From an uncultured virus (IMG/VR IMGVR_UViG_3300050821_007029) (Duplodnaviria; Heunggongvirae; Uroviricota; Caudoviricetes): DNA of 64,000 nucleotides. Under the pieces are notes generated by a model. It saw only the letters and a program-made list of their open reading frames with translations, was not told the DNA's origin and did no database searches. Positions 1-64,000 of this stretch are shown in pieces. The first letter of the stretch is position 1, and each line of letters opens with the position of its first letter. The translations under genes and the position numbers were made by a program. Location: IMG/VR virus record IMGVR_UViG_3300050821_007029. The stretch is one strand, 5' to 3'.

Positions 1-103
1 TCAGCCGCCGCCGGGCGGCGGTGGCGGACGTCCCCCCCGGGTGCGGCGTGGGCGGGGGGGGTGTGGCTGGTGGCGCGCCAGCTGCGCGGCGCGCCGGCGG
101 GCG

Positions 104-117
104 GTTCCACGTGAAAC
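104..117. promoter_or_regulatory. parS-like palindrome GTTCCACGTGAAAC
   Basis: One mismatch to actinobacterial parS GTTTCACGTGAAAC; identical to the 14-bp core of a B. subtilis-type parS; probably intergenic. Confidence 0.55.
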
Positions 118-197
118 CCGGGCGGGGGCAATGGGGCATGGGTGGGCATGGGTGCCGGCACCCTGCGCTGTAGCGCGCGGGTGCCGGCGGGTGGGGG

Positions 198-434
198 TCA
201 GGCCTTGGCCCAGCGGCCGGCGCGGCAGAGGTAGTAGCGGCCGCCGCCCTGCTGCTTGCCCCAGACGGCGTTGCCGTCCTCGCGGACGGTGATCCACTGG
301 CCGGAGTGGGCGAGTGGGGTATGGCAGGTGGGCTGTAGGTGGGCGGTGTGGGTGGCGCTGATACCGCAGGCGCTCATGGTAAGCGCTGCCAGCGCGGCGG
401 CGGAAGCTCGTCTTATGGTGGTGGTGGTGGTCAT
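198..434 (-). CDS. small secreted protein / lipoprotein
   Basis: MTTTTTIRRASAAALAALTMSAC signal with lipobox-like Cys; ATGA overlap with upstream gene. Confidence 0.6.
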   Translation of the reverse strand: MTTTTTIRRASAAALAALTMSACGISATHTAHLQPTCHTPLAHSGQWITVREDGNAVWGKQQGGGRYYLCRAGRWAKA

Positions 435-562
435 GACACGGTGACCCATCGTCCGTCGACCGCGCAGACCGCGACGTGAGTCCCTTCCACGGTGGTCATG
501 ACAGCGGTTTCGTAGACGGTCGCTCCGCACGCGCACTGTCCTTTGCGGACGGTGGTGGTCAT
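431..562 (-). CDS. small Cys-containing hypothetical protein (43 aa)
   Basis: AGGAGG RBS before ATG at 562; MTTTVRKGQCACG. Confidence 0.6.
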   Translation of the reverse strand: MTTTVRKGQCACGATVYETAVMTTVEGTHVAVCAVDGRWVTVS

Positions 563-569
563 TGGGTCC

Positions 570-659
570 TCCTGGTGGTGGTCGGTGAGTCCAAGTCTAC
601 GCGCGTTACCATGATCACCGGCGGTTTGGTGGTTGGGTGACGGTGTGAGATGCGTCACG
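570..659 (-). promoter_or_regulatory. promoter with CRP-like box (644-659), -10 TAGACT and ACCACCAC leader
   Basis: TGTGA-gatgcg-TCACG; paralogous to 925-1000. Confidence 0.55.
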
Positions 660-868
660 TTTTGCCTGGTCACAGCGTCACGCACGCGGTTTGGTGACTG
701 TGAGCGACTACCTTCCACGCGTCCCTGTAAGCGACGCTGACGGGTCCGACCCCCGTCCGGGTACGGTCACCCGTCCGGGTAGCTGGTAGGGATTCCGCGA
801 CGTCAGCGCGGGTGTGGTGGACACGGTTGCGGTCGCGCGGTTGGACACGTCAGCGACCCTAGACGCGA

Positions 869-905
869 CGCGACCCCCGACCGTGACGCTTGGTCGGGGG
901 TCGCG
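869..905 (-). terminator. 14-bp GC hairpin (GCGACCCCC family)
   Basis: cgcgacccccgacc / ggtcgggggtcgcg. Confidence 0.55.
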
Positions 906-924
906 GGGTGGGTGCTTTCCGGGT

Positions 925-1000
925 GTGGTGGTTGGTCAGTTCTGACGGTACGCGCGGTTCCATGGATGAGCGGCGGTTTGGGGGTGTGACATGCGTCACG
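925..1000 (-). promoter_or_regulatory. promoter with CRP-like box (985-1000), -10 TACCGT and AACCACCAC leader
   Basis: TGTGA-catgcg-TCACG; repeat of the 570-659 unit. Confidence 0.5.
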
Positions 1001-1006
1001 TTAACG

Positions 1007-1050
1007 CGCGAAGCGACCCCCGACCGAACCGGTTCGGGGGTCGCTTCGCG
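1007..1050 (-). terminator. 17-bp hairpin after the 1062-1667 gene
   Basis: cgcgaagcgacccccga / tcgggggtcgcttcgcg. Confidence 0.7.
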
Positions 1051-1061
1051 GTTGGGGGTGA

Positions 1062-1667
1062 CTACGCGGTCCGCTTGAGTCCGCGACCACCCGGGTGCTC
1101 GCGCTCCGGGAGACGCGCGTCCCACTCGCACTCCGGGAGGTAGCTGAGGTACTTATTGATCATCGCGGTCGCTTCCTCTTGCGAGATGACCTCCGTCAGC
1201 TTCGCGGTAGTCCACTTCGCTGCGAGGTCCGCGCCGGCCTTGACCAGCAGCGTCGCGACGAGCTGACGCGCGGGGGTCTTGGACGGTGCGCGCTCCTTGA
1301 CCAGACGGACCTTGGTCGCGGGGGTCGCGGTTGGGGTCGCCGGCTTGCGACCGGTCTTCGCTGACGCTGCCGGCTTGGTGGGGGTCTTGCGACCGGTCTT
1401 CGCGGGGGTCGCCGGCTTGGTGGTCGCCGGCGTCGCGGTGTGGTGACCGTGTCCGTTGTCACCGGTCGCGCTCTTACCAGCGGACGTGATCGCGACCACG
1501 TTGGTTCCCTTCGCTTGCGCGAGACTCCCCTTCAGGAGCGCGGTGAGGTCGGACGCGTCCGCCGGCGTCGCCGGCTTGGCCGCGGGTGTGGTCTTCGCGT
1601 TCTGTGCCGCGGCGCGGTTCGCGCGTGACGTGCGGGTAGCCGGCTTGGTGGGTGTGGTGGTGGTCAT
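1062..1667 (-). CDS. basic Ala/Lys/Pro/Thr-rich (histone-like) protein
   Basis: AAGGAG RBS; repeated KPAT/AKTGRK motifs; folded-looking C-terminus. Confidence 0.75.
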   Translation of the reverse strand: MTTTTPTKPATRTSRANRAAAQNAKTTPAAKPATPADASDLTALLKGSLAQAKGTNVVAITSAGKSATGDNGHGHHTATPATTKPATPAKTGRKTPTKPAASAKTGRKPATPTATPATKVRLVKERAPSKTPARQLVATLLVKAGADLAAKWTTAKLTEVISQEEATAMINKYLSYLPECEWDARLPEREHPGGRGLKRTA

Positions 1668-1682
1668 TGTCGGTCACTCCTT

Positions 1683-1760
1683 GTGGTGGTTGGTTGCTAC
1701 GTCCCAACGTATCATGGCAGGTCACGGGGGCGCGCACCGATTCGTGTGAGCTGTATCACA
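1683..1760 (-). promoter_or_regulatory. promoter with perfect CRP-like box TGTGA-N6-TCACA (1745-1760)
   Basis: tgtgagctgtatcaca; -10 TACGTT at 1706-1711; CAACCACCAC leader. Confidence 0.6.
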
Positions 1761-1918
1761 CCACGGGCTGTGACCGCCTTGGTGACTGTGCGGGCATGGG
1801 TCGCCCGCGTTCGGCTCCGGTCCGCTGACACGCGTGACACGGGTCCGCGTACGGTCACCCGCACCGTGTCCCGGACGGGTCACACGCGCTAGCGGACACG
1901 CGTGTGTGACCACACAAG

Positions 1919-1956
1919 GAAGCGACCCCCAACCGTGTCCGATCGGGGGTCGCTTC
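1919..1956 (-). terminator. 12-bp hairpin (GCGACCCCC family)
   Basis: gaagcgaccccc / gggggtcgcttc just after the stop at 1969. Confidence 0.65.
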
Positions 1957-1968
1957 GCTCGGTGGGGG

Positions 1969-3219
1969 TTACTCGCAGACACGTGACCAGCGCGCGGTGC
2001 CGGGTCCGGTGACGTACTCACGCTGGCACCGCGGACCAGGATGAGACGTCAGCGTCACAGCGGCCACGGTCGGCACGATGACCATCGCGAAGATGATCGC
2101 GAGTGAGCGGATAGCGGCGCGGCGGCCGGACCGGCCGGGGGTGACGTGCCGGTCACACGCGCATGGTTCGGGGCGGCCGGCGGACGCTTCGCGGTACAGC
2201 GCGCGGAGCAGACCAGGGCGCCGCCACACGATGATCACGGCGGCGAGGATGAACAGGGTTTCGTCGGCGCCGAAGTCGACCGGCAGGCACTTGACCGCGG
2301 CGGCGAGGGCGAGCAGCGGCCACACGTACCAGGGGACCGCGCGGCGGACGGTGGGGAGCAGCTTGACGGCGTGCAGGCAGTTCCCGGCGAACCGGCGGGG
2401 CGTGGGCCAGGTCGCGCCAGGTCCCGCCCAGGGGCGCAGCGGCGACCACGGGTCGCGCCACATGCGGTGGCCGGTCGCGGGAATCCAGCCGGTCAGCCAC
2501 GCCGCCAGCCTGTCCAGTGGTGACGCGTGGCGCAGCCCGCGTGCCAGGGCGACGCTGACGGTGATCGCCCACCAGGCGTGCCGGTCAGGGTTGGAGACGC
2601 CGAACTCGAGCCGCCGGAACGGGGTCGCGCCCGCGTTGTTCGTGTAGAACTCCCATGACACGGGGGCGCCGCGGGACCGCCGGTAGAACGTGATCCGCCG
2701 GTGACGGTAGTCGCGGGCGCACACACCATGGGCGCCCAGGTGCTCGCGGATGGCGTGGCGCTTCCCGCGCAGCCACCACTTCCACGACGCTTCCCGGCAG
2801 ACGAGCCGGCCGAACAGCGTCTCCGGCACCCGCGGCCGCCACGGGGTGTCCTGCCAGGGGGGGGTGCCGTTGCGCAGCTCGAAGCGTTCGTTGAGCCACC
2901 AGCCATCCGGGCACATGAGCTCGCCATCGGCGTGGAGTGAGCAGTCCTCGTCGCCGCAGTCGGTGCCGTCGAGGTCACCGCGTTCGATCAGCGCCCGCGC
3001 CAGGCGCCCGATCTCCGCGACACGGGCGGCGCGCTCGTCCAGCGGCGCGACTGTGAAGTCAGCGGCGGCGGCCTCCGCGGGTGTGAAGTTGGCGGGGTCG
3101 ATGGTGGGGCGCGGCACGCCATGCCAGGCAGGCTGGGCGGCGACTTGCGCCGGGTCAAGGTGGTCGGCGGGGCTGTGACCCTGCGCGGCGCAGTCACGCG
3201 GGTCGAATATGGCGGTCAT
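1969..3219 (-). CDS. hypothetical membrane protein
   Basis: 416-aa ORF with C-terminal hydrophobic segments; ATGA overlap. Confidence 0.65.
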   Translation of the reverse strand: MTAIFDPRDCAAQGHSPADHLDPAQVAAQPAWHGVPRPTIDPANFTPAEAAAADFTVAPLDERAARVAEIGRLARALIERGDLDGTDCGDEDCSLHADGELMCPDGWWLNERFELRNGTPPWQDTPWRPRVPETLFGRLVCREASWKWWLRGKRHAIREHLGAHGVCARDYRHRRITFYRRSRGAPVSWEFYTNNAGATPFRRLEFGVSNPDRHAWWAITVSVALARGLRHASPLDRLAAWLTGWIPATGHRMWRDPWSPLRPWAGPGATWPTPRRFAGNCLHAVKLLPTVRRAVPWYVWPLLALAAAVKCLPVDFGADETLFILAAVIIVWRRPGLLRALYREASAGRPEPCACDRHVTPGRSGRRAAIRSLAIIFAMVIVPTVAAVTLTSHPGPRCQREYVTGPGTARWSRVCE

Positions 3220-3392
3220 CGGGTGCCTCCTCGCGGTGCCAGGACAATGGTCGCGGCTGGGTGGCGGTCAAGGAACCGGCGCAGGCCGCCGGCGGTGTGG
3301 AACGTCGCGACACGGTCGCCGCGGTCGGTCGGGTAGCGGGCGGCGAACCGGTCGAACGGGTCAGCCGCCACGGTGACAGTGGTCACGCGCAT
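3216..3392 (-). CDS. hypothetical protein
   Basis: GGAGG RBS after promoter/leader at 3410-3458. Confidence 0.65.
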   Translation of the reverse strand: MRVTTVTVAADPFDRFAARYPTDRGDRVATFHTAGGLRRFLDRHPAATIVLAPRGGTR

Positions 3393-3524
3393 GGGGTGCC
3401 TCCGGTGTGGTGTGGTGGTTGGTCGGTACGGACCCATCTTACCGTGTTATGCAGAAAAACGCGGCTCGGGTTTTGGGGCGCGGGCCAGACGTGAGACGCG
3501 CGCCGGCTGGCGGAGTTCACCAGG

Positions 3525-4091
3525 TCAGCGCGCGTCCCGTGGCGGTTCAGACTGTCCACTCGGACACGTCAGTGCCGAACTCGGCCGCCAGGTCCTCCGC
3601 GGCGCGCTGCCGCAGCTCTCCGGGTGACTCGGCGTCCGGATCACGGACTGGCGGCCGCGGTGGGCCGTTGGGGGGATGTCCGCGACCATGCCGAGGCGTG
3701 CCGCTTCGCACGCTTCCGCCGCGGTCGCGTAGAGGGCGGTGACACCGTCGCTGGTTTTGCCCTGCCATTCGCCGCCGGTGAACGTGTCCAGGCCCATGCC
3801 AGCGCCGAGGATCATCACGTTCAGGGTGCCATCGATCCGCTGGAGCAGCCCGAGCGCCTCTGCCGCGCCGGTGTCGTGGCGGCTGAGGAACGCCTCAACC
3901 TCGCTGAGCATGTGGCGCAGGCTCGACGGCACCGGCCCGCACGCGGGGTTATAGAAGCAGCGGCACACCTCGCACGTGAACCGGCCCGTCGCCGCGCCCT
4001 CGTCATAGACGGGGTTCTGGCGGCCCGGGCCCGCCGCGCACAGCGGGCAGCGAACCGAGCCGTCCGGGTCGGCGCCGGTCCGGGCGGTCAT
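3525..4091 (-). CDS. Zn-ribbon hypothetical protein (possible frameshift near 3670)
   Basis: CPLC...CEVC; ATGA overlap. Confidence 0.55.
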   Translation of the reverse strand: MTARTGADPDGSVRCPLCAAGPGRQNPVYDEGAATGRFTCEVCRCFYNPACGPVPSSLRHMLSEVEAFLSRHDTGAAEALGLLQRIDGTLNVMILGAGMGLDTFTGGEWQGKTSDGVTALYATAAEACEAARLGMVADIPPTAHRGRQSVIRTPSHPESCGSAPRRTWRPSSALTCPSGQSEPPRDAR

Positions 4092-4807
4092 GACGACACC
4101 GCCGTCCGGGAACCGCCGCTGACACCGGAGCCGCCGAGGCTGGCGCGCTGGCCCGCCCGGTAACCCGCGCCAGCGCCGGTGCCGCTCGACGTGCGCCGTG
4201 TCATGCGAAGCGCCGGGTAGGTGGACTTCACCGCCGCCTGAACCTGAACCGACTGATCCGCGAGGACCAGCGCCACACCCGGGCGGCCGCCGGTCACCTC
4301 ACGCTGGGCGCTGCTGACCGCGGCGGACTCGGCGGTGCCGAGACGGGCGCCGATGGCGCGGGTGAACCCCATCATCCACGAGTTCGCCCACGCCGTGACC
4401 TTCGCGCCCGACAGGTGATCAGGGCACGGGGTTTCGGCGATGGCGTTGGCGGCCTGCAAGAGCAGGCTGGTGAACAGCATCTCGGCGCGGTCGATGTCCG
4501 CCGGGAAACCAAACAGGTGCAGCCGGGCGCTGGACAGGGCGACGCCTTCGCAGCGGTACGCCTTCGCGACCGTGTACAGCAGGCTCCGCTTCGCCGCCGC
4601 GTACGGCGCGTCCAGGCGGATGACACGGTTGATGGGCAGCACCGTGGCGCCTTCCGCGGCGGCGGCGAGGGCGGCGTCGAGACCGTACTCAGCGCACAGC
4701 TCGGCGGCTTTCGCGGTGAGCGCCTCCGCCTCGGGCGGCGGGCAGGTGTGGTGCTCGGCCTTGGCGAGCAGCTTGCGGACGAGGGCGAGTTTCGGGTGAG
4801 CGTCCAT
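4088..4807 (-). CDS. DUF2786 domain protein
   Basis: LVRKLLAKAE...EAEALTAKAAELCAEYGLD N-terminal motif. Confidence 0.85.
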   Translation of the reverse strand: MDAHPKLALVRKLLAKAEHHTCPPPEAEALTAKAAELCAEYGLDAALAAAAEGATVLPINRVIRLDAPYAAAKRSLLYTVAKAYRCEGVALSSARLHLFGFPADIDRAEMLFTSLLLQAANAIAETPCPDHLSGAKVTAWANSWMMGFTRAIGARLGTAESAAVSSAQREVTGGRPGVALVLADQSVQVQAAVKSTYPALRMTRRTSSGTGAGAGYRAGQRASLGGSGVSGGSRTAVSS

Positions 4808-4900
4808 TGTGGGCGTGCCTTCCATGCGTGGTGGCTGGGATTTGGTGGTTGGGCGCGGGCACCCGGCGGCACGAATCCGCGGGTGCCCGCGCCCTGCTCG

Positions 4901-5920
4901 TCAGCCGCCGCAGATGGTCTGGGCGAGCTGGGCGGCGAGGACCTTCCGCTTCTGCGGCTTCAGCAGCTGGCGGCCCAGGTAGGTGTCCTTCGACCGGTAG
5001 CCGACATAGTGGTCTAGGTACTCGTCGGCGGCCTGGACCAGGCCGAACGCGGTGCCCGCGATCGTCTCGCAGGTCGGGCTCGCCAGGATCGCCTTGACCG
5101 TCAGGCGTGCCTCCTCGATGTTGCGCATCACGCGGTCCGACGCGGCGACCGACTCCATCGGCGCCGGGATGAACTCCGCGATGAACGTCGCCGTCTGCTC
5201 CGGGCTGGCGGGCAGCTCGGACAGACGCGTGGCGAACTCGACGTATTCGGCGAAGTCGGTTCGCAGCCCGGCCAGCGCCACGCGGGCTTCCTCGACGTGG
5301 TCGCGCCAGTTCTTGCGGTGGCTGAACACGAACACGGTGCCGTTGCGGTCCGCCTCAGCCTCAGCGGCGGCGCGGGTGTTCGCGCAGACGATCCGCACGC
5401 TGGTCGACTGGGCGCGGCACGAGCCGTCGCCGTCGTGGCGGGCGGTCAGCGCCATGTACGGCAGGGTGACGGAGTTGTCGCCGGGCAGGGTGACGGGCTC
5501 GTCGAGGAGGACGACCGCGGCGACGGACTTGCCGCCTTCGAGGCAGACGGCGGTCTCGTACTTCGCGTTGACGTCGGCGCCGAGGACGGCCTCGATGATC
5601 GAGCCGATCTCGGCGTTGCTGATCACGGCGTAGGAGTCGGTGGGGAACCCGAGGGTCGCGCCGGTGTCGGAGCGGACGATCCGCTGGCTGCCTTCGACTG
5701 GGTGGTAGTCGCCGGTCGCGGCGGTGGCGATGTCGAACGTGGGCATTCCTTCGGCGGTGAGGCCGCTGAACCCGTAGGCGGGCGCCGACACGGGCTCCCA
5801 GGCGAGGCCCGCCAGCTTGCGCGCCTCATCCCAGGAGCCTGGATAGTCGTCCACGACGACTCCCATGCCATGCCAGGCTGGCACGCGGACGAATAGACCG
5901 GATTCGAAATACGCGGGCAT
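4901..5920 (-). CDS. DUF932 family protein (phage/plasmid TIGR03299-like)
   Basis: PAWHGMG, YETAVCLEGG, HDGDGS, RIVCANT motifs. Confidence 0.85.
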   Translation of the reverse strand: MPAYFESGLFVRVPAWHGMGVVVDDYPGSWDEARKLAGLAWEPVSAPAYGFSGLTAEGMPTFDIATAATGDYHPVEGSQRIVRSDTGATLGFPTDSYAVISNAEIGSIIEAVLGADVNAKYETAVCLEGGKSVAAVVLLDEPVTLPGDNSVTLPYMALTARHDGDGSCRAQSTSVRIVCANTRAAAEAEADRNGTVFVFSHRKNWRDHVEEARVALAGLRTDFAEYVEFATRLSELPASPEQTATFIAEFIPAPMESVAASDRVMRNIEEARLTVKAILASPTCETIAGTAFGLVQAADEYLDHYVGYRSKDTYLGRQLLKPQKRKVLAAQLAQTICGG

Positions 5921-6019
5921 CTCGTGCCCCTCTCCGTGTGGTGGTTGGTGCTCCCACCATTCTATACGGGGTTTCCCCGGAATGGTGACATGGCGTGCAT
6001 TTTCTTTCCGTCACGCGCG

Positions 6020-6799
6020 CTATTCGATTCCGGGCAGCGTGGAGCGCCATTTCAGTGCCCATTCAAGGCAGTTCTGGCATTTAGTGTGGGCATGGCCGGC
6101 GAGGCGGACCGGTGTGTAGCGGGCGTCGAACGACCACGCCAGCGAATCCGCCGACACGAGCTGGTCACAGACGGCGGCGAGGCCGGTTTTCTTCACCCCG
6201 AACCCGTGCAATGGCAGGCCGGTGAGGCTGCCGATGATGTCCACCACCTCAGCCGTCGCCTGGACGCGGCACAGGGTGCCGACGCCGACGACCGGGTAGG
6301 CGGCCAGGTCGACGCCGTTCGCGGTGTAGAGCTCCACGCAGGCGGTGTGGGGGTAGCCGTCGCCGCCCTGAACAGCGGGCATGATCGGGCACGAGCCGTC
6401 GCTGAACTCCGGCCACAGCGCGCGGCATTCGAGGAAGTTCGCGACCGTGCGGCGCTGGTGCTCGCCGCCGGTGAGGTGGGTGCCGGGGGCGCCGCGGCCG
6501 CCGTGGATCATCCACGGTTCACACATCCAGTCCTGCGGCGCCGCCCACTCCAGATGCCCGATCTCCCGGTCGTACCGGGCTACGGCTTCGACGTATTCGC
6601 GGGCCGTGGTGCGCCATTCGCCGTACTTGCGGAGTTCGCTGTAACCACCGGAGTCCAGCGCCCACGGCGACGACGCCCGCCGCAGCGACCGGAGCCGGGT
6701 GAGACGTGGGTGGGCGACGAACAGCGGCACACCGCGGATGGCGGGGTTCCACAGCCACGACGGCTCATGAGTGCCGAGGTAGAACCTCACGGCTGGCAC
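6020..6799 (-). CDS. dpdA: DpdA-like tRNA-guanine-transglycosylase-fold protein (7-deazaguanine DNA modification)
   Basis: LDSGGYS, QDWMCEP, PAVQG, HGFGVK, SADSLAWS motifs. Confidence 0.75.
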   Translation of the reverse strand: MPAVRFYLGTHEPSWLWNPAIRGVPLFVAHPRLTRLRSLRRASSPWALDSGGYSELRKYGEWRTTAREYVEAVARYDREIGHLEWAAPQDWMCEPWMIHGGRGAPGTHLTGGEHQRRTVANFLECRALWPEFSDGSCPIMPAVQGGDGYPHTACVELYTANGVDLAAYPVVGVGTLCRVQATAEVVDIIGSLTGLPLHGFGVKKTGLAAVCDQLVSADSLAWSFDARYTPVRLAGHAHTKCQNCLEWALKWRSTLPGIE

Positions 6800-6827
6800 G
6801 CGGCCAGGCGGCGGGCCTCGGTGCGTG

Positions 6828-7190
6828 TCATGACGCCACCTCCCACGCCCGCTCGGGCAGCGGCGGCAGCCCAGCCAGGATCTTCGCCTCGAGATGGCGG
6901 CGCCCGTAGGTGCGGATCAGCTCATCGGTGCAGATCCACCCCGGCTCGATCAGGATGCCGTTGGCGTCGCGCCGCCCGGTGAGTTCCCACCGGGGATTCT
7001 CGCCTTCGACCCGGGCCCACTGGGCGTTCCGTGCGACAGCGGCGGCCGCGCCCCGGATGACGCGGGCTTTCGGCTGCCATTGGCGGGGCAGCCAGCTCAG
7101 TTCTTCGTCGGTCATCGCGGGGGCGTGGTCGTGGAGCCACGCGAGGATGGTCTCGCGGCTGGCGCAGCACCAGTCCGGCTGCTCGTCCAT
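6828..7190 (-). CDS. hypothetical protein
   Basis: ORF in coupled chain. Confidence 0.6.
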   Translation of the reverse strand: MDEQPDWCCASRETILAWLHDHAPAMTDEELSWLPRQWQPKARVIRGAAAAVARNAQWARVEGENPRWELTGRRDANGILIEPGWICTDELIRTYGRRHLEAKILAGLPPLPERAWEVAS

Positions 7191-7191
7191 G

Positions 7192-7527
7192 TCAGCCACC
7201 CACTCTCGCGGTGAACAGGGCGGCCGCCTGGTCCAGGGCCGCCCGCTGCTTCACCGACAGCACGTCGTGAGGGTCGGCGCCATCGGTGCTGTGCCACAGT
7301 TCCCCCGCCGCCATGATCAGGTCAGGCAGCAGATCCGGGTCCAGCGACTGCGGCTCGGCGGCGGCGAGGTAACCGTAGGACGACCAGTGCGCGGCCGCCG
7401 TGGCGTAGGCGTCGCTGAGACCGCGGGCGTAGAAGTCGCCTTCGACGTCGCCGCGCTTCGCGCATTCCATCGCCGTCTCGGTGGCCTGGCGGGACAGTTC
7501 CCGCAGCTTCTCAGCGTTCGTCGCCAT
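7192..7527 (-). CDS. hypothetical protein
   Basis: ORF starting MATNAEKLRE after the duplicated junction. Confidence 0.65.
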   Translation of the reverse strand: MATNAEKLRELSRQATETAMECAKRGDVEGDFYARGLSDAYATAAAHWSSYGYLAAAEPQSLDPDLLPDLIMAAGELWHSTDGADPHDVLSVKQRAALDQAAALFTARVGG

Positions 7528-7567
7528 TTCAGCCACCCACCGTCGCCATTTCAGCCACCCACCGTCG
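7519..7567. repeat. 22-bp tandem duplication (2.2 copies)
   Basis: cgtcgccatttcagccacccac at 7519-7540 and 7541-7562. Confidence 0.95.
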
Positions 7568-8600
7568 TCAGCACTGGCGCCGTGCTCGGAGCCAGCGACC
7601 ACGCGCCACGCCGGCGTTCCACCAGGCGCTCTTTGCGGGCGTGGACGAGGACCATGCTGACCACCTGGAACGTCACACCAAGGGCCATGGCGAGTTCCTG
7701 CGCCGACATCGGGCGGCCAGCGGCGGTGAGCTCACGCACCACGCGCTGCTCGATCCGTGCCATCGCCGCGCCGCTGGTGAGCGACAGCGGCGGCTGCTTC
7801 CATTCCACGTGGGCGTCGGGGTCATCGAACCCTTCGGCGGCGATCCTGAACTCCAGCGGCTTCGGCAGGGTGCCCATGTTCGATTTCAGCGACATGAGCA
7901 TCTTCACCTCGGGGTTGTCCTTACTCGGCACGATCACGCTGGCGAGGCGGACGGCGTCGGTGAGGCCTTTCGACCCGCCGACGTAATCGATCAGCCGCGC
8001 CGGGTCGGTGATCCCGGTGCTGCCTTTCGTGAAGTGGCCGATCACCAGCCCCGCCACACCGGTGTCAGCGCACAGTTCCGACAGGGGGTCGATGACCTTC
8101 AGGCGCATCTGCTGGTTGTAGCTGACCGTTGACGTGGCGGCGCTCATGATGGGGCCGATCACGACCAGGCGGACATCGCCGAGTTCGGTGATCCGGCGGC
8201 GCAGCAGGCCCAGGTCGCCGCCGTCGGTACCGCCGATGCCGAACCGGGACCGCAGCGCCGCGCCCGTCACCGACGTGCGTTCGACGTGGCTGATGTCGTC
8301 GATCCTCGTCAGGTCCGCGCCAGCGGCCCGCAGCCGCGGCAGGACCGTTGATGTCGCGGAATCCTCCAGTTCAGCCATGATGGCCTGGCCGGGGGTGGCG
8401 ACGTCGTCGGGGTCGACTTCGGGGTCACCCAGCGGCCACGGCGGCTGGGTGAATCCCCGTGACACCCGGGCCGCGAGGTCGCAGGACACGATGCTCTTGC
8501 CCGCGCCACCCGCGGCGATGAGCAGTGACACGAGGCCTTCCGCGAGGACGCCGGGCATGATGTGGTGGGTTTCGGTCTCGATCATGTCCGAGAACAGCAT
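7551..8600 (-). CDS. AAA_25 / RecA-fold RepA-like ATPase with C-terminal wHTH
   Basis: Walker A AAGGAGKS, ELED, LVIGHFTK, GGSKG; AAGGAGGG RBS before ATG 8600. Confidence 0.8.
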   Translation of the reverse strand: MLFSDMIETETHHIMPGVLAEGLVSLLIAAGGAGKSIVSCDLAARVSRGFTQPPWPLGDPEVDPDDVATPGQAIMAELEDSATSTVLPRLRAAGADLTRIDDISHVERTSVTGAALRSRFGIGGTDGGDLGLLRRRITELGDVRLVVIGPIMSAATSTVSYNQQMRLKVIDPLSELCADTGVAGLVIGHFTKGSTGITDPARLIDYVGGSKGLTDAVRLASVIVPSKDNPEVKMLMSLKSNMGTLPKPLEFRIAAEGFDDPDAHVEWKQPPLSLTSGAAMARIEQRVVRELTAAGRPMSAQELAMALGVTFQVVSMVLVHARKERLVERRRGAWSLAPSTAPVLTTVGG

Positions 8601-8604
8601 GGCG

Positions 8605-8805
8605 TTAGCCCTCCTTCCTTGGGCTGGTGCGCGCCCACCGGTCTTTCGGCGGGTCACGCTTGTCGGCTTCTTTCCGCAGCCACCCGGGCAGTGGGCGGCC
8701 CAGGCTCATGCACACCCACGTGATGACCGCGCCGGCGATGAAAAACGGCGCCAGCGCGGCCACGACGATCACGAGGAACCAGGCGGCGTTGATGAGCAGG
8801 ATCAT
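8605..8805 (-). CDS. small membrane protein
   Basis: hydrophobic N-terminus; ATGA overlap. Confidence 0.6.
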   Translation of the reverse strand: MILLINAAWFLVIVVAALAPFFIAGAVITWVCMSLGRPLPGWLRKEADKRDPPKDRWARTSPRKEG

Positions 8806-9056
8806 GCTGACCGTCCCTCGGGCCACCGCGCGTTCACACACGGGCTGAGTCCCAGCCCGTCAACGCGGGCGCCGCTCAGGATGACGCTCTCGGGGATCTG
8901 CTGGGTGCCGGCGGCGGGGCGGCAGCTGAACGACAGCACACCCTGCGCCGCGCCGAGGTAGACGCCGACGAGCATCCGGTCGTAACGCTGCCCGTGGAAG
9001 CGGTAGCGGATGCGGTAGGTGCCGCCTTCGGCCATGCCTGCCGCGAACGCGCTCAT
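8802..9056 (-). CDS. hypothetical protein
   Basis: coupled ORF. Confidence 0.6.
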   Translation of the reverse strand: MSAFAAGMAEGGTYRIRYRFHGQRYDRMLVGVYLGAAQGVLSFSCRPAAGTQQIPESVILSGARVDGLGLSPCVNARWPEGRSA

Positions 9057-9301
9057 GACCCGGCCGCCCTGGTGTCCCGGTCGATCTCGTAGGCGTGGTC
9101 GCAGACACACAGCGCCGCGTCCAGCTGGCACACCGGGCACCGGTCGCCGCCGGCCATCTCGCCTGGCAGGCCACCGACTTCCAGGTACATGGCCTCGTCA
9201 CCGGCCACGGTGAGCACCAAGCCGCCCTCGTCGATGCCGACCTCCGCGTCATCGGGCAGCGTGTCGCCCCACTCGCGGATGTCCGCCCATTTCATTGCCA
9301 T
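9053..9301 (-). CDS. hypothetical protein with CxxC
   Basis: AAGGAG RBS; coupled. Confidence 0.6.
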   Translation of the reverse strand: MAMKWADIREWGDTLPDDAEVGIDEGGLVLTVAGDEAMYLEVGGLPGEMAGGDRCPVCQLDAALCVCDHAYEIDRDTRAAGS

Positions 9302-9407
9302 CGTGTTTCTCCTTGGTCGTATCGGCGGGCGGCGAGTTCCTCCCACAGGTCGCAGACGAACTCGCCCATGAGTGTCTGGAACTCGCGGCCCAGCCACCGC
9401 AGCAGTC

Positions 9408-9707
9408 TCATCGCGGGCCTCCGGTCTTGCACAGTGGGCAGTGCCGGCTGGCGCCGCCCTGGTTCTTGATCCGGCGTTCCCGGGTGCGGTCACCCGGCCA
9501 GGTGCGGGCCAGCTGGAAACCGATGCCAGCCGCGGCGAACGCGGCCGTGATGGGAACCCCCGCTGTGCCGCGCGCGTGGTGGGTGAGCCTGGCCGGCAGA
9601 TTCCGCGCCCACCCGGTGTAGTGCTGGGCGGTGCCGTACTTGCTGGCCGGGTTCCCGATCGCCGCCGCGTAGTGCAGCAGATAGATCGTGCCTGGCTCGC
9701 CGTTCAT
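9408..9707 (-). CDS. GIY-YIG-like endonuclease
   Basis: TIYLLH...HYTGW...RLTHH...ERRIK. Confidence 0.75.
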   Translation of the reverse strand: MNGEPGTIYLLHYAAAIGNPASKYGTAQHYTGWARNLPARLTHHARGTAGVPITAAFAAAGIGFQLARTWPGDRTRERRIKNQGGASRHCPLCKTGGPR

Positions 9708-9901
9708 GCCGCGCCGGCCCGGGTGAGCCAGTGGGCGCTTCCGGCGCCGCGTTCGCTGATCGCCTTGGCCAGCGCCTGATCGAAGTCGGTGCCGGCGATG
9801 GACAGTTCCGCGACACGCTGGCAGAACGCGTCATCCTCGCCGGTGTATTCGGGTGGGTCAGCCGTCTCCCAGACGGCGGGTGTGCGGTCCGTGATGTTCA
9901 T
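9704..9901 (-). CDS. hypothetical protein
   Basis: downstream of CCCAGCCACCACG leader; coupled to next gene. Confidence 0.6.
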   Translation of the reverse strand: MNITDRTPAVWETADPPEYTGEDDAFCQRVAELSIAGTDFDQALAKAISERGAGSAHWLTRAGAA

Positions 9902-9997
9902 CGTGGGCATCCCCAGAGATCGTGGTGGCTGGGTTTTTGGTGGTTCCGGGCGGCCCGGCCGGGCGCTGAGATTGATCCCGGCCGGGCGCCGGGCCGG

Positions 9998-10174
9998 CTA
10001 CGGCTTGACGTAGGCGTTGAGGCCGAGGATCACGTTCGTGCCGTCGATGGTCTGGTTGCCGCGGGTCGACGCGACCGCGATGGTCTTGCCGCTCGCAGAC
10101 GCGCCGTACCGCTTCGACAGGTCGATCGTGATGACGGCCTTGCCGTTGGTGACCTTGATGTCGATGTTCTGCAT
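9998..10174 (-). CDS. 58-aa beta-rich hypothetical protein (absent from ORF track)
   Basis: MQNIDIKVTNGKAVITIDLSKRYGASASGKTIAVASTRGNQTIDGTNVILGLNAYVKP; GGAGG RBS directly after a promoter. Confidence 0.8.
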   Translation of the reverse strand: MQNIDIKVTNGKAVITIDLSKRYGASASGKTIAVASTRGNQTIDGTNVILGLNAYVKP

Positions 10175-10190
10175 GTCTGGTGCCTCCGGT

Positions 10191-10247
10191 GTGGTGGTTG
10201 GAGTTTCTACCTAACCCCATTCTATGTAGAAAAGAGGGGGCGTTCAA
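10191..10247 (-). promoter_or_regulatory. box-containing promoter TTGAAC-17-TAGAAT plus inverted second box at 10204-10210
   Basis: TTTTCTACA abuts -10; CAACCACCAC leader. Confidence 0.85.
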
Positions 10248-11211
10248 CCTCCTTGGGGAAGCATTCAAGCTGGTCAGCGCCACAATCGGCGCTGGTCTTG
10301 TCTGGGCGGAACCTGACCAGATGCGGGTGACGCAAACGCCGGCGGGCGGTGACCAGCTGCGCCATGACCTCAACCACACGCCCCGTGTAACCCATGCGGA
10401 GTGAGCCGTCTGGGTTGCTCAGGTGGCGGCGCATCCCGGCGGTCATGTTCCCCACCGACGCCACCGGGAACAGGACACCGTTCGGCAGCATCACCGCCAC
10501 CTCAATCGACCCCACCAGGCCCTTCACGCCGTTGTGACCCGGTGTGTAGAAGCCGGTGAGGACCAGGTCGGCGGTGGCGAACAGCTTCACCTTCTGCCAG
10601 TCGCCAGACCGTTTCCCCGGCTGGTAGCGGCTCCCGCGCCGTTTCAGCATCACACCCTCACCACCGGCGCCGAGCACACCGCGGATCGCCTCCCCCGTCG
10701 CGGGCAGCGTGGGAACCAGCTCCACATGGCAATCCGGGTGGCGTGAGCGGAGTTCCGCCACGACCACGTCCAGGCATTCACGGCGGCTCTCCCACGGCTG
10801 GCTGGTGATGTCCACGCCGGCGAGGACCGGCACGTCGAACACGTGGAACGTCGCGGGCCCGAAACACCGCTGCAACTCGGCGGCCCGCCCGGGCCCGGAG
10901 TTGAACAGCCCAGCGGTGTCACCCAGCAGCGCCTTCGCCGCGCCCGGTCGGGCGGGGGCGACCAGCTCGCCGTCGAGGACCGTGCCCGCGAGGACCGGCA
11001 CAACGGCGTCACGCAGACGCGGGAACGACGACGCGCGGGTGCCGCCGAACCCGTTGACAGTGGCGCCGAGGGTCAGCTGGGCGCGGCAGCCGTCTAGTTT
11101 CGGTTCCGCCGCCCACGCTGGGGTGAGGTACTCGCCGATGCCGGTGAACGGGTCGGGCGCGTCCCAGTGCAGCCACGGTTTCAGGTCCCGCGCCTTCATC
11201 GGCGCGATCAT
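10222..11211 (-). CDS. ATP-dependent DNA ligase
   Basis: motif I EPKLDG, LDGEL, FDV, EGVMLK, WQKVK, OB-fold RHP. Confidence 0.9.
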   Translation of the reverse strand: MIAPMKARDLKPWLHWDAPDPFTGIGEYLTPAWAAEPKLDGCRAQLTLGATVNGFGGTRASSFPRLRDAVVPVLAGTVLDGELVAPARPGAAKALLGDTAGLFNSGPGRAAELQRCFGPATFHVFDVPVLAGVDITSQPWESRRECLDVVVAELRSRHPDCHVELVPTLPATGEAIRGVLGAGGEGVMLKRRGSRYQPGKRSGDWQKVKLFATADLVLTGFYTPGHNGVKGLVGSIEVAVMLPNGVLFPVASVGNMTAGMRRHLSNPDGSLRMGYTGRVVEVMAQLVTARRRLRHPHLVRFRPDKTSADCGADQLECFPKEVERPLFST

Positions 11212-11426
11212 TGGCGTGGGTGGACGTGGGCGGAGATCCGGGAACAGGACCGGCGGCCGCACGGCGCCGCTGGGCTCCTGCCGGGGTGGACTTTGGTGTC
11301 CCATTCGCCGGTGTCAGCCCACGCCTGGGCTTCGCGCTTGGCGGCGTTTTCGTGGGGGAACGTGCGTGACGCGCAGACGACCGTGGGATCGGCCAGGCGC
11401 GTGCGGAGAATGTGGTAGCCGGACAT
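11208..11426 (-). CDS. hypothetical protein
   Basis: AGGAGG RBS after promoter. Confidence 0.7.
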   Translation of the reverse strand: MSGYHILRTRLADPTVVCASRTFPHENAAKREAQAWADTGEWDTKVHPGRSPAAPCGRRSCSRISAHVHPRQ

Positions 11427-11439
11427 GGTGTCCTCCTGC

Positions 11440-11515
11440 GTGGTGGTCGGTACTACCACCATTCTACAGTGCGGAACGTCCGGCGTCAGTTACGGAGCGT
11501 GTGACGCCTGTCTCA
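11440..11515 (-). promoter_or_regulatory. promoter CTGACG-17-TAGAAT with CRP-like box 11500-11515
   Basis: tgtga-cgcctg-tctca; GACCACCAC leader. Confidence 0.65.
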
Positions 11516-12079
11516 GCTGTTGAGCTCGCCGTACGGCCGGTCATCAGCGGGGGTGGACTTCGGGAACGGCGGCGCGTCCGGCTGATCCGCGGTAGAGACG
11601 CCGCCCTTCGACACCGTGGAGTACGGGTTGAGAGTGACAGCGCCGTCGCCGTCGGGCTGTGAGGCGACACCCGACTTCGACACTTCCTCATACGAGGGAT
11701 TGACCTTGCCCATGTCGTCCTCCTCGGGGGCTGGTTCCGGTTCCGACTCTACGCCGTGTTTCTGGCGGATGACCCCGCCACACTCACGGGAGCAGGTGCG
11801 GGTCCGGCGGCCGCCGGACAGTGCCCTGGACCGGAACGGCCGCCCGCAGCCCTCGCAGATCCGCATCGCCGCCTCGACGCGGCAGTCGTTGCACACCGGC
11901 TGGGGCAGGCTCCGCGGCGATGTCGCTAACGGCTTCCCGCATGATCCGCAGGTGACCCCAGACTTCGCGATCACGCCGGAGCGGCGGCAGCGGTCGCAGC
12001 AGTAGCGGGCGCGGCGTGAGCGGGCGGTGAACACCGTCCCGCAAGGGCACGTCACCCGGTAGGACGTCATCTGGTCCAC
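11513..12079 (-). CDS. multi Zn-finger (CxxC repeat) protein
   Basis: several CxC/CxxC pairs; possible internal start at 11713 after GAGGAGG. Confidence 0.65.
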   Translation of the reverse strand: MDQMTSYRVTCPCGTVFTARSRRARYCCDRCRRSGVIAKSGVTCGSCGKPLATSPRSLPQPVCNDCRVEAAMRICEGCGRPFRSRALSGGRRTRTCSRECGGVIRQKHGVESEPEPAPEEDDMGKVNPSYEEVSKSGVASQPDGDGAVTLNPYSTVSKGGVSTADQPDAPPFPKSTPADDRPYGELNS

Positions 12080-12152
12080 GTGCCTGGCGGCTGGGCGCTC
12101 CCTCGCGGGTCCAGCCGCCAGGCACGTGACTTGTCAGTGAGCGTAGACGCCG

Positions 12153-12269
12153 CTACTGGCCGAGGCGTCCGACACGGCTGAAGCCGTTCCAGATGACCCG
12201 GAAGTACGGCGTCAGGACGATCTTCTGCTCGCCGCCGACACTGGTGACGCTTGACCCGAAACTCAGCAT
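12153..12269 (-). CDS. 38-aa small protein
   Basis: GAGGAG RBS; MLSFGSSVTSVGGEQKIVLTPYFRVIWNGFSRVGRLGQ. Confidence 0.55.
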   Translation of the reverse strand: MLSFGSSVTSVGGEQKIVLTPYFRVIWNGFSRVGRLGQ

Positions 12270-12370
12270 GGGATGTCACTCCTCTCGGTTGCCTGCTGTG
12301 GGCACACGCCCGCAAGGGTAGGGCGCTGATTCACGTCTGGTGGCGGAAACGTGAATCTGACCGGCGCCGT

Positions 12371-12889
12371 TCATGTTCGGGTGAACAGTGAGCGGATCCG
12401 CCGCCACCACAGCGCCAGCCGGCTCGGGTGCCCGATCACGTGTTCCAGGTGGCCGGTGGCGCTGACCGGGAGCTCATCCATCCAGAACGGCGGCGAATTA
12501 GGCGGCGTCCGCACACGGACCTGCTGGCCGTGGCCGCAGGTGAAGGGCCAGTCCAGGTTCACCCACGCCCGCAGCGCCACGTCCAGGCCCAGGTCACAGA
12601 TATCCGCGCCGTCGGCGTGTTCCCACACGGGCTGCTGAACGAAGTAGAAGCCCCTCAGTTGCGGGACGGCGCCGCGGAACCCGGCGCGGTCACTGACCCA
12701 GTCGATGGGTGCCCGCGCGGCGTCCGTGGGACCCGGCTCTTCATAGCTGTGCTCCGGGCCGCCGATGGTGACGGAGTCGAAGAAGGCGGTCGCCGCTGCG
12801 GCGGCATCATCCGAGCCAGGAGGCGGTTCGGTGCCTCGCGCCGGGTCGTTGAGCGCCGCGTCGCACGCGTGCCGCCAGATTTCACTCAT
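12371..12889 (-). CDS. hypothetical protein
   Basis: GGAAGG RBS before MSEIWRH. Confidence 0.65.
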   Translation of the reverse strand: MSEIWRHACDAALNDPARGTEPPPGSDDAAAAATAFFDSVTIGGPEHSYEEPGPTDAARAPIDWVSDRAGFRGAVPQLRGFYFVQQPVWEHADGADICDLGLDVALRAWVNLDWPFTCGHGQQVRVRTPPNSPPFWMDELPVSATGHLEHVIGHPSRLALWWRRIRSLFTRT

Positions 12890-13109
12890 CGCCGTTTCCT
12901 TCCTCGCGTGGGCAGCTGGACCAGCAGCCCTGGCCGATGTCCCAGTCCACCTCGAACGTCCCCGCCCGCACCGCTCCGTGGCGGTGATCCGTGGTGACGA
13001 ACAGAACCCAGTGGCCGCTGCAGCCCCGGGCCAACATCCGCTCGATCGGCAGCCCAGTCGCTTTCGCGTAGCGGCGGACCGTTTTCGGCGCCAGCGCCTG
13101 CCTACCCAA
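12882..13109 (-). CDS. hypothetical protein (paralog of 13102-13470)
   Basis: RRYAKATGLPI...DHRHGAV shared. Confidence 0.7.
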   Translation of the reverse strand: MGRQALAPKTVRRYAKATGLPIERMLARGCSGHWVLFVTTDHRHGAVRAGTFEVDWDIGQGCWSSCPREEGNGDE

Positions 13110-13470
13110 TGGGGCGCCTCGGGCACGACTGCCAGTGCTCCACCGGCTCGGGTTCGAACACGACTTCCATCGTGGTGGCGTGGACCGCGCCGTGGCGGTG
13201 GTCGCTGGTGAGGAACCGCTGCCACCGCCACTGCCCCCGGCGCCGGCGCAGCATCCCGATGATGGGGAGGCCGGTGGCTTTGGCGTAGCGGCGGGCGGTG
13301 GCGTCGGACAGGGGCACCCACACGCTCATGTCACCTTCGCATGGCCACGCCAGCCGCAGCGCCAGCTCAGCGAGACGGTCGCTCTCACGTTTGGTGCGCT
13401 GCGCGCTGATGACCGGCTGGGCCAGGCGGCGGAGTTCGGTGAGTTCCTCAGCGGTCAGTGACTTCATCAT
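13102..13470 (-). CDS. hypothetical protein (paralog of 12882-13109)
   Basis: RRYAKATGLPI...DHRHGAV shared. Confidence 0.7.
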   Translation of the reverse strand: MMKSLTAEELTELRRLAQPVISAQRTKRESDRLAELALRLAWPCEGDMSVWVPLSDATARRYAKATGLPIIGMLRRRRGQWRWQRFLTSDHRHGAVHATTMEVVFEPEPVEHWQSCPRRPIG

Positions 13471-13901
13471 GGCGTGTGGTCCACCACGGCGTACGGGTTC
13501 ATGCCCGGGCCGTGATCCGGGTAGAACACGCGGTCGTTATCCAGGCGGAAGAACTCCATCGCCTCGTGGCGTTCCACGTCGAAGATCCGGTCGAGCAGCC
13601 AGCGGCGCCACCACGCGGGGGGGCCGTCGAACGCCAGCGCACCCCAGGGCACGGGGAACGTGTGGGTCACGCGCAGCATGCGGCTGGGGTCGTCGCTGTC
13701 GGGCGCCTCCACCTCGATCAGCAGGCGTCGCACTGGCTCCAGGCCGTCCACCAAGATGGTCGTGGCGGTGGTGGCATAGTTTCCCGTGGTTGCGTCGCTG
13801 CTTATCTGGCCGGCGCCCAGGTTGAACGTGGGTCCTTCGGTGAGGCGGAACCGCCACCCCGGCTTGTACCGCACCGAGGCGACCAGTTCGGGGATGTTCA
13901 T
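13467..13901 (-). CDS. phage hypothetical protein
   Basis: YKPGWRF...ERHEAMEFF...PDH; coupled. Confidence 0.7.
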   Translation of the reverse strand: MNIPELVASVRYKPGWRFRLTEGPTFNLGAGQISSDATTGNYATTATTILVDGLEPVRRLLIEVEAPDSDDPSRMLRVTHTFPVPWGALAFDGPPAWWRRWLLDRIFDVERHEAMEFFRLDNDRVFYPDHGPGMNPYAVVDHTP

Positions 13902-14220
13902 GGCTGGTGCTCCAATCCTGTGAGGGCCGTCTCGGAGACCAGCTGGGCGGAGATCCTGATGGGGTCGGCCGTGGCGGCGACTGACGTCCAGCCCGCGCGC
14001 AGGTACACGGCGGCGAGGTCACGGTCGCTGATGAGGCCTTTGCGGGCGGCGCGGGCGAACCGCCCCAAGTGCATCCCGGTCAGGAACGTCAGCGGCACGC
14101 CGAAGATGTCAGGCTCTGGGCGACGCTGGCAGGGCTGGTCCGGCTCGGCGGGGCAGTTGTCGCAGCGGACCAAGCGGGCCCGGCCCCACACCAGCAGCAG
14201 CGGCACCGGCACCGGCGCCG

Positions 14221-14481
14221 TCATGGCCGCCACTCCGCGCGGTACAGCGGATGATCCTCATACACGGCGCCCAGGATCCTCACGACCCGCTCCATGACAA
14301 GGTGTTCGCGGGTGTCCTCACGGCGCGCGTCGTCCGCCAGGCCCAGCAACTGCCGGTGCGCCTCCACCGTGCGTGTCGCCTCACCCATGCGGGACTGGCC
14401 AGCGGCGAGTTCAGCGTCACGGGCGGCCCGCCACGCCTCGCCGTAGCGGGCCGCGAGGAACGCCAGCAGTTCCTCCATCAT
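14221..14481 (-). CDS. DUF6221 family protein
   Basis: LLAFLAAR...VYEDHPLYRAEWRP. Confidence 0.75.
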   Translation of the reverse strand: MMEELLAFLAARYGEAWRAARDAELAAGQSRMGEATRTVEAHRQLLGLADDARREDTREHLVMERVVRILGAVYEDHPLYRAEWRP

Positions 14482-15422
14482 GGCGTCCCCGTTTCCCGCC
14501 GGGCCACGGTCGGCGGCTTGTGTGTTTCCTGCCACACGGCGAGCTCATCACCGGCGCAGACGGTGACGTCACCGCAGGAACAGGTCGCCTCCACACCGCC
14601 GATCGCCATCGACGAACGGTACGACTGCCCGAAGTGGACACGCTGGCCGGTGCGCGGATCACAGTGGTGGGGGCATTCCCACATACCCACGATGTACAGG
14701 CGCCCATGCTGGGCGTGCCACTCAGCGTCCGGGGTGACGTCGATCCGCTGCACTGTGACTTGTTCACCGCAGACCGGGCACTCCGGCGGGACCAGCGCGG
14801 CGAACTCGGCGGTGGTGAGACCGTCGCGGAACTTGGGCAGCAGCGACAGTGTCGCCGGGTCGATGGTCAGTTTCACCGGCGCCGTCATCCGGTGTCTTCC
14901 TTCTCCTGCCCATGCCACCGCTCATGGAGGGTGTTGATGTCCGCTTCCACGTTATGGAGCGCGGCGAGGTTCCCGGTGACGACAGCGGCGATGATGCGCG
15001 GGCCGCAGCGCAGGAGACTGACCTGTTTGTGAAGCCACCTACGCATGGGCGCCTCCAGTCAGGTTCGCGGCGAGGACGTGGCGGCAGCCGTCACAGTCCC
15101 CGCACGGCTTGTTCACGCCATCACGGACACAGCTCCACGACCCGTCGGGGCGGTAGAAGCGGATGTCGGCCACCAGGAGCTAGCTCGCGGATGACGGTGG
15201 TCCAGTCGTATTGCCAGGCGTCAGCCTTGAGTTCCCGTGTGCGTATCTCGCCGCCTTCCCGCCATGCCACGTCCACCGAAGCCCATCCACCTGACGCGTA
15301 CGCGGCGCAGTCCGATGAGAACTCCACCGACCCAGGGTCGGGGCGGGCGCCGGGGAACTTCGCCCGCACCCACGCCTGCGCGCGGACGTCGTATTCGGTG
15401 GTGGTGGTCATCATTTCCCTCC

Positions 15423-15827
15423 TCAGTGTTGTGGGCTGGCCTGGCACGCCTTCAGGAGCGCCTCAGCGTCTTTCAGCAGCGGCAGCGTGTTCTGGACCAT
15501 GCTGGTGCCGCCGTTCCCGGGGCCGAGCGCCACCGCGAGGCGGACCGCGGCGGTGAACTCGCGGTGGGTGTGCCAGTGCGCTGAAGTGAGCCACCCCACC
15601 ACCATCGAATCGTCCGCCGGTGTTTGGGCGCCGTTACGTCCGGAGACATAGTTGGCGGCGTTCACCGCCGCCGAGCACGCCGGTGACAGGTTTCCCTGGT
15701 GGCCGGCGAGGTGAACCGCGAACGCGGCACCAGCCGCGCACACCACGATGGCGGCGGCCGCGGCACCGGCGAGGAACACCCACGACTGGTCCGCCAGCCA
15801 CGCCCACGGCCACCGCCGGCGGCTCAT
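15423..15827 (-). CDS. membrane-anchored hypothetical protein
   Basis: N-terminal TM helix; coupled. Confidence 0.6.
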   Translation of the reverse strand: MSRRRWPWAWLADQSWVFLAGAAAAAIVVCAAGAAFAVHLAGHQGNLSPACSAAVNAANYVSGRNGAQTPADDSMVVGWLTSAHWHTHREFTAAVRLAVALGPGNGGTSMVQNTLPLLKDAEALLKACQASPQH

Positions 15828-16138
15828 CGGTGCGCCGCCTCATACCGTGCGGTGATGTCGGCCGGGATCCGGCCACGTTCACTGATCGGCAGCCCCTTCT
15901 GTTTCGCCCACGCGCGGACGTCCTCGGTGCGGCGCCGGTGAGCGGCGTCACGCCGTTTCCCCGCGGGCCGCCTGCGGCCCTTGTCCGCGTAGCGGGTGAC
16001 CGTCTCGCGGAGTTTCTTCGCCCGCGCCGCCGTCAAATCCGTCTCATATTCGGCGCCGTCGAGGGCGAACCTGACCGTCTCATCGGCTGGGGTGCCATCC
16101 CAGTCGTCAACCAGCTCGACGTGTATCTTCTGCGCCAT
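15824..16138 (-). CDS. lsr2: Lsr2 nucleoid-associated protein
   Basis: MAQKIHVELVDDWDG...VRAWAK...ERGRIP. Confidence 0.92.
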   Translation of the reverse strand: MAQKIHVELVDDWDGTPADETVRFALDGAEYETDLTAARAKKLRETVTRYADKGRRRPAGKRRDAAHRRRTEDVRAWAKQKGLPISERGRIPADITARYEAAHR

Positions 16139-16391
16139 GCGCCATCTCCTTTTCCAGCAGGCCATTGAGTTTCCCCACCGGGAGTTCCCGCCCAGCGGGC
16201 ATCACGGCGCGGGTCACGCCGAACGAGTCAAATGCCGTCCACGGATCCACCGCGCTGGCGAGGCGGCGGCCGGTGGCGACCAGAGCCTCAGCAGCCGCCT
16301 TAGTGTTCTCCGGGCCGAGCAGGACACCCACCTTCTGCCGCGGCCCCGGGTTCCGGATGACCGTCACGTAGAAGCCCTTCGCGCCGCTCAC
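16107..16391 (-). CDS. hypothetical protein
   Basis: coupled ORF. Confidence 0.6.
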   Translation of the reverse strand: MSGAKGFYVTVIRNPGPRQKVGVLLGPENTKAAAEALVATGRRLASAVDPWTAFDSFGVTRAVMPAGRELPVGKLNGLLEKEMAHGAEDTRRAG

Positions 16392-17078
16392 AGCTTGCGC
16401 TCCTCAGCGGCGGCGCGGAGGCGGCCGACGTTGCGTTCCTCAGCCCACTCCGCCGCGCTCACACGGCCCCAATCGAGTTCACGGTCACGCGGCGCGTCCG
16501 GCTGGCCAGCGCGGGGATGGTGTTCCTTCACGACGTCGCGGATCGCGTCCAGAGCGTCCCGCGCCTGTTCCAGTTCCCGTTCCAGCCGGTCCGCCTTCAC
16601 CGTCAGCGTGGCCAGCCGCTGCTTCAGCTGCTCATCAGCGCGGGCGGCGCGGATCCCATCGACCTCTACGGCGGCCGCCGCGGACAGACCGCACTGGGGG
16701 CACCGTTCACCAGCGGCGAACGCGCGCAGGACATCACTTCCGTGGCTGCCACACGCCGGGCATGTGCGCTTCTCACTCATGACGGCACCCGCCCTTACCG
16801 GTGTTCCCAGCGGCGCGCCCGCGTCAGCTTGGCCACCCGCCAGGCGAAGCAGCCCGGGTAGGACCACCAGAACATCATCAGCAGCCACGACAGGGACAGG
16901 GTGTAGCGGACCGCCAAAGCGACACAGGCGATCAATACCAGGCCGAGTCCCCAGTCCCGCCACACTTTCGCGGCGTTGGCGTTTCCTCCGCGCCTGAGTG
17001 TCCAGGCGCGGAGGAAACAGATGGCGTACACCGCGACGGCGGCGGACACGAAATCACCGATCAGGTTGATGGCGGTGT

Positions 17079-17567
17079 TCATGAGGCCCGTTTCCTTTCC
17101 CGCGCCGCTTCGATCAATGGCAGCATCGGCCCGGCCACGTCGGCGTACTGTCCTGTCTCCCGCAGCAGCTCACAAACGAGACGCCCCGCGCGGGTAATGT
17201 TGTGAACGTGGCCGGGCCGGGCTCCGCGCTTGATGTACTCGTCGGTCCACACCAGGCCGTCCCCATGTGGCGGGCGCCCGGTCAGGTAGGTCTGGGTGGT
17301 GGGTTTGGCGCGGTACAGGTGCTCGTATTTCGGCCACACGTTCACGACCAGGCCGCGGCTGATCAGGCCGCCCACGGCGGTGACGTCCAGCTGATGGGCA
17401 CGGGAGATGCCACGCACCTGGCTGTAGTTCAGCCGCGCCTCGGCGGCGAGTTCCAGGTCGAGGCGGACCAGGGCGACGACGTGGGTTTTGCCGAGGTGCA
17501 GGACGAACGCCGACGACGTGACGTAGTCACGCAGCACCGGGTTCGGGCAGTCGGTCACCGCGTCCAC
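17079..17567 (-). CDS. hypothetical protein, possible wHTH
   Basis: LISRGLV...ITRAGR pattern. Confidence 0.55.
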   Translation of the reverse strand: MDAVTDCPNPVLRDYVTSSAFVLHLGKTHVVALVRLDLELAAEARLNYSQVRGISRAHQLDVTAVGGLISRGLVVNVWPKYEHLYRAKPTTQTYLTGRPPHGDGLVWTDEYIKRGARPGHVHNITRAGRLVCELLRETGQYADVAGPMLPLIEAARERKRAS

Positions 17568-17917
17568 CCTCCGGGTTTCTGGGCGCGGTCCCAGGCGTAG
17601 CGGATGGGGCCGCCGAGGACGCGCTGGCGCAGCCGGTACCGCCAGTTGGCTTCGGCGTCACGCAGCGCGTCGAGGCCCCGCTGGGTGATCACGTATTCGC
17701 GGATCAGGTACGACGGGCCGCCGGGGCCATCGGGGAGCCACATAGCGCGCTCGTCATCGATCAGGCCCCACTTGGCCAGGTGCCGCAGTATCGGATACAG
17801 GCTGCCCGGACCCCGGTGGTCCCGGGCGCCGATGAGCCTGGCGGGCATCTTCACGCCGCTGAACTCCAGGATGCGCAGGACATCCATCTGGGCCAGCGTC
17901 AGCCTCCGGCGGGTCAC
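17555..17917 (-). CDS. PadR-like winged-helix regulator
   Basis: GSLYPILRHLAKWGLI...YVITQRG. Confidence 0.75.
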   Translation of the reverse strand: MTRRRLTLAQMDVLRILEFSGVKMPARLIGARDHRGPGSLYPILRHLAKWGLIDDERAMWLPDGPGGPSYLIREYVITQRGLDALRDAEANWRYRLRQRVLGGPIRYAWDRAQKPGGWTR

Positions 17918-18722
17918 CGCGTGGCCTCCATCGCCTGCTGGAGGATCTGCGCGCACGTCGCCGACGCGGCCCACCCGCCAGAGCCGTCCGGGTCGTCGAG
18001 GACCCGCTGCACGGCCGCCCGCAGCGCCGCGAGCCTGGCCGCGTCATCGGGTGCTCCGGGGGCGGTGCCGCTGTTGTGGTCGATCAGATGCTGGGACCGC
18101 TCGGCGTTCGCTTCGTTGTAGGTGGCGTGCTCGCCGCCGCGCCAGCCGCAGCCAGCCAGGCGGCAGTAGGCGCGGTGGAACTTCGCCACCTGAGCGTCCT
18201 GCGCGCGGATCGGGCGCGGCGCCATCACAGGCCCCCAGCCGGGCCGGTGTCGGGAAGGACCCCAGCCGCCGCCACCCCACCGCCATTCGGATCGGAGCCT
18301 TCCTGCAGCCCGGCGACGTAACACGCGCGGCCGAACAGGCGGGCGAACTCCATCATCGCCGCCGGGTGCAGCCGCCCCGGGCTGCCGCCGCCGCACTGGA
18401 CGGTCACCCAGCCGTAGTCGACACCCACCACGATCGGGGCGCCGTCGCCGTCGGCCAGGCGGCCGATCTCACGCACCTGCGGATCCGCCATCGGACTGTC
18501 CTTTGCTGTTGAGACTGCTCATGAACGTCACACACCCGGTCATCTGAACCGCCTGCGTGGCGGCCGCCAAGGCGGACACGCCAGCGCCGTCAAGCACCGC
18601 GTAGCCCAGCACACCGCCACGCGGACCCAGCACGGCCACCGTCACGTTGCCATCAGCACCCACCTGGACTTGGAGGGTGTTGCCGTTCAGGCCACTGATC
18701 TCCCGGCTGAACTCAGGCTCGG

Positions 18723-19118
18723 TCATGGGAGCCTCTTTCGCGCCGCGAGCTGCTCATCGAACCGCAGGCTTTCCAGCAGTCGGCCTGCCAGGCGCGGGTC
18801 ACCGGAGACGACGATCCGTTGCGTCTCCGCGATGCCGGCGACGGCCACCCGGTGGAGCCGGTCCGTGGCGCCACAGTGCTCACATTCGGTCACCGTCAGG
18901 CCGCAGGGGTGGCACAGGCCCACATGGTCGAGAGCGGCGCCGCAGCCGTCCTCACACTCGGCGCCACCTCCTGGATACCCCGGGTGGACCATCAGGCCGC
19001 CGCGGGAGATTTCCTGGCAGGCGTCGCACAGCAGCACGACACCATCGGGATGGGCGGCTGCGAGCGTCGCGATGACCTCAGCCGTAAACGCCACCCGGCC
19101 CGGGGCTGTTTCGCTCAT
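18723..19118 (-). CDS. Cys-rich hypothetical protein
   Basis: multiple CxxC; coupled. Confidence 0.6.
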   Translation of the reverse strand: MSETAPGRVAFTAEVIATLAAAHPDGVVLLCDACQEISRGGLMVHPGYPGGGAECEDGCGAALDHVGLCHPCGLTVTECEHCGATDRLHRVAVAGIAETQRIVVSGDPRLAGRLLESLRFDEQLAARKRLP

Positions 19119-19391
19119 GTTGACGCCTCCACTCGTTCGGTGAGCACGTTCAGGTCGATTCCGAGGCGGTCAGCGGCGTCCACGATCGCCTGCCGCGACA
19201 CCGGCCCAGACGGCGACCACAAAGCGGCGACCAAGACATAGGCCTCGATCAGCGCGGTGAGCCGCGTCAGGTCAGTGCGGAGCCGCTCGTGGGTGAAGCG
19301 GGTATCACGGGCGCCGCGGGCCGCGAGGACCGCGTTGACACCCTGCGCGGCGAACCTGATCTCATCCACGAGCCGCTCAGTGTCAGCCATG

Positions 19392-19769
19392 TCAGGCTCC
19401 CAGGATCTGGGCGAGGCGCCCCGCCAGGGCGTGAGCCGCGGCCCACCCCGCGAACGTCTTCCCAAGCAGGCACGGCATGTACTCAGTTCCGGCGATGACA
19501 CCCACGTGGACGTAATGGCCTTCGTTGGAGCCGGTCGCCGCGAACACCACCAGGCGCCCATCCGGCCACTGGTGGTCCAGCTCCGCGTGGGTGCCGGTGA
19601 AATACTCCTCCGCGCCCTCGGGGTTCTCGCCCAGGATGACCCGGAGTTCATCGCGGACCTCGCGGATGGTCTTGTGGCGGGCCACCCGTGAGCAGCCCTC
19701 ATGGTCGGGGTGTGGTTCCCACACCACCGTGTCCACGGTCGTGTCCGGCGTGCTTGTGGCCGCCATCAC
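19392..19769 (-). CDS. hypothetical protein
   Basis: coupled ORF. Confidence 0.65.
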   Translation of the reverse strand: MMAATSTPDTTVDTVVWEPHPDHEGCSRVARHKTIREVRDELRVILGENPEGAEEYFTGTHAELDHQWPDGRLVVFAATGSNEGHYVHVGVIAGTEYMPCLLGKTFAGWAAAHALAGRLAQILGA

Positions 19770-20338
19770 TCGCCCTCCCGCCTGAACGTCGTGTTCGCGT
19801 ACCGGGCGGCGGACAGCGCCGCGTCAGGACCGCGCCCGAAATGAGCGAACGTCACCGACCCGGCGGTCAGCCGCGTCACGACCGTGTATAGGCAATAATC
19901 CCCGGCGTCCCCGGCGTCGTCCCATTCCACGACCATCCCCGGCGCCAGATCGTCCGGCAGATCAATCGTGAACGTGATCGGTGAGTGGATGAACAGCCAG
20001 TCCGGGCCCACGATGCGGGGCACGTTGGCTTCCACCACCCGGACCGCTGTCAGGAACCCCGGCACCGCCGGCAGATCCAGTTGCCCGAGACGCCTCTCCG
20101 ACACCATGTGTGTCGTCTCGCGTGGGGCTTCGTCGGCTTTCAGCGTGACCACGTCGCTGATCACCGTGTAGTCGGTGTCAGCGAACCAGCCACCCAGTGT
20201 GCCTTCCTTCTCCCGGGCGATGACTTCCTCGACGGGTGTGGCCGCCAGGTCATCGCAGCGGTTCGCGCTGGGCTCGCCCTGCTGCGCGTCGGTGAGGGTG
20301 AACTCGACCGTCACCCGGCGGCGGAACACGCGCTTCAC
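19766..20338 (-). CDS. hypothetical protein
   Basis: coupled ORF. Confidence 0.65.
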   Translation of the reverse strand: MKRVFRRRVTVEFTLTDAQQGEPSANRCDDLAATPVEEVIAREKEGTLGGWFADTDYTVISDVVTLKADEAPRETTHMVSERRLGQLDLPAVPGFLTAVRVVEANVPRIVGPDWLFIHSPITFTIDLPDDLAPGMVVEWDDAGDAGDYCLYTVVTRLTAGSVTFAHFGRGPDAALSAARYANTTFRREGE

Positions 20339-20685
20339 GACGACACCGCCGCATCCGGGGAGACCGGCTCCAGCACACCCGGCCTGGGCCGGTAACCGAA
20401 CGGGACAACGACCCCCGGGTGAACGTCGCAGTGGAACGCCCCGGCGGCCTCCGACTCAGGCGTGGTGAACTCGACGCCGTAACCGGGGTCGCTGCCCCAG
20501 CCCGCCCCGTACCCGGTGCAGGTGAGGACGTCACCCGGCCTCAGCCGCTGCCGCCAGCCGTCCCACGCGTACGGTCCCGCGCATTTCATGCCGTCAAGGG
20601 TCGCGTCCTCCGTGGCGACACGGAACTTGCCGCCGGGTTCGTAGCGGACACCGTCGTAGGTGACGGCCCGCCGCTCGCCCCTCAT
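20335..20685 (-). CDS. hypothetical protein
   Basis: coupled ORF. Confidence 0.65.
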   Translation of the reverse strand: MRGERRAVTYDGVRYEPGGKFRVATEDATLDGMKCAGPYAWDGWRQRLRPGDVLTCTGYGAGWGSDPGYGVEFTTPESEAAGAFHCDVHPGVVVPFGYRPRPGVLEPVSPDAAVSS

Positions 20686-20904
20686 GCCGCGACCTGGGCG
20701 GCGGCGGCGAACAGCTCAGCCTGCGCCTTGTCCTGCGCCAGCGCGCTCTTGTAAGCGTCAGACGCGCGCTTCGTCGCGGCGCGGCGCTGCTCGGGAGTCG
20801 CGTGGGGGTCGATGAGGGTTTCGAACGCTTCCTGCGCCAGACGTGACGCTGTCTCATGCGCGAGGGATTGAACGGTGCCGGGAGCCATTTGCGCCCTCCC
20901 CAAA

Positions 20905-20951
20905 GTGGTGGTTGATACCCCCATTCTATGTAGAAATGGTGAGGGTGTCAA
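20905..20951 (-). promoter_or_regulatory. box-containing promoter TTGACA-17-TAGAAT
   Basis: near-consensus sigma70 promoter; TTTCTACA abuts -10; CAACCACCAC leader. Confidence 0.9.
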
Positions 20952-20965
20952 TCAGGACAGAGCGG

Positions 20966-21283
20966 CTACGGGCCGGTGCTGTCCGTGGCCGACGCGGCGC
21001 TGGCCTGCACCTGGAACACGTCCGTCAGCTCCGCGTCCGCGTCATTGCCCACACCGGCCCACGTCACCACGACCGTCTGCAAACCCGGCCCATCCCACGT
21101 GACGTCGATCTCACAGTGGTAGGCGCCCGTGCTGTCGTGGACCGCCGTCTGCGTCACCGGCGGTGATCCCGCGCCGAACTGAGCGGTCACCGTCACCGTC
21201 GACGGATCAGCTGGGGCACCCACACCGTTAACGAACGCCGCTGAGCTCCGCACCGTCTGACCCGACGTGTATGGCGTAACCAC
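20966..21283 (-). CDS. beta-rich (Ig-like) hypothetical protein
   Basis: alternating hydrophobic beta pattern. Confidence 0.55.
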   Translation of the reverse strand: MVTPYTSGQTVRSSAAFVNGVGAPADPSTVTVTAQFGAGSPPVTQTAVHDSTGAYHCEIDVTWDGPGLQTVVVTWAGVGNDADAELTDVFQVQASAASATDSTGP

Positions 21284-21301
21284 CTGGTCAGCGTAACCCC
21301 G

Positions 21302-21655
21302 TCACCACGGCTGGGTTGGCTGCCACCGCTGACGCCGCCACACCTTCACCGGGCGGCTCTTACGCCGGGTCTTCGGGTCGATCCCCGGCGGATTCCCGCG
21401 CTTGCCGCCGTCGCGCCGGTTACACACGGGATGCTGCGGGCCCGCGTACCCCGACCTGTCAGGCAGGTGCCCCAGGTCAAACGGCGACCCCGGGGGGATC
21501 CAGCGGCCCGCCCGGACGACACATTCAGGAGCCGTGCAGAACGCGATCCCGGCTTCGACGTCAGCGGCGACGCGCTTCCGCAGAGCCTGATGCGCGGCGC
21601 CATAGCCCCGGGCAACGGTGTTGCCGCGTGACTCCCGGCGCTGGCGCGCGGTCAT
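21302..21655 (-). CDS. HNH-like endonuclease (phage packaging-associated type)
   Basis: RGYGAAHQALR...C...C...DLGH...GPQHPVCNR. Confidence 0.7.
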   Translation of the reverse strand: MTARQRRESRGNTVARGYGAAHQALRKRVAADVEAGIAFCTAPECVVRAGRWIPPGSPFDLGHLPDRSGYAGPQHPVCNRRDGGKRGNPPGIDPKTRRKSRPVKVWRRQRWQPTQPW

Positions 21656-22107
21656 GCCGCGGTGAGTTTCGCGCGGATCGACGCGGCGAGCTCACGCGCC
21701 TCCGGCCCCGGCTGAAGATCCGCCAAACGGGCGATGTCACCCTCAAGCTGGCCGAAATCAGTGTCAACAGCGCGGCGGGCCGCCTCAGCGTCATGGTGGG
21801 AATCAGCGGCGAACAGGGCGCTGATCGACGCGGCGAGGTTCGCGGCGTCCGTTGAGGCGTTGCAGTAGTAGGAGATCAGCGCCACCCACAGCACCGAACT
21901 CGACAGGTGAATGAACGAATGCAGGAACGCGCCGCGCAGGCCGCTGTAGTAGGCGGCGACGAGAAGCATCGCGAGAACCCACACGACAGTCCGGACAGCG
22001 GAGAACACCGCCATGTACAAGGCGGCGCGGCGCTGCCGGCTGACCCGCGCGTGGCCCTGGAGACCGTGGACGTGGGCGCGGGCGTGGATCCGCGACCGGA
22101 CACTCAC
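21652..22107 (-). CDS. membrane protein (2 TM)
   Basis: two hydrophobic helices; coupled. Confidence 0.65.
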   Translation of the reverse strand: MSVRSRIHARAHVHGLQGHARVSRQRRAALYMAVFSAVRTVVWVLAMLLVAAYYSGLRGAFLHSFIHLSSSVLWVALISYYCNASTDAANLAASISALFAADSHHDAEAARRAVDTDFGQLEGDIARLADLQPGPEARELAASIRAKLTAA

Positions 22108-22628
22108 GGCAGGTCAGGCGCTGGGGCGGCGGGCATGGCACCGCCAGCCGGGGGAGTGGGAGGCGCCGCGGCGCGGCTGACCGCGGCGAGGATCACCGTC
22201 TGCGTCTCCCGGATCAGTTCATCCTGGGCGAGGAGGTGCGCCTGCGCGGCGAGGATTTCGTGGAGTGCCGCCTCGCCGTCGTTGTAAGTGGCGAGGGCTT
22301 GTTTGTCGGCGGCTTTCGCGGCGACGTTCTGCCCCACCATGATGATCGACAGCAGGACCAGCTGGAGGAAGGTCTGCGCCACCCACGCGACGATGGTCGC
22401 GGCGCCGCCTTTGATCGCTGCTGGCAAGCTGATCAGGTCGAACGCCGCGAACACGTACGCGCACCACATGCTGCCAACCGCTTTGGTGATGACCAGGGCG
22501 AACGCGGTGTTGAACCGCTGGATCACGTTGCCTTCGGGGAGCTGGTCAGCGACGCGCACGGGGCCCGAGTCGCGGCGCTGATGAACCCACGGGTGATGGT
22601 GGTACACGTGCGGGGAGCGGTCGCTCAT
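22104..22628 (-). CDS. DUF1003-like membrane protein
   Basis: ITKAVGSMW...LQLVLLSIIMVGQN. Confidence 0.7.
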   Translation of the reverse strand: MSDRSPHVYHHHPWVHQRRDSGPVRVADQLPEGNVIQRFNTAFALVITKAVGSMWCAYVFAAFDLISLPAAIKGGAATIVAWVAQTFLQLVLLSIIMVGQNVAAKAADKQALATYNDGEAALHEILAAQAHLLAQDELIRETQTVILAAVSRAAAPPTPPAGGAMPAAPAPDLP

Positions 22629-23036
22629 AACCGCATCGTAGGAGTCACGGGGCGTAGAGCGTCGTCTCACACGCGGGGCACCAGTGGGCCAGGAGCTCAC
22701 CGGTGACGATCGACTCGACGGCGACCTTGGCGGGGTGGGCGCAGCCCATCGTCACCGACGCGGCCTGGGACGCGCGGGCGAACGCGTGCATGCCTTCGAT
22801 GACTCCGCCGCTGTGGAAGTGGCAGTTGACGAACGTGACCTGGCCGCCCGGCGCGATCCTGACGCCGCCGGACTGGCGGGCCTGCGTCATCGCCGGCGGC
22901 CGCTGGCGCACCGGCAGGTGCCCGGCGACGTAGGAGACGATCCCGGTGCCGGTGAACAGCAGCACCACGAGCAGCTGGATGGCCATGACACCGGTGACAC
23001 CCCACCAGCCGCCGAGCGCTGACGCCGTCCACGCCA

Positions 23037-23717
23037 TCATGTGGCACCGTCGAGCAGCCGGCGGAGGTGGTTCGGGACGGCGGCGACTTCGACGGCGTGG
23101 TACTTTCCATCGGCGAAATCCGCGGCGGTGCCTTCCCAGTCGGGCATGCGCCCCTCCCACCGGTCACGCATGTACTGGCGGGCCAGGTGCGCCATCCACG
23201 AAATCTCGGGGCCGATGATCTGGTTGGTGAACAGGTGCGCCCGGCGGGCCCAGTGGAAGTACATGCTCTGTGTGAGATCACCAGCGGCGTGGTGGCGGAT
23301 CAGGGCCAAAGCGAGTTCGCAGCCACTCATCCAGTCCGCCGCGACGAGCTCCCACACCTCCGGGCCGTAGCCACCCGTGTGACCCGAGGCCGCCTCACCC
23401 TCATAGGGGGCTTCGGTGAACGACCGCAGCAAACCCCGGCGCCGGCAGTCAGTGAGGTAAGCGAGGAGCCGCTGCGTCCCACCCGACTTCGCCGCCGGGT
23501 CAGCCCACATGGGCCGCCACCTGGCGCGGAACCGAAGTTCCGGTTCCCAGAAGAAATGCCACAAGTCCATGCCCTCACGGAGGACGCCGTGGACGAGGGG
23601 GTCGATGACGGTGGTGAGCAGCGCCATCGGGTCGCCGGCTGAGACGGGGAGGATGTTCACCTCCGACCACGCCTCGGGGCGGTTCACTTCGTCCCCGGAG
23701 TCAACCCGGCGGGCCAT
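23037..23717 (-). CDS. stand-alone lantibiotic dehydratase C-terminal (Lant_dehydr_C)-like domain protein
   Basis: LLTTVIDPLV...WHFFWEPELRFR...PYEGE...YG...SGCELAL...HLFTNQ resembles PF14028 pattern. Confidence 0.55.
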   Translation of the reverse strand: MARRVDSGDEVNRPEAWSEVNILPVSAGDPMALLTTVIDPLVHGVLREGMDLWHFFWEPELRFRARWRPMWADPAAKSGGTQRLLAYLTDCRRRGLLRSFTEAPYEGEAASGHTGGYGPEVWELVAADWMSGCELALALIRHHAAGDLTQSMYFHWARRAHLFTNQIIGPEISWMAHLARQYMRDRWEGRMPDWEGTAADFADGKYHAVEVAAVPNHLRRLLDGAT

Positions 23718-23718
23718 C

Positions 23719-24234
23719 TCATACCTGCCCCAGTTTGCGGAAGTCAGGCAGCACCGGGGGCCCGGTGAGTTTCGTCCACACGTGCAGCACCTCCGCGACG
23801 TTCACATGCTCATCTTTGGGGGCGACGACGACGATCCCGGCGTGGTCGGGGTAGCACAGCCACTGGGCTTCTTTCAGCTGCCGCCATTCCGGCAGCGTCC
23901 AGGTGCGGAGACTCACGGACAGGTGCGCCCACACCTCGCCGTCGTCTTCCTCACTGACCGAATGCATGAGGCGGATGCCGCGGGTGGGCTGATCCCAGGT
24001 TCCGAGGCCATCATCGCCGGGGACGCGGGGTTCCCAGTGGGCGCGGCGCAGCCGTTCCTCCTGCCCAGGAAGGCCGGCTGTCATGACGGCCTGGGACCGG
24101 TCCGTCGTTCTCACCGCGATCATGGCCGCGTATTCGGGGGAGGCGTGGCGGGTGGCGAGTTCGCGCCTGTTGGCGTCTTCCGCCGCGTGGCGTTCGGAGC
24201 GGGCGGCGCGTTTCGCCCTCGACGCCCTACCCAC
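23719..24234 (-). CDS. phage protein with HLSVS...LPxW...HVN...LHxW motif
   Basis: motif typical of a widespread phage DUF family. Confidence 0.7.
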   Translation of the reverse strand: MGRASRAKRAARSERHAAEDANRRELATRHASPEYAAMIAVRTTDRSQAVMTAGLPGQEERLRRAHWEPRVPGDDGLGTWDQPTRGIRLMHSVSEEDDGEVWAHLSVSLRTWTLPEWRQLKEAQWLCYPDHAGIVVVAPKDEHVNVAEVLHVWTKLTGPPVLPDFRKLGQV

Positions 24235-24493
24235 GGCGCCACCGTGGCCGCGTGGCTGTCAGCGTGGCGTGGCCCTCACCGGTGAGGATGTACGCGGGGA
24301 GGATCGCGCCGCTGGGGCTCACGCGGCGGTCACGGTGGATCAGCCCAGCTTTGGCGAGGTGGTCCAGCGCGGGGTACAGGCGCGCCGCGCCGAGGCTGGC
24401 GGCGTCGCCGATCTGGGTGGCGAACATCGCCAGGGCCGCGCGGTGCAGCTGGGCGAGGACACGCCGCTCAGCGCGGTTCAGCCGGCGTCTCAC
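24227..24493 (-). CDS. PadR/MarR-like winged-helix regulator
   Basis: LYPALDHLAKAGLI...YILTGEG; GTGA overlap. Confidence 0.7.
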   Translation of the reverse strand: MRRRLNRAERRVLAQLHRAALAMFATQIGDAASLGAARLYPALDHLAKAGLIHRDRRVSPSGAILPAYILTGEGHATLTATRPRWRRG

Positions 24494-25068
24494 GCGGCCG
24501 CCTCCGCTGTTCCGGGCACCCACATGAGGGCGTAGTTCAGGACTGCCTGCTGGAACGCCGAGTCCTTGTTCTGCTCCCACAAGGGCAGCTGGTCCCAGTC
24601 GACCAGGTTCGGATGCGTCGGCGGTTTCGCGTCCGGGTCTTTCACCGGCCCCCACACCCATCCGAGTTCCACCATCTCGGCCCGCCACGACTCGAACAGC
24701 TCGCGTGGGCTGTAGCCGCGTTTCGCGCGGGCGACCTGACGTTCGACCATCGCGCGGCGTTCCTCCGGGAACGTGTGCCATGACGGCGCCGGGGCGGGCT
24801 GGCCGAGGACGTCCTGATAGCCCTGCGCGTTGTAATGGCAGATGATCGCTATCTCACGGTCGGTGAGGCGGCGCATGGTCCTTTCCCCGTCGGCGGTGGC
24901 GGCGTAGCCGCATCTGTCACAAGACCAGGCGCCGCGGTACAGAGCGGCGTCGTAGTTGCACTGGTCGGTGGTGCCTGGTTTGGTGTGCCGGCGGCCGGTG
25001 AACAGTGGGAGCCCAGCGGCGGCGTTCATCGCCGCGGTCGCTTCCGGGTCTGGGTCGATGCTACCCAT
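24490..25068 (-). CDS. RyR domain protein
   Basis: ESW...GWVWGPVKD...THPNLVDWDQLP...KD. Confidence 0.85.
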   Translation of the reverse strand: MGSIDPDPEATAAMNAAAGLPLFTGRRHTKPGTTDQCNYDAALYRGAWSCDRCGYAATADGERTMRRLTDREIAIICHYNAQGYQDVLGQPAPAPSWHTFPEERRAMVERQVARAKRGYSPRELFESWRAEMVELGWVWGPVKDPDAKPPTHPNLVDWDQLPLWEQNKDSAFQQAVLNYALMWVPGTAEAAA

Positions 25069-25301
25069 CAGGTTTCTCCTCCCTCACCGTCCGCGGTCCG
25101 GCGGGCGGTGGTTTCCCTGCGGCGTTTCCTGGGTGACGTGAGCCGCACCATCGCGTGCGGCCCACGGTGGCGGAGGCGGCGGATCACGTGGCCAGCTTGG
25201 ACGGTGGCGTCGGTGTCGTCGCGGGCGGACACGCCGAACATCATCAGCGCGTGCCCCTCCGGGCGGGACACCACCACCGTGACCTGGAAATGCTGGCTCA
25301 C

Positions 25302-25688
25302 TTACCGCACCTTCCACGTTTTGCCGCCTGGCCGTGTCGGCCCGGAGCGGCGGTCCCTGCTGACCCACCACAGGGTTAACACGGCGACCTCCCGGCCGGG
25401 TGTGCCCCGCAGGTAGCTGACAGCTTCCGCGACGCTCGTCTTGCACGGTGGGCAGGTGTCGCACACGACGAGACGTGGCACGTCAGCGGGGTCGCTGGTG
25501 ATCACCGACTCGGCGTGGTGGAGACGCTCACCCTCGGTTTCGGCGAGGTGTTCAGCGACACCACGCAGGCATGAGGCGATCCCGCCGTGGCTGAGGGGGG
25601 TGGCGTTCAAAGTGGGTGGCCAGGGGATCACCGCCGAGTCACACCGTGTCGACGGCTGTCCCTCACCGGGGCCGACGGTCAGTTTCAT
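25302..25688 (-). CDS. hypothetical protein
   Basis: coupled ORF. Confidence 0.55.
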   Translation of the reverse strand: MKLTVGPGEGQPSTRCDSAVIPWPPTLNATPLSHGGIASCLRGVAEHLAETEGERLHHAESVITSDPADVPRLVVCDTCPPCKTSVAEAVSYLRGTPGREVAVLTLWWVSRDRRSGPTRPGGKTWKVR

Positions 25689-27510
25689 GGTCGCACCTGG
25701 GCCACACCAGCGACCATGAGCGCCACAGCACCCAGGTCAGCGGCGACCAGCAGCAGCCCCACCGTCCAGCGGTGACGTGGCGGCCAGCCTGCCAGCACCA
25801 CCATTGAAACCACCACCAGGCAAGCCGCGGCAACCAGCCCAGCGCCGAGGAGAATCACCGAGCACCTCCCGCGAGAAACAGCAGCCAGCAGCCACCGCAC
25901 ACCGCGATCAGCCCCGCCACCACCAAGGGATAAGGCACAGCACGATGCGGGCGCCGGTATGCGGCGGCGGCCAACGCTGCCACGCCGACACCTACACAGG
26001 CGCCACCGACGACGGTCAGGATCAGCATGGTTCCTCCCCGGTGAGGATCCGGCTGGTCAGGCACGGCTTCGGTGACAGGCACTCATCACACAGGCGCCTC
26101 GCGGAACTCACCGGCTGATGCAGTCCCCACAGTCGCTTCAGGATCTTGTGGTCGTCGCGGACGTGTGCCTCCGCGGCCTGAAGCCGCTCGTAGGCGTCGG
26201 TGCGGTCGCCCTCGATCTGGTAGGTGATGTCCACGTAGGCGCCGTCATCGCTGACGGCCGCCGCGGTGATGCGCGCCTGGCCCAAGACGATGGGGCCGAC
26301 ATGGAACGGCATGGTTTCCCCGACCGCGCTGGCGAACGCGAGCGGGTGGAACGCTTCACCGGGGGCCGCGCCGGCACGGACACGGATCTCCGTCATGCTC
26401 ACGTGGTTCTCCCGTTTATCAGGATCAGCCCGATCATGGCGTACCGGGCCACCCACAGCAGGCAGGCTAGGGGGTAGGCGGCGCGGAGCCACTGGGCGAG
26501 GATCGCGCACGCGAACGCCGCCAGGACGAACCCCGCCCACACGGCGCTCATGTCTGCTCCTGCGCCTGGTACGCGCTGGCGAGCACCTCGATGGGCGGCA
26601 ATCCCATGCGGGCGCGGGTCTTGTTGGCCCGCCCCACGCATGGTTCACACAGGGGGCGGGCCACCGACCGGGCCGTGGCCGCTTCCAGGCCACCCGGATG
26701 GTCACCAACATCGGGCGGGGTGTTCGTCGCCGGGTCAACACGCAGCGACGGCACCAAGTCAGGGTTGAAGGGGAACGGCCGCCCGCACAGGTAGCAGGGG
26801 CCGATCGCGACCAGGCCGGCGCTCATGGGCGCTGCCCGAGGACACGATTCTCGTGGACGTCAGCGGCCACGATCCGCGCGCCGGGGACGGCCCGCACAGC
26901 CGACAGCAGACCCACCGCCTCGGTGAGCGCGCCGGGAACGTCGCTGGCGGTCACTTCGACCGCGACCTCCGCGAGCACGGTGTAGGTGCGGATCTCAGGC
27001 ATGGGTTTCCTCCGCTTGAACAGGGCAGCCACGTGGGCATGGTTCCGCGCCGCAGTACCGCTCATGTGGGTAGCCGGGCTGGCTGGTGCCGCAGGTGCAC
27101 GACGGCGGGTCAGCCTCGACCATGCCCGTGCCATAACACACCGGGCACGCCGGGAGTGCCTTGCGGGGGCACGCCTTGACATGCTCAATGATCCACGCGA
27201 CCACGCCGGCGGCGGAGACCTTGTCCGGCCAGTATTCCGGCGCGTCGGTGGGTGTACCCAGGAACCGTTCCCGCGCGCCGCACCACCGGCAGCGGAGGTG
27301 GATAGCGCCGGCGTCGTGGCAGTCGAACACGACCCGCCCCAGCGTGTACGGGTTCACTGGGACACCTCGCCCGACTTGGCCAGCGGCACCTCAGCCGGGA
27401 ACTCGCGGTGGACATGGGGGTTGGCGTAGCCGCAGCGGAGCGCGGCGCATGGGACACCGGTGCTCCACCATCCGGGCACCGGCTCGGTGCCCGGCACCCA
27501 CACGTCGGCG

Positions 27511-28137
27511 TCAGGCATCGTGGTCCCCCTCGCTGATCAGCCCCGCCCTGGTGAGGATGTCCCCCACGATGGGGACCAGTTCAGCACCCGGCCAGGAACC
27601 GCCGTACCGCGCGTCCAGGTCTCTTGTCGCGGCCGCGAGTTCCCGCAGCCCGGACGTGTGCTTGTGCCACCCGGTGAGGAGTTCGTTCGCCGTGTTCACC
27701 ATCCCAGCCAGGAGCACGACCGCGGCGTCGTCACCGCACAGGCCCGTGCCGTCTTCCGGCATCCGGAAACCCTCATACTCCACGGGTGGGTACACCCACG
27801 TCACCGTCTCGTACGGGCCGGCGAGGAGCATCTCAGGCTTTAGGTCACGGAGCCGCACCATGACCCGGAACCCCGCCTCGTCCTGGTCGCGGCCATAGTC
27901 CACGATCAGCGACGCGCCAGGCGGGCAGGTGATGATCTCACCCTCCACCGCGGCGTCAGCGAGGGCGGCGGTCTCAGCGCCGTACTCATCGTCGCGGGGC
28001 TGCCATGTGACCGCGACTTCGGGGATGGAGTCGTCGTAGTCGACGTCGGCCAGGTCGGTGGGGTTTTCGTTCTGGGCGCGGCCGCGGGCCAGCCACTCCC
28101 GCGCCTTCGCCTCGTCGAACCCGAACGCGTCAGCCAC
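27511..28137 (-). CDS. hypothetical protein
   Basis: 208-aa ORF with normal composition. Confidence 0.65.
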   Translation of the reverse strand: MADAFGFDEAKAREWLARGRAQNENPTDLADVDYDDSIPEVAVTWQPRDDEYGAETAALADAAVEGEIITCPPGASLIVDYGRDQDEAGFRVMVRLRDLKPEMLLAGPYETVTWVYPPVEYEGFRMPEDGTGLCGDDAAVVLLAGMVNTANELLTGWHKHTSGLRELAAATRDLDARYGGSWPGAELVPIVGDILTRAGLISEGDHDA

Positions 28138-28232
28138 GGTGCGCCTCGTCGCCGTGGGCGGCGACGACTGTCCAGGTGTCAGCCATGGCGGGCCGCCGTG
28201 TGGGTTTCATTCATGAGGGATGATCCCCCTTC

Positions 28233-28283
28233 GTGGTGGTGGTTGGACACCCCCATCTTATGTAGAAAAGACGGGGTCCGCAA
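28233..28283 (-). promoter_or_regulatory. box-containing promoter TTGCGG-17-TAAGAT
   Basis: TTTTCTACA abuts -10; CAACCACCAC leader. Confidence 0.85.
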
Positions 28284-28300
28284 GTGGTGCAGAAATGGCG

Positions 28301-29446
28301 TTATTTGCCTTCCCCTGGGCCGATTGGCATGAGCAGGCACCGGAACGGGTCCACGCCCTCGGCGTCGGACACCAGCATCGTCTTCCGGCACCGCGGCGGC
28401 TCATCATCGGTCTTGCCCGCGAGGTCGAGCCGGACGATCCCGGCGAAACCGCGCAGGAGATCATCGAGGTAGCGGATGTTGTACCGCGTCACCGCGGGGC
28501 CGCCCTGATGAGCGGCGGTGACGAGCTGGCGGGTCAGTGGCTTGTCCTGGCCGGCGCTGACCGCGCACACCTCCAGGCCGCCGTCGGCGAGCCCCAGTGT
28601 CAGCATGGGGCTCTTGGTGTCGGCGGCGGCGAGAGCACCAACGACCGCTTCCCGCAGCCCGGCGGCTTCCGCGACGGCCGACACCTCATCCTGGGCAGCC
28701 GGGCGCATGAGCGGCCGCCACGAGATGAACTCGCCCATCTGGCGGCGCATCGTCACTTTCCGCCACCCGCCCTGGAACCCCACCAGGGTGTCTGAGGCGT
28801 GGATGGACACCAGGTGCTTCGCCAGGCCGTGGAGCGCCTTCACCAGGGGGCGCGCCGGGATGAGGAGCCGTTCCACGGAGCCGCCGGCCAGCGTCCAGGG
28901 AACCTCATCAACGGCGAGACGGTACCGGTCGGTGGCGGCCACGACCAGCTGGGTGACGTCCGGCTCGAGTGAGACGCAGCAGATCGCGGGGAGGGTGTCG
29001 TCGGTTGACGCGCACCGCGCGACCCGTTCCACCGACCGGTGCAGCGCCTCACCGTCAGCCTGCCCCACGACCGGCGGCAACTCAGGCAACTGGGGGTACT
29101 CAGTGACGTCGAGCGGTGTCAAGTTGGCCTCAACACCGCCGCCGCGCAAGGTGATGGCTGTCTTCGTGGCGGTGATCTCCACCAGGCCACCCGCCGGCAT
29201 GGGCTTCAGCGCCCGTGTCAGGGACGCGTGACCCACCAGCGTCTCACCCCGTGACACCGGGCCCTCGGCGGCGTCGAGGATGTCGGAGGCGGACACGTCA
29301 TAGTCGGTCGCCGCGATCGTGAGGCGGGGGCCGTGGACGGTGAGCCGCACGCCGGCGAGGACAGGCAGCGCGGGCCGGCTCGACACGGCCTGCTTCACCC
29401 AGGTGAGCGCCTGGGTGAGTTCCCGGACGGAAACCGTGATCTTCAT
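28301..29446 (-). CDS. dnaN: DNA polymerase III sliding clamp (beta subunit)
   Basis: SRPALPVLAGV, ATDYD, ATDRYRL, YLDDLL, LLMPI. Confidence 0.92.
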   Translation of the reverse strand: MKITVSVRELTQALTWVKQAVSSRPALPVLAGVRLTVHGPRLTIAATDYDVSASDILDAAEGPVSRGETLVGHASLTRALKPMPAGGLVEITATKTAITLRGGGVEANLTPLDVTEYPQLPELPPVVGQADGEALHRSVERVARCASTDDTLPAICCVSLEPDVTQLVVAATDRYRLAVDEVPWTLAGGSVERLLIPARPLVKALHGLAKHLVSIHASDTLVGFQGGWRKVTMRRQMGEFISWRPLMRPAAQDEVSAVAEAAGLREAVVGALAAADTKSPMLTLGLADGGLEVCAVSAGQDKPLTRQLVTAAHQGGPAVTRYNIRYLDDLLRGFAGIVRLDLAGKTDDEPPRCRKTMLVSDAEGVDPFRCLLMPIGPGEGK

Positions 29447-29476
29447 GTGGTGGTTCCTTTCGTGGTGGCTGGGCTT

Positions 29477-30220
29477 TCAGTTGGGGATCGTCACCATCAC
29501 GGTGCTGATCATCGTGCCGGATTCCTTGAACGCCGCGTCCGGCAGCCGCTCAAACTCACCGCCGCGCCCTGCGACCAGGTCGCGGAAACCGGTGGTGAGT
29601 TTGTCCTGCCGGAACTCCACGCCGAGGGCCATGACGGACACCAGCCGGCCGCCGGGGGCGAGGAACTCCAGCGCGTGGCTGACATGCCTCACGTCAGCCC
29701 TGGCGGCGAACGGCGGGTTCATCACGACCCGCGCGTAAAACGGCGTCGGGGTGATGTCGAGGAAGTCCCCGGCGCCGACGAACCGGTACCGGCCGCACTC
29801 GGCGAGGGCCCGGGCGCGTTTCCCGTCGAGCTCGACACAATCCACCGCGGCGCCCAGGTCCGCCATCCGCGACGCGATCGCGCCCGTCCCGGCGGAAGGC
29901 TCGAGGACGTTCATCCGCGGGAAGATGCCATCAGCGGCCGCGATGAGTTTCGCGACGACGGGCTCCGGTGTGGGGAACCACCCCACCTCCTGCGGAGTGG
30001 TGATCTCACCGGTGAGCATCAGCGACTCGATCGCGTCAGCGGCGTCCACACCGTCGAACAGGTGCGCTCCCGCGCCGCGGTTCCACTTGCCGCCGGCGGC
30101 GGTGATGGCCTGGTTCACCCGCCTGTACACGTCACGTTCCAGTTGCTCCGGCAGGTGCAGGCGTGGGCCGTCGGTGGTGGAGCGGCCCAAGATCCCCAGC
30201 ACCTCATCGGTGACCTTCAC
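29477..30220 (-). CDS. DNA adenine methyltransferase-like protein
   Basis: FPTP, LEPSAGTG, MNPPF motifs. Confidence 0.88.
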   Translation of the reverse strand: MKVTDEVLGILGRSTTDGPRLHLPEQLERDVYRRVNQAITAAGGKWNRGAGAHLFDGVDAADAIESLMLTGEITTPQEVGWFPTPEPVVAKLIAAADGIFPRMNVLEPSAGTGAIASRMADLGAAVDCVELDGKRARALAECGRYRFVGAGDFLDITPTPFYARVVMNPPFAARADVRHVSHALEFLAPGGRLVSVMALGVEFRQDKLTTGFRDLVAGRGGEFERLPDAAFKESGTMISTVMVTIPN

Positions 30221-30879
30221 GCGGCACCACGCAGCCCAGCCAGGACCGCCGCCGCATATCTGAGCGGGTCACGACCGTTCACCGGGTCATCCGTCTTGGC
30301 TTGTGCCTCAGCGAGGACCGCCATCAGACCCTCCACCGACGGCACCACCATCGTGGGTTTCCGCGCCGGCACGGGCTGGTTCCCGGCGCGCAACCCGTCG
30401 AGCATCGCCGCGGCGAACTCATACAAGTCCAGTTCCGGCACCATCCCGCAGTCAGTCAAAGCGGACAGGACCGACGCCAGATCATCCACCGACGGCAACG
30501 ACACCGCCGCCTCGCCGCGACCAGTGACAGTGAGCCGTTCAGCGAGACGTTCCAGAATCCCCTCAGCCAGTTCGCTGAGCGGCCCAGACAGCGCCTCCGG
30601 CTTATTGTTGAGCTCGCTCAGGACCGCAGTCAGTTCATCCCTGGGCGGCAGCATCGTCGAGACACGATCCCAGTCCGCGGGAAGATACCCACCCGCCGAC
30701 ACATGCGCGTCCAGCTCGTTGAAGTTCGACGCGAGGACCGCCCCCACCTCAGCGAGAGCCGTCGCCACGGCCGTCATCCTCTCCATGGTGGGTGGCTCCG
30801 ACGGCGCCCCCTTGATCACCTGAAACAGGGTGCGGGACGCCGCGCGTGCGTCGATCAGGTGCTCGTTCGGGTTGCCCAT
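30217..30879 (-). CDS. hypothetical helical protein
   Basis: coupled ORF; internal PSV-D/E repeat. Confidence 0.65.
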   Translation of the reverse strand: MGNPNEHLIDARAASRTLFQVIKGAPSEPPTMERMTAVATALAEVGAVLASNFNELDAHVSAGGYLPADWDRVSTMLPPRDELTAVLSELNNKPEALSGPLSELAEGILERLAERLTVTGRGEAAVSLPSVDDLASVLSALTDCGMVPELDLYEFAAAMLDGLRAGNQPVPARKPTMVVPSVEGLMAVLAEAQAKTDDPVNGRDPLRYAAAVLAGLRGAA

Positions 30880-31328
30880 CAGACCTTCACCTCCGCCACC
30901 GGCGCCCCGTACACCGACGCACGCGTCTCCGCGCTCACCGACGCCGCCGTCCGGCAGTCAGCGAACGCCTCCGCCGCCCGGCCCACGTCCGTGATAGTGA
31001 ACCGGTGACCGTGGGTCTCACCCCGCGCGGCGTGCAAACCACACCCAGCGATCAGCACCGGCGTCCCCGACGCGTCAACCACGAGCATCAGCCTCGGAGA
31101 CAGCACGGCGATCACCGTGTCACCCACTTGAGGCGTTGACTGGTTCATGAACTCATCATCCCTTCCCTGCGAAAGTTGTTTCTGGGACGGGCCCGAGATA
31201 CGGGCTGACCGCGAGACGGGCACCCAGCTGCCCCACCCGCGCCGCGGTGAGCGGTTCCCCGGCGTGGGCGAGGACAGCGGCCGTGATCTGATCGGCCAGT
31301 TCGTCGAGGTCCACTGTCGCGGCGTTCA

Positions 31329-31619
31329 TCACGCCAGCCTGGCGAGCACGTCACGGACGACCGTGACAGCCCACTCCTCACGCTGGCCGCCCGCGGACTC
31401 GCGTGTGGCGCCAGGTGAGATGTCCAGCGGCGTGTCGCCGAGGGCGGCGATGATCGCGGCGCGGAACCCTTCGGGCGCGAGGCACAGGCCGAGGATGTCC
31501 GCGGCGACTTCGGAGTACGCGATGAGCTGAACCGACCGTGTGGAGATGGGGACGGCGGAGTTGGAGTAGCGGAGCGCGGCCTTGACGATGAGCCGGTGAG
31601 CGGGGTTGTTTCCGTCCAT
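31329..31619 (-). CDS. hypothetical protein
   Basis: first gene after promoter; GGGAGG RBS. Confidence 0.7.
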   Translation of the reverse strand: MDGNNPAHRLIVKAALRYSNSAVPISTRSVQLIAYSEVAADILGLCLAPEGFRAAIIAALGDTPLDISPGATRESAGGQREEWAVTVVRDVLARLA

Positions 31620-31641
31620 CTGGAATGGACCTCCCGGGAAT

Positions 31642-31690
31642 GTGTGGTGGTTGATACCCCAATCTTATGTAGAAAAGGTTGGTGTGTCAA
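31642..31690 (-). promoter_or_regulatory. box-containing promoter TTGACA-17-TAAGAT
   Basis: TTTTCTACA abuts -10; CAACCACCAC leader. Confidence 0.9.
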
Positions 31691-32077
31691 TCAGGGAACA
31701 GCGACGGCGGGGGCGGTCACGGGCCATGCGCTGATGAACACCTCACCACCGTCGACCCGCGTGAAATGCGGTGTCACCAGGCACCCCTCCCGGTCCGGGG
31801 GCGCCAGGGCGTCCTCGACCAGGGCCACGTGGGTGAGCGTGCCAGGGATGAGCGGGGACACGTTCAGGAGCCGGAACCCCACCGGGAGCCTGTCAGAGTC
31901 CCAGGCCTCAAGCAGCGGCGCCGCGATGAGTGTCCAGTACCGTGTGCCCTGAACCGGCCGGTCAGCGTCGCCCGTCGCGGCCAGGGCTTCCGTGAGGTCG
32001 TGTTCCAGGTCTTCGCTGGGCTTGTTGTCGTGGATGTACCGCAGGGCCCGTTCAGCGGCCCACCGGAGATCCGTCAC
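31691..32077 (-). CDS. hypothetical protein
   Basis: ORF in chain. Confidence 0.6.
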   Translation of the reverse strand: MTDLRWAAERALRYIHDNKPSEDLEHDLTEALAATGDADRPVQGTRYWTLIAAPLLEAWDSDRLPVGFRLLNVSPLIPGTLTHVALVEDALAPPDREGCLVTPHFTRVDGGEVFISAWPVTAPAVAVP

Positions 32078-32080
32078 CTG

Positions 32081-32482
32081 TCATCGCTCCGTTCCGTGGG
32101 CGCGCGCCCATTCCCACACCGCCACCGCTTCCTGCCGCGCGGTCATCGCGGGGTCGTCGTGGTCGTGGCCCCCAGCGCAGGAACAGCGCCCCTCCAGATG
32201 CGCGAGGCAGCCGACCACCCGACGCAGCACGCATTCCTTGTGGACGTACTCCATCGGCTGCCGGGCGGGCAGCAGGCACGGCATGATTTCGCCGCTGTCG
32301 TCCGGCTTGAATCCCTCCCCGCAGAACAGGCACGTTCGGTCCGGTGTGGGGAACGCGGCGTGGGCTTCCTCGCGGAGGCGCCCGTCTTCGCCGTAGCAGA
32401 TGTAGGAGGGCCAGGGCTCACCCCACCAGTACGGCGGCTCCGGCGCGGGCACCGTCCACGACTCTTGTGTGGTGCCTGGCAT
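32081..32482 (-). CDS. Zn-binding hypothetical protein
   Basis: CLFC...HKEC. Confidence 0.65.
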   Translation of the reverse strand: MPGTTQESWTVPAPEPPYWWGEPWPSYICYGEDGRLREEAHAAFPTPDRTCLFCGEGFKPDDSGEIMPCLLPARQPMEYVHKECVLRRVVGCLAHLEGRCSCAGGHDHDDPAMTARQEAVAVWEWARAHGTER

Positions 32483-32485
32483 CGC

Positions 32486-32731
32486 TCAGCGTCCCTTCCG
32501 GTGCGAGTCGGCATGCTCACAGGTGGCCCAGTGCGCCATGCCCCGGTGCTCATCCGGGTCCGGCGACTCGCCAGCCTTGAGGACCCGGCACCGCAGCCGC
32601 CCGCCCACGCATTTCACCGCGAGGTTCCCGCTGGGCTGGTCCATTGAGTCCGCGTCGACTGGCATGGGTTTGCCCGCCGGGGTGACCGCCCAGTCCACCA
32701 GTTTCCGGCACGACGAACACGGCTTAGCCAT
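32486..32731 (-). CDS. small Zn-finger phage protein
   Basis: CSSC...GKPMPVD...HWATC. Confidence 0.7.
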   Translation of the reverse strand: MAKPCSSCRKLVDWAVTPAGKPMPVDADSMDQPSGNLAVKCVGGRLRCRVLKAGESPDPDEHRGMAHWATCEHADSHRKGR

Positions 32732-32797
32732 CCTCACGCTCCTCTCCTGCAGCGGCGGCGGCCCGCGCGACGTCGGGCCCCGGATGCGGCATCAGGT

Positions 32798-33367
32798 TCA
32801 CCCCATGACCTTCTCCCAGACGCGCCGGGCCCACCTTGCGTCACCCAGCGCCGTATGCCGCTCATCATCACCCGGCGGCTCGACACCGATCAGCCGCGAC
32901 AGGTCATCCGACTTCCACGGCAACTCCGGAACCGGCTCACCGCGGCCCCGCACGTAGCCGACGATGAGAGTTTCGAAGTCGATCAGGTGGTAATGCCACG
33001 ACGGACAGATACCCCGGGCCCGCATCCGGGCACCGAGGACGTCGGCGTCGAATCCGGGGACACCGCCGATGATGTGGGCGCCGCGGGTCATCGCCTCAAC
33101 CTCGGCCAGGACGTGTTTCTCCCCGCCCACCCGGACGCCGTGGGGATAGCGGTTGCTGTGCTCCGGGTGGCGTTCGAAGAACCGGCCGATCTTCAGCGAC
33201 ATCAGGTCGGCGTTGCCGAGGTCGAGGTCTTCGAGGAGAACGAACCAGGACTTCTCCACCACCCCATGCACTGCGGGGTCGTCGAGGACGACCGCGATCT
33301 CCCACGCCCGCCGGTCGGCTCTGAGAGACGTTGTCTCCGTGTCCACATAAGCCCGGGCTGTCGTCAT
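32798..33367 (-). CDS. DnaQ-like (DEDDh) 3'-5' exonuclease
   Basis: DTETTS, FD, HTALGDA. Confidence 0.85.
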   Translation of the reverse strand: MTTARAYVDTETTSLRADRRAWEIAVVLDDPAVHGVVEKSWFVLLEDLDLGNADLMSLKIGRFFERHPEHSNRYPHGVRVGGEKHVLAEVEAMTRGAHIIGGVPGFDADVLGARMRARGICPSWHYHLIDFETLIVGYVRGRGEPVPELPWKSDDLSRLIGVEPPGDDERHTALGDARWARRVWEKVMG

Positions 33368-33695
33368 GCGGTTGGTCCTTTCCACGCGGCGGGTGGGATG
33401 TCAGCGAACGTCGCCGCCAGGCCCCGCAGCTGGTCGGCGCAGGCGAGCATCACCGACGCCTCCGCGCCCAGGATCATCTGCTTCGGGCCCAACGGAGCCG
33501 CCGTGGACGCGGCCTGCTGCCGGTGAGCTGACTCGGTGGTCCACTCGTCGTAGAGGACAGCGAGGGCGCCAAGGATGATCCGCGCCGACAGTGGCAGCTC
33601 ATCCACGACAGCGGCCGGACCACCGGTGGGGACGACAGCGCCGGTGATGACATCAGCGCCAGCCAGCGCCGGTGGGCTCGCTGGTTCCACCGATG

Positions 33696-33869
33696 TCACT
33701 TCGAAGGCTTCCGCTTCGGCTTGGTGCCGTCGAGTTGCTTGGGTACGGCGTAGCCGCCGGCGCTGTCCACGCTCAGCGACAGCGCCCGGTCAGCGTCGGG
33801 GTCGTCGGTGTCGAGACGCTGCGCCTTCACCTCGGTCAGGCCGTCGCTGTCGGGTTCGGTAGCTGCCAT
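33696..33869 (-). CDS. small acidic protein
   Basis: GAGGGAGG RBS. Confidence 0.6.
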   Translation of the reverse strand: MAATEPDSDGLTEVKAQRLDTDDPDADRALSLSVDSAGGYAVPKQLDGTKPKRKPSK

Positions 33870-33927
33870 CGTTCCTCCCTCAATCGGGCTGTTCACACAG
33901 GTACGCGTTGACCGCCGGTCCGCATGA

Positions 33928-34785
33928 TCACGGCACCGGCGGCGGGGTGGGCACGATGATCCGGGGTTCCCCGTCGTCGGTCAGGTCAGTGTCAGTGACC
34001 TGAACGGGCAGCCCCATGAGCAGGTCGCCCTCATGGGGCTGCCCGGCGGTGTAGCCGCTCCACGCGGCGACCCGCTCATACCAGGCGCGGCTCATCACCC
34101 ACCAAGACGACGCCGCGGTGATAGGGCTGGCCGCTCTGTACGCGGCGCGGAGAACCTTTCCCACTTCCGGATCATGCGCGGGCATCCCCACTGGGATGGG
34201 CTCCGCCAGTTCCACCGGCGCCCGGCGCGTGGCCACGGGCTCGCCGGGAAACTCCCAGGCGGGCTGGGCGACGGCGAGCTCGTCGGCGAGGATCACCATG
34301 GCCCGCACACCCGTATCCATGCAAGCCGACGACAGCCGCTCCACGTAGTGGGCGTGAGCGTCGGGTGTGGTGTCCCAGGGGAGGCGGACGACGAGGACCT
34401 GGCCCGGGCGGACCACCGCGACACACTCACGGATCGCCGCCACGACCACCTCCGGCGACGGCGGGCCGCCAGGGACCGGCTGCGCTCGGGCGTCACGCTG
34501 GGCCGCGACGAGAGCCTCCACCAGCCACACCGGGGTGTCACCGTCGTCAGCTACCCGGACCATCCGCTCATCGGAGCCGGTGACCCGCGCGCCCCGTTCC
34601 CACACCAGCCGGCCACCGTCAGCGGGATAGCGCACGAGGGCGAACTCCGCCGCCACCGGGTCCAGGCCAGCGCCGTCCGGGTCGATCAGCGGCCAGTTGT
34701 CACCTGGTTCCCTGGCCGCCGAATACTCGAAGCGGTCATAGCCGGCGGTGGGCACGTGGTGGTACGTCACCAGCGTCAGCTTCAC
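33928..34785 (-). CDS. hypothetical multi-domain protein
   Basis: 285-aa coupled ORF. Confidence 0.65.
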   Translation of the reverse strand: MKLTLVTYHHVPTAGYDRFEYSAAREPGDNWPLIDPDGAGLDPVAAEFALVRYPADGGRLVWERGARVTGSDERMVRVADDGDTPVWLVEALVAAQRDARAQPVPGGPPSPEVVVAAIRECVAVVRPGQVLVVRLPWDTTPDAHAHYVERLSSACMDTGVRAMVILADELAVAQPAWEFPGEPVATRRAPVELAEPIPVGMPAHDPEVGKVLRAAYRAASPITAASSWWVMSRAWYERVAAWSGYTAGQPHEGDLLMGLPVQVTDTDLTDDGEPRIIVPTPPPVP

Positions 34786-35287
34786 AGCAGCCCGCCTTTC
34801 ACCGTCACGTCCTGGGTGCGGCGACCATCAGCCCACACCACCGGCCGCCACAAAACCATGTCAGCCATTTCCGACAAACGCGCCTTGCACGCCGCCTCAT
34901 CAGCGCACTCCCACTCGCCGTCCGCGGCTTCCAGGTCGTCATCGTCGACCGGCTGGGCGGCGCCCTCAGCGGTGATGTCAGCACCGCACCACGCGCACGC
35001 CCGCTGCCGGGAATGGAGGTAGTACAGCAGGTCGGTGTACTCGCGGCAGTCATCGGTGGGGCCGAACAGATGCGGGGGCTTCGGCGCGTCCATGTAGCCG
35101 GCACAGTCCTGGTCGCAGTTGGACTGGCCGTAGAGGCCCTCATCGCGGCCGAGGCGGTTTTTCTTCCGCCCGCAGGTGGCGCAGAACACCGTCGTCCAGC
35201 ACGACGGCTGGCACTCCATCAGCACGCCTAACGTGTACCCATCCAGACCGGTCCGGGCCATGTGCTCGCGGGCGAGGTCCAGGGCCG

Positions 35288-35551
35288 TCATTGGGCACCG
35301 CCCGCGTAGCAGAACTCGCGGAGGCCGTCGTCGCCGATACGGCCGTTCCACCGGTACAGGAACGTCCGGAGTTCCGGGGCGAGATGAGCCGACGTCATAG
35401 CCAGCGCGGCGGAAGCCAGGGTCACCACCCGCTCGTCAGGGACCATGATGTCCCGGCGGTCCTCACGGACCCGGATCACACGGCCAGCCTGCGGCCCGTC
35501 GACGAGGAACACCTCAATGTCGGCGGCGTCATACAGGTCAGTGAGATTCAC
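35288..35551 (-). CDS. hypothetical protein
   Basis: FLVDGPQAG motif; GTGA overlap at 35548-35551. Confidence 0.65.
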   Translation of the reverse strand: MNLTDLYDAADIEVFLVDGPQAGRVIRVREDRRDIMVPDERVVTLASAALAMTSAHLAPELRTFLYRWNGRIGDDGLREFCYAGGAQ

Positions 35552-36065
35552 AGCGGCCACTCCGGCTTCCAGTCCGGGCGGTACTCGGGATGATCACTCC
35601 AGGCGGTGGCGAGGGTCCTGAGCACCTGCTGCCGGTACCAGCCGAGGAAGCCAAGTTCCTGTTCGGTGAGCTCTCGGCCAGGCGCGTAACGGCGGCGTGC
35701 TCGTTAATGATCTTCCGCTTCGCCGCGACCTCACGCAGCACGCGGGCTGGGTCATGGCGCGCTACATGCCTGGCTACCAGCGGAGAGATTTCTTCGGCGT
35801 TGATCACGAAATGTGGCAGTGGGCCCACGAAGGCAGTCGGATAGGTTTCAGCGCTTCGCAGCGCCACGGGTGCCGCGCTATCTAGCATTTCCTCATTCGC
35901 CGCGATGGCCTGCCCCACGTCCACGGGCTTCCCACTGGCCGAGTCCACCCATCGCCAATGCTCAGCGACCTGAGCCTCTCTGCCCCACTCACCGGAGGCG
36001 GCCAATGCGATCCGCTCGTCCTCATTGAGCCGGGCGTTCAGGAAGACCAGCAGCGGATCGGTCAC
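35548..36065 (-). pseudogene. DUF6221 family gene with 2-bp frameshift near 35671-35675
   Basis: N-part FLNARLNEDE...HDPARVLREVAAKR; C-terminal VLRTLATAWSDHPEYRPDWKP lies in another frame. Confidence 0.75.
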
Positions 36066-36694
36066 GGCTTCCACTCCGCGCGGTAATCAGGATGATCGGC
36101 GTAAACAGCCGCGAGATGGAGCAGCGGGCAGACCGTGTCGCCCTCGCAGACCTGGCAGCCGTACTCGTCTGGCGTGTGCTGCGCCAGGATCACCCGCTTC
36201 GCCGCCACCTCACGGCGGACCCGCGTCTCCCACACCGTGGTCTGAGCGTCCAGGCCATCCTCGATCCGGCTCGACAGATGCTCCTCGTACCGGTCGTAGC
36301 CCCTGAGCCCGAACCGGAGGTCATCCAAGGCACGCCGCCCCGGCGTCGGCGATACCCAATCCTCGTCCAAACGGGCCGACAGGAACTCCGCCAGGCCGGG
36401 GCCGGGAAGCCGTGTGATGCTGGCCTCGCGGACCGCCAGCATCCCCGGCAGGACATGAACCAGCGCGACCGGGCGCAAACCCACCGGATCCGCGGGCCTC
36501 AACGGCGGCCGCCCAGGCGTGCCGGGGATCACGGTCACCCCGGTGGGTGATACGCACACCAGGTCGATACGTGGCCAGAAGGCGTCCGGAGGCGCGAGTT
36601 CCATCTTGGTGTCGCCATCCACGCCGCCGACCCTGATGGTGAGATGTCCCGCTGGCGCGACCTCGTCCGGTGCCAGCCGGCGATCCTGGCTCAC
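36062..36694 (-). CDS. DUF6221 family protein
   Basis: EFLSARLDED...REVAAKR...VYADHPDYRAEWKP. Confidence 0.8.
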   Translation of the reverse strand: MSQDRRLAPDEVAPAGHLTIRVGGVDGDTKMELAPPDAFWPRIDLVCVSPTGVTVIPGTPGRPPLRPADPVGLRPVALVHVLPGMLAVREASITRLPGPGLAEFLSARLDEDWVSPTPGRRALDDLRFGLRGYDRYEEHLSSRIEDGLDAQTTVWETRVRREVAAKRVILAQHTPDEYGCQVCEGDTVCPLLHLAAVYADHPDYRAEWKP

Positions 36695-37068
36695 GGCCCG
36701 TCACCCACCCGCGGCGGCACGGGAACGAATGGGAACATGCCCAGCGTCTCCCGCGCTGCCTCGACAGCCGCACGCTGACGCGTCTCAGCGTCAGCCGCGC
36801 CACTGATTGTGACCTTGCCGTAGATCACATCCGTGATCAGGGTCGCCGTGACCTCATCAGTGAACTGGTCCACCACGTCGAGGAGCTGGCATGTGTACTC
36901 GATCGCGGCGAGCATCCGGTGGACCGCCGTCATGCCCTTGCACGTCCCGGGACAGCAGGGAACGAGATGGATCCGGCAATGCGTGAACAACGTCTCCCCG
37001 CAGTTCCGGCAGGTGCGGTCACCGATCAGCGGCTCATCCTGGGTGGCCCGTGGCGGGCGCTCACGCAC
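36691..37068 (-). CDS. Cys-rich hypothetical protein (start uncertain)
   Basis: CRNC...CCPGTC; coupled at 3' end. Confidence 0.5.
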   Translation of the reverse strand: MRERPPRATQDEPLIGDRTCRNCGETLFTHCRIHLVPCCPGTCKGMTAVHRMLAAIEYTCQLLDVVDQFTDEVTATLITDVIYGKVTISGAADAETRQRAAVEAARETLGMFPFVPVPPRVGDGP

Positions 37069-37391
37069 CCCGAGTCTGCGTGGCCCCGGTGAGCCTGGGG
37101 ACTGCGTTCCACGCCGATCATTCACCGCTGATCCCCTACTGCGGCCCACCAGGGCCTCGACGTGGGGGCGGATTCGAGTGTCAGACCCGCCACGGGCCTT
37201 TCCGGCAGCGGCGCCCCGAGTCTGGGATGCGGTGCGCGCCTGGCCGCTGCCGGGGACAACCTCGGTGGGCGTGAGACCAACCACCACGAAGGTTGCCCTA
37301 GCGGGAGGCTACGCCATCGACCGCCGGACACACCCACGCCCACCGAGGGCTTTATCATCGCCGGCTCCCACGAGTGCGTCTAACAACGCAC
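37062..37391 (-). ncRNA. candidate structured RNA
   Basis: 14-bp and 11-bp perfect stems plus smaller hairpins; poor coding; downstream of the promoter at 37576-37604. Confidence 0.45.
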
Positions 37392-37551
37392 GTCAGGGGC
37401 CGCGATAGCTTCATTTGCCGTCTCCGAGTTCCGGGGCCGGCTGCCCGGTCCGCCGCTCCCGGCTGATACGCACCGGGGGTGCCCATCTCAGGCTGGTAGC
37501 CGGTGTAGGAGCAGGTGGCCAGTTGCGGATGGTCCACGGGTGGTCCTCCGG

Positions 37552-37604
37552 TGTGGTGGTTGGAGTAGTGATCCCAGTCTATGTAGAAACAGGTTGCTGG
37601 TCAA
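37552..37604 (-). promoter_or_regulatory. box-containing promoter TTGACC-17-TAGACT
   Basis: TTTCTACA abuts -10; CAACCACCAC-GGAGG leader. Confidence 0.85.
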
Positions 37605-37627
37605 TCATCGTCCGGTGGCCCTGAAGG

Positions 37628-37889
37628 TCAGGCACCGTCGCTTCCCTTTGGCCAAAGACTCACGATCACCCAGTCCTCTCCAGCCGACTCGGCCGTGAAG
37701 TGAAGATCACGGACCTCAGCGATCCGCATCACCATCTCCGCGTTCCGCGCGTACACCCAGTTGCCCGTCCACGCGGCCCGCTTGGCTGACGCGCTCCCAC
37801 ACCATGCCGATCTGAACACCCCGTGTGAACTCGGGGTCATCGCTGTCAAACGGCAGCACCAGGCCATACGCGGCGTTCTGGTCGGTCAC
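37628..37889 (-). pseudogene. hypothetical gene with apparent 1-bp frameshift near 37756
   Basis: LVLPFDSDDPEFTRG N-part continues naturally as VYARNAEMVMRIAE in another frame. Confidence 0.5.
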
Positions 37890-37983
37890 CGGCGCCCCCC
37901 GGCTTGGCGGCGGCGTGCGCGCACCCGCAGCCACACGGCCACACCAGCGGCCACCGCGGCAACGCACACCGCCGCGAGGACGA

Positions 37984-38325
37984 TCATTCGGGGTCGCCGA
38001 TGCCGTGGGCCCGCCGGGCCACCTCACCAGCGCCGGAGCCGGGCTGCACCGACCGCAGGTGACGCCTGGAGCGGCGCAGCGCGGCGACGAGGTCCTGCAC
38101 CTGGTGGTTTTCCTGCCCGGCGCGGATCGTCTCCAAGACGATGTCAGCGGCGAGCTCATGCGGGCGGCGATGCTCGAGGAAGCACATGGCTTCGAACGTC
38201 TCGATCTGAGCCTCACCGAGGATCCGCACGGTCGTCTTGGCGTAGGGCACCTCATCCTGGGGGCGGCGGCCCACCTGGCCACGCCGGCGGGGGCCGGGGG
38301 TGCCGCACAGGTAGCGGCGCATCAT
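37984..38325 (-). CDS. hypothetical protein, possible ribbon-helix-helix
   Basis: KTTVRI beta strand followed by two helices. Confidence 0.5.
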   Translation of the reverse strand: MMRRYLCGTPGPRRRGQVGRRPQDEVPYAKTTVRILGEAQIETFEAMCFLEHRRPHELAADIVLETIRAGQENHQVQDLVAALRRSRRHLRSVQPGSGAGEVARRAHGIGDPE

Positions 38326-38754
38326 GGTGTCTCGCCAGGGTTCAATCTGCCCTCCCTGATTATTGGGCGCTCACGGCGGACGCCGCTGCTGGGGTCGTCG
38401 AGGAACGCGTCCACCGCCCGCGCGGTTTCCGGCTGGGCCACGAGCCGGGCACGCGCCTCCGCGTCGGTGAGGCTCGACGGCAAGTGCATGTGGGCGCGCT
38501 GCCGCTCCGCGAGGCCTTCCAGCACATAGGAGATCAGGGCGGCCGCGTAGCGGTCACCGCGGCCCGAGCACGCCTTGTCAAGGACGGCGCCGACCTCGCG
38601 GCACACACCGAGCTGGGCGTCGAACGCCTCGTTCCACGCGAGGTCCTCCTCACCCTCCACCGCGTCAGCGAGACGTTCAGCGGCGGTGCGGAGCACGTCA
38701 GGTGGGGCGTTGAGGACGGCGCGGAGCTCGGCGGCGCGGGCGAGTGGGCTGGTG

Positions 38755-39018
38755 TCATCCATCGGTGTTGTCCTCATCCTCTACCAGGAACCGGACGTCG
38801 AACAACGCCATGTACGCCTGCGTCGACCCCGACGCCTCAGCGGCGAGTGCCGCGGCGCAGCGCGCGTCATAGGTGAGCGCCCCCGCCGTCGGCGGCTGTT
38901 CCAGCGCGGCTAGCAGACGGGTCAGGTGCTGGGACGCGTAGGTGGCGGCACGTTTGGCATTGTCGTGGTGCCGTTTCGCCTCGGACTCATACCCGTGGAC
39001 TCGGATGGGGTCCACCAC
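38755..39018 (-). CDS. hypothetical protein
   Basis: GAGGAG RBS just 3' of the tRNA-like element. Confidence 0.65.
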   Translation of the reverse strand: MVDPIRVHGYESEAKRHHDNAKRAATYASQHLTRLLAALEQPPTAGALTYDARCAAALAAEASGSTQAYMALFDVRFLVEDEDNTDG

Positions 39019-39038
39019 GGGTGTCTCCTCTCGCGCTG

Positions 39039-39169
39039 TGGGGTGGGGCCCGGCGGGCCGGAATTGAACCGGCGGCCTCCGGTCGCACCCTCCCCCGCGT
39101 CCCTTGACGGGCTGGGGGTGGGCGGGCCCTGCCGGCGCTCTGCCCAACTGAGCTGCCGCCGGGCCCCAC
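39039..39169 (-). ncRNA. tRNA-like RNA with extended acceptor stem and hairpin-expanded anticodon arm
   Basis: D arm GCTC-AGTTGGGCA-GAGC, variable AGGCC, T arm GCCGG-TTCAATT-CCGGC, 14-bp closing stem, 3' CCCA. Confidence 0.8.
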
Positions 39170-39182
39170 GACTAGGGGGTGA

Positions 39183-39806
39183 TCAGGGATTGACCCACTT
39201 CAGTGTTAGCCGCGACTGCGAACCGCTGAAACAGCCGTGAGCGCGGACGTTGGAACCGGAACGCGTATAGAACTCCATGCACTGCGGATAAGCGCCGCCG
39301 CGGCCAGTGTTATTGGTCGCCACCACGTTGACCAGCTTGAACGAAGCGGTATGCGGCACCGGGAGGTAGACCCACAGCGCCCGCTTCGCGGAACAGGGGC
39401 CGATGACGATATAGCCGGGGGAAGACGCGGACTCGACCTGGCAGAGTGAGCGGTTGTTGTCGAACGGCAACGTGATCAGCTGGGCGCCGTTGAACTGGTG
39501 AGCCACGCCACTGTTCTTGAGGGGACCGCTGAGGGTGACGTGGCCAGCGCGGGAGAAACGCGTGTCATAGCCGGATGGCACGCCGTACATGTACTCGCCG
39601 CTTTTCGTGGTGCCGTGCTGGGGGGCGTCGTAGCGGCCACCGGAGACATGCTCCAGAAAATAGGGGCCCGGCTTGGCGGGCATGCGGGTAACAGGAGCGG
39701 AGATGGTGTGGGGGACACGCGTGGCGGCCATGGCGGGCGCGGCGAGGGTGAAACAGGCGGCGATGGCGGCGGAAACCGCCAGGGCCGCGCGGACACGGAA
39801 ACGCAT
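39183..39806 (-). CDS. secreted protein, possible ricin-type beta-trefoil part
   Basis: signal peptide ending AMA; LCQ...VIGPC...W pattern. Confidence 0.65.
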   Translation of the reverse strand: MRFRVRAALAVSAAIAACFTLAAPAMAATRVPHTISAPVTRMPAKPGPYFLEHVSGGRYDAPQHGTTKSGEYMYGVPSGYDTRFSRAGHVTLSGPLKNSGVAHQFNGAQLITLPFDNNRSLCQVESASSPGYIVIGPCSAKRALWVYLPVPHTASFKLVNVVATNNTGRGGAYPQCMEFYTRSGSNVRAHGCFSGSQSRLTLKWVNP

Positions 39807-39984
39807 GTGGTTCCTTCCAGATCGTGATGGCTGGTGAACAGGTCCCCGGCCGGGTGCCAGCCTGACTTACCCGGCCGGGGACGACTATGGGTGACGCAAA
39901 CCCGGGCGGCCCGATGCCGCCGCGGGGCGGAACCCTGGCCCGGGCACCACCACGGAAGCGCCCGGGCCAGGAACCAGTTGGGTG

Positions 39985-41262
39985 TTACAGGGCCGCGGCG
40001 AGTTCCATCGCCTGCACCGCGGCACGCTCAATGTCGTACGCCCGGTCCGGGCTGTCGACGGTCTGCGCGAACGAACTCACGGCCTGCATCACGCCGCCCG
40101 CGGTCAGCTGGCCGCCGGCGACGAAATGAGCCAGGACACCCGCGCGCTCAGCCTCGGTGAAGCCCAGCTTCCTGGTGACGGTCTCCACCGCGGCGGCGGG
40201 GTCAGCGACACGGATGCCAGCCTTCTCCTCCACCCACGCGACGGTCTTCGCCAGCCACTCCGGGTTCAGCCACTCCTGAACCGCGTCCCGGGTGCGGGCG
40301 GCGACCACCGCGAGTTCTTTCCGCTGCGTGTCGGCTGACTCCGCGACGACACCCGCGTCATGCCGGGAGCCGAGATGAACCTTGCGGAGGCTGTCGGCGA
40401 GGATGACGAGGCCGTTGTCACACACCCTGACCTTGATCAGGGGATTCAGGTTGAACGCGCCGTCACCCGTCTCCGAGTTGCTGATCCTGAAACCAGCCCA
40501 GACGATCGGCTCAGCGCCCTCGTCGAAACCCTTCCCCTCACGCCCAGCGGCGGCCCGGCCGCGCTGCAGCGACCACCCGTTGGCCCGCTGAATGGTGGGG
40601 TCGGCGAACGGGCTGCGGTAACTGGTCAGCAGCAGCGGCGCGAGCATCCGCACCCCCGGAGCCTCCAGCGTGACCGTCATCCGCCGCTCCGACAGGTCAC
40701 AGGTGGTGACGTGGGCGTCGGCACCGGAGTCCTGAACACCCTGCAAAGCGGCGGTGAGGACGTCGAGATGGTCCATCGTGGTCCGGTAAGAGTCGGACAG
40801 CATCGCCCGGCCCACACCCACGCCGTCGTCGCCGCGGAACAGCCGCAGCATGAACTTCCGGGTGTCCGGCTCGCGGATGACCTTGACGTCCATCGTGTTC
40901 CCGGACGCGTCCGGGACGGGCACCTCGTGGCCGTGGAGCCAGCCGTTGGCGTTGGCGTCGTACAGGTCCGGTGCCTCGTTCCGCATCCGGCGGACGTAGG
41001 CGCGGGGCACACCCAGCTTCTCAGCCAGGCCCTCGTCGAACACCTCGGTCGGCTGGTAGATCCCGTCGACCGTCTGAACCCCGTCGTCGGTGATCTCAGC
41101 TTCGACACCGTTGACGATCAGCTGGGTGCCTTCGAACCGCATCGCGGCGGCGTTCGCGACCACGTCGAGCTTGCGGCCCTGCTGTTCGGAGAGGATCTTC
41201 GCGATTTTGTCGAGCCCGGCGAACCGGGCGGTGAGGGGAATGGCTGGCGCGTCAGGAGCCAT
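39985..41262 (-). CDS. DUF932-related phage protein
   Basis: RAMLSDSY, ISNSETG, VCDNGL motifs; GAAGGA RBS after promoter. Confidence 0.75.
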   Translation of the reverse strand: MAPDAPAIPLTARFAGLDKIAKILSEQQGRKLDVVANAAAMRFEGTQLIVNGVEAEITDDGVQTVDGIYQPTEVFDEGLAEKLGVPRAYVRRMRNEAPDLYDANANGWLHGHEVPVPDASGNTMDVKVIREPDTRKFMLRLFRGDDGVGVGRAMLSDSYRTTMDHLDVLTAALQGVQDSGADAHVTTCDLSERRMTVTLEAPGVRMLAPLLLTSYRSPFADPTIQRANGWSLQRGRAAAGREGKGFDEGAEPIVWAGFRISNSETGDGAFNLNPLIKVRVCDNGLVILADSLRKVHLGSRHDAGVVAESADTQRKELAVVAARTRDAVQEWLNPEWLAKTVAWVEEKAGIRVADPAAAVETVTRKLGFTEAERAGVLAHFVAGGQLTAGGVMQAVSSFAQTVDSPDRAYDIERAAVQAMELAAAL

Positions 41263-41279
41263 GTGGGCTTTCCTTCCGG

Positions 41280-41330
41280 GTGGTGGTGGTTGTCCCCCCC
41301 CAGTGTATGTAGAAAAGTAGAAAAGAGCAA
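41280..41330 (-). promoter_or_regulatory. promoter TTGCTC-17-TACACT with tandem boxes
   Basis: spacer is TTTTCTAC-TTTTCTACA. Confidence 0.85.
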
Positions 41331-41672
41331 TCGTGGTCACGGAATCGCGACGGCCACGATGATCGCCAGCACCGCTGATGGCAGCACCCACACCGGCGCC
41401 CCGTGGATCACATGAACAGCGGACAGCCACGCCACCCCAGCCAGGATCAGCGCGACGACGATCAGCAGCCAGCGGAACAGGTCAGAAGCCTTCACGGCGT
41501 CTCCATCCTCAAAGGGCCGACTGGAACGCCGCCACCGGCACAGTGACCGGCGCGCTATCCGGGATCACCCGGCGCAGCGTCTCACCGAGGGTCGCCTCGT
41601 CCAGGGCGGGCAGCTCCCCGAACGGCACCTCACGAAGATCGGAGACCACCGAAACCACCGGCTCGCTGAGTT

Positions 41673-42035
41673 TCACGGGACGTTCACCTCTTCGGGGCCA
41701 TCAACCCATACCTCACCATCCGGTGGGCCATACGTTGGGGTGCCACGCGGCGCCGGCCGTTCAAGTTCCCACCGGGCCACCGGAGCCGACCCACCCGACA
41801 TCGCGCCGACAGCCCGCGCGGTTTCCTCATCGGTGATGGTGAGGCAGTAGAACGCCTGCGGCCACGGCAGGAACTGTGTCATCACCGGCGGGCCAGTCAG
41901 GCCATGCACGTCCACCCGCAGATACGTTGACTCGGCTAGGGAACCCTGGTCCGACGACACGCGCCCGCCGACACGGCGGCGGCCCATCAGCTCCACGATC
42001 GCCCACTCGCCGAACCGGGCGTCCTCAGAGACCAT
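41673..42035 (-). CDS. phage hypothetical protein
   Basis: WAIVELMG...RVDV...TQF...TDEETA. Confidence 0.7.
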   Translation of the reverse strand: MVSEDARFGEWAIVELMGRRRVGGRVSSDQGSLAESTYLRVDVHGLTGPPVMTQFLPWPQAFYCLTITDEETARAVGAMSGGSAPVARWELERPAPRGTPTYGPPDGEVWVDGPEEVNVP

Positions 42036-42975
42036 GCGAATCAAGCCAGGAGATGGCCGCCTGAGCGTCGGTGCGGACCAGCGACGCCAGCTCCCCCAGC
42101 AGACCCTGAGCGGGCGCCGGAGAGGGCCCAGGCACCGGGGCGGGGCTGGGCGGCACCACGTACGGGAACGGGCGGCCCGTGATCACCTGGTAGTCGGAGG
42201 CGAACTGGGCCATGTCCACACCCTGCATGAACTCCAGCGACCCAAGCATCTCCGGCCAGATCACCACCCACGCTTCCTCAACCGCACTGGCCCAGAACGA
42301 GTCATCGAAACTCGTCTCAGCGGCCCAGGTCACGAACCGCTCATCGCCCCCCAGCGGGCCGGGGCCGGGCGGCCCGTAGCCGCCGGTGAGGACCGCGTGG
42401 CCGCCAGCGGCCTGCGCCGACGGATCCCATGACCACGGCTGGCCCGCGGCGAACTCCTGCTCGTTGACATCGAGGACGGTGATCCCCGTCAGCAGCGACC
42501 CGAACAGGGCGATCGCCGCCTTGACCTCAGCGGTGCGGGCAGGGTTGACCTGCGCGAACCCGACCGCCTTGACACCGTCGGGGCCGCCGGTCTTCGTCAG
42601 GTACTCCAGCAGCGTCTGCAGGTCCATCCCGCCGTCCGCGGGACTGCCTGGGCCGTCTACCGCCGGATCACCGTTGGGGTCGAACCCTGGGTTTTGCGAA
42701 GCGTAGACGCTGTAGACCATGGCCAGATCCGGGTAGCGGGCCGTGCCGGTCAGGGCAGCCGTGACCAGTCTCCGGTTATTGGCCCACGAAACCGCGGCGC
42801 AATCACCCACGGTGTCGTTGCCGAGCATCTGCCAGCCACCATCCAGCGCGGCGAGGTAATCCGCGGCCACCGGATGCGCTGGGACCACACCAGTCAGCAG
42901 GGGGGCCAGCTGAACCGCTGGCTTCCGCGACGGTGGCCGGCGGCCGTACGCGCCAGGCGCACGCTGCCCGCTCAC
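42025..42975 (-). CDS. papain-like (C1-type) cysteine peptidase
   Basis: GNDTVGDC nucleophile; GGHAVLTGGY; VTW. Confidence 0.75.
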   Translation of the reverse strand: MSGQRAPGAYGRRPPSRKPAVQLAPLLTGVVPAHPVAADYLAALDGGWQMLGNDTVGDCAAVSWANNRRLVTAALTGTARYPDLAMVYSVYASQNPGFDPNGDPAVDGPGSPADGGMDLQTLLEYLTKTGGPDGVKAVGFAQVNPARTAEVKAAIALFGSLLTGITVLDVNEQEFAAGQPWSWDPSAQAAGGHAVLTGGYGPPGPGPLGGDERFVTWAAETSFDDSFWASAVEEAWVVIWPEMLGSLEFMQGVDMAQFASDYQVITGRPFPYVVPPSPAPVPGPSPAPAQGLLGELASLVRTDAQAAISWLDSHGL

Positions 42976-43438
42976 GCGTCCTCACCAGCAACCGGGGCCT
43001 GCCCGTTCTCGGCCGCCTGCCCACCCGCCGAGTACACGTCGATCGTCCACGCGATCACCCGTCGCCGCGCTGGCTCCGGCAGGGCCGACAGGACCCGTTC
43101 CATCGTCTGCATCGCCGCGGTTTCCTGCGCCAGTTCCCGTGACTGCGCCACGTCTCAGTCCTCCCGAACGTCGATCAGCAGCGGCGTCAGGGAGCCGCCG
43201 TCGAACCCGGACGAAGCCGGTGTGCGTGTCCACACCCGCCCCTTCTGGTCAAGCCACCCAACACGGCGCAGCGTCGCCGACGGGCGGTCAGCACGCGCCA
43301 CGGCCAGGTCGCCGTTGACGTCGCGGACCTCATCCGCGTGAACACGCCAGTTCTCACCGTCGGACGCGCTCATCCCCGTGTAGTGGGCCACGGCGGTCTC
43401 TGCGGGGCGCCCAGCGACCGGCGACATGAAAGCACCCA

Positions 43439-43825
43439 TCAGACGATGCCCAGCCGCGGCGGGGCGTCGCCGCCGACCTCGTCCATGTCCTCGGGGCGCC
43501 CCTCGGCGAAGTCGTCGGCGACCTGGCCATGCTCGAACGGCAGCTGCTCCGCGCCCGTCCGCGCCGCGAGTTCCCCGCCGAGGATCTCACTCGCCACCGC
43601 GATGTTGTCGGACGTGACGAGCTCCACATGGCGGAGCCGCACCACCGGGTACGCGACGCCCTTGTCGTGGTCGGTGACGGTCTTCACCACGTCGATCATC
43701 GCGACGATCAGGCGGCACTTCGTCGGATCCGCCATCAGATCCTTCGCGTACGTCCGCAGCGCGTTCGTGTTACTGGGCGGCATGGTGCCCGCCAGCGTCA
43801 CGAGGTCACCCTTGTCAGCAGCCAT
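43439..43825 (-). CDS. hypothetical protein
   Basis: RBS then ATGTAGAAA box directly before ATG. Confidence 0.7.
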   Translation of the reverse strand: MAADKGDLVTLAGTMPPSNTNALRTYAKDLMADPTKCRLIVAMIDVVKTVTDHDKGVAYPVVRLRHVELVTSDNIAVASEILGGELAARTGAEQLPFEHGQVADDFAEGRPEDMDEVGGDAPPRLGIV

Positions 43826-43854
43826 GGTTTCTACATCCCTTCCGCTCGGTCATG

Positions 43855-44385
43855 CTACACATCCGCCGCCCCGGTCACCGGCAAAGCCAGCTGGCCGGGT
43901 CTCACCACACATCCCACTTCGATCACCGCGCCCGGGCGGGCCAGCGCCCACCGATGCGGCCCACCCGGGTACGTCTTCGCCACGTCCGCGAACCGCACGA
44001 TCCGCGCGTCATCCCGGATCGCCCCAGCGGTCACCAAAGCGTCCTCGGTCGCGCGGACGAGCTTGCTCAAATCGGGGACATCCTCCGGCCACTCCGGCGC
44101 GTCATCCCGCAGCCGATCCGCGTGGACACCCGTCCGGAAATGCGCCGCTGGCCGCGCCAAAGTGAACACCATCGACGCCCACAGGGGCCCATCCAAAGCC
44201 GGCTGCCCAAACGACGCCACCCGCGCCGCCGCCTCGACCGCTTCCCGCCACGCCTTCAGGTACTTCGACTTCTCCACCAGGCTGAACCGGCCATTGAACT
44301 CACCGGCGGTCTTGAGCGGGATGACGTCCTTGGAGCCCTGCGGCGCCGGACGGCCCGCCACCGTGAACCGGAACCCCGGACTCAC
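43855..44385 (-). CDS. rusA: RusA-like Holliday junction resolvase
   Basis: PAPQGSK, PDLSKLVRATEDAL, DDARIV. Confidence 0.9.
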   Translation of the reverse strand: MSPGFRFTVAGRPAPQGSKDVIPLKTAGEFNGRFSLVEKSKYLKAWREAVEAAARVASFGQPALDGPLWASMVFTLARPAAHFRTGVHADRLRDDAPEWPEDVPDLSKLVRATEDALVTAGAIRDDARIVRFADVAKTYPGGPHRWALARPGAVIEVGCVVRPGQLALPVTGAADV

Positions 44386-44918
44386 CTGCGGCCGCCGCTT
44401 CGCCTGAACTCCGGAACGGTGTCATCACCCAGGTCGTCGTCCCCACCGCGGAAGCGGCGGTGTGCCCGGCAACCAAGCGACACCGATCCGCACCACCACC
44501 AGGACCCGCAGTTAAAACAACGCTGGAACGTCCCCGTGTCGTCACCGACCAGTTCCCAGGTGAGGCGACCGAGCGTCGGCGCCAAGCCAACAACCACCAG
44601 TTCGTATTCGCCCGTGCATTCGCAATCACCACGGCCACGCGCCGGGCAGTCCGGGAAGTGCGACACTGCCTCGGCGAGTTCGCGGGTTTTGTCCAGACCG
44701 CCCACCGACGGCCCCTTGACTTCCAGCCAGGTAGCGATCTTCGGCAAGTAAAAGTCCGGGCGGTACAGCGTCCCCGACGGCAGCCGCACCGCCTCGGGCT
44801 CGTACTGCCAGATGACATTCAGCCCGTCGAGCGTCACCGCCCAGTCGGCTTCCAGCGTTGACCGGAACCGGACGCCCGCGTAAGCCACGGGCACCCGCCC
44901 CACAGCGCCCGAACTCAC
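44382..44918 (-). CDS. PD-(D/E)XK endonuclease
   Basis: FRSTLEA, YEPE, YRPDF, LEVKG. Confidence 0.85.
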   Translation of the reverse strand: MSSGAVGRVPVAYAGVRFRSTLEADWAVTLDGLNVIWQYEPEAVRLPSGTLYRPDFYLPKIATWLEVKGPSVGGLDKTRELAEAVSHFPDCPARGRGDCECTGEYELVVVGLAPTLGRLTWELVGDDTGTFQRCFNCGSWWWCGSVSLGCRAHRRFRGGDDDLGDDTVPEFRRSGGRR

Positions 44919-45391
44919 TGGGCCATCAACTGAGCCCCGGCCATGTCTTCGTCACAGCCGGCCTTACCCGGGAACCGGCCTTCGGGGTCGGGCCACATCA
45001 GCTGCAGGTGCGGCACCTCCCGCCCGTAATGGGCGGTGGACACACCGAAGCTGAACGGCTCCCGGTACGCCGCCGGAACCTCCGCGACGAGCATCGGGTA
45101 GCCGGTGATCAGCTCCTCCGGGCGGTCACCCGGGGTGAACCGGCCGCCATCCTCGATCATCTTGACGGCGGTGACCAGGATCGGGTGCGCCATCCCGGAA
45201 TCCACGCCAGCGATCACCAGTTCCGGGTGCCCGTGGGTTTCGGTCAGGCCCGTCGTGTAGGTGAACGGCGGGTTCGCGAGGACACCCGTGGCGTGCCAGC
45301 CGACATGGCGGATGTTCTCAGCGCAGCCATGCAGGATCACGTCCGCGGACGGGTGTGAGCAGCGGCTGCCGTGCTTGTGGTGGTTAGGCAT
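44915..45391 (-). CDS. DUF4262 domain protein
   Basis: FTYTTGL..HGHPEL...QLMWPDPEGRFP. Confidence 0.85.
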   Translation of the reverse strand: MPNHHKHGSRCSHPSADVILHGCAENIRHVGWHATGVLANPPFTYTTGLTETHGHPELVIAGVDSGMAHPILVTAVKMIEDGGRFTPGDRPEELITGYPMLVAEVPAAYREPFSFGVSTAHYGREVPHLQLMWPDPEGRFPGKAGCDEDMAGAQLMAQ

Positions 45392-46673
45392 GATCTTCCT
45401 CCAGTGGGTCGCTCAGGGTGCCGTCCGGGTAGACGGGCACCCACGGCCAGCCTTGCGCTGACATGACGTTGCGGTGGAGCTTCCTCGGCCAGGTGCGGCC
45501 CTCCTCACGGTCGCCGCGGAACGTGTCGATCAGCAGCGCCCCCTCCGGCTCGCCTTTCCCCGCCGGGAGCAGCGACAGCCCAAACTCGGGCCAGTTCGAC
45601 CACCGCCCCGAACCACCCGGCCGCATCGGCACGTTCCTCGCCGACCCGATCACCAGCGGCGGATGTGTTTCCAGCCATAGCGCGCACCCGTAGCGGTCAC
45701 GGATGCGGTCCCAGAAATCCGTCACCGCCGTGTGGTCGGCGCGTTCCCCGATGTCGGCGTGCATCTTGTAGATCGGGCCCGCGCAGATCACCTCCGGCCG
45801 CGCCTGCCGGATCCGCGACGCCAGCAGATGCGCGTTACCTGGTTTCGACAGGTCCAGGCCCGCCGGGTGGGAGAACACCCGCAGCGCGTCCGGATCGTAG
45901 CCCTCGTGGCGTTTGGCGACGGCGAGGAGCTTGTTCATCTTCGACCGCACCAGGTAGCGCGGATTCTCCAAGTCGATGATCATCGCCCGCAGTGGCCGCA
46001 TCGGGGTCCACGCGAACGGATGCACCCCCGCCGCGCACGCCGCCGCGATCTGATACGCCAGATACGTCTTGCCGCTGCCCGGGCGGCCAACGACGACGAC
46101 GCGGTCCTCCCGGTTCAGCAGGCCCGGGATCACCGGCACCGGCTGCGCGCGGGGGGACGCGACGAACCGCTCGGCGGTCATCGCCTCGTCAGCGTCACCA
46201 TCAAGCGCCGACGCGGTCGCGGCGGCGCGGTCGATGTCGTCCTGGCAGCCCGCGACGAAGTCACCGATCGGGTCGTGGCCGTTGCCCGCGACGCGCTGCA
46301 GCATCCGCGTCGCCGCCTCCGCGACCCGGCGGCGCACCGCCCGGTCCAGCACCAGGCGGGCGTGAGATTCCACCCCGAACGCTGGCAGCGCGTACAGCTC
46401 CAGCAGGTACTCCCCGCAGCGCGCCTCACCGCCGAACACCTTCGCGTCGCCATCACGGGTGATCCAGTCCTTCAGCGTGACCACCGTCACCTGCGTCCCC
46501 GCGGCGTACATCGACACCATCGCCTGAAAGATCACCTGATGGGCCGGGCGCAGGAAATCACCGGCGGTGAGGATCCCCGCCGCCGCCTCCACCCCACGCG
46601 GCCCGGCGAACATGCCAGCCAGGGTGTACCGCTCCGCCTGAAGATCCTGCGGCGGCGCGGACGTGGTGGTCAC
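45384..46673 (-). CDS. replicative helicase (DnaB N-terminal domain + RecA/AAA_25 ATPase)
   Basis: PPQDLQAE...DFLRPAHQVIF; Walker A GRPGSGKT; DLEN. Confidence 0.85.
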   Translation of the reverse strand: MTTTSAPPQDLQAERYTLAGMFAGPRGVEAAAGILTAGDFLRPAHQVIFQAMVSMYAAGTQVTVVTLKDWITRDGDAKVFGGEARCGEYLLELYALPAFGVESHARLVLDRAVRRRVAEAATRMLQRVAGNGHDPIGDFVAGCQDDIDRAAATASALDGDADEAMTAERFVASPRAQPVPVIPGLLNREDRVVVVGRPGSGKTYLAYQIAAACAAGVHPFAWTPMRPLRAMIIDLENPRYLVRSKMNKLLAVAKRHEGYDPDALRVFSHPAGLDLSKPGNAHLLASRIRQARPEVICAGPIYKMHADIGERADHTAVTDFWDRIRDRYGCALWLETHPPLVIGSARNVPMRPGGSGRWSNWPEFGLSLLPAGKGEPEGALLIDTFRGDREEGRTWPRKLHRNVMSAQGWPWVPVYPDGTLSDPLEEDHA

Positions 46674-47035
46674 TCGCCGGCCTCAAGCTGGCGGGCGGCC
46701 TGCTGGCGTTTGTGCTCGAGCAGCGGCACCGGCCCATGCTCGGTGACGATCACCAGGTCCTCATCCGCCTCCCGGCCGCCGATGGGCATCGGTTTCCCGG
46801 CGCCGACGCGCCACAGCCACTGCCGCTGCCACTCGTCGATGATCTGCGCCAGGTGACCCGGCTCGACCCAGATGCCAGGTTCGTCGTGCTTGAACTGCTT
46901 CAGCGCCGCCACCGTGTCGCCAGCGCGGTAGAGGCCGAGGATGGAATGCCACGCCTCGACATCCGCGGCGCCGACCGTGCGGCGGTCGAACGCCGCCACC
47001 ATCGCGAGCAGTTCCGCTGTCTCACCCTTGTTCAC
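46670..47035 (-). CDS. putative helicase loader
   Basis: LLAMVAAFDRRTVG...AW; between initiator and helicase. Confidence 0.7.
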   Translation of the reverse strand: MNKGETAELLAMVAAFDRRTVGAADVEAWHSILGLYRAGDTVAALKQFKHDEPGIWVEPGHLAQIIDEWQRQWLWRVGAGKPMPIGGREADEDLVIVTEHGPVPLLEHKRQQAARQLEAGE

Positions 47036-47036
47036 A

Positions 47037-47939
47037 TCATTCCCCTTTCTGGTGGTAGTGGTCCGCGAGGCTAAGCGCCTGGTCGACGGCCGCATCAGTG
47101 GTGGAGGGTCTATGGCCGTTAGAGGCGGTGCGTTCCCCGTCTGCTTGAAGGCGCAGCCTGTCGTAATGCTTGCGCAGCTTGGTCATCGACATGATGTTGG
47201 ACCGCCAGAACTCGTTCGCCTGGCACCAGTCGATCGCCCACGCTATTTGGCTCTCGCTGAGGCCGTCCTTGTCGAGCATCAGGCGGGCCGTGTCACGCCA
47301 GCCCTTTGTGATCGTGGGCCGCCGCGAGCCGTTCCCTACGATCCGGTCGGCGAGGTGGCGGCAGAGCCGCTCGACATCCTGTCGGGCCTCAGCGACGGCG
47401 CCCTTGGTGGGGGCGGCTTCGGCGACCGCCGGCGTTTTAACAGAACCACCAACTACATGTACCTCTACAGAGGTACTTCTTTTCTGGGAACCAGGCGCCC
47501 TAGGGTAGGGCACCTCCTGCCCTAGATTTGGGGTCTCCTGGGGAACCTGGTGCCCTAGGTTGCCTGTTTCCGCAGGCGGGCCCTGGGGAACGTCGTGCCC
47601 TAGGGCGGGTGGGGGTAGGGCACTAGGTTCCCTAGGGATGAGCAGGCGATATCCGGTCTTCGTGCCAGCCCGGGCCTCCTCCAGCGAGGGCCGGTTGCGC
47701 TCCACCCACCCCGCCTGGTCGAGCAGATCGAGGTGCTCCGTGACGGCCCGCCGGCTCAGCCCGGTCGCCTGCGCGATCTCGCTCAGGCTCTTGCGGTGCT
47801 GGCGCAAAATGGTCGCCGTGGCGTTATCCGACCACAGCAGAAGTGTCAACACGATATGGCGGCTCGGCGCCGGCAGCGAACTCGCCGTCACGGCGCGCTC
47901 CACTTCGGAACGCGTTGGCCGCGGTTCTTTCGCCGCCAC
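47037..47939 (-). CDS. replication initiator (N-terminal wHTH, lambda O-like layout)
   Basis: wHTH, Pro-rich linker with iterons, C-terminal FWRSNIMSMTKLRKHYDRL. Confidence 0.85.
   Translation of the reverse strand: MAAKEPRPTRSEVERAVTASSLPAPSRHIVLTLLLWSDNATATILRQHRKSLSEIAQATGLSRRAVTEHLDLLDQAGWVERNRPSLEEARAGTKTGYRLLIPREPSALPPPALGHDVPQGPPAETGNLGHQVPQETPNLGQEVPYPRAPGSQKRSTSVEVHVVGGSVKTPAVAEAAPTKGAVAEARQDVERLCRHLADRIVGNGSRRPTITKGWRDTARLMLDKDGLSESQIAWAIDWCQANEFWRSNIMSMTKLRKHYDRLRLQADGERTASNGHRPSTTDAAVDQALSLADHYHQKGE
47486..47635. repeat. five 18-bp iterons, putative replication origin
   Basis: GGG(A/C)AC-N4-Y(G/T)CCCTAG at 47486, 47508, 47541, 47586, 47618; AT-richer flank 47435-47485. Confidence 0.85.
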
Positions 47940-47940
47940 A

Positions 47941-48294
47941 TCAGGACTCGGGGACCGCGTTGGGCACACGCAGCCAGTAGCCCGTTTTGACGCCCTGGCA
48001 GGCGACGGACAGCGGCGGCCGTTTGCGGGTTATCCACCCGGCGTCTTCCAGCTGGGTCAGGTGCCGGCAGACGGTGCTTCTGGATAGGGACGTGGCGCGG
48101 CAAATCTCGTTGAGGCTGCGGCTTTGATCGGTGGGGACCGCGGCAGCCGCCGCGTCGGACCACACCGCCAGCGCCAGGATGAGGGTCTTGCCGGGGGCGG
48201 GGAGGTCGCTGGCGAGGACCGCCCGCTCCACCTCGGCTCGCGTGGGGATGCGCATCCCGGGACGCCGCGACGCGGGATCGGCTATCGTAGGCAC
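47941..48294 (-). CDS. wHTH protein paralogous to the initiator N-terminus
   Basis: PTRAEVERAVLASDLPAP vs PTRSEVERAVTASSLPAP. Confidence 0.85.
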   Translation of the reverse strand: MPTIADPASRRPGMRIPTRAEVERAVLASDLPAPGKTLILALAVWSDAAAAAVPTDQSRSLNEICRATSLSRSTVCRHLTQLEDAGWITRKRPPLSVACQGVKTGYWLRVPNAVPES

Positions 48295-48319
48295 ATCAAG
48301 CCTCCAGGCGTGGAGCTTG

Positions 48320-48365
48320 CGGAGGGCCAGCCGACCCGCTAAGGGGCTGGCCCTCCGGTGTTTTT
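48320..48365 (+). terminator. intrinsic terminator in antisense orientation
   Basis: 13-bp stem cggagggccagcc/ggctggccctccg then GTGTTTTT. Confidence 0.7.
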
Positions 48366-48428
48366 CAGGCTCGGATTCCCTAGACCCTACTCCGCACTAG
48401 CGGTCCGTGGCGGTCCTAACCCCAACTT

Positions 48429-48887
48429 TCACTCCTGCCCCGACACCCAGGAGTAGCCGCCCTCATCATCGATCAGGGCGAGCTGGCCGTCCCACAGGAT
48501 CATGGCCCGTTTGCGGAAGTCGCCGCCGGAGGGGACGAGAAACCCCCGCCCACGCGCCTCGGCAGGATGGTCGTGGATGTAGCCGTGGCAGATCCGGCTG
48601 ACGCTGGCTCCGTTGGACGCTACGTCGGGGCCGCCGTGGGCGGTGGTGAGCCGGTGGTGGAAATCCTGCGCCTGGTCCTTCCCGCACCACTCGCAGCGGC
48701 CCCCGAGCGGGCGGGCCAGCACCAGGGCGTTGAGCGTTTCCCAGTCGTGCTGTGGGAGGAGCCCGCCGATGTCGACGCGGAGTTTGCGGGGTGTCTTGTT
48801 CCGCAGCCCCTTGCGGCGCTTGAGTCCTTTCGGTGTGCGTGGCTGACGGGGTGGTGGCTTCGGATAGGGGCCCGGCCACTCGCTCAC
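48429..48887 (-). CDS. HNH endonuclease
   Basis: CEWC...HH...N...CH..IH; GTGA overlap. Confidence 0.8.
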   Translation of the reverse strand: MSEWPGPYPKPPPRQPRTPKGLKRRKGLRNKTPRKLRVDIGGLLPQHDWETLNALVLARPLGGRCEWCGKDQAQDFHHRLTTAHGGPDVASNGASVSRICHGYIHDHPAEARGRGFLVPSGGDFRKRAMILWDGQLALIDDEGGYSWVSGQE

Positions 48888-49234
48888 CTGACGCTCTGGC
48901 GGTGTGGTGGCTGCGTGCGCCAGTTGACGTCGGTAGACCGGATCAGCCTCCGGTCGCGGTGCTGGCGGGATCGCCAGCGGAGTTCCCCGATCGTCAGCTG
49001 CCTTTCTTCGGCCTTCCCGCGTTCGCTGTTGCACAGCGGGCACGACAGCACCCAGCTGCCTTGCCGGGGACGGATCGGATAGTGGACGCGGGAGAACAGG
49101 TGGTCGATCGTGGGGTAGTCCGGCGGCAACGGTGGCAGCGGCGTGGGCTCGTACGTCTTCAGCGGCCGCCGGCACCAGAAGCAGAACGGATCCTCCCGCA
49201 TCAGGTTCCTGCGGCGCCGGGCCCGGCTGTTCAC
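48884..49234 (-). CDS. HNH endonuclease
   Basis: CFWC...TIDH...CPLCN. Confidence 0.8.
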   Translation of the reverse strand: MNSRARRRRNLMREDPFCFWCRRPLKTYEPTPLPPLPPDYPTIDHLFSRVHYPIRPRQGSWVLSCPLCNSERGKAEERQLTIGELRWRSRQHRDRRLIRSTDVNWRTQPPHRQSVR

Positions 49235-49710
49235 GTTGCGCCCCGGGGGCCGTACGCGGCGCCGACTGCTCCCGAGAGGGCGTGCCCGGTCGCGAGGTCA
49301 TGAGCGAACCGCTGGGCTTCGGCTTCGCTCATGACGATCTCCCGCGTCGAGCCGTCGCGGAACGACAGGATCAGCTGAAGCTCACCGTCGGCGGCGCGGG
49401 TGATCTGGTAGTAGCGGACGGGATGGCCGGTGTCGCGCGACATGCCGCGCCGGTGCCCGCTGGGCCAGCGCTCGCGGCGTCTCACCAGTCGCTCACGTAT
49501 CCAGCCAGACATCAGCGTTCAGCCAGATGTGCAGCGGCTTCCGTGGTTCGCGGCCCCAGGCGACGTGCCAGCCATGGGGGCCCGCCTTGACGGTGCAGTA
49601 GAAGCTGCTGTCCCGCGCGGCGCACTGCTTCCCGGGTGGTTCGTGATGCGGCTGAAGGTTCAGCCCTGAGCCGGGGTCGTAGACACGTGTAGCCGCGTTC
49701 TCCGTGGTGG

Positions 49711-50712
49711 TCACGGTGACTTCACCCGGCTGACCGACAGTGATCCAGCTGAGCCTTCTTTGAGGCGCTGGGGGACTTCGAGGCCCCATTCGGCGAACAT
49801 CGCGTGAATGGCCTCCGTGTCGTCTACGTAGGAGCCGCGGCCGGGGCGGCTGGTGGTGATTTTCCATCCGGGGATGACACCCCGGTAGCCGTGCAGTTCC
49901 CGGTAGAGGCGGTCTTTGACCGCTTCGGCTTCCCGCATTTTCTCGGTGGCCTCACCGTAGGCGGCGATCATCGTGGCGAGCTCCGGATCAGCGGACAGGT
50001 CCGGGAGGCCTTCACCGGTGTCCTCACCCCTGCACAGGGAGAACATCTCGCAGAACCGTTTGCAGAAGACGTAGGGCTTGTCCTTCGGCAGTGGCTCCCC
50101 TGCGGCCTGCATGGCGGCTATGTGCTCGTAGCGGTCCGCCCAGTGGTCAGCGAAAGCCCGGTCGAACGGCCGCTCATACATGCGCCAGTCGTCGAACGTG
50201 CCGTCGACGGGGGCCAGGAGGACCCGGACGAGACCACCGTCGGGGTCGGGTGCTTCCGCGCGCCAGCGGTCGCCGCCGACGACACCAGCGGCGTACCCCT
50301 GGGGCTGCGCGAACCGCTCATCGCGCACCTTCTCGTCCTCCCATTGGGCGGCGGACGCGAGGGTCGGGAATTTCCAGTCGATGACTTCCCCGGCGTTCCA
50401 CAGGATCTCGTCGGCGTGGCCGGGGATACCGCGGTAGTCAATCGTGTGTTCGTGGCTGAAATGGCTGAAACTCACCCCTGCGGCCGTGAATGCCTCACCC
50501 CGGACCATCTGGAGCCATTGGTGGAGGGCGCTGCCGACGATTGAACGCCATTCGTCGGGCTGGTCGGTGGGCCATTCCCCAGCGATCTGGTAGCCGAGGT
50601 ACGCGCGGCACCCGGCGACACCGGACCAGCCGACCTGGGTTTGCTGGGTGCGGGGCCGCGCGAGGTCCCAGCCGCGTGCCGCGTCGATGACGGAGCTGAG
50701 GTAATCAGCCAT
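49711..50712 (-). CDS. Cas4/RecB-like PD-(D/E)XK exonuclease
   Basis: GSALH, GHAD, IDWK, QxxGY, C-terminal CxxxCxxxxxC. Confidence 0.8.
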   Translation of the reverse strand: MADYLSSVIDAARGWDLARPRTQQTQVGWSGVAGCRAYLGYQIAGEWPTDQPDEWRSIVGSALHQWLQMVRGEAFTAAGVSFSHFSHEHTIDYRGIPGHADEILWNAGEVIDWKFPTLASAAQWEDEKVRDERFAQPQGYAAGVVGGDRWRAEAPDPDGGLVRVLLAPVDGTFDDWRMYERPFDRAFADHWADRYEHIAAMQAAGEPLPKDKPYVFCKRFCEMFSLCRGEDTGEGLPDLSADPELATMIAAYGEATEKMREAEAVKDRLYRELHGYRGVIPGWKITTSRPGRGSYVDDTEAIHAMFAEWGLEVPQRLKEGSAGSLSVSRVKSP

Positions 50713-51004
50713 CGGTGTTCACCCCCGCTACGGCGCGCATCTCGACGGTGAACGTGGTCAGTGGCCGGTTAGGGCAGCCGTCGGGGCGCAGCGGCCGGGT
50801 CTGGGACACCTGGGCCCAGCAGGCGTGAGCGGCGGCCGCGCCGTCGAACACCATCGCCTTACCCAGGTCGCGGGTCCAGTTGGCGTGTCCCCAGCCGTCG
50901 TTGCCTTCCGGGTCGTAGGACGCGAGGTACTGGCCCTCGGGGCCGGGATGTCCCGGCCGCCCGGCTCGTTCACCGAGGCACACCATGACCACCTGGCCGG
51001 TCAC
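50705..51004 (-). CDS. hypothetical protein
   Basis: RPDGCPNRPLT; coupled. Confidence 0.7.
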   Translation of the reverse strand: MTGQVVMVCLGERAGRPGHPGPEGQYLASYDPEGNDGWGHANWTRDLGKAMVFDGAAAAHACWAQVSQTRPLRPDGCPNRPLTTFTVEMRAVAGVNTDG

Positions 51005-51432
51005 TTCGCGGCTCCCTTCCGGGCGGCGTACTTAGCGCGGCGGGCGGCGAGCCGCGCCTCATGCTGCGCTTTGCGCCGGTCCGCGGCTGACGCTTCCCGT
51101 TCAGCGACGGCCGCTGGGATGACGGCGTCGAACCGGGCGGTGACCTCAGCGGACAGGGCCTCACCGATAGCCAGGTGCGGGGGGATGGTGACGGCCCGGG
51201 TGGAAGCCGTCGCCGGGGCCGTGATCGACGCGCCAGGTGTGAATGAGCCGGTTTCAGACAGCAGCGCCCACGCGGCCAGGGCGGCCAGGCCGGCGGCGAG
51301 GACGGCGCTGAATATCCACAGCAGCGCGGTGACGGGGTTCCCGCCTACCCACAGCCATGTCAGCCGCGCCGAGAGGACCACGATGAGGGTGAGGAGGAGA
51401 CGGCTCACCCACGAGCTCACACGGGCCCTCAA
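51001..51432 (-). CDS. membrane protein
   Basis: two TM helices. Confidence 0.6.
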   Translation of the reverse strand: MRARVSSWVSRLLLTLIVVLSARLTWLWVGGNPVTALLWIFSAVLAAGLAALAAWALLSETGSFTPGASITAPATASTRAVTIPPHLAIGEALSAEVTARFDAVIPAAVAEREASAADRRKAQHEARLAARRAKYAARKGAAK

Positions 51433-52481
51433 CGTGTCTCACCGCCCTGTGTGGGAGCGGGAACCGGGCCTGGGGGTGGGCTGAACACCGCCGCTGGTGG
51501 CCCGCCCGAGCCCGGAATGTCACGTGGTGGGCCCGGCGGGGGTGTGCGGTCGAGGACCTTCTGCTTCGCCTGGGCGATGACCGCGTGCAGCGGCAGCAGC
51601 ACACCGTCGAACGGTGACGTGACCTTCTCCGACAGCCACCGGTTCCGTGACGCGATCTCATACACGGCGTGGCGGAGATCATTCTCGGTCTTGTCCTTGT
51701 TCCCAGCGATCGAGTAGGCGAGGCTGGCGAGGTTCCTCGGCCCCTCATCGCCAGCGCCCGCGTTGCCCTTCGCGCTGTCGTCCTTGCCAGACTTCGCCTT
51801 CGCCCGGGTCCGCGCCGCCGGCTTGGCTGTCTCCCCGTCCGGGCCGCTGGTGTCCTCCTCGGCGCCGCGTTCCTGCTTCGACCAAAGTGACCGCGCCACA
51901 CCGAAACGCAGCGCCGCGTTCCGCAGCCCGTCGCCAATGGTTTCTTTCATCGCCGCGCCGGTCGCGCCTTTCCCGTCGGCGTCGCCGTAACCGAGACGGG
52001 TCACCTCGTAGCCGGCGTCGTCGTGGACGGTGAGCTCGATCCACATGCCGCCGGAGCGGTCCAGCAGCGGCGGCGCGTTAGCGATGACCGCCTGGACGAT
52101 CGAAGGGTTACCCGAGGCGATCGCGGCGAGGAGGACGTCCTTGTCCGGGTTGGTGTACGCGGGCCGCCATGTCCAGTAGGGGTCAACCTGCAAGAGGCGT
52201 TCGGTGACGTCAGCGTGGCCGACGTAGTCGAGGTGGGTGTGCGCCGCGGTGATCCACGCCTTGCAGTCCGGGCAGCGGATCTTCTCGTGCTTCAGCCCGC
52301 GGTTGTCGGTCTTCCCGCACGCCTTCGACGGGGAATGTGAACAGTCATAGCAGCTGATAGCGGGCTTCCCGAAGACCTTGTCCTCGGGGAACTCCGCCAT
52401 GAGTTTCGCCGCCCATTCGCGGCTGACCGCGGTCACCTCCCCATGGCCGTTCGATTCCGCTTCCGGTGCTGGCTGACTCAT
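51429..52481 (-). CDS. Rad52/Sak-like single-strand annealing protein
   Basis: LDYVGHADVTERL...KETIGDGLRNAALRFGV. Confidence 0.8.
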   Translation of the reverse strand: MSQPAPEAESNGHGEVTAVSREWAAKLMAEFPEDKVFGKPAISCYDCSHSPSKACGKTDNRGLKHEKIRCPDCKAWITAAHTHLDYVGHADVTERLLQVDPYWTWRPAYTNPDKDVLLAAIASGNPSIVQAVIANAPPLLDRSGGMWIELTVHDDAGYEVTRLGYGDADGKGATGAAMKETIGDGLRNAALRFGVARSLWSKQERGAEEDTSGPDGETAKPAARTRAKAKSGKDDSAKGNAGAGDEGPRNLASLAYSIAGNKDKTENDLRHAVYEIASRNRWLSEKVTSPFDGVLLPLHAVIAQAKQKVLDRTPPPGPPRDIPGSGGPPAAVFSPPPGPVPAPTQGGETR

Positions 52482-53170
52482 GTGACCCTCCGTCTCATTC
52501 ACCTATCGAACACGCGGCCACCGACAGGGCGGGCTACGCGTCCCGGGTTTGTGTGATGGCGTCCCGCAGGTCCCGGACCGCCTCGGACCACGTGTCCGCG
52601 CGGGCTTTCAGCCGGTCCGCCGCCAGCATCTGCTTCGGCGACGGCAGCCCAGTCCGCGCGGTGCGGCGGTCCGCCGCCGCGGTGATCGCCCGGGACTTGT
52701 CCCGCAGCGCCGCCGCGAGTTCCGCCCATTGCCTGGCGAGGAGCTCGGCAGCGGCCACCAGGTCGTCGTGTTCCTGCTGCGCGCGGCCCAGCCGCCCCTC
52801 AAGCTCGTCTATGCGGGCGTTCGCCTCGAGATTGCCCGGGCCGCCTGGCCACGTCCGGGTGACCGAGCCGGTGTCCTGGCGGGCGGCCGCGTTCACAACG
52901 CCTCCCAGGCGCGGCAGCGGCCGCAGGTCCTCGCGGGGCGGCCGTCGCCCATGACGTACCGCTCCCACCGGTGACGCAGCGGGAACCTGCGGCGCCGGCA
53001 CGGCGGCGTGGCCAGTTTGATGTGATCGGTTATGCACCAGTGGCATAGCTGGTTTGGGGGCATTCTCGCGCAGTAGCAGCCGGGGGGCGCGTCGGCGCCG
53101 AGCGGGCCCGGGCCGCGGCCGAGGAGCCGGTTCACCCGATAGGCCAGCACACGCCGCCGCCACGACTGTT

Positions 53171-53599
53171 TCACGGCGCTGGCTCGCTCTCCGTGGGTGC
53201 CTCGTCAGCGAACAGGCCGTCGGCTGGTTCGACGATGACGTCGAGGCTGGGGCCGTGGACGGGCAGCGCCGCCATGACTGGCCAGTTCATGGACAGGTAA
53301 CTGGCGTGGTGCCAGCAGCGGTCCACGACCCGGAAACCGCCGCCCTGCTGGGTGATCTGGTCGAACAGGGTGATCAGGTCGCCCACGGCTGGGGGGTGAG
53401 GTGTGGGGAGCCGTGATTGGCCGTCTGGGGCGGTGATGGTCAACGGCTGGTAGTGGAACAGGCCCTCACCGGCTGGGGTGCGGATGTAGAACCGGCACCA
53501 TGTGATCGTCTCCGGGTGTGGCGCCACGGCTGGCGGGGCGGCGGAACGGGCTGGCCCTGGCGTCCACGGGGCGTTCGGGTCGATGCCTGTGGTGCTCAT
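53171..53599 (-). CDS. hypothetical protein
   Basis: PAVGD...FRVVDR pattern; coupled. Confidence 0.6.
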   Translation of the reverse strand: MSTTGIDPNAPWTPGPARSAAPPAVAPHPETITWCRFYIRTPAGEGLFHYQPLTITAPDGQSRLPTPHPPAVGDLITLFDQITQQGGGFRVVDRCWHHASYLSMNWPVMAALPVHGPSLDVIVEPADGLFADEAPTESEPAP

Positions 53600-53972
53600 G
53601 GCCGGTGCTCCTCGGGGTTGTGGTGGCAGTTCCGGCAGGGCTGGTGACCGTCGCCGTCGTAGTCGTCGACCTCGCAGCAATCACACTTATCCCCGATGAG
53701 ACGCGGCGTCTCAGTGGTGTAGTACAGCTCCGAGTCGCTCACGTGAGCCTCACGTGGACTGGTTCGGTGGCGTGGTCGCCGCACGCCAGACCCCAGAACA
53801 TCTCCACACCGTCCTCCCGCATCGACACACGCACCGTCGCCGGCCGCCAGCACGAAGCACACGGCCCACTGTCGGGGTCCGTTCACCGGCACGAGGACCC
53901 GGTCGCAGCGGGCCAGGGTTTCCTCCGCCACCGCCTGGAAGTGACTCAGCGTGGCCGTGGTCTTGGCGCTGA

Positions 53973-54290
53973 TCACAACGCCTCCCATTCGGGCTGGCGG
54001 GTTTCCCGCTCAGCGAGTGTCGCCGCGAGGTCATCGACATAGTCGAACAAGGTGCCCCGCGGCACTCCCAGGGCGTCTTCGATGAGCTGCCCGGTGCGGG
54101 GGCGGGTGCCGTCGCGGCGCCACCGTGGCTGCTGTGTCGCGATCGACGCGACTGTCTGCCACGACACACCCAGCCCCTGCGGGTCGATGGTCCTGGTGTG
54201 GGCGGCGAGGGCCGCGTATCCCCAGCCATGCCCGGCCATGGCGGCGCGGAGGGGGGCGCCGCCGTCGCGGAGTCTCGCGCTGGCACGCAT
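53973..54290 (-). CDS. XRE/Cro-like HTH regulator
   Basis: LRAAM...YAALA...VSWQTV...IEDALGVP..TLF; GGAGG RBS. Confidence 0.75.
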   Translation of the reverse strand: MRASARLRDGGAPLRAAMAGHGWGYAALAAHTRTIDPQGLGVSWQTVASIATQQPRWRRDGTRPRTGQLIEDALGVPRGTLFDYVDDLAATLAERETRQPEWEAL

Positions 54291-54317
54291 GAATCTGGCC
54301 TCCAGGGGATTGATCGG

Positions 54318-54365
54318 TTTCTACATTCAGCATACCGGGCGGGGGCTATGTAGAAAAGATGTCAA
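54318..54365 (-). promoter_or_regulatory. promoter of the HTH gene bracketed by inverted TTTCTACAT boxes
   Basis: tttctacat 54318-54326, TATGCT 54329-54334, atgtagaaaa 54348-54357. Confidence 0.8.
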
Positions 54366-54415
54366 CTGGTTCACGCGGGCCCGGACCCGGAATCTCCAGG
54401 GCTGCGATGGATCAC

Positions 54416-55015
54416 TCATGGCTCATCCTCAGCCGGCGGGTTATAGGCGGTGTATCCCTTGTGGCTCCTCTTGCGGCCGACACGCACACTCCACAGAGCA
54501 CCCGTATTAAGGCTGTTGTCGCGGCAGAACTTCGCCAGGTTGGTGATCTGGATTGGCGTGCCGCTAGGGTCGCGTAGCCATATCGTCTTCGCGGCCGCGG
54601 CCGCGAAGAGACTGCGCGTTGTTTCGCTCACGACAGCGCCGTATCGGGGATTCCTCGCACCACGTCGGTCAGCATGCACCTGACGTCCCTTGGCAACCAT
54701 GTCGAGCGTATTGTCACGGTGAGTACCTAGGAAGAGGCGATCTGGGTTGCAACAGGGCGGGTTGTCGCAGCGGTGCAGCACGCACAGGCCCTCCGGGATC
54801 GGGCCTTTGAGCAGCTGCCAAGCCACTCGTGAGGCGAGAAGAGTGCGCTCAGCGTCTCCGCCTTCACCTGACCCGATCTTGCCGTATCCTCCCCTATTTG
54901 TCGCGTTAGTCCAAACCCAGCAAGCCCCTAGCTCGGGACAGTGCTCGGGAACAGGCCCGTCCTTTGTGACCTTTTCCCAGAACCGCTCAGCCAGCGGTTG
55001 GCGTGCAGGACTCAT
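54416..55015 (-). CDS. HNH homing-type endonuclease
   Basis: RFWEKV...CWVWT...LHRCDNPPCCNP..L..GTHRDN; visibly lower GC. Confidence 0.9.
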   Translation of the reverse strand: MSPARQPLAERFWEKVTKDGPVPEHCPELGACWVWTNATNRGGYGKIGSGEGGDAERTLLASRVAWQLLKGPIPEGLCVLHRCDNPPCCNPDRLFLGTHRDNTLDMVAKGRQVHADRRGARNPRYGAVVSETTRSLFAAAAAKTIWLRDPSGTPIQITNLAKFCRDNSLNTGALWSVRVGRKRSHKGYTAYNPPAEDEP

Positions 55016-55305
55016 ATCTCCGTAATATCCTTCAGGCCAGCAGCCAGGCCGCTCCTATAACCATGCTCGAGTGCTAGCCAGAATTTCCCCGGCACGCCCG
55101 TGCCCCGCTGGAGCACCAGCGCGTGACGCTCGGTCAGTGGCTCGCGGTCAAGCACTTCCTGGATCAGCACGGCGGCTTCGCCGCGGCCAGCGCGGCCCAT
55201 CGCGGCCACGGCCAGCACCGGGACACTCAGGTTGTTGTCTTCCATCCACTCGCGCAGCGTCGCCGCCGGCGCGAGGGTCCAGTCGGGGGTGAATGGATGT
55301 GTCAC
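55012..55305 (-). CDS. HigA-like antitoxin HTH
   Basis: PAATLREWM...LT...A..L...TGVP..FWL.LE..Y. Confidence 0.7.
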   Translation of the reverse strand: MTHPFTPDWTLAPAATLREWMEDNNLSVPVLAVAAMGRAGRGEAAVLIQEVLDREPLTERHALVLQRGTGVPGKFWLALEHGYRSGLAAGLKDITEI

Positions 55306-55558
55306 CGGTCGCCCTCCTCACAGCGGACCGACGGCCCGCGTTCCCGGTTCCGCCGGGCCAGCCGCGCGTCCACCACCACGGTGACCACCAGCAGCACCAG
55401 CGACGCCCCACCCGTGGCCGCTGAGGCCCACCACCACTGGCGGCCCGCGAACAGACCGAGGATCGACAGGAACGCCAACCCGATCCCCACCAGGGCCAGC
55501 GGCACGAACTGGGCATCGGTCAGGCCGTAGAACATCCGGCGGTCAGGCACGGGCGCGT

Positions 55559-56185
55559 TCACAGCCTGCCCGCTTCCTTCAGCATCCGGCGGGCCTCATC
55601 GAGGCGGTCCCAGTCCGCCCGGGGCCCGCCCATGTCGGGGTGCATGCGGCGGGCCATCATCCGGTACAGCCCACCCAGCCCGGTAAGCGGCGTGGCGGCC
55701 AAACGCAGCTGGACGTCGGCGTAGCCGCGCATCCACTTCTCCGCCGCGTCAGCATCCGCGAACACTGACCCGCGGGGCGCTTCAATCGCCCGCCAGCCCT
55801 GATATTGCTCACCCCGTTTCGTCACCCCGTAACGGTCGACCGCGCGGAGGGCCTCCAACGCGAGCGCGATCGCGCGGAGGTTCGCCCGCCAGTCGGTGAA
55901 CTCGTCGGTGGCGTAGCGGAGCGGCCCGTACCGGGACTCAAACGACACCACCACACCCGGGTGGGAGCCGTAGCGGGCGTTCGCCCGCGGCAGCCCATCC
56001 ACGCGGATGTCCCGCTCCTGCAGGTCCACCTGAAGCACCAGGTGCTTCGCGCCGAGTTTTTCAGCCTCGGCGAACAGCAGGTCGAGGGTGCCGTCGTAGG
56101 AGGCCTTGAAGCGGGAAGGGCTCCGCGCCCACTGCGCCGTGGAGCCCCCAACCCAGTCACCCAGCGGCCTGAACTCGTAACGCAT
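55559..56185 (-). CDS. phage protein with C-terminal DnaJ (HPD) domain
   Basis: NLRAIALALEALR...YRMMARRMHPDMGG. Confidence 0.8.
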   Translation of the reverse strand: MRYEFRPLGDWVGGSTAQWARSPSRFKASYDGTLDLLFAEAEKLGAKHLVLQVDLQERDIRVDGLPRANARYGSHPGVVVSFESRYGPLRYATDEFTDWRANLRAIALALEALRAVDRYGVTKRGEQYQGWRAIEAPRGSVFADADAAEKWMRGYADVQLRLAATPLTGLGGLYRMMARRMHPDMGGPRADWDRLDEARRMLKEAGRL

Positions 56186-56188
56186 CGC

Positions 56189-56587
56189 TCAGCCCACCGT
56201 TGGTTCGTCGAGGGGGACGAAGCGGCGGTCGCCGGGCATCCGGCGGATCTGCGCCGCCGTCAGCACCATCGGACCACCCATCGTGGGCCGGTCATGCTGC
56301 GTCTCGTCAGCGAATCCGAGGGCCACCAGGATCACCCGCAGCGCCTCCAGCGTCGTGGGGCCGGCGGCGAGCCGTTCCCAGAACTTGGGTGGCAGTTCCC
56401 CGAACACGTGGAAAGCTGAGTCGAAGACCTCCAGCCGCAGACCAGGCTCATCGTTGAACCGGGTCTCCTCGAACACGACATCCCACCGGTCGTCTTCCGG
56501 GCCGCCCTGTATCGCGAGGTACTGGGGGCGGTTGCGGTCACACCACCACGCCTCCCACGAACACACGTACGTCAGGTCGTCCACCAT
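56189..56587 (-). CDS. hypothetical protein
   Basis: GGAGGAGG RBS before MVDDL. Confidence 0.65.
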   Translation of the reverse strand: MVDDLTYVCSWEAWWCDRNRPQYLAIQGGPEDDRWDVVFEETRFNDEPGLRLEVFDSAFHVFGELPPKFWERLAAGPTTLEALRVILVALGFADETQHDRPTMGGPMVLTAAQIRRMPGDRRFVPLDEPTVG

Positions 56588-56588
56588 G

Positions 56589-57073
56589 TCAGCCTCCTCC
56601 CGGTTCAGGGCCACCGAATGGTTCGTCAGCGGTGGGGAGCACCCGGAGCAGCAGCACCGGGCATCCGCCCCTGAACCCGGCGGACACCTGCCGCAGCGGC
56701 CACGTCCGCCCACCCACCTCAACACGCACCCGGGCGGACGCCGGCACACTGGCCATCCCGCACGCGTCGGCGTCCATCAGATGCGTGACCGACGCCCCCA
56801 GATGCTCGGCGGTGACGCCACCCTCGACGTTCGCCGCGATGAGCGCGATACCTTCCCAGGACGCGATGAGCGCCTGGGCGACGTCGTCAGCGACGTAGGA
56901 CTGGTCGATGATCCACCGGTGCTGGCCGTCGATGAAGTCGCCACCGGCGGGGCCGTCCGCTTCGGGGTGCATGCCGAGGGTGGCGTTCAGCTGCTCGATC
57001 TCTTTCAGCAGCCGCCCACCGCAGAGCACCTCATACCTGACACGCTTACCCACCACTGCCTCCCTCACGTCAC
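56589..57073 (-). CDS. hypothetical protein (start uncertain)
   Basis: ORF in chain. Confidence 0.5.
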
Positions 57074-57439
57074 CATTTGCTTTTGTTCGTGCCGAACAGG
57101 AACCCCGTGACCTTGCCGCCCCGGCTGGCTTCCCGCATCTGGCGGTCCTCGCCCGCTTTCCCGCGGGCCGCGCGTTCACCAATGAGTTTCGACTGACGCA
57201 GCAGATCGTTCACCGTGACCTTGCTGGCGCCTTTCCGGTGCGCCTTCACCGCCTCACCGGCGAGTCGTTTGGCTTCCTTTTCATCACTTCGCCAGCCCAT
57301 CGCTGCCTCCCTGAACGTCTCAGTTATCTCGTCGGCCGTGTACCCGGTGGTGCCTGGATCGCCACGTGGCGGTTCGCTTCCCGGGCGAAGAGCACCGCGA
57401 CCTGCTCATCATCGAGAGACAGGATCTCCGGCTGGTCGC

Positions 57440-57700
57440 TCATGAGTCATCACCGGAGCCACGGCGATGACGGGTCCGCAGCTGGCTGTCGTCTCCCGCC
57501 GCGTCAGCGGCCACCGCCTCACGCACACGCGGGTCCTGAAGGGCCGCCATCTCCAGCGCGCTGACGGTCACCGCCGGTGTCAGGACGAGGGTGCCATCGG
57601 GGAACTCCTCAACGAGGTACCGGTCGTAGGCGTGGGTGCGGACCCGGGCGAGGCTCGTGCGGCCACGCTCGTCCACCACAATCTCCGGCTGCCCGCTCAC
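57440..57700 (-). CDS. AbrB/MazE-like DNA-binding protein
   Basis: VDERGR.SL...DGTLVLTP. Confidence 0.65.
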   Translation of the reverse strand: MSGQPEIVVDERGRTSLARVRTHAYDRYLVEEFPDGTLVLTPAVTVSALEMAALQDPRVREAVAADAAGDDSQLRTRHRRGSGDDS

Positions 57701-57977
57701 GGCTCAGCCACCTCCGCTGGCTGCTGCGCGTCGAAGTCCTCACTGAGGGCGGCGAACAGCTTCTGCGCGAGGTCGTTGACCGTTGACCGCGCGTACACGG
57801 CCCGGTCGCCGTCGCTGACGCTGCCTTCCAGCAGCGTGTTGCCAAGCCCAGCGCCGCAGGTGAGGCTGTACTCACGGCCCTCGTGGCTGGCGTCCACCCA
57901 GCTCTGCCGCAGGCCACCCAGCCCGAGTTCTTCCAGCGTGCCGACATCGAACTCGATCTCAAGCGTTAGCTTCCACA

Positions 57978-58265
57978 TCAGAACGGCCCTCCCAGTTTGT
58001 GAGCGGCGATGACGAGCACCACGATCCACATGGCGCAGACCGCCACTACCCACGCGGCGCTCTTAGGCGTGGTTGGCTTCCGGGGCTTGCCGATCGAGTA
58101 GATCAGCATCATCCGCTGCTCGGGTTTCCACACCGGGCCACGCTGATAGGGCAGGTCGTAGCTGATGTCGCCACGCTGGACCTGGTGGATCAGGTCACCC
58201 CACGCGCGGCCAGTGATGTTCATCGCCAGCTCACGCACTGGCTCCGTCGTCTGGAAAGAAGTCAC
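57978..58265 (-). CDS. truncated DUF262-like N-terminus fused to a TM helix
   Basis: PYQRGPVW...LIYSI then unrelated hydrophobic tail. Confidence 0.55.
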   Translation of the reverse strand: MTSFQTTEPVRELAMNITGRAWGDLIHQVQRGDISYDLPYQRGPVWKPEQRMMLIYSIGKPRKPTTPKSAAWVVAVCAMWIVVLVIAAHKLGGPF

Positions 58266-58837
58266 CGCGCTGGCTCCATCTCGCAGTAGGGGCACGCCGT
58301 GGACTGCCGGTCCGGCATGTGGTCCCGCACGTGATACGCCTGCTCCACCAGATGCGGCGGGAACCGGCCGTCGAGGATCGCGCCGGTCAGGTCACCCTTC
58401 GACGCGTCCGGGCCCAGCCCGTTCCACCCGGGGCGCTCAGCGGCCAGGAGGAGCCGCAGCTCGGCGCGGGTCTTGTTGTTGTGCAGCTTCCGGCCGGTGA
58501 CGTCACGGCCGTCGAGGACCTGGCGGGCCTCCACCTCCGTCATCAGCGTCCGCCCCGGCTCATCCCAGACACCGGTGGTGGCCTGCGTGGAACCACCCAC
58601 GACGACAGCACCCGACGGGTCGTGCCAGGTGTAGGGGTGCCGGCCGGTGACGGTGCGGATGAACTCCTCCGCGGCGCGCTGCTTGTCCCTGCTGTGGGTG
58701 CCGGGGGCGAACACGATCACCAGGGGGCTGAAGATCCCGGCGCGTTTCCCGTTGACGGTGACGAGACGGCCGAGGCGGCCGGACGCGGCGAGCTTCGGCG
58801 GCGGCTCAGGGTGCGGGACGTGGGCTGGGACGCTCAT
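58262..58837 (-). CDS. hypothetical protein
   Basis: first gene after promoter; GGAGG RBS. Confidence 0.7.
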   Translation of the reverse strand: MSVPAHVPHPEPPPKLAASGRLGRLVTVNGKRAGIFSPLVIVFAPGTHSRDKQRAAEEFIRTVTGRHPYTWHDPSGAVVVGGSTQATTGVWDEPGRTLMTEVEARQVLDGRDVTGRKLHNNKTRAELRLLLAAERPGWNGLGPDASKGDLTGAILDGRFPPHLVEQAYHVRDHMPDRQSTACPYCEMEPAR

Positions 58838-58849
58838 GGGTCCTCCGGG

Positions 58850-58897
58850 TGTGGTGGTTAGTACCCCTATCTTATGTAGAAAAGTAGAAAAGGACAA
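58850..58897 (-). promoter_or_regulatory. promoter TTGTCC-17-TAAGAT with tandem boxes
   Basis: spacer TTTTCTAC-TTTTCTACA; AACCACCAC leader. Confidence 0.85.
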
Positions 58898-58922
58898 GGG
58901 GGATTTTGACGTCAGACATGCC

Positions 58923-58970
58923 GGTGGCCCGGGCCAGCTTTGGGGAGAAAGCCGAGACGCCCGGGCCACC
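58923..58970 (-). terminator. 12-bp hairpin after the transglycosylase gene
   Basis: ggtggcccgggc/gcccgggccacc. Confidence 0.5.
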
Positions 58971-59039
58971 TTGTAACGGGGGGATTACGACACTAACCCA
59001 GGCTCTGGGGCACACCAGCAGCCCAGGTGAGACCGCGTG

Positions 59040-59768
59040 TCAGCAGACCCACGGCGAGAAGTTGCCTCCCGCGCCGTTGTACTTCGCCACCGCCATCGCA
59101 GCGTTGGTGCCCGGGTCGAACGGGTTCCCGGGGAACGGTGTCCCCAGGATCTCCCAGAGACCCGACGCACCGGACGGGTTGTACGCGGCCGGGTCCCCGC
59201 CGCTCTCACACTCGGCGATGGTCGCCGCCTCCGCCGCGACACCAGCCGGGCCGCCAGCACCGATCCACAGTTGCTCGAGCCCGGCGTATGAGACGACGCC
59301 ACCGTTGCTGTCCAGCGCCGGCGGAGCGGCCGGGGCTGGCGCGGCGGGAGCGGGCGCGACAGACACAGCCGCGGGAGCCGCGGCGGGCGCAGGTGCTGGC
59401 GGTGCCGGCTTCGGCTCGAACCGCTCCGGCACCCCCGGCATGTGCCGCCATTTCGGCCCGATCCACAACCGCGCCCCGACGGGGATGGCGAGCGCGTCAG
59501 GGATGATCTTCCTGTTCTGGGCCCACAGCTGAGGCCACCATCCACCCGAACCATCCAGGCGGCGGGCGATACCGAACAGGTCATCACCCCTCCGCACCAC
59601 ATACCAGCGGCCCGCCGGGGCAGCGGTCCACGTGATGTTCCCAGAGATGACAGGGCCGCCTTCGGGATTCCGCAAAGTCGCGGCCGAGGCGGCTGGTGTG
59701 GCGAGAATCGCGGCCGCTGAGATCGCCGTGACGATCAGGGCGGACGCCCGCGCGTAGCGTTTCAGCAC
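59040..59768 (-). CDS. secreted LysM + lytic transglycosylase (SLT/Rpf-like) protein
   Basis: signal peptide; YVVRRGDDLFGIA LysM; IAECESGG...ASGLWEI...N...PW. Confidence 0.88.
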   Translation of the reverse strand: MLKRYARASALIVTAISAAAILATPAASAATLRNPEGGPVISGNITWTAAPAGRWYVVRRGDDLFGIARRLDGSGGWWPQLWAQNRKIIPDALAIPVGARLWIGPKWRHMPGVPERFEPKPAPPAPAPAAAPAAVSVAPAPAAPAPAAPPALDSNGGVVSYAGLEQLWIGAGGPAGVAAEAATIAECESGGDPAAYNPSGASGLWEILGTPFPGNPFDPGTNAAMAVAKYNGAGGNFSPWVC

Positions 59769-59896
59769 GCGTATCCTTCCGTTGGGATCACGCGCCCGTG
59801 GCCCGGGGAAACCTTTGGCAGGGGAACGCGGGGCCGCGTGCGCCTTAACTCTCGGGAAAATAGCAGGCCCGCTGACGCTTGCCCGTTACTTCCCCG

Positions 59897-59938
59897 AAAC
59901 ACGCCAGCCCCGGGCACCGACCCTCGCCCGGGGCTGGC
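59897..59938 (-). terminator. intrinsic terminator
   Basis: 13-bp stem gccagccccgggc then GTGTTT. Confidence 0.7.
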
Positions 59939-59956
59939 CCTCGTCTGGGCCTGGTT

Positions 59957-60274
59957 TCAGCGGGACGCGCGAAGCCGTTCAGCCACGTCAGCGGCCGGCA
60001 CGTCGCTCATGAAGCAGCCGCGTTCCGTGGCCAGATCAAGCCGCGCCGACGCCTCCGCGGCTTCCCGCGACGGCCGGCTGGCCCTGGCCGCGTTCTTCAG
60101 CTCGATGACCGCGGCGACCCAGCGTTCCTTGCACACGGTCCGCGGCGGCTCCGGCAGCGGCACACACGCCGACTTCGGCTCTGAACCGCACTTGGGGCAG
60201 GTCAGGTTAGCCCAGGCGTGGTCAGCGACCTGCTCCGAGGTGTGGCCGTGCCACCGCCTGGTGTGCCTGCTCAT
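59957..60274 (-). CDS. Zn-finger hypothetical protein
   Basis: CPKCGS...C. Confidence 0.6.
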   Translation of the reverse strand: MSRHTRRWHGHTSEQVADHAWANLTCPKCGSEPKSACVPLPEPPRTVCKERWVAAVIELKNAARASRPSREAAEASARLDLATERGCFMSDVPAADVAERLRASR

Positions 60275-60397
60275 CGGTCTCCCAAAGTGTTCCGACCGGG
60301 AACACAACAGCAGTTTCCGGAACACAAGAGCCCGGGACGCCTTGCGGCGGACACCGGGCTCGTGCGATGCTGCGTGTGGTCTCGACAACCAGTGCTG

Positions 60398-60442
60398 AGA
60401 ATACACGTGAGGCCGGCTTTTCTACAAGCCGGGTTTCTACAT
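60398..60442 (-). promoter_or_regulatory. possible promoter TTGTAG-18-TATTCT overlapped by two reversed boxes
   Basis: ttttctaca 60418-60426 and tttctacat 60434-60442. Confidence 0.6.
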
Positions 60443-60795
60443 CTCCCGCTCTGGTCTGACTGCCCGGCTAGTCGCCCGGGCCGTTCCCGGGTTACGGCCC
60501 CGCTGGAGCCGTATCAGAGCCGGTGTGCCACCGCACGCGGGAATGACGAGCTCCCGCGACAGCCCGGAAGACCGAGGCATCGTATCGGCGAGACACGATC
60601 AGGCCAGCGCAGGCAGGGCCCGCTGGTGAACCACCAACTAGACCGTGATCACAAGGCGCCCTTCCCCAGCAGTAGCGCGCTGGGGCGTCACACCTAAACC
60701 ATGTCCCTAAGACGACGGGAAGGTGAGGACGGCCGGTTCGCTGGCCGTCCCCTGCCCTGAGCCCAGCTCTCCGGGAAGTTGGCCGACCAAGCTCA

Positions 60796-61026
60796 TTACC
60801 CGAAGCCAGGCGCCGGGCCCTGGCCTCCTGGTGTGATGGTCTGCCAGCCGGGCGCGGTCATGCCGTTCTCCTGGCACCACGCCTGGTCGCGGACCGCCGC
60901 GAGGGTGTCGTGAGAGAGGACCGTCTGGCAGCCCGGCTCGGGGCAGAGCAGGCGCCGCATGGGCTGCCCGCCGTGGGTGTCCTCGTAGAGCTCCACGTTG
61001 TGGCGGGAGCACTGGACTCCGCTCAC
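60796..61026 (-). CDS. small Cys-containing hypothetical protein
   Basis: C..H...CPEPGC. Confidence 0.5.
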   Translation of the reverse strand: MSGVQCSRHNVELYEDTHGGQPMRRLLCPEPGCQTVLSHDTLAAVRDQAWCQENGMTAPGWQTITPGGQGPAPGFG

Positions 61027-61376
61027 CGGCGTATTCCCTATCTTTCTAGTTTCTAGGAAGTCGCCGGCTCGTCCGGCGAGTTCGCGGACGGGCCCGCGGA
61101 TTCGCTGAGGTAGGCCTCGATGGCATGGTTGAGGACCGCGCTGCCGGTCGTGCCACGCCGGCGTGCTTCGGCGAGGAACGCGTCCCACCGGTCGTCGGGT
61201 ACACGCACATGGCGGGCGAGTGTGGCCACGCATCATGTTCGCACACGCCCGTGAGTGTTCACCCGCCCCAGGAGTCTCACGCCACCCTGGAACACGGGCG
61301 GTTGCGCGCGGTCACCACGACGTCAGCGTTACCCTGACAGTTCCGCTCGTGTACCCACAGCCCGCAGGGAGCAAAC

Positions 61377-62087
61377 ATGCTGCCATTCGCGCGCCGCGCC
61401 GCGCCGTGGGTGATCGCCGTCCTCACCGTCATCGCGACCGCTGACAGTTTCGCGCAGTCGTTCCACGGTTTGCTGGCGTGGGCGTTCAGCCACCGCGACG
61501 GCGCGTGGGCGTGGGGTTTCCCCGTGATGATCGACACGTTCGTCGTCGTCGGGGAGGTGCGGCTGTTCATCGCCGCCGTCGACGGCGCTGCCACCGCGGT
61601 CAAGGCACGCTGCTGGCTGGTCACCGCGGCGGGCCTGGCCGCTTCCATCGGGGGCAACGTCGGCCATGTCGGGTTCACCGCTCCCCTCGGCGACCAGGTC
61701 ACCGCGGCGGTGCCGCCGCTCGCCGCGACGGTGTCCCTGGGGGTGCTGCTGGGCCTGGTGAAGGCCACCTCGGGTGCCAAGAGCACCACGGCGGCGCGTA
61801 AGCCCAGGTCACGGGATGACGCGCGTGAAACCACGGTGGTGAAGCCGGCTGGGGCCGCGCCGGCGCCCTCCGAGACCAGCGCGGCCCCAGCCGGGAAGCG
61901 TACCCGCGGGCGGCGCACCAAGCCCGCCGACCCAGGCACCGTCAGGGCCGTCGCGGAACGTCTCGCCGCCGGTGAGGCCCTGTCACGGCGCGGCCTGGCC
62001 GCCGAGCTTGACCTGACCCCGTACCGGGCGGAGACCATCCTCACGGCGGCGCGGGCCAACGGGCACCTCAACGAGGAGGACCACTGA
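61377..62087 (+). CDS. DUF2637 / Spd-like membrane protein
   Basis: SFHGL..WA...WAWGFPVMID...SIGGNVGH...PPLA; C-terminal HTH-like. Confidence 0.8.
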   Translation: MLPFARRAAPWVIAVLTVIATADSFAQSFHGLLAWAFSHRDGAWAWGFPVMIDTFVVVGEVRLFIAAVDGAATAVKARCWLVTAAGLAASIGGNVGHVGFTAPLGDQVTAAVPPLAATVSLGVLLGLVKATSGAKSTTAARKPRSRDDARETTVVKPAGAAPAPSETSAAPAGKRTRGRRTKPADPGTVRAVAERLAAGEALSRRGLAAELDLTPYRAETILTAARANGHLNEEDH

Positions 62088-62485
62088 TGCCAGCGAAAAT
62101 CACCGCGGGCAGCGCGCAGGCGAAAACCCTCGCGGCGCTGTCGAACATGGAGTTGCGCGGCACCACCGACGTCGCCGCCTACGCCGCGTCGGTGCGCGCG
62201 ATCGCGTATCACTTCGCCCTCGAACTCGACGTGACCGCGCATGAGCTGCAGGTCGTCCTGGGGAAGGCGAAAGGCAGCATGATGGACCGCTTCCAGGCGC
62301 GGATGGCGGCACGCCGGGTCGTCCGCAAACTGCGGGCAGCGGCGGAAGACGCCCGGTCGGTGGGTGACAACGCCGCCCGGTTCTGGGCGGACTACACCCG
62401 CACCTACGCCGAGGTGATCAACCCCGACCGCAAGACCCGCGACACGTGGCAGTTCACCGAGAAACCAGCCGCGAAGGCGAAGTAA
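62087..62485 (+). CDS. TraA-like plasmid transfer accessory protein
   Basis: helical basic protein ARRVVRKLR..A between DUF2637 and TraB. Confidence 0.55.
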   Translation: MPAKITAGSAQAKTLAALSNMELRGTTDVAAYAASVRAIAYHFALELDVTAHELQVVLGKAKGSMMDRFQARMAARRVVRKLRAAAEDARSVGDNAARFWADYTRTYAEVINPDRKTRDTWQFTEKPAAKAK

Positions 62486-62567
62486 GCGAACTACGCCGGG
62501 CGGTAAACGAAGCAAACCGGGGGCGCTGGTCAGCTCCCGCCGTCCCATATCACCGGAGGGTTCCCCG

Positions 62568-64000
62568 ATGGCGCGGAGCCGCGACCATGAGAACCACACC
62601 CTGGAGCGTGTCGCCGCCGGGGAACTGTCCCGTGTCGTCGTCGTGGCGCCACCGTGGCTGGCGTGGATCGCGACCCTCACCGGCGGCCTGCTGCTGCGGC
62701 TGGCGTGGCCGCAGTGGGAAGCCGCCGCGTGTGTCGGGTCCGGCGGCCTCGTCCTGTCCGTCTTGGCGGCGCATCTGACCCGTCACCGCGAAGGCCTCGG
62801 CCGTTACCTCGCCGCGGTCACGGTCCTGCTCGCGTTCGGGTGGCTCGCCACCGCGGAGGCGGCTGGGCTGACCCGGGTGGTGGTGGGGGTGTGGTTCATC
62901 GGCGGCATGGTCGTCGCGTTCGGGTGGTCGATGTGGGTTCACATCCATGAGGGCGGCGACGAAGCCGGTGTGCATCACCTGTTCGGCCGCGCCGCGAAAC
63001 CCGCCAGCCTCGAAGGCGCCAAGGTCCTGTCGGTCAAGCTGGCCGGCCGCAAGACTCACGCCGTCGTCCAGCACCCACCCGGTGGGGTCACCGCGGACCT
63101 GATCAAACGCGCCCCGAACCTGGAATCGGCGATGGGCCTGCCCCCGAAGTCGATCACCGTCAGCCCGCATGAGGACCACGCCGGCCGCTCCCACGTCGTG
63201 TTCTCCGACCCCCGCGTGCTGAAAACCCCGGTGCCGTGGCCGGGGCCGTCGCGGCCGGGGGCGTCGATCGCGGAACCGGTGCGGCTCGGTTTGTGGCAGG
63301 ACTCCGAGCCCATGGACTACCGGGTGGTCAACCACCACAACCAGGTGATGGGCGCCACCGGCGTTGGCAAGACCATGTCGATGGGGTGGTGTGAGATCGC
63401 GGAGACGGTCACCCGCTATGACGCGGCGGTGCTGGCGTTCGACATCACCAAGGGTGAGCAGTTCCTCGGTCCGCTGCGGCCCGCCCTGCATTGCCTGGAA
63501 ACCACCCCGGAGGAGGCGCGGGCCCGGCTGCGGGCCCTGCATCCGCTGGTGCGGGCCCGCACTGACTACCTCGCCACCCAGCACCTGCCGTCGTGGCGGG
63601 AAGGCTGCGGCCTGACACATCTGACGATCTGGCTGGAGGAATGCCCCGACATCATCGCGCTCCTCGACGACGACGACCTCGAGGCGTGGCTGAGTGACGT
63701 CAAAGCTGGGCGGTCGGCGGGGATCCGGTGGGTGCTGTCGCTGCAGCGGTCCGACTGGACGCAGATGCCCACTCTCGCCCGCGGGCAGCTCGCCAAGACC
63801 TGCTTCGGTGTCCTCGACGACCAGGACGCCAGCTTCGGCCTGTCCGCCCGCCAGGCCGACGCCGGCTGCAGCCCGGAGCACTGGGGTTCGAGCCAGCCGG
63901 GGATGGCCTACATCGACGCCCCGTCGATCCCGGACGACCGGCGGATCATGCCGTGGCGGGCGTTCTTCTGGGGTGACGACAGCCACCTGATCGCCGCCCA
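62568..64000 (+). CDS. traB: FtsK/SpoIIIE-family TraB conjugative DNA translocase (runs off window)
   Basis: GGAGG RBS; N-terminal TM helices; Walker A GATGVGKT; TIWLEE; SAGIRWVLSLQR. Confidence 0.85.
   Translation, partial: MARSRDHENHTLERVAAGELSRVVVVAPPWLAWIATLTGGLLLRLAWPQWEAAACVGSGGLVLSVLAAHLTRHREGLGRYLAAVTVLLAFGWLATAEAAGLTRVVVGVWFIGGMVVAFGWSMWVHIHEGGDEAGVHHLFGRAAKPASLEGAKVLSVKLAGRKTHAVVQHPPGGVTADLIKRAPNLESAMGLPPKSITVSPHEDHAGRSHVVFSDPRVLKTPVPWPGPSRPGASIAEPVRLGLWQDSEPMDYRVVNHHNQVMGATGVGKTMSMGWCEIAETVTRYDAAVLAFDITKGEQFLGPLRPALHCLETTPEEARARLRALHPLVRARTDYLATQHLPSWREGCGLTHLTIWLEECPDIIALLDDDDLEAWLSDVKAGRSAGIRWVLSLQRSDWTQMPTLARGQLAKTCFGVLDDQDASFGLSARQADAGCSPEHWGSSQPGMAYIDAPSIPDDRRIMPWRAFFWGDDSHLIAA

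Follow-up and report, generated by a model that had tools for sequence, protein, structure and literature searches.

Cluster K mycobacteriophages carry start-associated sequences (SAS; GGGATAGGAGCCC), asymmetric motifs placed just before many start codons in one orientation, with one reverse-oriented copy (Pope et al., 2011; PMC3203893); whether they are read by an RNA or by a protein, of the phage or of the host, is left open in the part of that paper devoted to them. Both the Cluster K and the Cluster EF motifs contain AGGAG or AGGA, the Shine-Dalgarno core (for Cluster K, in the same part of PMC3203893). In the Cluster K phage Anaya we counted 16 forward copies of the SAS and one reverse copy, located at 59870-59882.

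Three further systems invite comparison. The stoperators of Cluster A phages are asymmetric motifs on the 13-bp scale, present in many copies in short intergenic gaps, and serve as DNA sites for the repressor without a fixed relation to the ribosome-binding site. The c4 RNA of phage P1 and the CI RNA of phage P4 are antisense RNAs cut from the transcript which carries their targets; they act on translation or elongation of that operon, one operon each, and serve immunity. The 6C/B11 sRNA of actinobacteria was reportedly treated by Mai et al. in 2019. Its exposed pyrimidine-rich tracts repress many mRNAs by pairing with purine-rich sequences in their 5′ regions (PMC10470900). The copies of the stoperator motif are oriented with transcription, as stated in the relevant part of PMC3203893.

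The locus reported here, a structured non-coding segment of about 300 bases, belongs to the early-gene region of an actinobacterial phage from soil, represented by an IMG/VR record of an uncultured virus (IMGVR_UViG_3300050821_007029), and was analyzed within a stretch of 64,000 nucleotides, referred to below as the window. The G+C content of the window is 68-72%, and codon-position statistics put nearly all of its genes, from about 1970 to 61230, on the minus strand; the strand assumed to be transcribed in an earlier, sequence-only reading of the locus is therefore indeed the gene strand. The PHROGs names obtained (cro-like repressor, single-strand annealing protein, exonucleases, DnaB-like helicase, RusA-like resolvases and sliding clamp, and further methyltransferase, Lsr2-like protein, DNA ligase and queuine tRNA-ribosyltransferase) are consistent with a non-structural genome arm, that of a large temperate actinobacteriophage; excisionase-like genes occupy the plus strand at the window's right end. 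The closest protein matches, of 32-46% identity, belong to Arthrobacter, Gordonia and Mycobacterium phages. The features of the locus are listed in Table 1.

Table 1. Elements of the locus in order of minus-strand transcription (window positions), and the Cluster K loop compared with them.
Feature	Position	Strand	Description
Promoter-like TTGACC-17-TAGACT	37576..37604	minus	Overlaps one of the seven TTTCTACATAGAATGGGG copies (37572-37589)
Sense leader CCAACCACCAC	37553..37563	minus	Followed by ACC, GGAGG (37549-37545) and GTG (37537)
ORF60	37355..37537	minus	Doubtful 60-codon gene; GC1/2/3 0.67/0.67/0.69, second half 0.65/0.77/0.58
Domain 1 stem	37260-37273 CCTCGGTGGGCGTG / 37335-37348 CACGCCCACCGAGG	minus	14 bp, 100% complementary, 61 nt between arms
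CCUCCC	37303..37308	minus	Anti-Shine-Dalgarno-like; predicted paired inside domain 1, unpaired probability 0.05
CCUUC	37288..37292	minus	Directly 5′ of the anti-leader; complement of GAAGG-type ribosome-binding sites
Anti-leader GUGGUGGUUGG	37277..37287	minus (RNA)	Only inverted exact copy of the leader CCAACCACCAC
Domain 2 stem	37202-37212 CCGGCAGCGGC / 37243-37253 GCCGCTGCCGG	minus	11 bp, perfect, 30-nt insert
Domain 3 stem	37045-37057 / 37186-37198	minus	13 bp, perfect, 128 nt between arms; closes a long helix
ORF125	36691..37068	minus	Next gene downstream; Cys-rich protein, function unassigned; GC1/2/3 0.67/0.52/0.81
Apical loop CCUCCUAUCCC			Hairpin in K1 phages such as Anaya or Adephagia

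As in Clusters K and EF, an asymmetric motif stands here just before many start codons in one orientation, although its sequence, the leader CCAACCACCAC, is unrelated to GGGATAGGAGCCC or GGGAAAGGACCCC. This 11-mer occurs in the window in eight exact copies as against 0.11 expected (100 shuffles, both strands); seven of them are on the minus (gene) strand, and the sole plus-strand copy is that of the structured segment. Six of the seven exact minus-strand leaders stand 1-8 nt before a ribosome-binding site with a start codon. With up to one mismatch allowed, the copies number 24, among them 20 on the minus strand, of which 15 are placed in the same way before a GGAGG-type site and a start codon, and this recurrent arrangement marks the leader as a real start-associated element. 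The motif itself is G-free and the GGAGG-type site is a separate one, 3′ of it at the same 1-8 nt, so that, unlike the SAS of Clusters K and EF, the leader lies outside the Shine-Dalgarno sequence. Some leaders are followed by GAAGG-type sites, as in the units at 28236 and 29462.

The many asymmetric copies oriented with transcription resemble stoperators; unlike the latter, the leader tracks the ribosome-binding site, and the promoters are occupied by a separate conserved box, TTTCTACATAGAATGGGG, present in seven copies, all on the minus strand, as against 0.00 expected. The leader follows the end of the -10 element at a distance of exactly 8 nt in five of the seven boxed promoters, from which we infer that the mRNAs concerned begin at the leader or right next to it. 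Leader copies having no promoter nearby (29462, 9922 and 4828) indicate that the motif goes with translation starts and not with promoters. One unit, at about 870-940, consists of the leader alone: it lacks an ORF and runs directly into a terminator hairpin. Seven of the nine bona fide leader variants at gene starts are transitions (CCGACC, CCAGCC, TCAACC), hence these would still pair with a G/U tract by wobble; such tolerance argues for pairing only weakly, because the leader copies are paralogues.

The structured segment consists of three stem-closed domains separated by linkers of 6 and 3 nt. The perfect stems of 14 and 11 bp described in the sequence-only reading were confirmed: the 11-bp one, found by eye, by a script, and the 14-bp one also by an independent repeat search. 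The third perfect stem, that of domain 3, was absent from that first list. In domain 1 (37260..37348) the insert forms a three-way junction, and the predicted minus-strand fold adds a G.U and a G-C pair to the stem. The window contains 29 perfect inverted repeats measuring 11 bp or more and having a loop no longer than 135 nt, and three of them come together in only 3 of 637 sliding intervals of 381 nt, once at this locus and twice at 701/801. The segment is more structured than its shuffled versions, with fold z-scores of -3.79 (minus) and -3.55 (plus) for the 381 nt from 37020 to 37400; for the separate domains, the minus- and plus-strand values were -4.36 and -4.86 (domain 1), -2.30 and -1.37 (domain 2), and -5.30 and -4.22 (domain 3). 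The three defining stems contain no G.U pairs. For the interval 37040-37352 the predicted folding energy was -180.5 kcal/mol with nine G.U pairs on the minus strand and -171.7 kcal/mol with six on the plus strand. Since both strands fold almost equally, the fold distinguishes neither the strand nor RNA from DNA, and the predicted 8.8 kcal/mol advantage of the minus strand would be a slight lean towards a minus-strand RNA rather than a decision.

The segment does not have the makings of an intrinsic terminator cluster, its loops being of 61, 30 and 128 nt and U runs absent. Rfam contains no family matching the locus, which thus shows no correspondence to the 6C/B11 covariance model either; at E up to 10, three chance-level matches appeared (two microRNA precursors and one snoRNA). 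No tRNA or tmRNA genes were detected by ARAGORN in the whole window.

Codon periodicity is strong at 36700-37000 and lost from about 37020 to 37450; the non-coding interval extends over about 37069-37354, possibly to 37450. The question raised along with the sequence-only reading, whether the region is translated, is answered by codon statistics, according to which it is non-coding. The in-frame extension of ORF125 (37069-37287) has GC1/2/3 values of 0.75/0.70/0.70. The single homologue of ORF125 found, a protein of 119 aa (P0001), is remote (E 6.6e-7) and aligns with its C-terminal half only. The likely start of ORF125, GTG 37068, is predicted to be buried in domain 3, pairing spanning the GTG and the bases upstream of it. 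An alternative start, GTG 37125 behind AGGGGA, is conceivable and would cut the non-coding gap to about 230 nt. For ORF60, no homologues were found among proteins of 33-105 residues, and neither ORF60 nor ORF125 matched anything in PHROGs and Pfam. ORF60 has a good leader, with GGAGG and GTG; considering its flat codon-position GC and the lack of a homologue, it might nevertheless be only a short upstream ORF, or not a gene.

Relatives of the locus were found neither among phages nor in IMG/VR, metagenome contigs or GTDB genomes, the matches being the same phage at 100% identity; this applies to entry G001, which ends at about window position 40650, and to the metagenome locus L005. No match was obtained in the phage collection by blastn and tblastn with the locus and ORF125, in IMG/VR with ORF125, the neighbouring DUF6221 protein and the homologue P0001, or in genome contigs with the 481-aa neighbour protein. 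Two candidate leads to relatives were discarded. A 19-nt pattern of leader plus ribosome-binding site retrieved one small IMG/VR contig and eight scattered bacterial matches, about at chance level and none of them actinobacterial. A 79-kb phage (G002) having the exact 18-nt promoter box in common has no DNA in common with the locus; it contains four forward and one reverse copies of the 9-nt leader core.

Within 36600-37900, the consensus scan revealed a single promoter-like site, that at 37604-37576 on the minus strand. The sequence-only reading, which placed the stems downstream of a boxed promoter, was correct as to the promoter upstream, yet the end of the -10 element is about 230 nt away from the first stem, with the leader, the ribosome-binding site and ORF60 between them. 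In the same interval, no promoter of the segment's own was found and none abuts the stems; there are no terminator-like sites, and U runs are missing behind all three stems, the latter being a weak test in actinobacteria, whose terminators can be devoid of U tracts. Lacking its own promoter and terminator, the segment is not a classical free-standing sRNA gene; with a single promoter and no terminator, it appears to be part of a transcript beginning with the leader. The proposal of a free-standing trans-acting sRNA gene was consequently abandoned, the more so as the segment shares its transcript with one of its would-be targets.

Parts of 36900-37700 are present in one DNA run and two metatranscriptome runs belonging to three studies. 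Contigs of one RNA library (X2) cover 36956-37106 and 37092-37384, and a contig of another (X3) covers 37401-37551, all with no differing letters; these contigs, from two studies, are strandless, could include DNA carry-over and give no ends or level. Elsewhere in 33000-43000, perfect X2/X3 contigs occur at 39716-39866 only, and, since this very stretch served to find the runs, which consist of contigs, the missing cover of neighbouring genes is not read as a difference in expression. Three short partial X3 pieces found elsewhere in 33000-43000 have loose ends or mismatches.

On the plus strand, the 61-nt insert of domain 1 reads CCAACCACCAC, GAAGG, 10 nt and GGGAGG (37303-37308); the minus-strand RNA accordingly displays CCUCCC, 10 nt, CCUUC and GUGGUGGUUGG, which is the order given in the sequence-only reading. 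The anti-leader is predicted to be mostly unpaired, with a mean probability of 0.69 and values of 0.66-0.99 for its first six bases, so that an accessible seed, such as is expected of a base-pairing sRNA, would be offered by an 11-nt exact complement of the leader. By the same prediction, CCUCCC is sequestered by pairing and the anti-leader largely is not. The distance between these two tracts is 15 nt, as against the 1-8 nt between the motif and the ribosome-binding site in the leaders.

The duplex of 11 bp between leader and anti-leader has a computed energy of -19.6 kcal/mol. With intramolecular structure ignored, the best duplexes comprise the anti-leader and, for most leaders, also CCUCC on the ribosome-binding site, across an internal loop. 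When structure was included, the ensemble binding energies for 16 leader-bearing 5′ regions ranged from -5.2 to -16.2 kcal/mol with a median of -8.0, as compared with a background of -4.2 ± 2.6 (5th percentile -9.1, minimum -12.9) for 200 random minus-strand segments, and 4 of the 16 leaders beat the 5th percentile of the background. Thus, binding to the leaders is predicted to be modestly favoured over background; the earlier claim that such an RNA could shut off all leader-bearing transcripts overstates this advantage. Among the partners, the ORF-less unit at 925 has the strongest predicted binding. The sense leader and the anti-leader are 265 nt apart within one predicted transcript, and the probability of self-pairing with its own leader is about 0.16 (thermodynamic ensemble, 37570-37020).

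Considering these data, we tentatively favour, as a possibility still short of even chances, the reading that the segment is a regulatory anti-leader RNA, effective on the transcript containing it and on others. According to this model, about 37045-37348 would be a non-coding three-domain segment of the minus-strand early transcript initiated at the promoter 37604-37576, and the junction of domain 1 would display GUGGUGGUUGG, the exact antisense of the leader standing before at least 15 phage genes. The segment would pair with the leader and the ribosome-binding region of phage messages, either within the long transcript or after processing at the long perfect stems; the 5′ end of the transcript to which it belongs, 265 nt upstream, would be one of its targets. 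Such pairing might lower translation or alter stability, resulting in feedback on the leader-bearing early genes. Read most simply, the element is a structured non-coding RNA segment with what looks like a purposeful antisense of the leader; rather than a free-standing sRNA, we would call it an anti-leader RNA embedded in an mRNA and possibly processed from it.

In its presumed working, this RNA would be most like the C-rich-loop sRNAs of actinobacteria and the transcript-derived antisense RNAs of P1 and P4, being a member of neither group. With 6C/B11 it has in common a structured RNA in a high-GC Gram-positive setting and putative pairing to many 5′ regions. It differs in that the exposed tract is G/U-rich and its target is the C/A-rich leader, whereas 6C/B11 targets G tracts; the C-rich CCUCCC is here predicted to be paired, and the element is phage-borne and embedded in an mRNA. 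The element is unrelated in sequence to P1 c4 and P4 CI; unlike with these, its target motif is spread over about 15 dispersed genes, and processing is only proposed.

Somewhat less probable, in our estimation rather unlikely, is a purely cis role, in which a structured intergenic or 5′-UTR segment stabilizes or processes the transcript and gates ORF125, the inverted copy having no function in trans. The position of the segment inside a polycistronic transcript without its own promoter or terminator suits such a role, as do the pairing of domain 3 over GTG 37068 and the bases upstream, the extension of the RNA-library contigs into ORF125 (to 36956) and the modest predicted binding in trans; the stems could be sites for double-strand-specific RNases. 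It leaves unexplained why the sole inverted 11-mer, with 0.11 expected per window, falls exactly here together with ordered tracts resembling an anti-ribosome-binding site, and it does not account for the parallel in Cluster K.

The inverted copy could also be a relic, a leader and ribosome-binding-site module duplicated in reverse into the spacer and left without function, with the structure incidental or otherwise used. Read on the plus strand, the tract does resemble an entire leader unit, GAAGG standing directly behind CCAACCACCAC as at 28236 and 29462, and a homologous origin would yield the 'correct order' of the tracts automatically. We nevertheless regard such an origin as unlikely: outside the 11-mer and the tracts resembling a ribosome-binding site, the flanks could be aligned with none of six leader units, the shared 10-mer GGTGCGCGCC is at chance (28 matches with up to one mismatch, 37.6 expected), and in a neutral copy, identity at 11 of 11 positions would hardly be expected to persist when the true leaders themselves vary. 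A plus-strand promoter-leader unit, conceived from the presence of this 10-mer also in the unit at 1683, was rejected on account of its chance frequency and unalignable flanks.

Still more doubtful is a DNA-level site, in which the leader is an asymmetric protein-binding sequence and the locus a protein-bound or replication-related one (origin, partition or packaging), in which one site is reversed and the repeats are capable of cruciform formation. The perfect Watson-Crick stems without wobble, the about equal folding of both strands and the replication genes around the locus (clamp, exonuclease, DnaB-like helicase, resolvases) agree with it, and, like the stoperators in the relevant part of PMC3203893, the leader copies show a strong orientation with transcription. 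Against it, the 1-8 nt spacing from motif to ribosome-binding site, kept even at the promoterless 29462, 9922 and 4828, fits RNA and translation better; the look of an operator is already taken by the separate promoter box, RNA-library contigs run over the locus, and iterons or an AT-rich stretch were not seen at it. A functional plus-strand RNA, i.e., an antisense transcript with a genuine leader for a tiny ORF or as a leader-mimicking decoy, is highly improbable, since, although this strand reads as a normal leader with a ribosome-binding site, the contigs are strandless and the plus-strand fold has a z-score of -3.55, there are no promoter-like plus-strand sites in 36600-37900 and no -10 or box element upstream, no ATG, GTG or TTG follows GAAGG or GGGAGG at a usable distance (the TTG abutting GAAGG opens a 2-codon frame, and the next in-frame candidate is ATC), and no plus-strand frame has codon periodicity.

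Returning to the anti-leader RNA segment, its nearest structural parallel was seen in Anaya, where the reverse SAS is situated in the 385-nt gp96-gp97 gap surrounded by forward genes; just as there, the reverse copy lies here in a non-coding gap among genes and in a strongly structured region. The fold z-score of the Anaya gap is -5.96, and in the predicted fold a long hairpin carries the antisense CCUCCUAUCC as its apical loop. A predicted stem-loop with a U run, read as an intrinsic terminator, separates the structured region from the upstream gene in Anaya, and nothing of the kind is present at our locus. The anti-motif lies in a simple apical loop with covariation support in Cluster K, as opposed to a three-way junction with no relatives found here.

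The gap is conserved in 182 phage records of Cluster K. In a non-random sample of 18 diverse records picked from the 60 listed, the loop contains the exact anti-motif in nine, an imperfect pyrimidine-rich version in five and none in four. All five of the genomes with a non-exact loop that were checked possess 17-18 forward copies of the unchanged motif, hence the loop does not strictly track the motif; Amgine, Amohnition, Unicorn, Shandong1 and Marshawn do not carry the loop complement GGGAAGGGAG as a repeated forward motif. The Cluster EF phage AnnaSerena has ten forward and no reverse motif copies. A single reverse motif in a structured region is thus a feature that recurs in two unrelated phage groups and is not universal.

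A broader conjecture, which we consider speculative and unlikely as it stands, is that actinobacteriophages marking the starts of their early genes with SAS also encode a structured non-coding anti-start-sequence RNA, which displays the exact antisense of the mark and globally tunes or shuts off translation of the genes so marked; the element described here and the covarying right-end hairpin of Cluster K would then be independent inventions, and the unit at about 870-940 a sense counterpart or sponge. The literature covered, on SAS, Cluster K RNA-seq, mycobacteriophage ncRNA and phage anti-Shine-Dalgarno RNAs, with the ZoeJ RNA-seq outside this coverage, describes no anti-SAS RNA. If true, the conjecture would add a global post-transcriptional layer on phage early genes, above repressor and operator. 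An antisense RNA of the start mark would be a concrete, testable answer to the question of what reads the SAS, as posed in the part of PMC3203893 dealing with them. Cluster K phages grow on Mycobacterium smegmatis mc2 155, which makes the idea testable at the bench even though the present element belongs to a soil phage without a known host.

Covariation in the same 18 Cluster K genomes was assessed for a two-hairpin consensus of 25 pairs. The consensus cells are paired in 95.7% of cases as against 89.2% in shuffles (reached by none of 500), while slid controls gave 34-42%. Pairs changed on both sides number 13, with 2.7 expected (none of 500 shuffles). Wobble cells amount to about 52 of 414, as summed from the per-pair table, and these wobble pairs favour a forward-strand RNA in Cluster K.

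In the binding predictions, the anti-leader hairpin, which carries the sole inverted exact copy of the start-associated leader, pairs best with a leader unit at 925-935 near the left end of the window, at an interaction energy of -16.2 kcal/mol; the random minus-strand segments used as background reach no lower than -12.9 kcal/mol. This unit belongs to a second structured non-coding stretch (640-1060, minus strand; fold z -4.07), which is the only place in the window, besides the anti-leader locus itself, where three perfect inverted repeats occur together. The promoter-like repeat of the stretch is paralogous to the one preceding the gene at 561. The leader is followed by a weak GGAAAG, which runs straight into a terminator-like hairpin of 14 bp; the unit holds no ORF. 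As judged from this arrangement, the unit looks like a short leader-only RNA.

Coordinates of leader, promoter and hairpin features
Feature	Position	Strand or sequence	Remark
Leader copies compared for variants	575, 4828, 9922, 11440, 20905, 29462, 31644, 41283, 58851	window	
Tandem leaders	626-636 with 575-585; 4842-4852 with 4828-4838	window	
Promoter box TTTCTACATAGAATGGGG	10215, 20919, 28251, 31658, 37572, 41298, 58865	minus	
Terminator hairpin, then promoter-like repeat	within 640-1060	minus	
Leader CCAACCACCAC	925-935	minus	3' of promoter-like repeat
Reverse-motif hairpin	1002-1106 (Anaya 59801-59905)	L008 (Anaya locus)	homologous stretches in L009-L025 (Cluster K loci)

The gene-start leader variants are nearly all transitions (CCGACC, CCAGCC, TCAACC), the others being ACAACC, a single transversion, and CTAACC, which carries a double change. 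Since the leader is a C/A-only motif, transitions in it retain wobble pairing to a G/U partner; as the copies are paralogues, this bias is weak evidence. At two genes, tandem copies precede a single start codon in the order CCAACCACCAA, then CCGACCACCAC or CCAGCCACCAC. All seven copies of the promoter box lie on one strand, its TTTCTAC part being tandemly duplicated at 41298 and 58865, and in five of these promoters exactly 8 nt separate the end of the -10 element from the leader motif. The identical 18-mer of the box is present once in G002, a 79-kb IMG/VR phage.

A parallel was found in Cluster K1 mycobacteriophages, where a single reverse-oriented start-associated sequence sits in a hairpin's apical loop. 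Covariation among the 18 Cluster K genomes sampled strongly supports this hairpin. No prior description of it was found in the papers searched; the non-coding gap holding it is conserved in 182 phage records.

Elsewhere in the 10 kb examined (33000-43000), the only perfect RNA-library contig (39716-39866; also 39870-39990) spans a leader-like CCAGCCATCAC, a ribosome-binding site and, in a 207-aa ORF (39183-39806), the N-terminus, which resembles a signal peptide. Two strong hairpins precede this ORF, giving a moron-like layout. Immediately downstream of the Cys-rich protein gene ORF125 lie two adjacent paralogous DUF6221/phrog_6326 genes (35538-36694).

Outside phages, a 19-nt string of leader plus ribosome-binding site occurs three times in genome contigs of one Anaerolineae assembly (L026, L030, L033), each time at a contig end or at most 200 nt away, which suggests a repeat element, probably unrelated to the phage studied here.
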